From contig JAGVWJ010000017.1 of the NCBI GenBank assembly GCA_018304385.1, positions 1 through 46,109 on the forward strand: a stretch of 46,109 bases of DNA, read 5' to 3'. The position numbers were made by a program, and so were the translations under genes. Origin of the DNA: Candidatus Micrarchaeota archaeon. Its GTDB lineage: Archaea; Micrarchaeota; Micrarchaeia; Anstonellales; Bilamarchaeaceae. The notes below the pieces were generated by a model that saw only the letters and a program-made list of their open reading frames with translations, made no database searches and was not told the origin of the DNA. Shown piece by piece: positions 1 through 46,109 of the stretch (position 1 is its first letter; the number at the start of each line of letters is the position of its first letter).

Positions 1-56
1 GGTTTGCCTAATGGCTTTGGCAGCATCGGTCTCCAGTTCTTTATCTGTAGTTTCAT
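1..56 (-). CDS. 5' end of a gene running off the window (MKLQIKNWRPMLPKPLGK...), product unknown
   Basis: ATG at 56 (minus) preceded by SD-like GAGGTGA; frame open to the window edge; divergent from the Lrp gene. Confidence 0.5.
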   Translation of the reverse strand, partial: MKLQIKNWRPMLPKPLGK

Positions 57-194
57 GTTTTTCACCTCTTTATACCCATATTCATCCAGAACTAGCACTG
101 CTAATAGCTTCTTTATAAATATATTTATTAAAAACTAGAACAAATCTACATAAATAGCTAAGATTTTTAAATATTCCTGAATATATATTCAACT

Positions 195-656
195 ATGAGC
201 CAATCCAATGAGATAAAAATGCATTTTGACCATAAAGATGATGCAATTCTACAAGTACTTAAGGAAAATTCATCACTTTCTATTCAGCAAATAGCAAAAA
301 GAACTGGCATAGCTGTAGCTACAGTGCACAATAGAATCAAGCGGCTTCGTGCGGAAGGTGTAATCAAGAAATACACGATAGTAATAGATAAAGCAAAATT
401 AGGTAGAAACATGGTTGCGTATGTTTTGATAAAGGCAATGCCTAAGACTGATCACATTACATTGTTGCACCACATAATAAAGCACGATCTTGTAGAAGAC
501 GGATCTGCTATCACAGGTGAATTCGATCTAATATTAAAAATACGTATCGCAGACGTAGATGAGCTTGATAAATTCGTGTTAAAACACCTGCGTACTTTTA
601 ATGAGATATCACAAACACAGACGATAATCGCATTTCAGAATATTTATAAATATTGA
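195..656 (+). CDS. Lrp/AsnC family transcriptional regulator
   Basis: N-terminal HTH (DDAILQVLKENSSLSIQQIAKRTGIAVATVHNRIKRLRAEGVI) plus C-terminal RAM-like domain (ITGEFDLILKI). Confidence 0.95.
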   Translation: MSQSNEIKMHFDHKDDAILQVLKENSSLSIQQIAKRTGIAVATVHNRIKRLRAEGVIKKYTIVIDKAKLGRNMVAYVLIKAMPKTDHITLLHHIIKHDLVEDGSAITGEFDLILKIRIADVDELDKFVLKHLRTFNEISQTQTIIAFQNIYKY

Positions 657-672
657 CATCGAAGCCTATCAC

Positions 673-1068
673 ATGAATAAAATACTATTATTTGCATTTG
701 CTCTAGCAGTATTTATTGCTGGTTGTTTCCACGAGCCAAAAGCCTCTTTAGTTGTAAAAGATTGTGGAACTGATGAGAAATGCTTTGAAGATGCTGCACA
801 AAACTGTGCATTAGCCAAGGTTACAGTAACTTCTTCTACTGGTGCAATTACAGCATATGAGGAGTCTAAGGGATATGATGGCGATAATTGTGTAGTCTAC
901 TTTAAAGTTACTGCATCCCAAGTTCCAACGTTTGCAGATAAAGATATGACCTGCAAGTTCCCAAAAACAACGCTCAGTGGATTTGATGCTATAACTAGTT
1001 TTAATAGTCAAAGTGCATTTACATATTGTACTGGCTCGTTAGTAGAAGCTATAAGGAGCGCGGGTTAG
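673..1068 (+). CDS. Secreted Cys-rich lipoprotein-like hypothetical protein
   Basis: Hydrophobic signal ending in IAGC; several paired Cys. Confidence 0.75.
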   Translation: MNKILLFAFALAVFIAGCFHEPKASLVVKDCGTDEKCFEDAAQNCALAKVTVTSSTGAITAYEESKGYDGDNCVVYFKVTASQVPTFADKDMTCKFPKTTLSGFDAITSFNSQSAFTYCTGSLVEAIRSAG

Positions 1069-1083
1069 GCATTGTGATTGATA

Positions 1084-1130
1084 ATTACTAAAAAAATTAG
1101 TAATATTTATAAATACTATTATTAATAGTA
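1084..1130 (+). promoter_or_regulatory. vapBC promoter: TATA box (TTTATAAA, 1106-1113) flanked by two TACTA-N7-TAGTA palindromes
   Basis: TACTA 1086-1090/TAGTA 1098-1102 and TACTA 1114-1118/TAGTA 1126-1130; ATG at 1137 fits a leaderless transcript. Confidence 0.65.
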
Positions 1131-1136
1131 ATACCC

Positions 1137-1382
1137 ATGAGCAACTTTGTTACACGCCATGGTCAAATTACTTTACCAAAAGAGGTAAGAGAGATGTTAG
1201 ATATACATGAGGGGGATCAGGTAATTATTAACGTAGTAGGTACTACTGTAACAATCTCAAAAAAAGACCCTACGATTTGGGATAAAATAGGCAGCTTTTT
1301 ACCAGAGAATTTTGAAAAAATATTAAGAGAAATTCGTGGTGACACTACTAAAAGATTTAAGAGACTTGGAATAATTGAGTGA
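1137..1382 (+). CDS. vapB: AbrB/MazE/SpoVT-type antitoxin
   Basis: VTRHGQITLPKEVREMLDIHEGD AbrB signature; directly upstream of a PIN-domain gene. Confidence 0.9.
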   Translation: MSNFVTRHGQITLPKEVREMLDIHEGDQVIINVVGTTVTISKKDPTIWDKIGSFLPENFEKILREIRGDTTKRFKRLGIIE

Positions 1383-1386
1383 AATA

Positions 1387-1815
1387 ATGAATATTGTTTT
1401 TGATACCTCATTCTTAATACAAGCGGAAAGAAAAAATCCTATGGCGATAAGTCTAGGTAAGAAACTAATAGAGCAGAACTTTAGCTTTTTTATCAGTGCG
1501 ATAACAGTCTCAGAGTTAATGACTGGAGTCTATCTTAGAAAAGATTTTGAGCAAGCAAGAGCAAATGCGTTATCTCTTTTAGGTCAATTTAAGTGGGTTG
1601 ATTTTAATGCTGATATCGCATTTAGAACTGGCGAGATTCTTGCATTTTTGAGATCCAACAAAATGTTTATAGAATTTCAAGATGCTGCAATAGCAGCTAC
1701 TGCTTTAGAGATAAGTGCGCAGTACGTAGTTACAGAAAATAAAAAAGATTTTGTTCTAATTCCTGCCTTAAAGGATAAAGTTTTTACAATGAGCGAACTT
1801 TTAGTAAGGCTTTAA
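1387..1815 (+). CDS. vapC: PIN-domain toxin (VapC ribonuclease)
   Basis: IVFDTSFLI, SAITVSEL, DAAIAATA and VVTENKKDF PIN motifs; start moved to ATG 1387. Confidence 0.92.
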   Translation: MNIVFDTSFLIQAERKNPMAISLGKKLIEQNFSFFISAITVSELMTGVYLRKDFEQARANALSLLGQFKWVDFNADIAFRTGEILAFLRSNKMFIEFQDAAIAATALEISAQYVVTENKKDFVLIPALKDKVFTMSELLVRL

Positions 1816-1840
1816 AATTGTTCTCCACATAAATTAGTAT

Positions 1841-2767
1841 ATGGCAACACATTTTGAAGCATGCAAAACTGTTTTTCGAGAGCGTGTGCTCCCTCATTTT
1901 CCTCGTGCTGAAGAACGATTTAAGCGATATTTTAGAGACTCTTATGAGCTGATTCGTGCTTTGCCGCTTACAAAGCCACCGGAAAGTTACCTAGTCCCTA
2001 TTAGATTTAAGCATCCAATAAAGGGTCGAGGGCTAAAAGAAAGGCCATTAATATCTAGGCTAGCAGCATATCTTAGAAAGGATTTTGATCTTGAAGTAGC
2101 ATGTACGGTCTTAGGTATTAAACCGCTTACAATTTGTAATAGTGAAGCACTGAATTGTCTTCTTCAATCGCCCTATAGGCGTGCTTTAGCTCGTGGTGCT
2201 GGTCTTGATATATTTTTAATAGCACGCTCTGATGGCTTTGATTACAATGAAGGTGGCAGGGCAGGTTTTTATATTCACGACCCCAATGCCACCTCGTCAA
2301 TATTATCAAGAATATTAGGTTTTTCAATCACACCAGATCAGGTTTCACGTGTACTAGCTTCGTTAGAGTTTGTAACATTTCCTCATGAATTGTTAGGTTA
2401 TCCAGAATCTTTTCGATATACTGAGCTTGGTTTAACTGTACCAGCACCATTTACCCTACAGGTTGCAAGCATTGGATTAAGGGAGTACATTCTTCCACCA
2501 TATTATCATGCTGATGGCCCTAGTTGTGCAGTTTATACGCCAGATTTGGTTTCTCTTGAAGGTTGGGTTGCAGCAGCGGCTGTTGTTGAAGAAATCCGAG
2601 AGAGCCCATTGACTATAAGTAGTGTAGCGTCTTTAATTCCAACTGATTTGAAAGCTCTGCGATTAGTTAATGGTATATTGACCTCTCGCTTGCCTCATGA
2701 AACAGTTACAATAAAGCGTCTTGGCGATGTTGGTAATTGGGAAGTTCAAAAAGGAACTATCCCCTAG
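1841..2767 (+). CDS. Hypothetical protein
   Basis: 308-aa open frame; no motif recognised. Confidence 0.7.
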   Translation: MATHFEACKTVFRERVLPHFPRAEERFKRYFRDSYELIRALPLTKPPESYLVPIRFKHPIKGRGLKERPLISRLAAYLRKDFDLEVACTVLGIKPLTICNSEALNCLLQSPYRRALARGAGLDIFLIARSDGFDYNEGGRAGFYIHDPNATSSILSRILGFSITPDQVSRVLASLEFVTFPHELLGYPESFRYTELGLTVPAPFTLQVASIGLREYILPPYYHADGPSCAVYTPDLVSLEGWVAAAAVVEEIRESPLTISSVASLIPTDLKALRLVNGILTSRLPHETVTIKRLGDVGNWEVQKGTIP

Positions 2768-2996
2768 ATATATCCACGTCTTTTGTCGAAATATAACTAA
2801 AAAATAGGAGTATTTATAAACCTTTCTATGCATAAAAACTATGCAAAGCTTTAAAAAACTAATTAGTCTCTCCGACGAGAATCAAAGAGTGAATTGCTTG
2901 GTTTCTAAGATATTTCAACGTTCTGAGTTTTTTCGCCCAGCAGTAATGCTAGCTGGTAATGATATTTCAATATTAGGTTTTTGAGAAGGTGGTTAA

Positions 2997-3887
2997 ATGA
3001 TTGGGAAAACAGCAAATATGATTGGAAAAACAGTAAGTGTTCAGGCAACAGCAGCAAAATGCCCAGAATGCGGCGGTAAACGTATTATTAAAGATTATGA
3101 ACGTGGTGAATTGCTTTGTGGCAGCTGTGGATTAATAATCGCAGAAAACATCGAAGATATGGGTCCAGAGTGGCGTGCATTCGATGCAGAGCAAAAAGGC
3201 AAGCGTGCAAGAGGCGGTGCGCCAATAAAATATATGCGTCCAAACAAAGGTTTAGTTACAGAAATTGATCAATATAATAGAGATATTCGTGGTGCAAAGA
3301 TATCACCAAAAAAACAGGCACAGCTCTATAGAATAAGAAAATGGCACAAGCGCGTTAGCATAGCTACTTCTATGGAGCGCAATCTAGTAATTGCATTGGC
3401 AGAGCTAGATCGCGTTGCAAGCAGCTTAGGATTACCAGAAAATATTAAAGAAAGCGCAGCATTGCTATATAGTGCAATCTGCAGAATACAAGGTATTCCA
3501 AGAACATTAGACGAAATATCAAAGGCGAGCGGTATTGAGAAGAAAGAAATAGGACGCGCATACAGATTCTTGAAAATAGAATTGAATGTTGATGTTCCAT
3601 TAACCAATCCTTCGCAATACGTACCTAAATTCGCAACTGCATTACGCTTAGGCGGTTCAGTACAGGAAGAAGCAATTAAGCTAATTAATAAATCATTGCG
3701 TAAAGGTTTGATTTCAGGTAGAGGTCCAACCGGTGTAGCAGCTGCTGCATTATATATTGCAAGCGCAATGTTCGGCGAAAAGCGCACGCAAAAAGAGGTA
3801 GCAGATGTTGCAGGAGTAACAGAGGTAACAATCAGGAACCGCTATCGCGAACTTAAGAAAGAGCTTGGATTGAAGGTAAATCTGTAA
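2997..3887 (+). CDS. tfb: Transcription initiation factor IIB (TFB) with an apparent ~22-aa in-frame deletion in cyclin repeat 1
   Basis: Zn ribbon CPECG...CGSCG; B-reader GPEWRAF; cyclin repeats with PRTLDEI, GRGPTGVAAAALY, RTQKEVADVAGVTEVTIRNRY. Confidence 0.97.
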   Translation: MIGKTANMIGKTVSVQATAAKCPECGGKRIIKDYERGELLCGSCGLIIAENIEDMGPEWRAFDAEQKGKRARGGAPIKYMRPNKGLVTEIDQYNRDIRGAKISPKKQAQLYRIRKWHKRVSIATSMERNLVIALAELDRVASSLGLPENIKESAALLYSAICRIQGIPRTLDEISKASGIEKKEIGRAYRFLKIELNVDVPLTNPSQYVPKFATALRLGGSVQEEAIKLINKSLRKGLISGRGPTGVAAAALYIASAMFGEKRTQKEVADVAGVTEVTIRNRYRELKKELGLKVNL

Positions 3888-3920
3888 TTTTTTTCTTTTT
3901 CTTTTTTTATTTTTTATTTT
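3888..3920 (+). terminator. Oligo-T tract (archaeal intrinsic terminator) after tfb
   Basis: Near-continuous T run immediately after the TAA. Confidence 0.6.
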
Positions 3921-3971
3921 GATACATTAATTTAAATCTCTTTCTATATAAATTATCAAAAGGGTTATTTC

Positions 3972-4823
3972 ATGGTTAGAAGGGGAACTGCATTGGTGTT
4001 ATTGGTTGCAGCTATTGCTTGTGGCGGCGAAAATGTACAAAGAGCAGCACCATTAAGTAGAATTAAATCAGCAGATGCAACTGGTTCAGCGCCTGTTTTG
4101 CCAACATCTGTTGCAACATTGCGACTCGTTGATAAGACCGTTTCTTTTTCTTCAAATACAAGTAAAGCAGCTGCTCATCCAAATAAATTATCTGGAAGAT
4201 TAAATGAACCGCTTGCTGAAGATACCCAAACTGAAATGCCAGAAAATGCGCAAACTGATCAATGTGGTTTTCCAGCTATTGAGGGAGAACAAGAATGTGG
4301 GGCAGCGCATGTGATATTTAAATGTGCTGATCAAGGTCAATACTGGGCGTATGGTATTGAGCAAGCAAATGGTCAATGCCCATTTTCAATTCCTGCTGAA
4401 TGTTTTTGTGGATCTTATACAGCCCCTCGTTTAGCATCTGGTCATGAAGAAGAGATCGTAGTTCGTTTTGCCGCTCGCGCAGAACTAGCCAGATTAACAG
4501 TAGTTGTATATGGATATGGGTATACCACAGATAGTATGAAACTACTTGGCAGTGGGATTACTAATAATCCGGCACCAGTTTTAGTTAACATAGATGGTCT
4601 ATCACCTGTTTCTGTTGCATTTCCATCTATAAATGCTGCAGCAAGACAATGTGCATCTAGTGATATACTTACACTTGCTGGAGAGCAACTAATTGATAAT
4701 ACCCTGCGGAATGTAGGCCAAGATGGAGAATTTACTCTAAGAATAAGATTAGGTGAACTCGGGCAGGGCCTTGATGGTATTGTTGCATATGTAACTGGAG
4801 TTAGTGTTGTTCGTTGGTATTAA
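3972..4823 (+). CDS. Secreted/lipoprotein-like hypothetical protein
   Basis: N-terminal LVLLVAAIACGG lipobox-like signal; Cys cluster mid-protein. Confidence 0.7.
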   Translation: MVRRGTALVLLVAAIACGGENVQRAAPLSRIKSADATGSAPVLPTSVATLRLVDKTVSFSSNTSKAAAHPNKLSGRLNEPLAEDTQTEMPENAQTDQCGFPAIEGEQECGAAHVIFKCADQGQYWAYGIEQANGQCPFSIPAECFCGSYTAPRLASGHEEEIVVRFAARAELARLTVVVYGYGYTTDSMKLLGSGITNNPAPVLVNIDGLSPVSVAFPSINAAARQCASSDILTLAGEQLIDNTLRNVGQDGEFTLRIRLGELGQGLDGIVAYVTGVSVVRWY

Positions 4824-4882
4824 GGTAATTGGTCTACTCACAATCTTACATATTTAAAAACACTTCTATGCATAATATAAAT

Positions 4883-6151
4883 ATGCTCTCTCATCGATCT
4901 AGCCCTCCTACTGAAAAGTCTAAAGGTCCATTAGGCATGGCTAAATATCTAGTTGGTCGAGTTCTAGTTGATAAAAAAGAAGGCAAGGATCAAGTAGGAC
5001 TTAATATCCATCCAATTAAAAGCGAGGTTAAGGCTGATGATCACGGAGTTGGTGGAAATCAGATTGGTCTTAATGCGTCTTTTATTAATGAAGTTCAAAA
5101 AGATCAGATTGGCATTAATGTACCTGGTGCTACGCTTGCTTTTGTGATAAATCTACCATTTGTAAAGGGGAATATTGCAAAAGGATTCAGATGGCTTATG
5201 CATGGTCATCTAAAATTACTTGTTGGTGCAGTTGATGTTTTGTTAAGACTTCCAATAATTATCCCAGGTTTTAATAAAGTTGGCGGCAATCAAAAAGGAA
5301 TAACAGTTGCGCTATCTAATTCAGTAGGACAAGATCAAGTTGGTCTTAATATTGGTGGTAAAAATTCTGTTGGAGGAGACCAAACAGGAATCAATCTTTC
5401 TTTTTCATCTAATGTTGTTCAAGGCAACCAGGATTGGATTAATGTTGGACTTACTAGTAATCAAACATATGGGAATCAAACTGGCATTTCAGTAAGTCTT
5501 GGCGGACATTTTGTTGATGGGGATCAAGTTGGTGTTATTCTTGCAGGTATTGGCAGCACTGTTAGAGGTGACCAGGTAGGCATAGTTGCTAATCTTCTTG
5601 TTAATACAGTTAGCGAAAGACAAATGGCTATTGCATTTGGCGGCGATCATAGAGCACGCAAAGGCCAGTTCGGTCTTTATTTTGACTGGTTCAATGAGGT
5701 TGGCACTGATGAATGCAGGGCAGATCAAAAAGTAATCAGTGTTTCTGTTTTTGGAAATGGGGTTCTTGGTAATCAAACAGGCGCAACAGTTAGTGGATTT
5801 GGAAATAGAGTTGATGGGAATCAGAAAGGATTTCATGCTGCAGGTGTTTTTAATACAGTTACTGGTATGGTTAAAGGATTTTCATTTGGTGGATTGCTTA
5901 ATCATGTTAATAATGTAAAAGGTGCAATTGTTGGAATATTAGCAACTGTAGATCAAACGCTTAAAGGTTTTGCAGTAGGAATATTTTGCGTTGCACATCA
6001 ATTAAAAGGTGTAATGATTGGCGTAGTTACAGAAGTAACAGATACAGATAATTCTAAAGGAGTGCAGATAGGGTTAGTAAATATTAAGCATACTGAAAAA
6101 GGAAGGCAGTATTGGCCGATTATTGCTATTTCTAGGGGAAGAAAGGAATAA
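4883..6151 (+). CDS. Gly-x-Gln repeat (beta-solenoid-like) protein resembling LA_2272-type surface repeats
   Basis: Many GDQVG/GNQTG/GVQIG repeats ending GVQIGLVN; ATG 4883 lies ~25 nt after TTTAAAAA, so it was chosen over the TTG start. Confidence 0.65.
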   Translation: MLSHRSSPPTEKSKGPLGMAKYLVGRVLVDKKEGKDQVGLNIHPIKSEVKADDHGVGGNQIGLNASFINEVQKDQIGINVPGATLAFVINLPFVKGNIAKGFRWLMHGHLKLLVGAVDVLLRLPIIIPGFNKVGGNQKGITVALSNSVGQDQVGLNIGGKNSVGGDQTGINLSFSSNVVQGNQDWINVGLTSNQTYGNQTGISVSLGGHFVDGDQVGVILAGIGSTVRGDQVGIVANLLVNTVSERQMAIAFGGDHRARKGQFGLYFDWFNEVGTDECRADQKVISVSVFGNGVLGNQTGATVSGFGNRVDGNQKGFHAAGVFNTVTGMVKGFSFGGLLNHVNNVKGAIVGILATVDQTLKGFAVGIFCVAHQLKGVMIGVVTEVTDTDNSKGVQIGLVNIKHTEKGRQYWPIIAISRGRKE

Positions 6152-6164
6152 ACTCGTGATTAAT

Positions 6165-7352
6165 ATGGCTGTTCTTAGATTTAATGAAATTAGAAATCTC
6201 GATCGCAATGCGATTCAAAGAGCGCAAAGCGAGCTAAGTAAATTAGGTTTTGATAAAGGTACTATTTTATACGCAGCAAGAAATATATATCGTGCAGAAA
6301 AACAAACTGCTGCGCATGTTTTTGTTGCAATTGATCCAGCAGTTGAGCAAGAAATGCGGGATGCAACAGAAATCTTAGCAAAAGATGAATGTGAGTTTCC
6401 GATCAAGATCCAATCAAGAAGATATGCTTGGCACATTGTTGGTGATTCTGAATTTCATTTTGTTGTTATAGGAAGAACTGCGCCACCCCTTAATCCAGTT
6501 GTGCTAAGCTCGCAAGGTTATGAAATTGTTGATACGCATTTTTTAACATTTCAAGGCTTACTTGGAAAAATCACACATAGTAGAATAGAATTAGAACAAG
6601 CAAAACAAAATTTGCGAGAAGTTCTTGCAATTATTATTGCCGATACAAAAGAACGTGTAGGAGTGGATCCATCTTTAGTCCTGGATGGCGGGGTTATTTG
6701 GAGAGCAAGTGATTCAATAACTGATGCGCTATTAGCTGAGCTTGTTTCAGTTCTTTCTAAGCATGGCATGGTTGGGCCAAACTTTGTAAACCTACCAGAT
6801 GAAAATTTGGTAGAGCCAGTTTATTTTGATTTTCATGGCCATCCTGGGTATGAGGTACGTTGGATGATTCCACCAAGTATAGGGGATATTCAAAGTTCTC
6901 ATTATGGCTCTGCAAACTCAGATGAAACACAAACACAGTTAACAATCCAGGCAGTTTCTTTAAGGCTTACAAGAGATGATTTCAGATTATTCATGCGGCC
7001 GTATTTTAGAGGTGAAGATTGGTTTCATGCAATGTTTGATCCAATGTTGATAAGATTAGCTTATCTTAATGAGGTATACAATACAAGTAGGGAAAGACCC
7101 ATAGGGGAAGAGTCATGGAGAATATTATCATTTTATATGAGCATTATAAAATTCAAAGAAGATGCAGCACTAGCAGAAAAATTTGAACGCTTTAAAGCTG
7201 CTTGTGAAGAAAAAAGCGATGATCAAGAAAATTTGCTAAGACAATGGAATGAAATTCTTGATTTAATGGAAAGAATAGTTAGTGCTAAATTTATACCACG
7301 AACGAATTGGCAAGAAATGCTTTGGAGCATAAGTGGCGGGGTTATTGTTTAG
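6165..7352 (+). CDS. Hypothetical protein with a JAB/MPN-like metalloenzyme motif
   Basis: HGHP-x10-SIGD at 6834-6887; candidate upstream Glu (KDECE, 6387); start ATG 6165. Confidence 0.5.
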   Translation: MAVLRFNEIRNLDRNAIQRAQSELSKLGFDKGTILYAARNIYRAEKQTAAHVFVAIDPAVEQEMRDATEILAKDECEFPIKIQSRRYAWHIVGDSEFHFVVIGRTAPPLNPVVLSSQGYEIVDTHFLTFQGLLGKITHSRIELEQAKQNLREVLAIIIADTKERVGVDPSLVLDGGVIWRASDSITDALLAELVSVLSKHGMVGPNFVNLPDENLVEPVYFDFHGHPGYEVRWMIPPSIGDIQSSHYGSANSDETQTQLTIQAVSLRLTRDDFRLFMRPYFRGEDWFHAMFDPMLIRLAYLNEVYNTSRERPIGEESWRILSFYMSIIKFKEDAALAEKFERFKAACEEKSDDQENLLRQWNEILDLMERIVSAKFIPRTNWQEMLWSISGGVIV

Positions 7353-7390
7353 AATAAACTATTAATATCTTCTTATCATAAATAAAAGTA

Positions 7391-7451
7391 TTGATGACAA
7401 ATGCAATACCTCCTAGCGCGCAAGCGCGATGACGAAGATCTTGAGTACTGA
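7391..7451 (+). ncRNA. Box C/D methylation-guide sRNA (dual guide)
   Basis: C box TTGATGA 7391-7397; guide 7401-7412; D' CTAG 7413-7416; GC hairpin 7416-7428; C' ATGACGA 7429-7435; guide 7436-7447; D box CTGA 7448-7451; intergenic, with an AT-rich promoter upstream. Confidence 0.85.
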
Positions 7452-7472
7452 AATCTAATCCAAGCGTTATAA

Positions 7473-7634
7473 CTAGTCTTTTTCATTTACAAATATTTTT
7501 ATCTGGTCTTTTTTATTGGCAAAACAGCTATCACAGAAAACGTGTGTATATCCTTTAAGGCTTACGACAAAGTTTCCTTTCTTATCCCCAAGGCCCTTTC
7601 TACACAAGCCACAATTTTTATCTCCTTCAAACAT
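7473..7634 (-). CDS. Small CxxC...CxxC zinc-finger protein (53 aa)
   Basis: MFEGDKNCGLC...HVFCDSC; SD-like AAGGGGA before ATG 7634. Confidence 0.75.
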   Translation of the reverse strand: MFEGDKNCGLCRKGLGDKKGNFVVSLKGYTHVFCDSCFANKKDQIKIFVNEKD

Positions 7635-7710
7635 AATATCCCCTTTTTTAATGTTATGTAAAATTAATATAAACAATTATGTTTTTAATATTGCATTGAG
7701 GCCTTTTTCA

Positions 7711-8241
7711 ATGAAAATAGAAATTAAAAAACTAATTCTTGTCTTTCTTTTAGGTGTAGCTGCAGGCATACTCTCATTCGTACTTCTATCCCAGAATATG
7801 GCTGCAGTTACAGTACAAACAATTTTCTCCCCTGAGAATGGAGATGAAATAATTGCATTTATTGATTCTGCGCGAACCAGCATTGACATAGAGATGTATG
7901 TTTTTACTTCCAACGAAATATTGCAAGCACTAAAGCGCGCAAGCGATAGAGGCGTTACAATAAGAATTATTTTGGAAAAACGAGTGATCAACAGCGATAA
8001 TGAAAGAATATTTAATGAACTAAAAATCAATGGGATAGATGTTAAATGGGCTTCACAAGATTATCGCTTAACGCATGCGAAATTCATTATTGTAGATGAC
8101 AAAGCAGTGCTAGTTGGTTCGCATAATTTTAGCAATTCAGCTATGCGTGAAAATCGAGAAGCCAGTGTAATTATTCGCGCTGAGAAAATTGTTAATGAAT
8201 TCAAAGAAATTTTTGAAGAGGATTGGATTAAGGCGAAATAA
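7711..8241 (+). CDS. Single-HKD phospholipase D/Nuc-like protein with N-terminal membrane anchor
   Basis: THAKFIIVDD...VGSHNFS (HxKx4D...GSxN); start ATG 7711 followed by a hydrophobic helix. Confidence 0.9.
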   Translation: MKIEIKKLILVFLLGVAAGILSFVLLSQNMAAVTVQTIFSPENGDEIIAFIDSARTSIDIEMYVFTSNEILQALKRASDRGVTIRIILEKRVINSDNERIFNELKINGIDVKWASQDYRLTHAKFIIVDDKAVLVGSHNFSNSAMRENREASVIIRAEKIVNEFKEIFEEDWIKAK

Positions 8242-8248
8242 AATTGGC

Positions 8249-9301
8249 TCACTGTCCCCTGCCCAACACGTACTTCCCATACAATCTATTAAAAATTTTA
8301 TATCTTCCTCTAGCAATTTTTCTTAAGTTTCCGCTTTCAGCTAGGCGAAGCACAAGCGTGGTAACTGTATTTAATGGTTTATTAAGCTGCACAGCAACAT
8401 CACTAACAGTTGCCTCTCCATTTGCGAATGCCCCTAGTACTTCTCGCTCACCAGATGATGTTTCTTCATATAAATCATCAAAAAGCTCACGCGATAAATT
8501 ACTCATTATTGTAGGTAAATAAGCGATATAATGCCCTCTGGAAATAATCCTTTCATTTTCTTTTATCTTATCATATATTGTCCAGCAAATTGTCAACAGC
8601 ACAAGTGGGTGGCCTTGGGAATCATCAATTATTGTATGCAAACATTCTTCTCCAACCTTAATCTTGCTGGGCGCAAGCGATTTCTCAATAAGCTCTGTTA
8701 TATCTTTTTGATTGAGCTCTGAGACATAAATTGGTCTAAATAATTCCTTATATTCATGTAAATGCAATTCACCGCTACTAGAAAGCACAAGCATATAATG
8801 TATTTTTTTATCTGCAAGTTTTGTAAATAAACTAATTAGTCTTCTCAATGATTCTTTTGAGAGGTTATGTGCATCATCAATAAGAAAAACAATTGCAGAT
8901 AGATCCTTTTTCATATCAGTATATATCCCTTCCATTGTTTTTTCGCAGTTATTGTCATTGATTTTTACATTTTTTAGCGATTCTGTATATTTTTTTGTTA
9001 GCGCGCCAAGTGATATTTTTTCATTTATTGTATTTTCAAGTTCATCTATTAAGCGTTGTAAATCATCGCTTTTATGGCTGCGAAAAAGCACTGCCAATGC
9101 CTTATTTTTTTCTGCAATTGCTTGATAGTATCGAAGCAGGGATGTTTTTCCAATGCCTTTAGTGCCAATAACAAGCATAAAAACTGGCTGCCCAGCAAGT
9201 GTTGAAGATAGATAACTGTTAAACAGATTCACTTCCTCTTTTCTGCCAACTAGCTCTTCTGGCTTTTGTATACCAGGTGTAAATGGATTGATGCCTCTCA
9301 T
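8249..9301 (-). CDS. Archaeal AAA-type P-loop ATPase with C-terminal winged helix
   Basis: NPF...LVGRKEE start, Walker A GTKGIGKT, Walker B FLIDDAH, GHPLVL; C-terminal HTH (TVSDVAVQLNKPLNTVTTLVLRL). Confidence 0.88.
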   Translation of the reverse strand: MRGINPFTPGIQKPEELVGRKEEVNLFNSYLSSTLAGQPVFMLVIGTKGIGKTSLLRYYQAIAEKNKALAVLFRSHKSDDLQRLIDELENTINEKISLGALTKKYTESLKNVKINDNNCEKTMEGIYTDMKKDLSAIVFLIDDAHNLSKESLRRLISLFTKLADKKIHYMLVLSSSGELHLHEYKELFRPIYVSELNQKDITELIEKSLAPSKIKVGEECLHTIIDDSQGHPLVLLTICWTIYDKIKENERIISRGHYIAYLPTIMSNLSRELFDDLYEETSSGEREVLGAFANGEATVSDVAVQLNKPLNTVTTLVLRLAESGNLRKIARGRYKIFNRLYGKYVLGRGQ

Positions 9302-9423
9302 AAAAATATAATAGATCAAAACTATTAAAAAACTACGTGATTTGTCGCTTCCGTCGCTAACTTTATGTCAGTAAACTGCTATATTTAAATAGGCTGGAAT
9401 CGCGTTATAATCAGGTGTTTAAA

Positions 9424-12400
9424 ATGCGCACGAATAAAATATTGCTGTTGGCGTTGTTCATACTCGTTTTTGTTAGTTTTATCTCTGTGATTTTTGCAGT
9501 TGATCCAGTCCCCTCTCCAGGCTCATCTTCACCAGCTTCAGGTTCATCTCCGTCGGGAACTTCAGTTTATGGTCGTTATAATCCTTCTGTACAAGGAAGT
9601 GTTGTTGTAATGACTAAGACAGAAACTGGAGAAGGCGATACAGTTGAAAAAGGCTTTGAAGTTAGTGTATTCAATATTCCTCCCAGTGCACCTCCAGCAA
9701 GACTTACAGATGATGAGTTAAGAGCGCTCTCAGAGCAATACGAAGGCGATCCATTAGGCGCAATGCGCGTTGCAATGGCGCGTTTTGGTGTTGGCCATGC
9801 ATTAAACAATAATTATGAATCAGTTCCAAATGCAAATGTAAAATTAGAATATCAGGCAGGCGCAAGATGGGATCCAGTCCCTGGATGCGAGAATCTAGTT
9901 ACAAGTGATCAAAAAATTGATGCAAACGGCAGGGATTATTACTACAAACCTTGCGCTGTTCCGCAAGATCTTTATGATAATGTTTGTACAAATTTTAGGG
10001 CAACATTTGTTCCAACTCCCGAGCAAAATCTTAGATACGCGCAGCAAACAAGCACAATATGCGCTGAAAAAATTGGTGGCGTGGATGCATTCGAACGAGG
10101 TGTAAGTAATTTGTTCGATCCAACAGGTTTAAGCACATCTGATCCTCGCTACTGGAAATATGTTGGATTTGCTGCATTGCTTGGTATGCTTTTATCTGGA
10201 ATGTACTTTAGTGGCAAGAGTCCAATCTCTTTATTAGATATTGCGCAGCCTCGCTTACCTGGCCCAAAAACATTTGCAGCAGGCGGTCAGATACTTGGTC
10301 CATTTGGTTATACTGAAATGAAGAAAACAACATTGGACAAGATGAAGGCAACGCATGCAATACTTGCAGGTGAGCTTGGACACATGCTTAGAGATACAAG
10401 ATTAAGCGGTGGGACAAAATCATTGCTTGCTAGTATGACTGGTTCCATGAAATTAAACGCAATTGAGAGGAACATAGGTAATGAGATAGAGAGAGCGAGA
10501 ACATTCGCAAACTCTTTAGGTGCACTTCACGCTAAAAATGGTGGTGATCTTCACAGCATACGCGCGCTATTAACCAAGCATGTAAATGATTATAGTAAGG
10601 CAGAGCATGAGTTGTTAGCTAAAACGTTGAATGATATTGAAAGAAGGGGCACAGCACATGATGTTATGCTTGCCCAGCAACTTAAACACCAAGCAGAAGG
10701 ATCAATGTTATACAGACAGTTACTTACACTTACTGGAGTTGGAGTTGCACCAGGTACAAGCGGTTGGTTAAGATCACAAGTTTTAGGAAAGACAATCGGT
10801 GGCGGTAGATATAGTGTATTAAGTTATACATTTCCTCCTATAATTGATTCAGCTATTCGTAGTGTACCAATTGCAGGCAGATGGGCAAAGGCAGCTGTAG
10901 CAGAAACAGGATTATTTATTGCAAACAGATTCAGCGGTGGAAGAGGATTTGAAAAGCTTGCTCAATATGATCAAAGGCTTGCTACTGATCAATCACTTGT
11001 TAAAAAATATTTCTTAGGCAAGGCAGTTCATGGCTTATATGAAATGCTTAGAACACAACATCCTGATTATATCGCAGTAGGAGGCAAGGCGCCAATAATG
11101 CAAAAAATGGCTCATTTATATAATACTGTGGAGCGCGAGGCATATAGCGATCTAATGAGACATGTTATGAAAGAGCTTTATAGAGAATATGGAATAGAAT
11201 TAGAGGGGATTGTTAGTGACCCGCATGGTTTATTGTTTGTAGATTTATTAGAAAGAACAGGTGCCAATCACGCAGATGTTGCAAGGCTTAGGGCAATGGA
11301 AGAAGAGCTAAGAAGAATTTTAGGTTCTCGTTTGGAAAGCCATGAAAAACTTGCAGAGCTAATCCAACTTGCGAGAAAAGAAGGAACTCACCTAGATGGA
11401 TCAGTTTTCAGAGCGCAAGAAGGATTAAATCATTTAAGGGCTTCAGAAATTCCAGAGCATATAAGACTATTCGAGCTTCAAGCACACTTAGAATCATTTT
11501 ATCCTGGGGCAGAAGAAGCAGCAGGCCGCCAGTTTAGATATACAGCCGGAAGAACACCTAATGAGCAAGAGGCATTTGAGCATTATGTACTAGGTAGAAT
11601 AATTCGCGATATAGAGATGAAAATGACTGGCGAAATTGGAATGAGGTATGGAGCAACTGAAGGCATTAAAGAGGCACTGGATGCTAGCCATGCAGAAATG
11701 CAAAACAGAGTTTATACAATTAATCCATTGGCTGAATTAGGGAAAGAGCTGGGGAAAAAAGGTCTTAAGATTCAATACGATGAGCATGGAAAAATAATTA
11801 GGACACAAGAGGTAATAGATGCAGCAAATGATATTGCAAGAAAGTCCTTTGGTGGCGGTGAATTAGCAAAGGATGTCAGGGCAAGCTTAATGAAAGCAGG
11901 TATGAATCCTGATGAGTATGCAAGAAGAATAGTAACTGGTGAACGATTAATAGATATGCACGAGCGTGGGGTGCAATCATTGCGTAATTTGCTTTCAGAA
12001 GAAGGAAAGAAAGCGCTTAAAGAATTGTTTGGCCAGGCATTTGATCCGAACAAGGCAACTATTAATGAATTACAGTTTGTACTTTATGGCGGTGCGGATT
12101 TACTAAGAAATCGTGGTTTCAGCTCTGCAGAAATAAGAAAATTCATGGATCTGGCTGGTGATGCAGAGGGTTTAATGGCACGTGTAGATAAAAGATCAGG
12201 TCAGGTATTCTGGCCTGGTACAAACATTGAGCTAAAACCAAATCCAGATCACTGGAAGGCAGATATGGGTAGGCTTTGGGCATTTGCTCCAAGTGACCGT
12301 GAATCATATGCATTAGGTCAGTGGGTTAAAAACAAAATGGCAAGAACACATGAAGGGGCGTTAAATCTTGAAATTGAAAAAATAGTGGAAGGTCAAAGAG

Positions 12401-15276
12401 ATTATAAAATGGCACAGCTAACTGCAAGAGGTTTAACAGATGCAGAAGCACTTCGTGTAGTAACTGAAGCCCACAGTATGGAAACCAGGGATTTATGGGT
12501 TAGAAGAGAATTAGTTAAGGATATGCATAATAGATTAAATTCATTTGCACCTGAGGCATATGAGGTTACTGGCGCGCGCATAAATGATTTATCTACTCAA
12601 GTTCGTGCATTACTTGCTAATTATCTAAGTAAGAGAGATGGTGGTGCAGAAGCACATGCAGAAACAATGGAATGGTTAGTTAGAGGTTTTAATGCAAGGG
12701 ATGAGGGGCATAGGGACAGATTATTATCATTATTAAGAGAGCATGAAAAAGATTTCAAGGCATATATGGAAAAACCAGTTTCTTATTCAGATATCAGCAG
12801 TGGCAGGCAAGTCTGGGTCATGCTATATGAAGGTGGTATGGTTCCATATGTCAAAGGTATGAAGGTTAGTGATAATGATCGTATAATGGGCGGATATGTT
12901 GCAATAAAAGATCAGAATGGCAGATGGAGAAAATTCGATCCGAATAGTGCTAGGATAAATCTAACTGAGTTTAGCGAAAAAGAAATTACAGAAAAACAAA
13001 AGGAATTAGAAAAATTAATAGAAAATAAAAGAAAAGCCTTGCGTGCAAATGGGGCTATAACAGAAGAAGATGAAAGGCAGCATGCTACATTATTGGCTAA
13101 ACAGCAACATGGTGAAGCCCTAGCTGCACATGAAGATGAATTACTTGCTAGATTAAAAACAAAGTTTGACCAAAAAGTTCTCGGTGATAAGGAAGAGGGC
13201 GCACTAGATAAATTAAAACAGAAACTTGGGCTTCAAATGGCATGGAATGCAATAGCTGGTGAAATAGATCCACGTAAAGTAAAAATGGATGCATTAGGAA
13301 ACCCATTAACATGGTCAGATCTAGATAGAGGAAGCTTTATAGCAAAAACAAGGGCATGGAGAGAAGAAGTAGCACAAGGCACAAAAGAATATTACGAAAG
13401 AGAAAAGGTATTCAATGCTGTGCTTTGGCGTTATGCAAATGTTACGCATGATTGGCAAAGCCATTGGCACGAAAGCACCATACAAGTTGTTCCAAAGCGT
13501 GATACAATTCCAATGGCTCCGCAGGCATGGAGGATTTTCACAGGCAAACACGATTTAGATTCAATGGTAGCATTAAAACCAATAAGAAATTTCTTCCTTG
13601 GTGTAGGTGATGCATTATCTAAAATATCTATTGCTTCAGCAGGTCCAATATTAAATGCAAGCTATGCCGTTACACCATTTTCAGAATATTATAGATTACA
13701 ATCTTGGCGTATGGCGCATGATATCTTACACAGAAGAAACTGGGATGAGGTATTAGCAGACATAGCAGATCCAACAGAACGCGCAAAGGTAAGAAGTTTA
13801 TACGAAGCATCAGCATTATCACACGGCGCTTATCATATAGTATGGGATTATGCAATAGATAGAAATCCATGGCGTCACTCTACAAGTTATGGTGCGCATC
13901 AGGCATGGGGCAGCTTCTTCCACTTTGGTCCTGCAGAGCCATTCTCAGTTCGTCATAATCTACGTCCATTATATGGCGGGCAAATGGGTGGCGGAGCAGT
14001 TGGTTTAGGAGATCTAGAAGGGAACAGAGTTCAGAGGTTTTTAGCAGGGTTTTCACAAAAATTCAATCGTGCTGCATCTAGCGCAGAGTGGGGTATATTT
14101 AATGTACAGTATGGTCTGCCTATAAGAGCAGCAAGGGCAGCGTTCATACCATTTGCAGCAGCAACACGTGCATTCCAGATGAGTATCCAAGGTTATCCAA
14201 GCAGATGGGATATAAAAGAAAGCCCAATGAAGCCATGGAATTATACTAATGTAAGATTTGGTGAGGCATTCCGTGCAATGTCTCCACTTGCATCATTCAC
14301 CCAATTTAGTTTACCATTTAAGATACCAATTCCTCCAGTTGGAGATCTGGTTGGTAAAATTCCTTTAGTAGGTAGTGCATTAAAGTCCCAAATCTTTGAT
14401 AGATTCGATGGTAAAAAAGTAGATATATCTGAGCCATGGGGCAGCTCTTTAGAGCGTTCTCACCTAGCTGGCAGGGAATTTACTGCCGGGCTAAGGCAAG
14501 TACCACAGGATATTTCCTTTAATCGCGTTGGTGTATTTGCAAGCGCAAGAACTGGAGAAGCAAACCCAGGCGGAAGCTACTATGACTATCGTGCATATCT
14601 ACATCTGGATCCGGCTATGGCAGAGTATTTAGCATATAGAAGCGGTGAGATGTCTGCATATTTCAGATCTCAAAAATATGTTGCAGGTCAAGCGCATACA
14701 GGTACTATAAAAAGAACAGTTGCAGCAGAAGCAAAAGCCATGCGCGCAGAAGAAGAGCTTCGCGGATTTGGCATGCTTCAAAATCCATTATATTCCTGGT
14801 TTAATCCAGCACTATTCATATGGCATTCTGGTTTAGGTTTCATTCCATTTTTACCATCATTATCTCCACACGAGCTACTACAGAGTTATGCTCAAAGAAA
14901 ACAAAGAGGGGAAAAGGTAACTATTAAAGAAACTGCAGCTAAAATGGCTAGCGATTTCTCTGAAAAATTAAGAATGAACTGGGCGCCAGTTGGCTTTAAT
15001 GCGGATATAGGTTTATTCAAGCCAAAAACATGGGTAAATCTTTTCAAGCCTTCAACATGGAAAGAAGCTACATTCGCTCCAGGTATGAGATGGAGACCTG
15101 GCAGAAGCGTATTTGCAGCCTCATGTCCAAGATGCGGAACTGGCGGATACTTAGGGACAGTATGCAGAGGATGCAGTACATTACTATATGATGCAGATTA
15201 CAGACCAGGTGGAAGAACAATAGATAAAAAATGGGCAACAAGCTGGTCTATTTGGGCGAGAAGGGGAAGAGTATAG
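9424..15276 (+). CDS. Giant (~1950 aa) membrane-anchored protein of unknown function
   Basis: Signal peptide; Cys-containing N-terminal domain; one TM helix (YVGFAALLGMLLSGMYF); long helical region; C-terminal CPRC...CRGC Zn-ribbon; SD AGGTG before ATG 9424. Confidence 0.85.
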   Translation: MRTNKILLLALFILVFVSFISVIFAVDPVPSPGSSSPASGSSPSGTSVYGRYNPSVQGSVVVMTKTETGEGDTVEKGFEVSVFNIPPSAPPARLTDDELRALSEQYEGDPLGAMRVAMARFGVGHALNNNYESVPNANVKLEYQAGARWDPVPGCENLVTSDQKIDANGRDYYYKPCAVPQDLYDNVCTNFRATFVPTPEQNLRYAQQTSTICAEKIGGVDAFERGVSNLFDPTGLSTSDPRYWKYVGFAALLGMLLSGMYFSGKSPISLLDIAQPRLPGPKTFAAGGQILGPFGYTEMKKTTLDKMKATHAILAGELGHMLRDTRLSGGTKSLLASMTGSMKLNAIERNIGNEIERARTFANSLGALHAKNGGDLHSIRALLTKHVNDYSKAEHELLAKTLNDIERRGTAHDVMLAQQLKHQAEGSMLYRQLLTLTGVGVAPGTSGWLRSQVLGKTIGGGRYSVLSYTFPPIIDSAIRSVPIAGRWAKAAVAETGLFIANRFSGGRGFEKLAQYDQRLATDQSLVKKYFLGKAVHGLYEMLRTQHPDYIAVGGKAPIMQKMAHLYNTVEREAYSDLMRHVMKELYREYGIELEGIVSDPHGLLFVDLLERTGANHADVARLRAMEEELRRILGSRLESHEKLAELIQLARKEGTHLDGSVFRAQEGLNHLRASEIPEHIRLFELQAHLESFYPGAEEAAGRQFRYTAGRTPNEQEAFEHYVLGRIIRDIEMKMTGEIGMRYGATEGIKEALDASHAEMQNRVYTINPLAELGKELGKKGLKIQYDEHGKIIRTQEVIDAANDIARKSFGGGELAKDVRASLMKAGMNPDEYARRIVTGERLIDMHERGVQSLRNLLSEEGKKALKELFGQAFDPNKATINELQFVLYGGADLLRNRGFSSAEIRKFMDLAGDAEGLMARVDKRSGQVFWPGTNIELKPNPDHWKADMGRLWAFAPSDRESYALGQWVKNKMARTHEGALNLEIEKIVEGQRDYKMAQLTARGLTDAEALRVVTEAHSMETRDLWVRRELVKDMHNRLNSFAPEAYEVTGARINDLSTQVRALLANYLSKRDGGAEAHAETMEWLVRGFNARDEGHRDRLLSLLREHEKDFKAYMEKPVSYSDISSGRQVWVMLYEGGMVPYVKGMKVSDNDRIMGGYVAIKDQNGRWRKFDPNSARINLTEFSEKEITEKQKELEKLIENKRKALRANGAITEEDERQHATLLAKQQHGEALAAHEDELLARLKTKFDQKVLGDKEEGALDKLKQKLGLQMAWNAIAGEIDPRKVKMDALGNPLTWSDLDRGSFIAKTRAWREEVAQGTKEYYEREKVFNAVLWRYANVTHDWQSHWHESTIQVVPKRDTIPMAPQAWRIFTGKHDLDSMVALKPIRNFFLGVGDALSKISIASAGPILNASYAVTPFSEYYRLQSWRMAHDILHRRNWDEVLADIADPTERAKVRSLYEASALSHGAYHIVWDYAIDRNPWRHSTSYGAHQAWGSFFHFGPAEPFSVRHNLRPLYGGQMGGGAVGLGDLEGNRVQRFLAGFSQKFNRAASSAEWGIFNVQYGLPIRAARAAFIPFAAATRAFQMSIQGYPSRWDIKESPMKPWNYTNVRFGEAFRAMSPLASFTQFSLPFKIPIPPVGDLVGKIPLVGSALKSQIFDRFDGKKVDISEPWGSSLERSHLAGREFTAGLRQVPQDISFNRVGVFASARTGEANPGGSYYDYRAYLHLDPAMAEYLAYRSGEMSAYFRSQKYVAGQAHTGTIKRTVAAEAKAMRAEEELRGFGMLQNPLYSWFNPALFIWHSGLGFIPFLPSLSPHELLQSYAQRKQRGEKVTIKETAAKMASDFSEKLRMNWAPVGFNADIGLFKPKTWVNLFKPSTWKEATFAPGMRWRPGRSVFAASCPRCGTGGYLGTVCRGCSTLLYDADYRPGGRTIDKKWATSWSIWARRGRV

Positions 15277-15282
15277 TTTCTG

Positions 15283-15360
15283 CAATGAGCCATGAGCAGT
15301 GAGCAATGGGCAGTTGGTTTCCAGTTGCCAGTTTCCAGTTTTGGATTTGGAATTTGGAGT
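15283..15360 (+). repeat. Degenerate heptamer tandem repeats
   Basis: CAATGAG CCATGAG CAGTGAG CAATGGG CAGTTGG, then CCAGTTG CCAGTTT CCAGTTT, then TGGATT TGGAATT. Confidence 0.85.
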
Positions 15361-15445
15361 GATGTGGTGTATAATGCATTTGCATCAAAGTAAGCAAATT
15401 GGAAATTAACAAATCTATAAAAATCAAACTGGTGGATATATCTTC

Positions 15446-18001
15446 ATGAAACATTTGCATCTATTATTTCTAGTATTTCTATTTCTTTTCATTTCAGGCT
15501 GCACTGATTCTGTAAGACAATATTCACAAGTTTATGGAGAAGGATTAGATAGAACCCCAAAAGGTGTTTTTGATTATAATCAATTCCAATCATGCACGCC
15601 GGGCCAATGCTATTGTTTTACATGCACAAATTCTTCATCTTCTTTTTATTCTGATTTTACTTCATTAAAAGGTGGTATATGCAAAGTTGAAACAAACTGC
15701 AATCAATCAAATTTCAATGCACTTAAAGAGCAAAGCGGGGATGGAGAATTTGATGTAATTACTGAAGGCGGTAAGGGTTGGACTGTTAGGCAGTTTATGA
15801 TTGGCCAAGGTGCAACATTTGCAGATTTTGGTCCAGCAAATCAGCAATGCGGTGATCGCCTAGATATGACTGTGCGCTGGCTTTACGCAAAATCATTTGG
15901 AGAAAGAATGAAGAGTTATCCAATGCCGATAAAGGAAAGAGGGGAATGTTTTTTAAAAATAGGCGTAATTCCAGTATATCTATTATATAGCGAAGGGAAA
16001 AATGTAAATATTACTGGTGCAGAGCAAATAGCATTAGAGTTTGGAGGTGCTGAACCTGCTGGCCCAGTTATTTTTACAACAGAAGTTGATTTTGATAGCT
16101 CTAATGATGATATCTTGCATAATGTTAGTGAACAGATAATAAAAATGAAAGATGCATGTCCAAATTGTTTAATTGCTGTTGCACCAAAAATGAATGACCA
16201 AGATGGTTTGAAGAGGTTATATGATACATACCCAGATGCATTACCAAAAACAGATTTAGTAGCTTATGGTATAAATACAAGATATTCAAAAGTAGATTGT
16301 AGAACATCCGAGAGCGCGGTGGATGATATTTATACAAATGAGGCATTAAATTTTAGCAGGCATGTACGCGATGTATATCACAAACCAACGCTAGTTACTT
16401 ATATGCTTTTTGAAGAAGATCCAATAGATCTTGCAAAGAGTTGCTGGACAGAATACAATGTTTATAATGCAACTAATCCTGAGGGTAATGCACATACAAA
16501 GTTTTTTGGAACCTATTTGATTCCATTCTTACAATCTGGAGTAATGGGTGTTGCGCCTTATCGATATAATAATACTGTTGAAGATCCACTTAGATGCCCA
16601 ACATGCAGGCTTGGTGCGTCGCAAGATCGTTTGCGCAGTTGGTTTGGCTGGTGTCAGTCACATAAAATTACTGCAAGCCAATTACCAGAAGAGGTTGCGC
16701 CTACGGGTGATTTGCTCTTGCGTTATGCTAATTCAAGCAGTGCTTATTGTGAAGAAACAACCAATTATGAGCTTTATTCACAGATTAAATTTACTGATAA
16801 AGATTTTCTAAGACCAGAGACACCAGAACTGGGTTCACCGTTAACAAATCCAGATACTGGCAAGCAGATAAGGGTTACATGCGAGCCTTGCGCAAATCAA
16901 AATGGAACAGAATTTCCATTTGATGTTGGATCGCGCGTTGGTGGAGCACAGCCTAGTTGGTGTAGTAGATATGAATCTGAAATATCCTCATCTGCAGATC
17001 CACTAGATGTAGATGCAATGATGGTCCGTGCAATAATTTGGACTGAAAGTAGTGGATTAGAAGTTGATGAAAATTATGCTGATTTAAATGCAGGAAAATG
17101 TGCCATATCACAGGTTGCATATAATCAAGATTGTTATGATAAAGGGTATGATCTTGTTGATGATCCGGATGCTGTTTGCCCTGCTGCACCGCGCCAGATA
17201 GATATTAGCGATGAGGATAGTCGCCCACAAAAGCGCTATTGCGCATTTGGTTTAATGCAAACAATAGATTCACCTTATCCATATTGGAAAGAAGGCGATC
17301 CATTTTGGGATAACAATGATGCAGATCTAGATCGAGCAATGCCTGATGTCGGTATGCAAAATACAAGAAGAGGGCGTGAAATAAGAGATCTTGCATTTGA
17401 TTGCGCAGGTACAGATGGTAAGTTTAATCCGTTTAATCCTTCGCATAATATATGCAATGGCGTAAGCAAATTTAGATTATATCTGGATGAAGGTCTGGAT
17501 TTTGCCGAGAATCATGCAGCAGAATTAAATGCTACTACTGATGATGAGCTAGATACTAATAAGGTTAATTTCTTAGGTTATTATTTTGCATTACTTAAAT
17601 ATAACGGAAGATATAGCAAATATGGCGGTCCAACCAGTTGGATGACTCAGTTTAATGCCCAAAAAACAATGACCCCAGAGGATTGTACAGCACAAGATGA
17701 TCCAGCATCTAGATATATCTGTTCAGGTGTTGATGGGGATTTAGCAGGGGATTTAAATGGACCTGGATTAGTAAGCAGCAGTTGTAGAGATATAATGGGT
17801 ACAGGAGATTTCATAAAGTTCACTAGGGTTTGTGTTTTTAACCAGAATAGAAATCCAGGTACAGATCCCCCTGCTCCTGATATAGATTATGGCAGCGATG
17901 TATTCAGAAGATATCTAACACTAGTTGGCACAAAAGATCGTCCTGGTGTTTGCAGGGATGCTGCATGCGGCCAAGGGGTTGTGCAGGAAATAGGTAACTG
18001 A
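15446..18001 (+). CDS. Lipoprotein with glycoside-hydrolase-like TIM-barrel region and lytic transglycosylase (SLT)-like domain
   Basis: FISGC lipobox; VDAMMVRAIIWTESS (Glu 17045), AFGLMQ (to 17260), FNPSHNICNG, ALLKYNG (to 17608) match SLT motifs I-III in order. Confidence 0.75.
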   Translation: MKHLHLLFLVFLFLFISGCTDSVRQYSQVYGEGLDRTPKGVFDYNQFQSCTPGQCYCFTCTNSSSSFYSDFTSLKGGICKVETNCNQSNFNALKEQSGDGEFDVITEGGKGWTVRQFMIGQGATFADFGPANQQCGDRLDMTVRWLYAKSFGERMKSYPMPIKERGECFLKIGVIPVYLLYSEGKNVNITGAEQIALEFGGAEPAGPVIFTTEVDFDSSNDDILHNVSEQIIKMKDACPNCLIAVAPKMNDQDGLKRLYDTYPDALPKTDLVAYGINTRYSKVDCRTSESAVDDIYTNEALNFSRHVRDVYHKPTLVTYMLFEEDPIDLAKSCWTEYNVYNATNPEGNAHTKFFGTYLIPFLQSGVMGVAPYRYNNTVEDPLRCPTCRLGASQDRLRSWFGWCQSHKITASQLPEEVAPTGDLLLRYANSSSAYCEETTNYELYSQIKFTDKDFLRPETPELGSPLTNPDTGKQIRVTCEPCANQNGTEFPFDVGSRVGGAQPSWCSRYESEISSSADPLDVDAMMVRAIIWTESSGLEVDENYADLNAGKCAISQVAYNQDCYDKGYDLVDDPDAVCPAAPRQIDISDEDSRPQKRYCAFGLMQTIDSPYPYWKEGDPFWDNNDADLDRAMPDVGMQNTRRGREIRDLAFDCAGTDGKFNPFNPSHNICNGVSKFRLYLDEGLDFAENHAAELNATTDDELDTNKVNFLGYYFALLKYNGRYSKYGGPTSWMTQFNAQKTMTPEDCTAQDDPASRYICSGVDGDLAGDLNGPGLVSSSCRDIMGTGDFIKFTRVCVFNQNRNPGTDPPAPDIDYGSDVFRRYLTLVGTKDRPGVCRDAACGQGVVQEIGN

Positions 18002-18004
18002 CTG

Positions 18005-18039
18005 CATTGAGCCGTGAGCCTTCAGCAATGAGCAAGTTG
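18005..18039 (+). repeat. Heptamer tandem repeats
   Basis: CATTGAG CCGTGAG CCTTCAG CAATGAG CAAGTTG. Confidence 0.8.
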
Positions 18040-18040
18040 G

Positions 18041-18238
18041 TTATTTTCGTTTTGCTAGTTTTTTCATAGTTTCTTCAACATAAGCATCTGCTTCTTTATC
18101 TTCAGCATCAACTTGAGTGGTATGCAACATTTCAAGTACTTTTGAATAGGCGATTCCATATATTTCTGAAATTTTCCTAATACTGTAGCCTTGCCTTCTG
18201 GCGTTTATGACTTTCATCTCGTCGATTTTTTGTTCCAT
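18041..18238 (-). CDS. Small HTH-like protein
   Basis: RRQGYSIRKISEIYGIAYSKVLEML resembles a helix-turn-helix. Confidence 0.65.
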   Translation of the reverse strand: MEQKIDEMKVINARRQGYSIRKISEIYGIAYSKVLEMLHTTQVDAEDKEADAYVEETMKKLAKRK

Positions 18239-18303
18239 AAAGTAATATAAATAAAGAAATTTATAAGATTTTGTAATTTTTGTTGGGTTTATAAGTTATG
18301 TAG

Positions 18304-18465
18304 AAGAAAACCCTAGATCGATTGGCGTGGCAAAAGAAAAATATTAGCCACGTCTCTATAGAAAACATAAGTAGTACGACGTCTTTGTAAGAATGAGATC
18401 GAGGAAAACGAAGTTTTCCGAGAGATTTGCTCGAAGAGCAAACAGAAAATATAAGAAAACCCTAG
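18304..18465. repeat. Hairpin-rich element bounded by a 13-bp direct repeat (AAGAAAACCCTAG)
   Basis: Direct repeats 18304-18316 and 18453-18465; hairpins CGTGGC/GCCACG, GGAAAAC-GAA-GTTTTCC (18403-18419), TTTGCTC-GAA-GAGCAAA (18426-18442). Confidence 0.75.
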
Positions 18466-19556
18466 GGTAACCATTCTTTTCCTTCAATCTTCTGCTTGAT
18501 ATACTCGCCAACAAATGTTAATCTCTCACCCTGCAATGCATCCTGCTCTATCTTCTTTTTAGTACTTGCAACCAGCTTAAGATTTCTTACCCATTCCTTG
18601 TGCCTATTTATCCACGGATAACCAAGCATCTCCTCTGCGCGTTTTAAGTCAACATCCTTTGCTCGTATCGTTAACTTCTGCAGAAATTTAAATTCTTCAA
18701 TATCATCCATTGTCACTCCAATAAATTTTGCTTCAGGAACTGCAAAATCCATTCCCAGATATGCAAGATTCATGCTCCCTGTTTTAATTGTCCAATAAAT
18801 GTACCATCCCCACGCATCACAATCCATAAAACAATAAATTGGTAGTTTTTTATCTGCAAGTTTTCTTAGTAAGCGTCTTGTTCCGCGTGATGACTGACCT
18901 TTTGGTGTTATTAATAAGCAGTTCTCTTTTTTCCAAAACTTATCCTCATTTAGCCTTTGCCACATTGCATCTTTTTCGCAAACAAGAACATATTTTGCAG
19001 TTGTCTTAAAATCAATATCATTATCAACATCGCTGGGTATGCCCCAGCCAGACCTTCCCATTGCAGTTCCATCAATTGTACTTTCTTCGCCGCCAAATTT
19101 ATCTTTTATTATTATTGGCCCAGCTACAACGCCCTTACGTTCAGTTGTCAAATGCAAATCCTCTCGCTTAATTCCTAGCGCAACTTCCAAATCTTCAATT
19201 AGCGCATTTGATTCCTGTTGTTCGGAAAACATATCTTCATCAATGTCCTCTCCAAGACTAAATTTCAACTGGTAAAACAAGCTTCTGATAGATGCATGTA
19301 AATCTTCTTTAATAAATTTCTTGGTTTTTGCTGCAACAGCAACAGTCTGCATAAATGTGCGTGCTTGTGCAACACTTAAAAATTTTCTAAGTTCTTTTTT
19401 ATCCCCCATTCTTAGGCAGCCTACTCCTTCATCATAAATAGTATTGCTTTTTGTTCTTAATGTTGTTTCAAAAGTTGGGCCTTCTTCCTTTTCAATTTCC
19501 TTGACCATTTTTTTTCCAAGACCTTCTAATTTTTCTATTGCAGTTTTATCAGACAT
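18462..19556 (-). CDS. top6A: DNA topoisomerase VI subunit A
   Basis: Spo11-type catalytic Tyr region IRSLFY; TOPRIM CEKDAM...DCDAWG. Confidence 0.97.
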   Translation of the reverse strand: MSDKTAIEKLEGLGKKMVKEIEKEEGPTFETTLRTKSNTIYDEGVGCLRMGDKKELRKFLSVAQARTFMQTVAVAAKTKKFIKEDLHASIRSLFYQLKFSLGEDIDEDMFSEQQESNALIEDLEVALGIKREDLHLTTERKGVVAGPIIIKDKFGGEESTIDGTAMGRSGWGIPSDVDNDIDFKTTAKYVLVCEKDAMWQRLNEDKFWKKENCLLITPKGQSSRGTRRLLRKLADKKLPIYCFMDCDAWGWYIYWTIKTGSMNLAYLGMDFAVPEAKFIGVTMDDIEEFKFLQKLTIRAKDVDLKRAEEMLGYPWINRHKEWVRNLKLVASTKKKIEQDALQGERLTFVGEYIKQKIEGKEWLP

Positions 19557-19578
19557 GAAGATCCCCTTTTTATATTTT

Positions 19579-19803
19579 TTAATCTTTTTTATAATATTCT
19601 TTTATAACTGTATTAAAATCTAATTTAAGTATATATTTAATTATGTAAGCGCTTACGACTCCGCCTAATCCGCCTCCAATACCTGCTGCAACCATCTGGT
19701 CTAATCTTCCCTCAGTTAAAGTCATTGCTATTTCTGCTCCAATAATAGTAAATAATGTAAAAATAAAAAATACTTTAATAAAATTTTTTGTTTTTTCTTT
19801 CAT
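19579..19803 (-). CDS. Small two-TM membrane protein
   Basis: Two hydrophobic helices, GxxxG-rich; SD GAGGT; lies between top6B and top6A. Confidence 0.7.
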   Translation of the reverse strand: MKEKTKNFIKVFFIFTLFTIIGAEIAMTLTEGRLDQMVAAGIGGGLGGVVSAYIIKYILKLDFNTVIKEYYKKD

Positions 19804-19843
19804 AATCCCAAACCTCTATTTTATTACTCTATTTTCTATTCTT

Positions 19844-21469
19844 TTACTCTTCTTCGCTTTCATCGTCTTCTTTTACCCGCTCTTCTTCATGTTCAGGAAT
19901 ATCTTCTTTTTCTTCCTCGCCTTCTCCGCCTTGCGAGTATTTCTCTTCTATTATTTTTTCCAGCTTCTTTTTAATTTCGTTTTTATTTTTAGCTGCTGCA
20001 AGATCAGTAACATCACTAGCAAGTTGTTCAATATATCTAGAAATTACTTTTCTTTTTGTTTCTATTTCATGCGCCTTCTTCTTTCCACTTATATATTTTT
20101 GTACTTCACGCGCAGCCTCCATTACTGCATTTTTTATCTCGTCCATTATATCTTCTTCTTGTGCAACAGCCTGCTTGCCTGCGCCAGTGTATGGCACATA
20201 AACGCTTACAAAATTAATAAGTACAACTATCGGCTCTTCTTCAAACTGTTTTAGATTGTATCTTCCCCAATCAACACTTTTTGTAGCCTCAGTTAATGCG
20301 CATCCTCCTGCATCAAATAAAAGCGGAACACGATTTGCAAATCGCATTATCTCTCCTTTTTTACCTGCAGTTGCTATACCCCCGCCAAATGCAATTGCTG
20401 CCTCTATTGCAAAAGGAACACCACCTTGGTAAACCTTTGGGCTGCGTTCAGTAACTGCAAGTACCTCTGGATTAAAAATATTCATAAATGATTTTTCTAT
20501 TTGTTCTTTGCCTATAGGAACAATAGAATCAGTTTCTGGTGCAATCCATTTTACTTGTTTGAATCCTTGCACTATTTTTTCTGCTTCTTCCCAAGTTAAA
20601 TCAGCAGGATTTTTGTCAAAATCAACATCCTTTACAATTTCGCGCAGTTCGCTTACTTTATTCGCGCTTAATCGTGCAAGCGCATTTTGTAAAAACGCAC
20701 TTATCTTACGGTTTTCTTTTTGAGCCCTTGCCAAATCAAGCAAATCATGCGCACCTACGCCTAGTGGGTGTGGTAATATTTCCTTTGGTCTTGGCGGATT
20801 TTCCTGAATAGCGCGTGGAAAAACAATAGTCTCATTATTTGGTTCTGTTAATGTTATTTGCGCATGTGGATTTGCTAATGCAGTTCTGCGCAAATATTCA
20901 AATATTCCCTGATCGCTTTTCTTATACTCAACATCCTTGAATTCTGCTTCATAAGTTAATCCATGCTTTCCTTCTTTATTGTCTTCCTCAATTAGGTTAA
21001 GTAGTTCTGCCTTGTTTGTTTTGAAATCCATACTAATTTCGCATGATATTTTTTTATCTTTATAATAAGAAATTGCATGCGGATGCTGCGCTGTAGTTAA
21101 TAGCGCGTACATACTAACTGCTGCAATCCCAATTCCTTGCTGCCCGCGTTGCTGAACATATCTATGGAATTTCGTACCAGCAAGCATTTGCCCTAATGCC
21201 TTGCCTAGATGTGATTTTGGAATGCCTGATCCATTATCTTCTATTTTTACAGAATAGTGGTATTCTCCGAGTTCTTTTACTTCCACTTTAATTTCAGGAA
21301 CAATGCCTGCTTCCTCACATGCGTCCAAGCTATTTGAAACTGCCTCGTGCACAATAGTAGTAAGACTTCGCACCTTTCCGCTGAATCCAAGCATTTGTTT
21401 GTTTTTCTTGAAGAATTCAGCTACGCTATGCTCTCGAAAATGTGAAAATAAATCTTTTCCATCAACCAT
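19844..21469 (-). CDS. top6B: DNA topoisomerase VI subunit B
   Basis: GHKL motifs HEAVSNSLDA, EDNGSGIP, RGQQGIG; RFANRVPLLF; SD GGTGA. Confidence 0.97.
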   Translation of the reverse strand: MVDGKDLFSHFREHSVAEFFKKNKQMLGFSGKVRSLTTIVHEAVSNSLDACEEAGIVPEIKVEVKELGEYHYSVKIEDNGSGIPKSHLGKALGQMLAGTKFHRYVQQRGQQGIGIAAVSMYALLTTAQHPHAISYYKDKKISCEISMDFKTNKAELLNLIEEDNKEGKHGLTYEAEFKDVEYKKSDQGIFEYLRRTALANPHAQITLTEPNNETIVFPRAIQENPPRPKEILPHPLGVGAHDLLDLARAQKENRKISAFLQNALARLSANKVSELREIVKDVDFDKNPADLTWEEAEKIVQGFKQVKWIAPETDSIVPIGKEQIEKSFMNIFNPEVLAVTERSPKVYQGGVPFAIEAAIAFGGGIATAGKKGEIMRFANRVPLLFDAGGCALTEATKSVDWGRYNLKQFEEEPIVVLINFVSVYVPYTGAGKQAVAQEEDIMDEIKNAVMEAAREVQKYISGKKKAHEIETKRKVISRYIEQLASDVTDLAAAKNKNEIKKKLEKIIEEKYSQGGEGEEEKEDIPEHEEERVKEDDESEEE

Positions 21470-21550
21470 TTTTGTTCACCGGAAATGTTGAGATTTGTCG
21501 GCATTTTTTTGCCCTGCCGACAAACTGATCTGGCATGTTATCACTGTTTT

Positions 21551-21620
21551 TAGCTATTAGCTATTAGCAGTTGGCCTTTAGCTCTTGGCTACTAGCTACA
21601 AGCCACTAGCTAATGGCAGT
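21551..21620. repeat. Ten in-register heptamer units
   Basis: TAGCTAT TAGCTAT TAGCAGT TGGCCTT TAGCTCT TGGCTAC TAGCTAC AAGCCAC TAGCTAA TGGCAGT. Confidence 0.85.
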
Positions 21621-21681
21621 AGTCAACTGGGAGTTGAAACTAATTGGAAAATAAAAATATTTAAATGCTTGTGAATTTTCT

Positions 21682-22200
21682 TTATCTTAACCTTTCGCCC
21701 ATTATCTGCCTTCTTATCTTTGCTAGATAATTAAAAACTCGAGAATGCTGTGCGCCATCTATTAGCATAGATATTGCTTCTTTTGCATATTCCATTGTAT
21801 CTATTTTGGAGATTACTCCAATAGTGTCTCCATAAACGCTAAGATAGCTTTCAGTTGCTGATTCGATCTCTTTTTTCATCTTTCCTTTTTCGCCAATAAC
21901 CCGTCCCTTAATACGCGTTATATCCTTCTCGCTTTTTGTATAGTTATCGAGATCAATAAGATAAAATGCAAAATTATCACTGGTAATCTTTAATGCCTCT
22001 CGCACGCTAAAGCCGCGGCCAATTGCCTTTACAACATCCTTTGCAAAGTAGGTGTGCGCTGTATCCCCATCTATTTCTACCTCACCGTCTTCTTCTACAT
22101 GTAACGTTACTTCGCAAACCTTTTCAATCTCTTTTTTGGTTTTTCCCTTTTCGCCTATTAGTATAGATATTCGTTCGTGAGGTATCTTAATAAATTCCAT
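21682..22200 (-). CDS. dim2: KH-domain pre-rRNA processing protein (Dim2/Pno1 family)
   Basis: Two KH motifs (LIGEKGKTK; GRVIGEKGKMK), KAIGRGF, GAQHSRVF; upstream of top6B as in many archaea. Confidence 0.92.
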   Translation of the reverse strand: MEFIKIPHERISILIGEKGKTKKEIEKVCEVTLHVEEDGEVEIDGDTAHTYFAKDVVKAIGRGFSVREALKITSDNFAFYLIDLDNYTKSEKDITRIKGRVIGEKGKMKKEIESATESYLSVYGDTIGVISKIDTMEYAKEAISMLIDGAQHSRVFNYLAKIRRQIMGERLR

Positions 22201-22338
22201 GCTATATTCTCCTCCTGGTTTCTCATTATAACATAAACGTCGTTTTACTAATATTCTCTATAGTGACGCAGTCTAATGTCCTTCTTAAGCTGCGTCGGCA
22301 ATCTGGTGTCTTACTTATATAAATGAAGCATCAGTTGG

Positions 22339-22366
22339 CTCACTGCCCAATGCTCATTGCTCACGG
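22339..22366 (-). repeat. Heptamer tandem repeats
   Basis: Minus strand CCGTGAG CAATGAG CATTGGG CAGTGAG. Confidence 0.8.
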
Positions 22367-22429
22367 CTATGTACTATCTTTATAAAAAATGCATGTGCAA
22401 TATGTATATAAAGCCTGCGGGGTTTCCTA

Positions 22430-23011
22430 ATGGTAGTATATAATGTTAAGTTAAAAAATGGTTCTGAAATACAAATCGCTCCGTTAAACGGTAGCATAAA
22501 CGTTAAACAAATTGCTAATTTTATAAACTCTTTGGTAGAAGAGCGCTCATTTATTTCTCGCGATAAAAAGATAACACATCATGAGCAACGAAGCGAACTA
22601 AAGGTCCATAAAAAAAAGATAGAAGAGGGGCTTATGGAGTATCTGATTGCTTTACATGGCAAGAATATTATTGGCCAGGCAATGGCAGAGCGCCTTCAGC
22701 ATCGGGTTCGGGGCAATGCGTTTATTCGTTTATATATAGCAGAAAGTTATCGTCAGCTTGGTTTGGGCAAGATCTTAATGTATCTGGTGTTAAATGGTTT
22801 GAAAAGAAAAAAAGTAGTAAATGCTTATATTGAAGTAGCAGAAAAAAACATTCCTGCGATAAAATTTTATAAGAAGCTTGGTTTCAAAAAAGTTGCATTA
22901 TTGCCAAATTGGATGGAGTTTGATGGCAACTATATAAACGCTATAGGCATGATTATGGAGTTGAAAAATCATGTAGAGAAAGCATATGGGCCCTATGAAA
23001 ATATTTTATGA
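22430..23011 (+). CDS. GNAT family N-acetyltransferase
   Basis: YIAESYRQLGLGKILM (motif A); NIPAIKFYKKLGF (motif B). Confidence 0.92.
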   Translation: MVVYNVKLKNGSEIQIAPLNGSINVKQIANFINSLVEERSFISRDKKITHHEQRSELKVHKKKIEEGLMEYLIALHGKNIIGQAMAERLQHRVRGNAFIRLYIAESYRQLGLGKILMYLVLNGLKRKKVVNAYIEVAEKNIPAIKFYKKLGFKKVALLPNWMEFDGNYINAIGMIMELKNHVEKAYGPYENIL

Positions 23012-24524
23012 TGCGGTCTTTAGAAATAAAGATGCGCTAACTGTTTTCATAGACCAATTACTAGGGCATAATGGCCGCATAAATCCGAACCAGCTTTTTA
23101 AGGTTGAAGAATATAAAAATAGATTTAGAATTGCAAAGTCACATAATATAACGCCCGATACAAGAAGCATTCTTATTGGGATTGAAATTTGCAACTCATA
23201 CTCGCCTCTTTATGAGCTTGATTACTTTTTGATGTCTCTATTTTTATCTACCGTTGCGAGTGCTTTGCCACTAGATTCTTATTCCAAATTGAATTACATA
23301 AAGAGAAAAGAAAAAATAATGAACGATCTTTTATCAATAAAAAAGGATGATATTTCTGATGCGCTTGAAAATCCAGAGATTGCAATAATTGGTATGATGA
23401 CCGATGATATCGAACCTTATCGTTATTCTAAACATCAACTATGGGGGTTACAGGAGTTCAAAAAAAGATGCATAGATATTAAAAAACCAGATTATTACTG
23501 GCAAGAAGGAAATGCAAAAATATTTAAAAATCTTTTATGGATGCCTGAAGATATTGAGCATGCAAATTTTGCAGTTGAAAATTCATCCTTCTTATATGAA
23601 GCAAAGATGTTGCAAAGCTATTTGAGTATAAAAAAGTTCCTAGAGTTTTTGAGTATAGATATTTCTAAAGTCCCTTTCTTTTTTTCCCTTACGCCTAACT
23701 ATGACATACGCGAAAATGGGGCAAAAAATAGTTTTCTTGATTTGTTATTAGAATTACATTCACAAAAACAGTTAAAGGTTTTTAAGAAAATTATACAAAA
23801 AGCATATCCGCCTATAATAAAAACCGCTTGCCCGGCGTGTGGAGAAACCTCTAAAAAGATCATCACTGGTCATATTCGGGGGAAGAATAGAAGAAGATTG
23901 GAATTGCATTGTTTAGATAGTCAAATATCATTTAAGACTGAACTTGCTGTTGGTGGACTTGCAAGGAAGGGGTGCGGCAACAAATGGAGTTTTGAGTTAC
24001 CTTTTTCGAAATATGATCTTTATGACGAATTAAAAAATGGGGTTTCGTTATATTTTCCTGTTAACTCTCTTATGTGGCTTATTAATGACATTTCATTTGC
24101 ACCAGCAGCACTTGTTTTTACTGATGCTGGTTTCTATAAAGCAGACGGGAAAATAAATATTCTTCCAAGGAAATCTATAGGTGATCATAAAGAGCTCCTT
24201 ACAAATATGATATCACTTCAGGATGCGTTTTTAAAAGCTGACCTTTGCCCAGAGGTACATAGTAAATTGAAATCCTTGGATATGCTCGTTAATAAAGCAC
24301 CAATCTTATTCGGCCATCAATCTCCTACAAAACTTTTTGATCCGTCCCTTTCGATAATATCTACGATATCTGATAAGGTTGTGAATTTACATGTTACTGA
24401 TAGCAGTATTTTTGTTGCGATGAAGCATGGTCTAACTCCAGAAAAGATTCTCGAGCACTCGCTATACATTGATTATTTCTACCCTAAGGATATAATTCGA
24501 AGTTTTAAACCGCACCTGGTGTAG
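22995..24524 (+). CDS. Divergent class I lysyl-tRNA synthetase-like protein (catalytic-domain paralogue)
   Basis: Ordered resemblance to LysRS1: MMTDDIEPYR, KFLEFLSID...FSLTPNY, YPPIIKTACPACG, LHC...GCG, GVSLYFPVNSLMW, GLTPEKILE; no clear HIGH/KMSKS; no anticodon-binding domain. Confidence 0.5.
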   Translation: MKIFYDAVFRNKDALTVFIDQLLGHNGRINPNQLFKVEEYKNRFRIAKSHNITPDTRSILIGIEICNSYSPLYELDYFLMSLFLSTVASALPLDSYSKLNYIKRKEKIMNDLLSIKKDDISDALENPEIAIIGMMTDDIEPYRYSKHQLWGLQEFKKRCIDIKKPDYYWQEGNAKIFKNLLWMPEDIEHANFAVENSSFLYEAKMLQSYLSIKKFLEFLSIDISKVPFFFSLTPNYDIRENGAKNSFLDLLLELHSQKQLKVFKKIIQKAYPPIIKTACPACGETSKKIITGHIRGKNRRRLELHCLDSQISFKTELAVGGLARKGCGNKWSFELPFSKYDLYDELKNGVSLYFPVNSLMWLINDISFAPAALVFTDAGFYKADGKINILPRKSIGDHKELLTNMISLQDAFLKADLCPEVHSKLKSLDMLVNKAPILFGHQSPTKLFDPSLSIISTISDKVVNLHVTDSSIFVAMKHGLTPEKILEHSLYIDYFYPKDIIRSFKPHLV

Positions 24525-25332
24525 GTTGCTTACCCTCATTTTTTATTATCTTCTCAAGAACTTTCTTAATCTGCGGATCATTTTCTATTGTTACCTGTCT
24601 TTTTGCTAATGATATAACTCTTGGATCCTTATCATTTTTTAATAAATCTACTGCAGTTCTTCTTGTTTCAACATCCCAATGATTAATTAAGCTGATTAAA
24701 ACATTTTTTGATTCTTCATCCATTATTTTTGCTAATGTTAACATTGCGTAGTACTGATTTTTCTCTATGTCACTTTTTGCAATTATCATTATTTCTTTTT
24801 TTAATGCCAGTAGAATATCTTTATTACTTGTTTTGGATAGATAAGCCAATACTGCCTGTATCTTATCGTGATTGCGCATCATTTTTCTTAATATCTCTTT
24901 TATTTGTTCTCTATATTTTTCATTTTCACCTATCTTATTTATTGCTGCAACTAACGTTGTGTCAGGCTTTCCTTCTTCTTCATAACTCCCAACTATCATC
25001 TCTGTGAATGCATCCTCCCATTCCCCATCTAGCATAAGCATGAGTGAGTATAATGCAGTAGTGTTTCTGCCCAATCCAAAATATGCACTCTGCGGGTTCT
25101 TTAATACGCTTAATGCAATTCTTATTAGTGCGATTCTCTCATGTGTTAAGGCCTTTAGTTCTTCTTTTGTTAAGGGTTTTTTCATTGCGTAGTTTGCTAT
25201 TATTTCCCAGAATAAATCTCTGATGTTCATATCAGGTTTACTGGCAAATTTGTCTAGCACTAGTTTTTTTGTTTGCTGTGGCGGTTGCTGCCCGCTGCTA
25301 TCGTCATCTCCACCAAATGCTTGCTTAGCCAT
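24505..25332 (-). CDS. HEAT-repeat-like helical protein
   Basis: C-terminal HEAT-like repeats (WDVETRRTAVDLL...DPQIKKVL); ATG 25332 with AGTGAT RBS. Confidence 0.7.
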   Translation of the reverse strand: MAKQAFGGDDDSSGQQPPQQTKKLVLDKFASKPDMNIRDLFWEIIANYAMKKPLTKEELKALTHERIALIRIALSVLKNPQSAYFGLGRNTTALYSLMLMLDGEWEDAFTEMIVGSYEEEGKPDTTLVAAINKIGENEKYREQIKEILRKMMRNHDKIQAVLAYLSKTSNKDILLALKKEIMIIAKSDIEKNQYYAMLTLAKIMDEESKNVLISLINHWDVETRRTAVDLLKNDKDPRVISLAKRQVTIENDPQIKKVLEKIIKNEGKQPTPGAV

Positions 25333-25347
25333 ATTTATCACTGTTTT

Positions 25348-25402
25348 TGGTAATTAGTTCTTAGTTCTTGGTCACGCTTACCAACTACCAATAACCAATT
25401 AC
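25348..25402. repeat. Heptamer repeats in inverted arrangement
   Basis: TGGTAAT TAGTTCT TAGTTCT TGGTCAC ... TACCAAC TACCAAT AACCAAT. Confidence 0.75.
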
Positions 25403-25457
25403 TCTATAAAAGAGTATGAACAAATAAATTTAACTATATATTCTTCTAAAGCTAATT

Positions 25458-26111
25458 ATGTCCGAATTAGAATTAATGGTCGCTCGTTTAAAAAGTACAG
25501 GTTTTCTTAAGGGCCAATCAGTTGAAAAGGCAATGCTAGCAATAGATCGCGCTTTATTTATGTCAAAAGAATATTTGTCCCTAGCTTATAGTGATAACGC
25601 ATTTCCAATTGGTTACGATCAAACAATCTCTGCGCCAACAGTTGTTAGCTTTATGCTTGACAAATTAGAAGTAAAACCAGGAATGAAAATATTAGAGATT
25701 GGAACAGGTAGTGGGTATAACGCTGCTTTGCTATCTTATATTGTTGGTATTCGCGGAAAAGTAATTTCTATTGAACTTGTACCAGAAATATGTGCACTTG
25801 CAAGAAAAAATATTGCAAAGATCTCGGATACTCTACCAAATAATCTAACATTACTTTGCGAGGATGGAAGCGAAGGTTGGCAAAAAGAAGCGCCATATGA
25901 TATAATTATTATTACTGCTGCAATGCCAGAGTTGCGCTTTGATATCCCATTTATAAAACAATTAAAGAAAGATGGCAGGCTTATTGCACCAGTTGGCAAT
26001 AGTTGGAATCAAAATCTGGTTTTATACGATAATAAAAATAGAACAACACAGCGTATTTTGCCAGTTATGTTTGTTCCGCTTAGAGGAAAGGCTGGTTTTC
26101 AAAACAAGTAG
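25458..26111 (+). CDS. pcm: Protein-L-isoaspartate O-methyltransferase
   Basis: QTISAP, ILEIGTGSGYNAA, APYDIIIITAA, QLKKDGRLIAPVG, VMFVPL. Confidence 0.95.
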   Translation: MSELELMVARLKSTGFLKGQSVEKAMLAIDRALFMSKEYLSLAYSDNAFPIGYDQTISAPTVVSFMLDKLEVKPGMKILEIGTGSGYNAALLSYIVGIRGKVISIELVPEICALARKNIAKISDTLPNNLTLLCEDGSEGWQKEAPYDIIIITAAMPELRFDIPFIKQLKKDGRLIAPVGNSWNQNLVLYDNKNRTTQRILPVMFVPLRGKAGFQNK

Positions 26112-26164
26112 TGTTTCAAATGGAATTCGCTGGATTTAAAAGAGATTAGCTATACTATCTTGTT

Positions 26165-26392
26165 ATGAATGAAATTAGAAAACAAAAACCAACAGCATTA
26201 GATATAACTATGATGCGTACTTTTGAAGCAGAAACAGCTAGGTTACGAACTGATGTGTCAAAAATGCGCCCTGGGTTAGCAAGAAGCCTTTTAGCGCAGG
26301 AATTAGATTTAAGAGAAAGAAGATTAAGACAATGGAAAGAAAATCCAAGTGGTCGGCCAGAAGAACCGTTTAAAAGTGTTACTGGTTATTAA
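26165..26392 (+). CDS. Small hypothetical protein
   Basis: 75-aa ORF with an upstream AT-rich promoter-like sequence. Confidence 0.55.
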   Translation: MNEIRKQKPTALDITMMRTFEAETARLRTDVSKMRPGLARSLLAQELDLRERRLRQWKENPSGRPEEPFKSVTGY

Positions 26393-26405
26393 ATATTTTT
26401 TATTT

Positions 26406-26678
26406 GCCCCTGTGGCTCAGTAGCCTAGCCCTTTTATAATCTAATATTTATCTAATGTAAAAAGGGCTAAGGCCTCACCCCAAAACAGAACTTTCTTGTT
26501 TGGGAGCTCGACCTTTTTGACATTAGGAATACATAAGTGTTGAAAAGGTCGAAATGAGCAATGGTAGAGCGTGCGATTGGTAGCTTTTTGTAAGAATAGC
26601 TTGAATTATCTGTTTTGGTCAAGCTTTCTCTAAAAGCTTGAAATCGCAAGGTCGCGAGTTCAATTCTCGCCGGGGGCT
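26406..26678 (+). tRNA. tRNA-Thr(GGU) interrupted by two introns (D-loop ~15/16 and canonical 37/38)
   Basis: Exons 26406-26420, 26562-26582 and 26643-26678 give a 72-nt cloverleaf: acceptor GCCCCTG/CGGGGGC, D arm GCTC-AGTGGTA-GAGC, anticodon arm TGCGA-TTGGTAA-TCGCA, T arm GCGAG-TTCAATT-CTCGC, discriminator U. Confidence 0.88.
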
Positions 26679-26701
26679 TCATTTTTATTTTCAGTTTTTG
26701 T

Positions 26702-28159
26702 TTAATTAGGATAGCACAATCCATCTGTTGCTAAGTAGTAATCTGATGGGCAGGTGGATGTATAATACTCTGACTCAGAATAACAATAACCATCAACACC
26801 TAGGTAATAACCAGGATTACAAGTTAAACACTCTCCGTTGTAACACCAGTTATTTTCACCAACACAATAAGTACCGCTCCCGCATTCTGGGTGGCATTGT
26901 TTATCCGTGCCATAAACATATCCTGCTGGACAATTTGGGTTAGATGGCTTATTAGGAGACTCATAACATCCACCTTGGCTACAATACGTTCCTTTTGAGC
27001 AATAGAAAAATGATCCTTGAGTGTCATCATAATAACATGATTTTACGCATTCAAAATCTTCTGACAAAACCTCACCGGTCTTACAATTAATGCATTGATT
27101 CTGAATTGGTACTGTATTCTCTGCTTCGCAATAATTAGCAGTAGCCGCCATATCTTTAAGCTCACGAGAATCTATTGCGTATCCTATTCCTTCAGTACCG
27201 ACATATTTCCATGTATTTATTCCTAATAACTTCCCTTTTTCTTTATCAAATAATCCACCACCACTATTACCTGGATTTATAGCCGTGTCTGTCTGAACCA
27301 CAGGAATTTGAGAAGTTGGTTCTTTACCTATATTAGAAACAATGCCTCTTGTAACTGTCCAAAGAGAACCACCACTAGGATTTCCTATCGCGTATACTTC
27401 ATCACCGCTCTTTGGAACATGGTCTCTATCTACAATAGCGTCTTTCGATTTATCCCCTGGATTCTTTTTGAATATTAAAAATGCAATATCAACGTCATCC
27501 TTGGCATAATAAACATTTGTAGGGTTATACCTAAAACCATCAGTTGTTTCAATGGTAATTACCTGATTAGCTCCGAATGTGCAGATCCCAGTATATAAAC
27601 AATCTACAACGTGCCTATTTGTAACAACAACTTTTTCATCAGCAGAAAGACTATTATTAGGAACATCAGTAGAAGGAATGATTACACCTGAACCTACAAG
27701 GTTATAAGGAATTTTTTGGCCTATGTCATTACAACAGGTTTCACCATCTAACTGTATATAAACAACGGTTTTTTTCAGATCTTCAACATTTGTTGTTGCA
27801 TCTTTACAATCAACTGAACAGCTGCTAGTGCTCTCACCGTTTTCGCATAGATTATTGCCACAACAAGGAGTAATAATATCATTTTTGCAAATGTAATTAG
27901 TTTCAGATCCACAATAATCTTTTGTGCAAAGATTATTATCATTACACGAGTCTGGGCATTTTTTCTCATCGCTATCGCAGATGTCATTATTGTTAGTATC
28001 TAAACAGCAAGATGTTCCTACCAGTATATATGGTTTGTTACACACTGGTTGAGTTGCATTCTGACTCTGACCAGTCAAATTACTAGGAATCGTACATCCT
28101 GATATAAAGATGATTACAATTAATATAACTCCTAATAAAAGATTTTCTTTAAATTGCAT
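26702..28159 (-). CDS. Secreted trypsin-like (HtrA-type) serine protease with Cys-rich flanking domains
   Basis: FISGC signal; triad TNRHVV, DVDIA, INPGNSGGGL; no PDZ domain seen; Cys-rich C-terminus. Confidence 0.92.
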   Translation of the reverse strand: MQFKENLLLGVILIVIIFISGCTIPSNLTGQSQNATQPVCNKPYILVGTSCCLDTNNNDICDSDEKKCPDSCNDNNLCTKDYCGSETNYICKNDIITPCCGNNLCENGESTSSCSVDCKDATTNVEDLKKTVVYIQLDGETCCNDIGQKIPYNLVGSGVIIPSTDVPNNSLSADEKVVVTNRHVVDCLYTGICTFGANQVITIETTDGFRYNPTNVYYAKDDVDIAFLIFKKNPGDKSKDAIVDRDHVPKSGDEVYAIGNPSGGSLWTVTRGIVSNIGKEPTSQIPVVQTDTAINPGNSGGGLFDKEKGKLLGINTWKYVGTEGIGYAIDSRELKDMAATANYCEAENTVPIQNQCINCKTGEVLSEDFECVKSCYYDDTQGSFFYCSKGTYCSQGGCYESPNKPSNPNCPAGYVYGTDKQCHPECGSGTYCVGENNWCYNGECLTCNPGYYLGVDGYCYSESEYYTSTCPSDYYLATDGLCYPN

Positions 28160-28235
28160 AAATCTGTTCCAGCTATAAGTTTTAAAACACTTTTCTTAGT
28201 GAGTTATGCTAATAAAGACCAAAGGAGTTGGAAAA

Positions 28236-28973
28236 ATGGATCGCGAAGAAATTATTTTAACCGGAGAATATAAAAATTTCAAATCAGATAGGAATTATTA
28301 TGTTAAAGAAGCACAAAATAATGATATTGCTGCAATACTTATTGAATTATCAGAATTTATCGAACCTTACGTTTATCAATTTGCAGGCATTGATACAAAA
28401 AAGATAGATCCGTTAATAAAAGCGGGGCAAGGCTTACAATCTGTTTGTGAATTTTTAAAATCATTCAAGCGTGATTTACTCTTGCCAGGCGCGCAAAATA
28501 AAACCACAATGCTTCCTATAGCTGAAAGCTATTTGTTAAATCAACTGCTAAAAAAAGCAGGTGTTTCATTTAAGCCAGTAGTAAGCACATCTTTTAAACC
28601 AGAAGTTGAAAAACCAGAAGATATGATTGCATTTATAGGAAATTGTAAAGGTTGGTTTTCTGCTAAAAAATTAGGCATAGACGAGAAAACGCAGGATTGG
28701 GAAGTCGCAGGTATTTTATCAGGAATAAACCACACACTAGTAAATAAATCATTTGATTTTGCCGGTATGAAAAGTGGGGAAGGAGCCGGAGGTAGAAAAT
28801 CTCTTAGTTCGCTTGCTAATGCGCTTTCTCAGGTTGATGCAAATAATCCATACGCTGTTTGCAAAACATGCGAAGGTTTTAACATTAAACCGTATGCTTC
28901 TCCAGAAATGCTTATGGATGAATATCCAGATATTAAGAAACCTAAGGTTAAAGGAAGGAAGCCAAAAGGTTAG
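28236..28973 (+). CDS. Conserved archaeal hypothetical protein (DUF2666-like)
   Basis: IAFIGNCKGWFSAKKLGIDEKTQDWEVAGIL resembles the DUF2666 pattern from memory; SD GGAG before ATG 28236. Confidence 0.5.
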   Translation: MDREEIILTGEYKNFKSDRNYYVKEAQNNDIAAILIELSEFIEPYVYQFAGIDTKKIDPLIKAGQGLQSVCEFLKSFKRDLLLPGAQNKTTMLPIAESYLLNQLLKKAGVSFKPVVSTSFKPEVEKPEDMIAFIGNCKGWFSAKKLGIDEKTQDWEVAGILSGINHTLVNKSFDFAGMKSGEGAGGRKSLSSLANALSQVDANNPYAVCKTCEGFNIKPYASPEMLMDEYPDIKKPKVKGRKPKG

Positions 28974-28994
28974 CAATGAGCAGTGGGCACTGAG
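28974..28994 (+). repeat. Heptamer tandem repeats
   Basis: CAATGAG CAGTGGG CACTGAG directly after a stop codon. Confidence 0.75.
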
Positions 28995-29003
28995 CCTGAT
29001 TTT

Positions 29004-29906
29004 ATGAGTATTGGGATTGGTTACGGAAAAGTAATTCTCTTCAGCGAACATTTCGTTGTTTATGGCGTACCAGCGATAGCGTTAGGTATAACCAACAAAG
29101 CAATAGTTGAAATAAAAAAATCAGATTCGCTCGGGTATACTAGCGATACGCAAGGTACAATACCTGAATTAACAACGAAATCAATTCGCAACGTGCTCGA
29201 AGCAATGAATATTAAAGAAAATTTTCATGTTCATTTGAAAGGCGATTTGCCAACATTTGGAGGACTTGGCAGCAGTGCTGCTTTCTGTGTTGCAGTAGTT
29301 CGTGCTCTTAACAATGAGTATAAATTAAATTTGCGAAACGAACAAGTTAATGCTTATGCTTATGAAGGTGAGAAAGCATTCCATGGAAATCCTTCTGGCA
29401 TTGATAATACAATGGCCACTTACGGAGGTGCAGTAAAATTTATCCGTGGAAAAACACCTGCTGAAAATAAATTCGAACAAGTAAAAATTGGTTCTCCGCT
29501 GCATTTTGTTATTGGAGTAACTGGCATTAGTTCGCCAACTGCAAAGATGGTCGCAGAAGTAAGAAAATTCAAAGAAGAAGAACCGGATCAATTTCAAAAT
29601 CTTTGCGATCAGGCTGGCGAGATTGTCAAACGTGGAGAAAAGGCACTTGCAAGCGGTGATACAAAACTAATTGGGGAATTAATGAATGAAAATCAATTCC
29701 TTCTTAGAGCGATTGGTGTAAGCATCGAACAGAATGAAACAATAATAAAAGCTGCTCTAAGTGCCGGTGCATTAGGCGCTAAAGTAACTGGTGGAGGAGG
29801 CGGAGGATGCTGCATTGCTTTAGCAAAAGATGAAAAACATGCAAAAGAAATTTTAAATGCGATAAAAGAAAAAGGGTTTGATAGGTTTATCACGAGTGTG
29901 GAATAA
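29004..29906 (+). CDS. mvk: Mevalonate kinase
   Basis: GKVILFSEHFVVYG, GHMP motif PTFGGLGSSAA, HGNPSGIDN, GAKVTGGGGGG. Confidence 0.93.
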   Translation: MSIGIGYGKVILFSEHFVVYGVPAIALGITNKAIVEIKKSDSLGYTSDTQGTIPELTTKSIRNVLEAMNIKENFHVHLKGDLPTFGGLGSSAAFCVAVVRALNNEYKLNLRNEQVNAYAYEGEKAFHGNPSGIDNTMATYGGAVKFIRGKTPAENKFEQVKIGSPLHFVIGVTGISSPTAKMVAEVRKFKEEEPDQFQNLCDQAGEIVKRGEKALASGDTKLIGELMNENQFLLRAIGVSIEQNETIIKAALSAGALGAKVTGGGGGGCCIALAKDEKHAKEILNAIKEKGFDRFITSVE

Positions 29907-29941
29907 TTTTAAAGCTTTCTTTTTATAATAAATCCGATAAC

Positions 29942-30205
29942 ATGACAGCCCAAGCAGTTAAAACAGATAAAGTATTAGATATGCGCACTCTTCAGCGAGT
30001 ATTATCTATATTAGTAAAAGCTGGTAGATTATCCTCAGGAGAAGCAGATCGCGTCTGGGGTTCAATAAGGGAGCTTACAATAGGTTCAGCCCTAAAAGTG
30101 CTAGGTAAAAGTCAATTAGTAGAAGAAGTCAGAAAGGTTTTAGATGATCGCGATTCAGGAGTTTTTATTAATCAAGAACCTGCAACTGAATCAATTCGTA
30201 GATAG
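29942..30205 (+). CDS. Small hypothetical protein
   Basis: 87-aa ORF ~25 nt after a TTTTATAA box (leaderless pattern). Confidence 0.6.
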   Translation: MTAQAVKTDKVLDMRTLQRVLSILVKAGRLSSGEADRVWGSIRELTIGSALKVLGKSQLVEEVRKVLDDRDSGVFINQEPATESIRR

Positions 30206-30237
30206 TTAACCTAATTGTCACATTTTTTTTCTAATTT

Positions 30238-32151
30238 TTACCTTTCCAGTCCATATTTTTTATAAATTCCATCAATCTTTTCTATTTCTTCAGGTGTAGC
30301 GTCGATCCAGTTCGAATCTTTATAAATTGTTTTCAGTTCCTCCTGGTTTGTTCCGCAGAATATCGGCTCTTTTCTTTTAAATTCATCAAAGCTATGTGGA
30401 TAAGCCAATGCACATTTTGGATTTTCTGCCGTGCTTAGTCCATTTGCCTTGCCTATGGTTGACATCAATTGAACAAGTGTTCTTTTGAATAGTTCAGATT
30501 CATTCTCTGGTTCATTATTGAAGGCTCCTGTAAATCTGTAATAAGATACAACTCCTGTTTTACCATCGCTATTGCCAAAAACATAATTTGTGGTTTCAGC
30601 AGTTATGTCCTTAGAGGTTATCGCAAAAACATTGTCTCTATCATCATATCCTTCTTTTAGATAGCCCTCTATTATCTCTACGTAATACTGGTTCCTTAGG
30701 CTATTGTAAGCATTCATTGGGGGTTCTGAAACTTCAAGAACCTCAAATTTAAACTTAAACTTGTCATTCAAAATAGTAGCAAGGTCTAAAGCAAAATTTT
30801 TATCAACATCCATTGGAACAAGATAAATTGTTTTATTTACATAACTATACTTTTCAAAAACCTCTGCCTTCACTGGTAAATCCTTAGTTTCATCTGTTGG
30901 TTTTAGTTTTTCAATAATCGCATCCAGTTGTTTTATAGTTCCTAAATCATTAGCGTAAATCTTTTTCGCCTTTTCGTATACTTCTATATATCTTCTTTGC
31001 TGCACATTATCAAGTTTGTTAGTTTTCTCAATTGCAAGATCAATGAATTTTTTAGCATTCGTACCATCTGTCTTATCATAGTAATAATTTGCAAGAGCCC
31101 AGTACGCCTCTATTGGTGTTTGATCCCTGTTAAATTCTATAGATCTTAGTAGCGCTTGTGCCATTTGTTCTGTTTCATTTTTCTTGGCGTGCTCACCAGC
31201 TTTTATTATGTATATCTGGCCGGCAGCAACTTGTTTTTCTGGATCATCAGGATCAAGTTCTAATGTATCTTCTATAGAATCTGCTGCTTTCTGATAGTTG
31301 CCGAGTTCAGCATAATTCAAAGCAGAGTAGTAATAAGCAAGAGATTTCTTGTTATCAATATTAAGCGCCTGCTCACAGTATTCAACTGATTTTAAGAACT
31401 CTCTTTTGCTATAAAATAGTTCACATAATCTTGCGTAAGCATTTGGATTTTTGGGCTCTTTCTCTAATGCCGCCTCGTAATATTTTTGCGCATTAGTATA
31501 ATCACGTTTGTTTAGAGAGGTAATTCCTTTGACAACATATGCGTCACCGATCGTCTGATCTTCTCTTATCACATCATCCAGTATCCCTTCAGTTATTTTA
31601 GGCTCTGAATTTATATTTTCAGCTGAAATATTTACCATTATACTTAGCAATATTCTTTTATTTTTCTTGTCCAACCCCATATCCATTGCTTTTTTTGCAT
31701 ACTGTCTGCCTTTATCTATCTGATTTGAATCCATATATGCTATGGCGGCTTGCGCGTATGTGAGTGATTGGGTATCATCTATTTCTAATGATTTTTCCAG
31801 ATAGTTAATCGCTTTAGTGTACTGGCCCTTATTATTTGCAATTAAGCCAAGCCATTGATATCCATCATAACCAGCGTCTTTCTTCTGAATTGAAATTTCA
31901 AATAGTTTTTCTGCTGTTAATTTGTCATCTTTATATTCATATAGGAATGCACCCTTATAGACGTATGGCGCAGCATAGTCAGGATATTTTTCTATGAGTT
32001 CATTGTATATATTTTCCGCTTTGTCGAATTGCGAATTATTTATGTAATTGTCAGCTTCCATAAGTTTTGCGTTTATCTCTTCTTCTGGCGAGCTAGATGT
32101 ACAGCCAATTAAAAATATAAACAAGAATAAGAACACCAGATCGATTTTCAT
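30238..32151 (-). CDS. TPR lipoprotein with C-terminal degenerate archaemetzincin-like domain
   Basis: LIGC lipobox; many TPRs; C-terminal AYNSLRNQY, AITSKDI, NYVFG, GVVSYYRF, then STIGKANGLST in place of HExxHxxGxxH. Confidence 0.85.
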   Translation of the reverse strand: MKIDLVFLFLFIFLIGCTSSSPEEEINAKLMEADNYINNSQFDKAENIYNELIEKYPDYAAPYVYKGAFLYEYKDDKLTAEKLFEISIQKKDAGYDGYQWLGLIANNKGQYTKAINYLEKSLEIDDTQSLTYAQAAIAYMDSNQIDKGRQYAKKAMDMGLDKKNKRILLSIMVNISAENINSEPKITEGILDDVIREDQTIGDAYVVKGITSLNKRDYTNAQKYYEAALEKEPKNPNAYARLCELFYSKREFLKSVEYCEQALNIDNKKSLAYYYSALNYAELGNYQKAADSIEDTLELDPDDPEKQVAAGQIYIIKAGEHAKKNETEQMAQALLRSIEFNRDQTPIEAYWALANYYYDKTDGTNAKKFIDLAIEKTNKLDNVQQRRYIEVYEKAKKIYANDLGTIKQLDAIIEKLKPTDETKDLPVKAEVFEKYSYVNKTIYLVPMDVDKNFALDLATILNDKFKFKFEVLEVSEPPMNAYNSLRNQYYVEIIEGYLKEGYDDRDNVFAITSKDITAETTNYVFGNSDGKTGVVSYYRFTGAFNNEPENESELFKRTLVQLMSTIGKANGLSTAENPKCALAYPHSFDEFKRKEPIFCGTNQEELKTIYKDSNWIDATPEEIEKIDGIYKKYGLER

Positions 32152-32315
32152 TAACCTAACCCCAATTCCTCAAATTTCTTTGCTTTTTTCTTTGCGCTAT
32201 CTAGTTTTGCTAGTATATCATCCATGCTTTTCTTTGCTGCTTCGCTCTTAGTTTCGCCTTGAATTACTTGTATAAATGGCTCGCTTTCTTTTTTCTTTTT
32301 TTTATCTTCAGTCAT
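32151..32315 (-). CDS. Small Lys-rich protein (54 aa), absent from the ORF track
   Basis: MTEDKKKKKESEPFIQVIQG...EELGLG; ATG 1 nt after the nth stop; its TAA overlaps the next ATG (TAATG). Confidence 0.7.
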   Translation of the reverse strand: MTEDKKKKKESEPFIQVIQGETKSEAAKKSMDDILAKLDSAKKKAKKFEELGLG

Positions 32316-32316
32316 T

Positions 32317-32970
32317 TCATCTGCTCCTTTTTACTCCTATTCTTGGGCAATGATTTCGTATTTTACAAATGCTACACCAAGGACTAACTGGTTGGCAAAT
32401 TGTTTGCCCATACGCTACAAAGATCTTGTTTAAGCTTCTTAAATATTGCTTTGGTACAACTCGCATAAGTGATTGTTCAGTCTGCTCTGGTTTTTTGGTT
32501 TTTACTAAACCTAAACGATTTGCTATGCGATGTACATGTGTATCAACCCCTATCACATGTTTTCCAAAACATCTTGCTAAAACTATATTTGCAGATTTTC
32601 TACCTATCCCAGGCAAAGTTAGCAGTTCTTCAAGTGTATCTGGAACGCGCGAATTAAACTTTTCAATAAGCACATTACACGTTTTAATTAGATTTTTTGA
32701 TTTAACTCGATAAAATCCTACTCCATATAATAAAGTTTCGAGTTTTGAAGTTTTGAGTCCTGCGATTTTTTCTGGGGTATCAGCAACTGCGAATAATCGC
32801 TCAACTGCTCGCAAGGTTGTATCATCCTTTGTTCTTGCAGATAGCATAACAAAAACTAGGGCTCGAAATGGAGTTGTTTTAGCTGATTCAACGCGAAGCA
32901 CTGGCGCATTGCGCTCGCGCGCTTCGGTTTGCATTATTTTAAGGGCTGAACCTAGTTGAGATAATTTCAT
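32317..32970 (-). CDS. nth: Endonuclease III
   Basis: HhH LLTLPGIGRKSAN, VDTHVHRI, 4Fe-4S motif C-x6-C-x2-C-x5-C. Confidence 0.96.
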   Translation of the reverse strand: MKLSQLGSALKIMQTEARERNAPVLRVESAKTTPFRALVFVMLSARTKDDTTLRAVERLFAVADTPEKIAGLKTSKLETLLYGVGFYRVKSKNLIKTCNVLIEKFNSRVPDTLEELLTLPGIGRKSANIVLARCFGKHVIGVDTHVHRIANRLGLVKTKKPEQTEQSLMRVVPKQYLRSLNKIFVAYGQTICQPVSPWCSICKIRNHCPRIGVKRSR

Positions 32971-32997
32971 AATATACTCGAGAGGGAAAGTTATTTA

Positions 32998-34134
32998 TTA
33001 GTGGGTATGCTGCGAACTGCGCATATATACTTCATCTGCTTGTGTTACGAGACCTGCTTCAAGAAGCGCATCATAAGGAGAATTTTTGTAATGGTGATTT
33101 ATTAATCCACCTAATCCATTATTAAGAAAATCATCGTAAGTTATTTCTTTTGGTTCTTTCTCTAACCTCCAGATTAACCATTTACAAGCAACTAATCTAA
33201 TTTCTTTATCTTTATAAATAGATGGCGATTTCTCTATCCCCCAAGGATAAAACTTATCAGTTGCAAATCCAGTCCTAGCATGCTTTTTTATTTCATCTAG
33301 AGAATAAGCATAGTCTGCTTCTACTAATGCTAGATAAGGAGAATTTTTGTAATACTCACCTAATAACCCACCTAATCCATTATTATAAAAATCATCTACA
33401 GTTATATCTCTTGTATCTTTTTTTATCTTCCAGATTAGCCATTTACAAGCAGCTATTCTACTTTCTTTATATTCATAGATATGTGGAGCACTACTCATCT
33501 CCCAAGGATAAATTTTGTCAGTTTTAAATCCACTTTTAGCATGTTCTTTTATTTCCTCTAAAGAATAAGCATAACCAGCTTCCACTAATGCTAGGTAAGG
33601 AGAATTTTTGTAACGCTTTGATAATAATCCACTTAATCCATTACTCTCAAAATCATCTTTAGTTATTTCTTTAGGATTTTTATCTAAAAACTCTAGTAGT
33701 TTTTTTATTACAGTTACTCTAACTTCTCTATTTTTCCAATCAAAATTTCCAGGTTTTGTAATCAGGCCGTTATCATATAATTCTTCAGCCTTCTCTTGTT
33801 CCAGCATTATCGCTACTGTTTTAGCTACTGCATCTCTTATTTCTTGTTTAGTTAATTGTCTTCTTTCTTCTAATCTTGGTTCTCTTTTTCGATCACTTAC
33901 TGGTTCTCCGAATTCTAGGTTTTGTCTTACTTCTTGTGGCGCTAGCTCGGTATATCCTTTTTCAGTAATCCTATATTTCCCTCTATTTATAAAAAATAAA
34001 GCTAGCCAGCGTTTGAATTGTATTTGTTTGTCTATCTGATCCGGTGGCATTGGAACTAAGCTAAGCTGAGGACGACTTCTGCCGCTTTGTGGATTGGGCA
34101 CACGCGGTCTAACAGCTAGTAGTATAGAATGCAT
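32998..34134 (-). CDS. Protein with 87-aa tandem repeats (DUF4046-like)
   Basis: Repeats spaced 261 nt (AAGGAG anchors at 33075, 33336, 33597); motif DFxxNGLxGLL...YKNSPYxAL...YPWE. Confidence 0.8.
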   Translation of the reverse strand: MHSILLAVRPRVPNPQSGRSRPQLSLVPMPPDQIDKQIQFKRWLALFFINRGKYRITEKGYTELAPQEVRQNLEFGEPVSDRKREPRLEERRQLTKQEIRDAVAKTVAIMLEQEKAEELYDNGLITKPGNFDWKNREVRVTVIKKLLEFLDKNPKEITKDDFESNGLSGLLSKRYKNSPYLALVEAGYAYSLEEIKEHAKSGFKTDKIYPWEMSSAPHIYEYKESRIAACKWLIWKIKKDTRDITVDDFYNNGLGGLLGEYYKNSPYLALVEADYAYSLDEIKKHARTGFATDKFYPWGIEKSPSIYKDKEIRLVACKWLIWRLEKEPKEITYDDFLNNGLGGLINHHYKNSPYDALLEAGLVTQADEVYMRSSQHTH

Positions 34135-34171
34135 GGATTGATTGTGGTAACAAGGGATTAAAAAGGTTTCA

Positions 34172-34699
34172 TTAATTAGGTTGATGTTCCTGGCATTCAG
34201 CAAGCGCTCTTTTTACAGATCCCTTATAGTGTCCTAACAATTTACTTAGTCCATACTCATGAAAATGCAGTTTGCTTATGACAGTAGGATCGTTTATCAC
34301 TTCAACAAATTTTCTCATTACAGCTATTCTATTCTGTTCATTGTCCCAATCAATGTATCTTATTCTTAATATCATTCCTTGATCGTAAAGTTCTTCTGCC
34401 TTACCTTCTGCAATTAATTCTGCAATCTTTTTTCGTGCAAGTGCCACTCTTTCATCTTCTTTAAGTACTGTTATGTCATCTGCTTTTCCAAAATTAGCAT
34501 ATGCCTTTTTCGCTAAGCAGTAACCACCCTGTTTGATAAAAAACAAATCTACCCATCTTTTGAATTCAGTTACTTTTTCTGACCTATCCGGTGCAGGTTT
34601 AAATGCGCCTGAAACATCCTTTGCAGTATGAGGGCTTAAATCACGCCCACCTGTTGCCCAATATATTCTAGTTGCATTTAATGCGCTAAACCTTCTCAT
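34172..34699 (-). CDS. Short paralogue of the adjacent repeat protein
   Basis: FKRWVDLFFIKQG vs FKRWLALFFINRG; KAEELYDQG vs KAEELYDNG; only one partial repeat. Confidence 0.8.
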   Translation of the reverse strand: MRRFSALNATRIYWATGGRDLSPHTAKDVSGAFKPAPDRSEKVTEFKRWVDLFFIKQGGYCLAKKAYANFGKADDITVLKEDERVALARKKIAELIAEGKAEELYDQGMILRIRYIDWDNEQNRIAVMRKFVEVINDPTVISKLHFHEYGLSKLLGHYKGSVKRALAECQEHQPN

Positions 34700-34703
34700 T
34701 TGA

Positions 34704-35846
34704 TCACAATATTTTTTCTTTGCTTAACTCTCTTACACGTTCTATAATATCATCTGCTTCATGGGCTCCAATTAATTGATGTCTAACAACACCAAAACGA
34801 TCAATAACAATAGTAAATGGCAATATTCTAACTGGTATAAAATCCAAAACCTCCATAGGCATATCTCCTAATCTGTAGGTTACTGGTGGCACAGTTATTC
34901 CTAGTGCCTGTCTCCAATCCCTATCCCCAGTTAGCTTAACATGAATTCCAATTACAGTAGCCATGCCTGTCTCATGAATGGCTTCTAAACCAGTCATTTC
35001 GTATTGACAAGGTGGGCAGTAATATCCCCAAATATTGATGATGACTGGTCTTTCAAATGGAGGGGTTAATGATATAAATCCAGGTTCAGCATAGGGATTT
35101 TTATTATCTATAATTATCTCTGGAAAATGTAAGCCAACTATGCTTTTATCAGAATTTATCTCTCCATAAATAGTAAAGAAAGCATTTATTATTCTAGCAT
35201 AAGGAAAGTTTTCTTCTCCTAACTTTGGCAACTCAGCAATAGCCATTTGATTTCTTCTAAATTTATCAATAATTATATTTACCACATAATCCAGTTTTTG
35301 AATGTTCCTGCCCTTTTTAATATCCTCCTCAACCGTATCGCCTTCTGCATGAAATCGTTCTAAGTTACTAGCCATATCATCGCTTTTATATGCAGCACGA
35401 AGCATATCCTTTATAGCTTCGCTGTATCGCCCCTCAACTACTTGCTGTGATTTGAAACCGTCACTGTATATCATAGATATTTTAATTAAATCACCAATTT
35501 CAGCAGCAACTCCAATGAATTTGAATCTTGCTTCTCCTTCTAATTTTTCTACATTTGATACTACTTTTTCAAATTCTAAAAATCCCTTTTCTACTCTATC
35601 TTCTACTGGGCCATCAGAAAGCCATATTTTTATTACTGGTTCAAATAGTTTTATTATTTCTTCATCAGAAATTGTTTTCTTTTTTTGTTCGGCAACATGT
35701 GTTGATATAGCAGCAGGCCTTTGAACAAATACTGGCGTTGCAGCACAACCCATTGTACTAGCTAAAAGTGCACCTGCAAGAAATCTGCCTAGCGGTTTTC
35801 TAGAGGTATGGCTATTAGTAAGCTGGTTAATATTTAGTTTTTTCAT
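34704..35846 (-). CDS. Protein with C-terminal TlpA-like thioredoxin domain
   Basis: VIINIWGYYCPPCQYEM...LPFTIVIDRFGVVR; possible lipobox MGC near the N-terminus. Confidence 0.8.
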   Translation of the reverse strand: MKKLNINQLTNSHTSRKPLGRFLAGALLASTMGCAATPVFVQRPAAISTHVAEQKKKTISDEEIIKLFEPVIKIWLSDGPVEDRVEKGFLEFEKVVSNVEKLEGEARFKFIGVAAEIGDLIKISMIYSDGFKSQQVVEGRYSEAIKDMLRAAYKSDDMASNLERFHAEGDTVEEDIKKGRNIQKLDYVVNIIIDKFRRNQMAIAELPKLGEENFPYARIINAFFTIYGEINSDKSIVGLHFPEIIIDNKNPYAEPGFISLTPPFERPVIINIWGYYCPPCQYEMTGLEAIHETGMATVIGIHVKLTGDRDWRQALGITVPPVTYRLGDMPMEVLDFIPVRILPFTIVIDRFGVVRHQLIGAHEADDIIERVRELSKEKIL

Positions 35847-36005
35847 ACATTTTTATTGTGTGTAAATATTTATAAATTAATGTAATTTAATTGTTTATTG
35901 GCCCGCCACACAACCTATTTAAACCTATGTAACATTTATCCCTCTTTATCCATAAAACGAAACATTTAAATATAAGGCTTGTGCAATTATAATTAGTGAT
36001 ATCCC

Positions 36006-36548
36006 ATGACATTAGCTCATACAGTAGTTAGAGGTAGCCCTCACAGGGACCCGAATGCACGAAGGTCAGCTTTCCTAAGGCCCCTAGTTCATACTAAGCC
36101 GAGTGTTGAAGATTTAATGAGATTAAAAGATGAAAGGATAAGAGAGGCACGAGTAAAGAGAGTAGCATCTGTTCTTAATGGCGAATTAGGTCACGTAAAT
36201 GAAGCGGCAAAATATGCATTGCTTGCAAGTAGATTATATGGTTCACGCAGTGAGGTTGAAGAATGGAAAACCGCAAAAGTTCAGGTATTTGATCAGAATA
36301 ATCAACACATTGTAGCAATTAATACAGATCCAAGAACAAGGTTGGTGATAAATACTATGACTAAAGTTGCTATGCTTATTGTCGCGCCAATTATGATCGG
36401 AACTGTTTTACGTTCTAGAAGAGATGAGGACGAGCAGGCGGTTTTAGAAAATGGTTTAGCGCTAATTAAGTTAGAGCTATCTAGAACAACCAATGGCATA
36501 CAAACAGCGCTTATAGAAGCGCAATGCATATTACAGGCTATTAGCTGA
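36006..36548 (+). CDS. Hypothetical protein
   Basis: 180-aa ORF, AGTGAT RBS-like element. Confidence 0.65.
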   Translation: MTLAHTVVRGSPHRDPNARRSAFLRPLVHTKPSVEDLMRLKDERIREARVKRVASVLNGELGHVNEAAKYALLASRLYGSRSEVEEWKTAKVQVFDQNNQHIVAINTDPRTRLVINTMTKVAMLIVAPIMIGTVLRSRRDEDEQAVLENGLALIKLELSRTTNGIQTALIEAQCILQAIS

Positions 36549-36588
36549 AATAAAAGCTTTTATGCCTTTCTAATCTTATTGTTATTTT

Positions 36589-37092
36589 ATGCAACTACTT
36601 AGACCTATTGTTATAGATCGATCTAGTCGAAGAGCTCAATTTCCGGATCCATTATCTGAGCGTGCAATTGTATTAAGAAATCTAAGAAGTGATGATGCAG
36701 ATGATAGAGGCGCAGCCATTTGCGCTGTTGTCAGATTATTAAATGAAAGAAAGAACGTACGTGCATATTTAGTTGACGTTATAAAGAGATTAGGCGATAA
36801 TGATGAGGCGGTTTGCCTAGCTGCAATAGACGCATTAGGCGATATTGCAGTGCATTCTAGAACACAATCGAGAAGGGCATTATTTCTAATTCGTAGGCTT
36901 GCACGAGGCAGTAATGAAGCGCTTATTAAAAATGCAGCATTTACTGTTGGCTGGATAGCAGAGCAGGGCGTTAACATTTCTTTTCTTGATGTCTGGCTTA
37001 TGAAACTCGCAGCTAATCCAGATCAAGAGGTTGCAGATGCAGGAAAATGGGCACTAGCTAAATGTCAGATACAACAGCGCTTTGTACAATAG
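36589..37092 (+). CDS. HEAT-repeat protein
   Basis: DDADDRGAAI, DEAVCLAAIDALG, DQEVADAGKWAL repeats. Confidence 0.75.
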   Translation: MQLLRPIVIDRSSRRAQFPDPLSERAIVLRNLRSDDADDRGAAICAVVRLLNERKNVRAYLVDVIKRLGDNDEAVCLAAIDALGDIAVHSRTQSRRALFLIRRLARGSNEALIKNAAFTVGWIAEQGVNISFLDVWLMKLAANPDQEVADAGKWALAKCQIQQRFVQ

Positions 37093-37198
37093 CTCAGTTT
37101 ACCAAACTTAACATCGAGTTTAACTTTGGTACTACTATTATTAAAGTCGAATTTAGGAATAGTAGCTATTTAAATATGTTTCTATTGTATATAATACC

Positions 37199-38401
37199 AT
37201 GGATAATCAGTATATCGAACGTGAAGTTAAAGAAAAATTCGAAAGAATTTCTTCCATATACAATCTGGTAGCGTTAGTTGGACCACGGCAAACAGGGAAA
37301 ACAACTTTTCTTAAAAAGCTTCTAAGTGGGCCGGATAGCTCTTATATTAGCTTGGATGATCCGGATGCGAGAGAGCTGTTTGATGCGGATATTAAAAAAT
37401 TCGAAAATCAATATATTAAGGATTATAAAATCATTATTATTGATGAGGTTCAATATGGCAAAGATGCCGGGCTAAAGCTGAAATATCTGGCAGACAAACA
37501 CAAAAATAAAAAAATCTGGATAACTTCGTCCTCACAAATTATTTTGAGTAAAGAGGTTTTATCATGGCTGGTTGGTAGGGTATCTGTAATCAATATCTAC
37601 CCATTTTCACTAAACGAATTCCTGATATCAAAAAATCAAAAAGAGATTACTCCAACAATTCTACAAAGAAATATAACAGAGCATGTAATATATGGGGGGT
37701 ATCCAAAAGTAGTTCTTACTGAAGAAAGAGAAGCTAAGAAAACTCTTCTCAAGGACCTTTCTGAGACGATGATTCTAAAAGATATGGCAAAAACATTCTC
37801 AATTGAGGACGTTTCATCTTTGGAAAAAACATCAAGATATCTTTCTAATTTTATAGGAAATGTAATAATCTACGAAAATATTTCACGTGAAATTGGTATA
37901 TCTTTCCAGACGATAAAGAAATACCTAGATGCAATGGAGAAGAGCTATCTTATTATAAGATTACAGCCATTTTTTAATAATAAACTTAGTGAAGTAATTA
38001 AACATCCAAAATTATATTTTGTAGATACAGGGATGAGAAGTGCAATTGCAAATCAGTTTCCTATTTCACTTGAGAAAGAGGGTCCGCTTTTTGAAAATTA
38101 TATATTAAACGAAATCTTAAAAATGGGGTTCACAGTAAAATACTGGCTTACGAAAAGCAAGGCAGAAGTGGATTTTGTAATTGAAAAAGACAACGAGATT
38201 ATTCCTGTAGAAGTAAAAATAACCCCAACTGTCGGTAAGGTAGCTGTTAGTTTCAGGTCATTCATAGAGCGATATAAACCAAAAAGAGGTTTCATCGTTT
38301 ATTATAAAGGCGAGCACCAGGAAGTTGAGGTTAACGGATGCAAGGTTTTATTTACTGATATTTTAGGTTTGCAGAAGGTACTTATTAAATCCAGCGAATG
38401 A
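37199..38401 (+). CDS. AAA+ ATPase with DUF4143 and C-terminal PD-(D/E)xK-like domain
   Basis: GPRQTGKT, IIIIDEVQ, GGYP, PKLYFVDTG, EVDFVI...PVEVK. Confidence 0.92.
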   Translation: MDNQYIEREVKEKFERISSIYNLVALVGPRQTGKTTFLKKLLSGPDSSYISLDDPDARELFDADIKKFENQYIKDYKIIIIDEVQYGKDAGLKLKYLADKHKNKKIWITSSSQIILSKEVLSWLVGRVSVINIYPFSLNEFLISKNQKEITPTILQRNITEHVIYGGYPKVVLTEEREAKKTLLKDLSETMILKDMAKTFSIEDVSSLEKTSRYLSNFIGNVIIYENISREIGISFQTIKKYLDAMEKSYLIIRLQPFFNNKLSEVIKHPKLYFVDTGMRSAIANQFPISLEKEGPLFENYILNEILKMGFTVKYWLTKSKAEVDFVIEKDNEIIPVEVKITPTVGKVAVSFRSFIERYKPKRGFIVYYKGEHQEVEVNGCKVLFTDILGLQKVLIKSSE

Positions 38402-38500
38402 GAGCGCTAGAATATTTAAATGCTGCTGGGAAAATGCAAGGATTCCTAAGAAAGAAGGATCGAAAAAGAAGTTGAGGGGGGGTTGGAAGTTTGCCTTATG

Positions 38501-39241
38501 TTATGGTTGGGGTATGTATTTTTCAATACGCGAAGCTAAAAGTGCGGGATGTTGCAGGTACGCCATTAAAGACGGGATGTGGTGAGTGCCATAAACAACA
38601 ACCACGATTTCTGGCGATTCTTTTTCTATAAAATCTTTTAATTTAGAGGCAACAATAACATCACGGCGATATGTATCACCAACATGTAGAAAAAACTTCA
38701 TGTTTGCAAAACGAAGAACTGCTAAAGCACCTATAGCTTTGATCACGGTTGTTGCAAACGTCGACCCAACAAGAAGATAGTCAGCAAAAGCAAAAAGCGG
38801 AACAGCCACAGGCAAGCCATATATAGCAACACCACTAAGCAAAAGTTTCCATCTTGGGGTAGTCTCCGGCTCAAAGCAATGAACTTTTTTGTGCAACTTT
38901 GTTGCTAACTGTTCGATTGATTGAAAGAATTGAAAAGCTGGCCATTTTTTTATTCCTGTTTCAGAAATATCGAACTTTGATCGTATTTTTCGATACGATT
39001 TTGAATCACCCTCAAGTACGACAACTGAAGCCTGTGCGATGTCATTTTCTAACAAAGGAGCGTAACGAGCAAACGTAGCAGGAATGTGGCTAACCCCAAC
39101 GAAGCGAATATTAGTTTGATTATATTGCATTTCACGAACTGTTCTAAAGGCACCTTCATTAGTAAATTGTGCACGAAAACAGGCTAGATTTAGGGCATAC
39201 TGCCTTGCTGTCACCTGGGCTGCTAAAAGTATCCTTCCCAT
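38501..39241 (-). CDS. TraB/GumN-like (Tiki superfamily) protein
   Basis: FVGVSH, VVVLEG, RRDVIVA, VVVVYGTHH pattern. Confidence 0.55.
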   Translation of the reverse strand: MGRILLAAQVTARQYALNLACFRAQFTNEGAFRTVREMQYNQTNIRFVGVSHIPATFARYAPLLENDIAQASVVVLEGDSKSYRKIRSKFDISETGIKKWPAFQFFQSIEQLATKLHKKVHCFEPETTPRWKLLLSGVAIYGLPVAVPLFAFADYLLVGSTFATTVIKAIGALAVLRFANMKFFLHVGDTYRRDVIVASKLKDFIEKESPEIVVVVYGTHHIPSLMAYLQHPALLASRIEKYIPQP

Positions 39242-39494
39242 ATACATAATATAATAATATATCACAGAATATTTAAAAATACCACTCATAAAAATGAAAA
39301 TGATGGCGTAATTACAACCTCTGAGAAATAATATCAGTATAGTCTTCACTGTGTACGGATAAACTTCGTTTCTCGCCGAAGTGACGGATGGGTATGGGTA
39401 AACATTTAAAAACCATACGAATTAACTTTCTATTCTAATTATAATATTTATGTTATCCGACAGGCGTAAAAATAAATGTTCAAAGGGTGGTTTA

Positions 39495-41477
39495 ATGTCC
39501 AGTCTAACTGAGAAAATAATTAGAGCGCATTTGGTAGAGTGCCAGGGGCAAACCCCTAGCGCAACCCCCGCAGAGCTAACAAGAGGAAAAGAAATAGCAA
39601 TAAAAATAGACCAAGCGCTTACGCAGGATGCAACAGGTACAATGACATTTTTGGAATTTGAGGCAATGGACATCCCAGCAGTAAAAACAGATGTTGCAGT
39701 TAGCTATGTTGATCACAATATGCTTCAAACTGATTTTAGAAATCCAGACGATCACCTTTATCTTCAAAGTGTTGCAGCGAGATTTGGTGCATACTATTCA
39801 AAACCAGGAAATGGTATTTGTCATCAGGTTCATTTAGAGCGGTTTTCTGCACCAGGCAAAACACTGTTAGGAGGGGATTCGCACACACCAACATGCGGGG
39901 GCGCAGGCATGCTTGCAATTGGAGCTGGCGGGTTAGATGTTGCAATCGCAATGGGTGGAGGTCCATTTTATTTTGAAATGCCAAAAATAATTGGCGTAAG
40001 ACTTGTTGGAAAACTTCCAGAATGGAGCGCAGCAAAAGATGTTATTCTCGAGATGCTAAAGCGCTTAACAGTAAAAGGCGGAGTTGGAAAAATATTCGAA
40101 TACTTTGGTCCAGCTGTAAAAACATTAAGCGTACCGGAGCGTTCTACAATTACGAACATGGGTGCAGAATTAGGTGCAACAACAAGCATTTTTCCAAGTG
40201 ATGAAACTACTTATCAATATCTAAAGATGCAATCAAGAGAGCATTTATGGGTAGAAACACATGGTGATGAGCGGGATAGTGATTATGACGAGATTATTGA
40301 AATAGATTTAAGCAAGCTTGAACCGCTTATGGCAAAGCCACATTCGCCAGATATGGTCGTACCAGTAAAAGAACTCAAAGGAACAAAAGTAAGTCAGGTA
40401 ATTATTGGCTCATGCACTAATAGCTCGTTTAGGGATTTAATGACAGTTGCAACAATAATGAAAGGCAAGAAAGTTCATCCAAATGTAAGTTTTGCAGTTG
40501 TTCCAGGTTCAAAACAGGTTTATGAACAAATTGCACGCAATGGCGCACTCGCAGATCTTATAAGCGCAGGCGCACGCATTTTGGAAAGCGCTTGCGGTCC
40601 ATGTATTGGGATGGGTCAGGCACCTTCAAGCCAAGGAGTAAGCGTTCGTTCGTTCAATAGAAATTTCCAAGGAAGATGTGGAACACCTGATGCATTTGTT
40701 TATCTTACATCACCAGAGGTTTGTGCTGCATGCGCGCTTACTGGAGAAATAACAGATCCGCGCGAACTCGGGCAAGTACCAAAAATCGAATGGCCAGAGC
40801 GATTGGCAATTGATGATTCTATGATAATTCCTCCGCCTGCAGATAAACAAAGCGTTGAGATAATCAGAGGGCCAAATATAAAACCATTACCAGAAATGAA
40901 GCCATTGGAAAATGCTTTCACAAAAGAGGTACTCATAAAAGTCGGAGACAATGTAACCACAGATCACATTATGCCAGCAGGTGCAAAGATATTACCGCTT
41001 AGGAGCAACATTCCAGCAATAAGCGAATTTGTATTTAGTGCAGTTGATCCAAAATTTGTTGCACGCGCAAAAGAAAAACAAGGCGGAATAATTGTTGGTG
41101 GAGATAATTATGGACAAGGAAGTTCGCGCGAACATGCAGCAATCGCACCACTTTATCTTGGTGTTAAGGCAGTTATAACAAAGAAATTTGCAAGAATCCA
41201 CAAAGCGAATTTGCTTAACTTTGGCATACTTCCACTTACATTTATTGATCCGCAGGATTATGATAAAATAGAACAAGGGGATGTTCTTGAAATTGGCGGC
41301 ATTATATCCGCAGTTAATAATGGCGGTGTAATACAAGTAAAGAACGTTACAAAAGGGTATGAATTTTCAACAAAGTGTGATGTTACAAAGAGAAATGCAG
41401 AAATGCTTTTGGCAGGCGGCTTGATAAATCTTACAAAAAATGCTACAAAAACTGTGGCAATGGGCATTGGGCAGTGA
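39495..41477 (+). CDS. acn: Aconitate hydratase
   Basis: QDATG, DHN, GNGICHQ, DSHT, GSCTN, CGPCIG, NRNF, TTDHI, GQGSSREHA. Confidence 0.96.
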   Translation: MSSLTEKIIRAHLVECQGQTPSATPAELTRGKEIAIKIDQALTQDATGTMTFLEFEAMDIPAVKTDVAVSYVDHNMLQTDFRNPDDHLYLQSVAARFGAYYSKPGNGICHQVHLERFSAPGKTLLGGDSHTPTCGGAGMLAIGAGGLDVAIAMGGGPFYFEMPKIIGVRLVGKLPEWSAAKDVILEMLKRLTVKGGVGKIFEYFGPAVKTLSVPERSTITNMGAELGATTSIFPSDETTYQYLKMQSREHLWVETHGDERDSDYDEIIEIDLSKLEPLMAKPHSPDMVVPVKELKGTKVSQVIIGSCTNSSFRDLMTVATIMKGKKVHPNVSFAVVPGSKQVYEQIARNGALADLISAGARILESACGPCIGMGQAPSSQGVSVRSFNRNFQGRCGTPDAFVYLTSPEVCAACALTGEITDPRELGQVPKIEWPERLAIDDSMIIPPPADKQSVEIIRGPNIKPLPEMKPLENAFTKEVLIKVGDNVTTDHIMPAGAKILPLRSNIPAISEFVFSAVDPKFVARAKEKQGGIIVGGDNYGQGSSREHAAIAPLYLGVKAVITKKFARIHKANLLNFGILPLTFIDPQDYDKIEQGDVLEIGGIISAVNNGGVIQVKNVTKGYEFSTKCDVTKRNAEMLLAGGLINLTKNATKTVAMGIGQ

Positions 41478-41485
41478 GCCATGAG
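41458..41485 (+). repeat. Heptamer repeats overlapping the aconitase stop
   Basis: CAATGGG CATTGGG CAGTGAG CCATGAG; the TGA stop is inside the third unit. Confidence 0.8.
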
Positions 41486-41511
41486 CTAATAACTAAATGG
41501 AGGCAAATATT

Positions 41512-42756
41512 ATGGCAGTAGAATTTTCAGATCTAAAACCACCTGGAGAAGGCAGTGCAATCTATATGAATGGTGGCAAACTGCATGTCCCAGACAATCC
41601 AATTATTCCTATAATAGAAGGAGATGGCGTAGGCATTGACATCTCTCCAGTTATGAAAAGAGTAGTAGATGAGGCAGTAAAAAAAGCATACAATGGAAAA
41701 AGGCATATTGTATGGTTTAAAATTTTAGCAGGCGATGAAAGTTTTAACAAATATAAAACATATTTACCTGATGATACTGTAAAAGCAGTTCAGCATTATC
41801 TAGTTGCAATAAAAGGTCCGCTTACAACACCAGTTGGCGGCGGCCATAGAAGCCTTAATGTTACAATGAGGCAGATGCTTGATTTATACTGCTGTGTAAG
41901 ACCAGTTCGTTATTTTGATGGCGTGCCAGCTCCAGTAAAAGAGCCACAAAAACTTAATGTTGTTGTATTCAGAGAAAACACAGAAGATGTTTACGCTGGC
42001 ATAGAATGGAAACAAGGTACTGAAGAAGTAAAAAAGATGATTAATTTTCTTAATAATGAAATGGGCAAAAAGATTCCAGAGGATTCTGGAATAGGAATAA
42101 AACCAATGAGCATAACACGTACCAAGCGTCTTGTTGAGGCTGCAATAAATTACGCAATAAAATACAATAGAAAAACAGTTACGCTAATGCATAAAGGAAA
42201 TATTATGAAGTTTACAGAAGGTGCATTCCGCGAATGGGGGTATGAAGTAGCAAAAGAGAAATTCAGGGATAAAATTGTTACAGAAGAAGAAGTGAATCAA
42301 GGTGCGAGCAAGGAAGGAAAGATTTTAGTTAATGATCGTATTGCAGATAGCATGTTTCAGCAGATATTGCTAAGGCCAGATGAATATGATGTTATTGCCA
42401 CACCAAATCTAAATGGTGATTATATTAGTGATGCAGCAGCAGCGCAGGTTGGTGGTTTAGGTATTGCGCCAGGTGGCAATATTAATTATGTAACAGGCCA
42501 TGGATTTTTCGAAGCAACACATGGCACTGCGCCAAAGCATGCTGGCCAGGATAAAGTAAACCCAGGTTCGCTTCTTTTATCTGCAGCAATGATGCTTGAG
42601 TATATGGGATGGACAGAGGCTGCAGATCTTATCACAAAAGGTTTCGAAGAAACAATAAAACAAAAAACAGTTACATACGATCTCGCAAGGCAAACAGATG
42701 GAGCGAGAGAGGTAAAATGTTCGGAATTTGGAGAAGCGATAATAAAGAATATGTAA
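41512..42756 (+). CDS. icd: NADP-dependent isocitrate dehydrogenase (E. coli type)
   Basis: [53 protein letters not shown]; GGAGG before ATG 41512. Confidence 0.97.
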
Positions 42757-42757
42757 G

Positions 42758-43882
42758 GTGATAAGTATTCCACGAAAAAAAATCCGCGAATATGATGCAA
42801 AAAAAATGCTTGCTGCAAACCTAGCCAAATATGGTTATGACATTTCACTAGAGGTAGCTAAGGTTGATGAGCATACCATTAAAGGAAATATGGGCAAGAC
42901 AGTTGAGATTGGCAGTGTCTCAGGTGTGCTTACAAACTTCATAATCGAGCCATTTGTTGAGCATGATAATGAGTATTTCTTGGCAATAATGTCTCAAAGA
43001 GAAGAGGATATAATATTATTTTCTGAAAAAGGAGGAGTAGATGTAGAAGAGCATTGGCATAAAATTATACAAATACCAGTTCCAATAAATGAGAATATAG
43101 AAAACATATCTATAACTACCAGGCTTCCAGTTTCTGGAGAAAGAAAAGAAAGAATCGTTTCATTCATAAAAGCATTATATAAATACTATGTTGATTTCGG
43201 ATGCACATACATTGAAATGAATCCGCTTGCATTCGATAAGCAAGAGAGAGTATATCCACTTGGTTTTGTTTGCGAACTAGATGACTGTGAACATAAATGC
43301 GAAGGCAAATGGAATGGGCTTGAATTTCCACAACCATTTGGTAGAAAATTATATCCTCAAGAAAAATTCGTAGCTGAGCTTGATGATAAAACAGGAGCAT
43401 CACTCAAGCTTACTGTGCTTAATCCAGATGGCAAAATTTGGCTGCTTGTTGCAGGTGGAGGTGCAAGCGTTATATATACAGATACTGTTGTTGATCTAGG
43501 TTATGGTAAAGAGCTTGGAAATTATGGCGAGTATAGCGGCGATCCAAACGAAGAAGAAACATATCATTATGCAAAAACAGTAATTGGGCTGGCGACAAAT
43601 GGAGGGCAAGAAGATAGAACACTTCTTATCGGCGGTGGAGTTGCAAACTTTACAAATGTTGCAAATACTTTCAAAGGCATAATCCGCGCATTGCGTGAAT
43701 CAAAAGAGCACTTGCAAAAAATGAAAATATTTGTGCGCAGAGGCGGCCCTAATTATGAAGAAGGATTAAAGATGATGAGAGAGCTCGGTAATGAGATTAA
43801 TGTAGCTATTGATGTTTACGGTCCTGAAACGCATATGACTAAAATAGTTGACCTTGCGATAAAACAAATGAATGGTCATTAA
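42758..43882 (+). CDS. aclB: ATP citrate lyase, ATP-grasp/citrate-binding subunit, with apparent internal deletion
   Basis: RKKIREYDAK, IIEPFV, GGVDVEE, EMNP, ASLKLTVLN, VAGGGASVIY, NYGEYSG, IGGGVANFT, VRRGGPNY; lacks the VVKPD..GKRGK segment. Confidence 0.92.
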   Translation: MISIPRKKIREYDAKKMLAANLAKYGYDISLEVAKVDEHTIKGNMGKTVEIGSVSGVLTNFIIEPFVEHDNEYFLAIMSQREEDIILFSEKGGVDVEEHWHKIIQIPVPINENIENISITTRLPVSGERKERIVSFIKALYKYYVDFGCTYIEMNPLAFDKQERVYPLGFVCELDDCEHKCEGKWNGLEFPQPFGRKLYPQEKFVAELDDKTGASLKLTVLNPDGKIWLLVAGGGASVIYTDTVVDLGYGKELGNYGEYSGDPNEEETYHYAKTVIGLATNGGQEDRTLLIGGGVANFTNVANTFKGIIRALRESKEHLQKMKIFVRRGGPNYEEGLKMMRELGNEINVAIDVYGPETHMTKIVDLAIKQMNGH

Positions 43883-43883
43883 A

Positions 43884-45692
43884 ATGGAAAATCATAATCT
43901 ATTTTCTAGAGATACAGAGGCATTCATCTATAATCTAAAGGTTGCACCCATACAGCGCATGCTTGATTTTGATTATATCTGCAAGCGAAGCAAACCAAGC
44001 GTTGCAGCAATAATCAATCCTGGCAATAGCGGATATCATAAGGCATTTTTCGGAACAAAAGAAATATTAATACCTGTTTATTCTAAAATTTCAGATGCAG
44101 TTACAGCACATTCGCATGCAGATGTCATGGTAAATTTTGCATCATTTCGTTCTGCTTATTCATCTAGCAAAGAGGCATTAGAAACAAAAACCATACGAAC
44201 AGTTGCAATAATTGCTGAGGGCATGCCTGAGCGCGATGTACGTCAGCTTATTTCAGTTGCAAAGAAAAATAATAAAATTATAATCGGGCCGGCTACTGTT
44301 GGCGGCATTGCAGCAGGTGCATTCCGCATTGGAAACACTGCTGGCACAATTGAAAATATCATTTCATGCAAGCTTTATCGCGCTGGCAGTGTTGGATTTG
44401 TTTCAAAAAGCGGCGGGCTCACAAATGAAATGTGCAATGTTCTTGGCCGCACCACAGATGGTGTTTACGAAGCAATCGCAATTGGCGGAGACCGCTATCC
44501 TGGTTCTACTATGCTGGAGCACATGCTAAGATTCGAACAAAATCCTGAGATAAAAATGATTGTTGGTCTTGGTGAGCTTGGCGGAGATGAAGAGTACGCA
44601 ATAATCGAGGCAAAGAAAAAAGGAAAGATAACCAAGCCAATAGTTATGTGGGTTTCTGGTACATGCACCAAGATATTTCCTGGCGAGGTGCAATTTGGTC
44701 ATGCAGGTGCAAAAACAGGAAAGCTGGAGGAAAGCGCTGATGCAAAGAATAAGGCATTGCGTGACGTTGGTGTTATAGTTCCAAATTCATTTGAGGATTT
44801 TGATAAAAAAATAGCAGAAGTATTCGCAAGCCTTAAGCTACCTGCGAAAAAAGAGCCAGAAGTACCTAAGCTTCCATTGGATTATGATGCAGCAGTAAAG
44901 AAATCAGCTGTTCGCAAGCCAACAAACTTTATATCCACGATAAGTGATGATCGCGGAGATGAACCTTACTATGTAGGCATACCAATGAGCAAGCTTATTG
45001 AGAATAATTATTCCATTGGTGATGTTATCTCTTTATTATGGTTTAAGAAAAGATTACCAGAATATGCAACCAAGTTTATAGAAATGTGTATTATAATTGC
45101 AGCAGATCACGGACCTGCAGTAAGCGGAGCACATAATGCAATTGTGGCTGCGCGCGCAGGCAAGGATACTGTTTCATCATTATGCAGTGGTTTGCTTACA
45201 ATTGGACCGCGTTTTGGTGGTGCAATAGATGATGCTGCAAGATTTTTCAAAGAGGCTTGCGATAAAGGATTAAGCGCTGAACAGTTTGTTGAAGATATGA
45301 AAAAGCAAGGCATGCTTATTCCAGGAATAGGCCATAGAATAAAATCAGCCAAAAATCCAGATAAACGTGTTGAGCTGCTTAAGGAATATGCAAAATCTTT
45401 TCCTTCACATAAATATCTTGATTATGCACTTGCAGTTGAGCAGGTTACATTGAAAAAAGCAGATAATCTGATTTTGAACGTTGATGGTTGCATAGGTGTT
45501 CTATTTGTTGATTTATTTGATTCATGCAAGTTTTCAAAAGAAGAGATAGATGAAATAGTTGAGCTTGGTTACTTGAATGGCATATTTGTATTAGCTAGAA
45601 GCATTGGTCTCATGGGCCATGTGTTTGATCAGAAAAGATTAAAGCAGCCGCTCTATAGGCATCCATGGGATGATATATTATTTCTGCCTTGA
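43884..45692 (+). CDS. aclA: ATP citrate lyase, CoA-binding/phospho-His/CCL subunit
   Basis: QRMLDFD, GPATVGGI, VSKSGG, FGHAGA (phospho-His), DHGPAVSGAHN, GPRFGGA, GIGHRIKS, NVDG, LYRHPWDD. Confidence 0.96.
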   Translation: MENHNLFSRDTEAFIYNLKVAPIQRMLDFDYICKRSKPSVAAIINPGNSGYHKAFFGTKEILIPVYSKISDAVTAHSHADVMVNFASFRSAYSSSKEALETKTIRTVAIIAEGMPERDVRQLISVAKKNNKIIIGPATVGGIAAGAFRIGNTAGTIENIISCKLYRAGSVGFVSKSGGLTNEMCNVLGRTTDGVYEAIAIGGDRYPGSTMLEHMLRFEQNPEIKMIVGLGELGGDEEYAIIEAKKKGKITKPIVMWVSGTCTKIFPGEVQFGHAGAKTGKLEESADAKNKALRDVGVIVPNSFEDFDKKIAEVFASLKLPAKKEPEVPKLPLDYDAAVKKSAVRKPTNFISTISDDRGDEPYYVGIPMSKLIENNYSIGDVISLLWFKKRLPEYATKFIEMCIIIAADHGPAVSGAHNAIVAARAGKDTVSSLCSGLLTIGPRFGGAIDDAARFFKEACDKGLSAEQFVEDMKKQGMLIPGIGHRIKSAKNPDKRVELLKEYAKSFPSHKYLDYALAVEQVTLKKADNLILNVDGCIGVLFVDLFDSCKFSKEEIDEIVELGYLNGIFVLARSIGLMGHVFDQKRLKQPLYRHPWDDILFLP

Positions 45693-45697
45693 GCAAT

Positions 45698-46108
45698 TTA
45701 ATGCGTATGATGTGAGCTACGCATATATGCTTCATCTGCTGGTGTAACCAGACCTGCTTCTAAAAGCGCTTCATAAGGAGAGCTTTTGTAATAAGGCATT
45801 AACCCACCTAATCCATTATTATTAAAATCATTAAAAGTTATCTCTCTTGCTTTCTTCTTTAATCTCCAAATTAACCATCTAATGGAAGCTATTCTAATTC
45901 CCCTTTTATAATATACCCTTGCATGGTTCATTTCCCAAGGGTAAATTTTATCAGTTTTAAATCCAGTTTTAGCATGCTCCTTTATTTCATCTTCAGAATA
46001 AGCATAACCAGCTTCTACTAAAACCTTATAATTAGAGCCTTTATATCGTCCAGCTACTAAACCTTCTAACCCACTAGATCTAAAATCATCTTTAGTTATC
46101 TCTCTAGG
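45698..46108 (-). CDS. 3' part of a third 87-aa-repeat paralogue (runs off the window)
   Basis: Frame open to the window edge (PREITKDDFRSSGLEGL...KIYPWEMNHA...); C-terminus SPYEALLEAGLVTPADEAYMRSSHHTH nearly identical to that of 32998-34134. Confidence 0.88.
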   Translation of the reverse strand, partial: PREITKDDFRSSGLEGLVAGRYKGSNYKVLVEAGYAYSEDEIKEHAKTGFKTDKIYPWEMNHARVYYKRGIRIASIRWLIWRLKKKAREITFNDFNNNGLGGLMPYYKSSPYEALLEAGLVTPADEAYMRSSHHTH

Positions 46109-46109
46109 A

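Follow-up and report, generated by a model that had tools for sequence, protein, structure and literature searches.

tRNA genes with non-canonical introns, occurring together with an epsilon2 endonuclease, are a known feature of Micrarchaeota. In Candidatus Micrarchaeum acidiphilum ARMAN-2, 56% of the tRNA genes are disrupted, and the introns that were tested, of 13 and 25 nt, lie at positions 37/38 and 59/60 (PMC3239211). The epsilon2 endonuclease of this organism cuts both strict and relaxed motifs in vitro, and the relaxed HBh'/BHL-like class is cut by epsilon2 as well as by (alpha-beta)2 enzymes (PMC3239211). An intron in the D-loop of a threonine tRNA is known from Aeropyrum pernix, where the pre-tRNA-Thr2(UGU) intron, termed a canonical bulge-helix-bulge (BHB) intron, is cleaved in vitro by the (alpha-beta)2 EndA (PMC3241643). 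Protein-spliced tRNA introns have been described as 'less than 100 nt' (PMC4033280), a length exceeded by the 141-nt intron reported here. The mechanism by which archaeal tRNA introns originate is termed unknown in reviews (PMC4090602, PMC4033280), and a 2026 study of Asgard archaea found no route of intron origin (bioRxiv 10.64898/2026.10.13.758758).

Here, we analysed a threonine tRNA gene located in a window of 46,109 nt, which is contig C62 of an archaeal assembly of 1.53 Mb in 65 contigs that is 89% complete (G000). A first-pass annotation had described at this locus a tRNA-Thr(GGU) gene with a 141-nt insert in the D-loop and a canonical intron of 60 nt. All of these elements were recovered at their coordinates, and ARAGORN recognised the tRNA once the exons were joined. 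The gene and its flanking candidate signals are as follows:

26369 to 26376, forward strand: candidate archaeal TATA-like box (TTTAAAAG), read by eye, with the mature 5' end about 37 nt further downstream
26406 to 26678, forward strand: whole tRNA-Thr(GGU) gene, 273 nt long, with introns making up 201 nt (74%) and its product spliced in silico
26406 to 26420, forward strand: exon 1, tRNA positions 1-15, with acceptor GCCCCTG, U8, G9, D-stem GCTC, A14 and G15
26562 to 26582, forward strand: exon 2, positions 16-37, with TGGTA, the D-stem 3' strand GAGC, G26, the anticodon-stem 5' strand, U33, GGU and A37
26643 to 26678, forward strand: exon 3, positions 38-73, with the anticodon-stem 3' strand, the variable loop, the T-arm with TTCAATT and the acceptor 3' strand
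26682 to 26691, forward strand: T-rich tract after the discriminator, candidate archaeal terminator, read by eye

Between an ORF that ends at 26392 and a peptidase gene whose 3' end is at 26702, the gene takes up the entire gap. Its discriminator is a U, and CCA is not encoded. When the three exons were joined in silico by their coordinates, ARAGORN returned a perfect tRNA-Thr(ggt) of 72 nt in which all stems are paired: a 7-bp acceptor stem, a 4-bp D-stem, a 5-bp anticodon stem and a 5-bp T-stem, with a 7-nt anticodon loop that contains U33 and has GGU at positions 34-36. The bases involved in tertiary contacts are all kept (U8, A14, G18G19, A21, G53, T54-psi55-C56, A58 and C61), and the joined D-arm is identical to that of the uninterrupted orthologues in G036 and G025. 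It had been suspected that standard scanners may miss the gene, and on the raw sequence ARAGORN, with intron mode on and off, and Rfam both did. With only the D-loop insert removed, ARAGORN placed the second intron at 31/32 (26572-26648) and read CTTGAAA, at the end of the intron, as an anticodon loop (tga); the tail sequence is probably what misled the program here. Contigs of several metagenome runs carry identical DNA, and the insert is therefore not an assembly artefact. The genes nearby are archaeal (topoisomerase VI B, a GHMP kinase of the mevalonate type, an M54 peptidase and DUF2666), and the adjacent PCMT gene has its closest named relative in a Candidatus Micrarchaeota groundwater MAG, with 73% identity.

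The D-loop insert, intron 1, is composed of the following parts, listed with the exon strand that its tail is predicted to pair with:

26415 to 26418, forward strand: exon strand of the predicted central splice helix, GCTC, which doubles as the mature D-stem 5' strand
26421 to 26561, forward strand: intron 1, 141 nt, at D-loop position 15/16, member of a three-hairpin family (covariance model R1, 141 bits, E 2e-32)
26423 to 26473, forward strand: hairpin 1 (module M1), stem 26426-26435/26460-26469, with a GCC/GGC extension near the 5' splice site
26479 to 26504, forward strand: hairpin 2 (module M2, CCCAAA...TTTGGG), stem 26479-26484/26499-26504, the most conserved part of the family alignment
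26508 to 26552, forward strand: hairpin 3 (module M3), 17-bp stem 26508-26524/26536-26552 with an 11-nt loop; the core first claimed was 26508-26517/26543-26552; identity to the Gly(GCC) copy at G000:C63:9397-9458 is about 90%
26556 to 26561, forward strand: intron tail GAGC-AA, the intron strand of the central helix and the first two bases of the 3' bulge

The insert folds at -47.4 kcal/mol (z = -5.67), a value that none of 200 shuffles reached. Folding recovered all three hairpins that had been claimed inside it, with the third extending to 17 bp. In the unconstrained minimum-energy fold of the 273-nt precursor, GAGC (26556-26559) pairs with GCTC (26415-26418) at four of four positions, all Watson-Crick. 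The D-stem 5' strand has as its partner this intron sequence, not its mature partner at 26567-26570, while the acceptor, T and anticodon stems form alongside. The three hairpins radiate as a four-way junction from the inner end of the helix. The BHB-like central helix that the first-pass annotation had proposed, with bulges AG|T and AA|T, is thus seen in a fold on which no constraint was placed. In standard BHB geometry each helix strand is followed by a 3-nt bulge, which is cut after its second base; applied to the GCTC/GAGC helix, this geometry gives cuts at 26420|26421 and 26561|26562, the junction of the mature tRNA. Intron 1 has the 4-bp central helix and both 3-nt bulges in the register of the correct junction. 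The D-loop splice sites had been called uncertain; the ambiguity amounts to 1 nt, owing to the T present at both 26421 and 26562, the product is the same either way, and the 2|1 rule fixes the cuts. The continuous outer and inner helices abutting the bulges in the strict hBHBh' form (3-4-3) are absent from intron 1. Since there is no exon-side helix and hairpin 1 begins 2 bases past the bulge, its motif is of the relaxed, HBh'/BHL-like kind, and both 'bulges' are located in multi-branch loops.

We also searched the introns for RNAs of other kinds. No Rfam family, those of self-splicing group I and group II introns included, was matched at gathering score, permissive E-values giving chance-level matches only, and a match to sR17 (14 bits, E 0.97) was no better than chance. 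A box C/D guide RNA inside an intron is known from the archaeal pre-tRNA-Trp and such guides occur in some archaeal tRNA introns; as a candidate for either intron of the present gene it was rejected, the C box (RUGAUGA) and the D box (CUGA) both being absent from 26421-26561 and 26583-26642. Elsewhere in the genome, a tRNA-Met(CAU) gene (G000:C40:13000-13450, minus strand; L100) holds three inserts, of which the 37/38 intron has TGATGA and CTGA in box C/D order.

The second intron lies at the canonical position:

26583 to 26642, forward strand: intron 2, canonical 37/38 site, 60 nt, with a terminal hairpin (26620-26640) followed by AA

It had been described as a relaxed BHB, which agrees with our folding. 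The central helix would be formed by bases 32-35 (UUGG) with CUUG at 26637-26640, where three of the four positions pair (one G-C and two G-U) and one is mismatched. In the splice-competent fold, a 5-bp inner helix (26584-26588/26632-26636) stands on one side, and on the other the anticodon stem takes the role of outer helix. At minimum energy both helices are extended, and a 3x3 internal loop is favoured in place of the central helix. The orthologue in G002 is 75% identical over 26557-26678, and its intron 2 starts in a closely similar way. The layout of a terminal hairpin followed by AA is also found in the 37/38 introns of Gly(UCC) in G000, Lys in G001 and Thr in G002, and copies of the terminal hairpin cassette are present in G004, G026, G029 and at G000:C20:41773-41804.

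A tRNA with several introns had been expected to need a broad-specificity endonuclease, and the genome does encode a full-length epsilon2 homologue. This ORF of 399 aa, on contig C28, matches PDB 4FZ2 with an E-value of 1.2e-129 (residues 11-399 against 4-387). Its loop residues Tyr160 and Lys161 and its catalytic Tyr236, His251 and Lys282 are aligned with and identical to those of the ARMAN-2 enzyme, for which the residue numbers and roles, including those of the ARMAN-specific loop, have been reported (PMC12397907). An RtcB-type ligase gene is present at the end of contig C51 (PF01139, E 2e-101). A second endonuclease-like ORF, of 161 aa, is found on contig C53 (L092:1468-1950, minus strand). 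It is a relative of alpha-type EndA (E 2e-11 to PDB 1A79 and 2GJW) whose catalytic Tyr and His seem, on inspection by eye, to have been substituted, so that the epsilon2 enzyme may be accompanied by a structural (beta-like) paralogue.

The three-hairpin insert is not confined to the threonine gene. Homologous copies occupy other tRNA genes of the same genome:

C63:9316-9463: copy in Gly(GCC), D-loop
C40:56253-56389, minus strand: copy in Gly(UCC), D-loop
C40:13257-13367, minus strand: copy in Met(CAU), D-loop
C20:60098-60234: copy in Arg(UCU), 37/38

Further copies of the element sit in T-loops in G001, G002 and G026, and a homologous three-hairpin intron is thus shared across isoacceptors and positions, as in a transposed or shared intron family of the Thermoproteales type. 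Alignment of the paralogues gave a three-hairpin consensus in which 7 of 33 pairs are compensated, and from this alignment we built the covariance model R1 (137 model positions). The model was required, as blastn-short and single-sequence nhmmer retrieved a few paralogues only. It matches about 10 loci in G000 and 29 and 18 in two genomes of the same genus (both strands counted), has a few matches in six other genera of the same family, and did not match any of the 24 genomes that were searched outside the family but within the order. Across 26 copies, in an alignment fitted to the model, 89.9% of the cells are paired and 24 of the 33 pairs show compensatory double-sided changes; a control with slid partners on the same alignment reached at most 67% paired cells and 11 pairs. 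Relatives of hairpin 1 were found at G000:C55:2891-2932, at G000:C24:59613-59710 and in the G017 orthologue. The second of these, on the minus strand, is a partial family copy (hairpin 1 and the start of hairpin 2) that is intergenic and lies immediately 5' of a protein gene. D-loop introns were also sought by pattern in two scans of the whole genome; the matches were too noisy for a count, and only individual cases were taken from them.

While the body of the intron is common to the family, its last six bases vary with the host site. The pairs of host strand and intron tail are:

Host GCTC, tail GAGC: Thr(GGU) of G000; Lys in G001; Thr in G004 and G008
Host GCTC, tail GAGT: Met of G000; Thr in G017
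Host ACTC, tail GAGT: Thr(UGU)
Host GTCT, tail GGAT or GGAC: both Gly genes of G000; Gly of G002
Host CTTC, tail GAGG: Arg(UCU) at 37/38, in the anticodon loop
Host TTCA, tail TGAA: T-loop copy (G026)
Host GTTC, tail GAAC: T-loop copies (G002, G004)

There are exceptions: the D-loop introns of the G002 and G028 orthologues pair at only three of the four positions, and a 53-nt D-loop intron of Lys (G000, contig C51) is out of register. In most D-loop copies the tail is letter-identical to the D-stem 3' strand of the host, as 26556-26559 is to 26567-26570, and not merely complementary to the 5' strand. These identical tails include G-U variants (GAGT twice, GGAT once), in numbers too small to tell copying from selection. 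The Thr(GGU) orthologue of G004 (L134, G004:C133) has three introns, and one cassette is present both in its D-loop, with the tail GAGC-AA, and in its T-loop, with the tail GAAC-A.

Taken together, our results make it very likely that 26406-26678 is a functional GGU gene of a groundwater Micrarchaeota archaeon, transcribed as a precursor of about 273 nt from which two introns would be spliced by proteins, the body of intron 1 being a modular element that has spread. As we picture the process, the last six bases of intron 1 would imitate the D-stem 3' strand, GAGC forming with GCUC the 4-bp central helix of a relaxed bulge-helix-bulge, and the cut sites would fall within the 3-nt bulges AG|U and AA|U. 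The whole insert would leave in a single step. Intron 2 would present its weak central helix with bases 32-35 between the anticodon stem and the 5-bp inner helix. The epsilon2-type endonuclease would cut all four sites and RtcB would join the exons; after ligation, the true D-stem could form and CCA would be added. The intron body itself would be a copy of the modular three-hairpin element that spread among the tRNA genes of the genus, with its 6-nt tail fitted at each site.

How the element spread is a further question. The three-hairpin body could be a non-autonomous mobile RNA or DNA cassette that seeds new tRNA introns, landing at sites with a 4-nt host strand that it can match, and gaining, or being selected for, a 6-nt tail that creates the splice helix. 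We regard this extension as unlikely on present evidence. The excised RNA, very stable and probably circular, might then be a transposition intermediate, or functional itself. If the cassette reading is true, intron birth, insertion of modules (hairpins 2-3) and replacement at the same site would be ongoing in the genus and could be caught as population polymorphisms.

Single-step removal of intron 1 has to be weighed against nested splicing, in which hairpins 2-3 (about 26474-26554) would be removed first, an AGCCU/AGGCU inner helix would be created and the outer D-loop intron would be cut only afterwards. The arithmetic behind this proposal of the first-pass annotation is right, since deleting 26474-26554 does set AGGC and T beside GAGC. 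Hairpins 2-3 are moreover about 90% identical to the Gly(GCC) copy, whose hairpin 1 differs. In one contig of metagenome run X8, 26468 is joined to 26553 with TC between them (26469-26552 missing). What speaks against nesting is the absence of a splice motif: no 4-bp helix with 3-nt bulges lies at the boundaries of 26474-26554, and the only candidate with four of four pairs that was noticed by eye, GGCC (26471-26474) with GGTC (26547-26550), requires melting of the 17-bp hairpin 3. A scan for 4-bp helices with 3-nt bulges across 26400-26685 was non-discriminating, many chance candidates outscoring the true pair. In five paralogues the three hairpins stay together and share one tail that matches the site, and the excision in the X8 variant is imprecise, rests on 30 matching letters on its shorter side and possibly comes from a relative. 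We therefore consider nested splicing improbable. The part of the proposal that stands is that hairpins 2-3 look, from the sequences compared, like a separable module at the level of DNA, given their identity with the Gly(GCC) copy and the contig that lacks 26469-26552.

The X8 short form implies a D-loop intron of 59 nt, made of hairpin 1 and a TCAAT-GAGC-AA tail, and the full-length form is present in X8 as well. The evidence for the short form is weak, because its depth is 3 and only 30 letters match on the shorter side, with a relative as a possible source. Shorter Thr D-loop introns are known in G004 and G008, where an arm like the 3' arm of hairpin 2 is followed directly by GAGC-AA; the G017 intron is less close and ends in GAGT-AA. 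Since these three introns go from the hairpin-2-like arm straight to the tail, hairpin 3 looks like a later addition. GAGC flanks hairpin 3 on both sides (26504-26507 and 26556-26559), and we considered a target-site duplication. This was rejected, as the GGAGCTCG junction also occurs in the Gly(GCC) copy despite the GGAT tail of that copy; the upstream GAGC is for that reason better taken as part of the module than as a duplication made by insertion. Perhaps it is a relic of an older tail, like those of G004 and G008.

The reading as a functional gene with two protein-spliced introns is also supported by the orthologues and by the need for the tRNA. In related genomes the exons of tRNA-Thr(GGU) are near-constant and the inserts highly variable. 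The 5' exon is identical or near-identical in G002, G004, G005, G007, G008, G017 and G018. The D-loop insert measures 0 nt in G005, G007, G009, G011, G012, G018, G020, G022, G025 and G036, 39 nt in G008, 43 in G028, 51 in G002, 52 in G004, 86 in G017 and 141 in G000, and intron lengths at 37/38 lie between 0 and 161 nt. The anticodon stem changes in a compensatory way across the intron (TGCGA/TCGCA, TACGA/TCGTA, TTCCC/GGGAA, CGTGC/GCACG). A pattern search of the same-genus genome G001 did not find its tRNA-Thr(GGU) orthologue, which a further intron or missing DNA may explain.

A search of the whole G000 assembly for anticodon arms with NGT gave one credible GGT gene, that at 26406-26678; the other threonine genes are Thr(UGU) on C26 and Thr(CGU) on C55. 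ACT and ACC together make up 45% of the Thr codons in long ORFs. Because this is the only credible GGU gene and those codons are so frequent, the gene is probably needed and would have to be spliced. In our judgement the tRNA-Thr(GGU) gene is genuine and probably essential. A pseudogene, that is a tRNA inactivated by the insertion of a repeat, with the ACC and ACU codons served by an undetected second gene, is a very improbable alternative. The insert does belong to a multi-copy repeat family with a partial intergenic copy, and at 89% completeness a second GGU gene could lie on missing DNA. Against this, the exons are all intact with every stem paired, the second tRNA-Thr(GGU) gene for which the first-pass annotation had advised a search was not found in the assembly, and orthologues from five genera or more share the position of the D-loop intron, with exons preserved and tails matched to the site. 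Moreover, almost every tRNA gene of G000 is likewise interrupted, and interruption therefore cannot mean inactivation. That the insert is instead retained, giving a mature tRNA with a giant structured D-loop expansion, is scarcely credible: nothing supports it directly, although three hairpins protruding from a D-loop are conceivable, whereas insert length varies among orthologues from 141 nt down to zero, the same element occurs in anticodon and T-loops, which a retained copy would render non-functional, neither the D-arm nor the G18/G19 contact with the T-loop could form in the unspliced tRNA because the tail displaces the true D-stem strand, and the A. pernix D-loop intron has been experimentally removed (PMC3241643).

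The state of the other tRNA genes was apparent from the genome as a whole. In the 1.53 Mb of G000, just 2 tRNA genes are reported by ARAGORN in intron mode, and no more than 4 exceed the threshold of the Rfam tRNA model. Only 12 intact ends made of a T-arm plus acceptor strand are present, and in 10 of the 12 the matching 5' acceptor strand lies 59-248 nt upstream, against the usual 48. Nearly every tRNA gene of G000 seems to be interrupted.

A probably essential decoding gene can thus be invisible to ARAGORN and to the Rfam tRNA model, and the automatic annotation of such lineages is badly incomplete, since these tools find only a handful of tRNA genes in 1.5 Mb. The locus also offers a handle on intron origin in three respects. 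First, one structured cassette is found at D-loop, anticodon-loop and T-loop sites with its tail rewritten at each. Second, two genomes of the same genus have different introns at the same site. Third, the population may contain a shorter allele, as suggested by one metagenome contig. The spread of such introns can be seen clearly in this gene. No published description was found in the papers searched, which is not proof that none exists.

Among the known systems, ARMAN-2 (PMC3239211, PMC3488258, PMC12397907; PDB 4FZ2, 9W2K) belongs to the same phylum, has the same enzyme type and likewise has several introns outside the canonical position, their bulge-helix-bulge motifs being relaxed. Unlike the ARMAN-2 introns, the D-loop intron of G000 is 141 nt long, strongly structured and made of repeated modules, and hardly any tRNA gene of G000 is recognised by standard finders. 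What sets the variant apart is this length, a body that folds as a four-way junction and belongs to a modular family of structured repeats, and its site-matched tails; as the splice helix abuts the four-way junction, intron 1 would be a demanding natural substrate for RNA recognition by an epsilon2 enzyme. With A. pernix it shares a D-loop intron of the protein-spliced type in a threonine tRNA and the need for a broad-specificity endonuclease, but the phylum and the enzyme architecture differ, and the G000 intron is without an outer helix and has a four-way junction as its interior. The transposed tRNA intron families of Thermoproteales offer another comparison (Fujishima et al. 2010, as summarised in PMC4090602). 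Relative to what that summary describes, the G000 unit differs in being a modular three-hairpin body of conserved structure in which the last 6 nt are exchanged at each site, whose modules recombine and of which a partial copy is intergenic. Finally, the hidden D-loop intervening sequences of Asgard archaea (bioRxiv 10.64898/2026.10.13.758758) are likewise inserts annotated as enlarged D-loops and located at splice-competent motifs; that study reported almost no intron families across isotypes, whereas the G000 family spans at least five isoacceptors in one genome.
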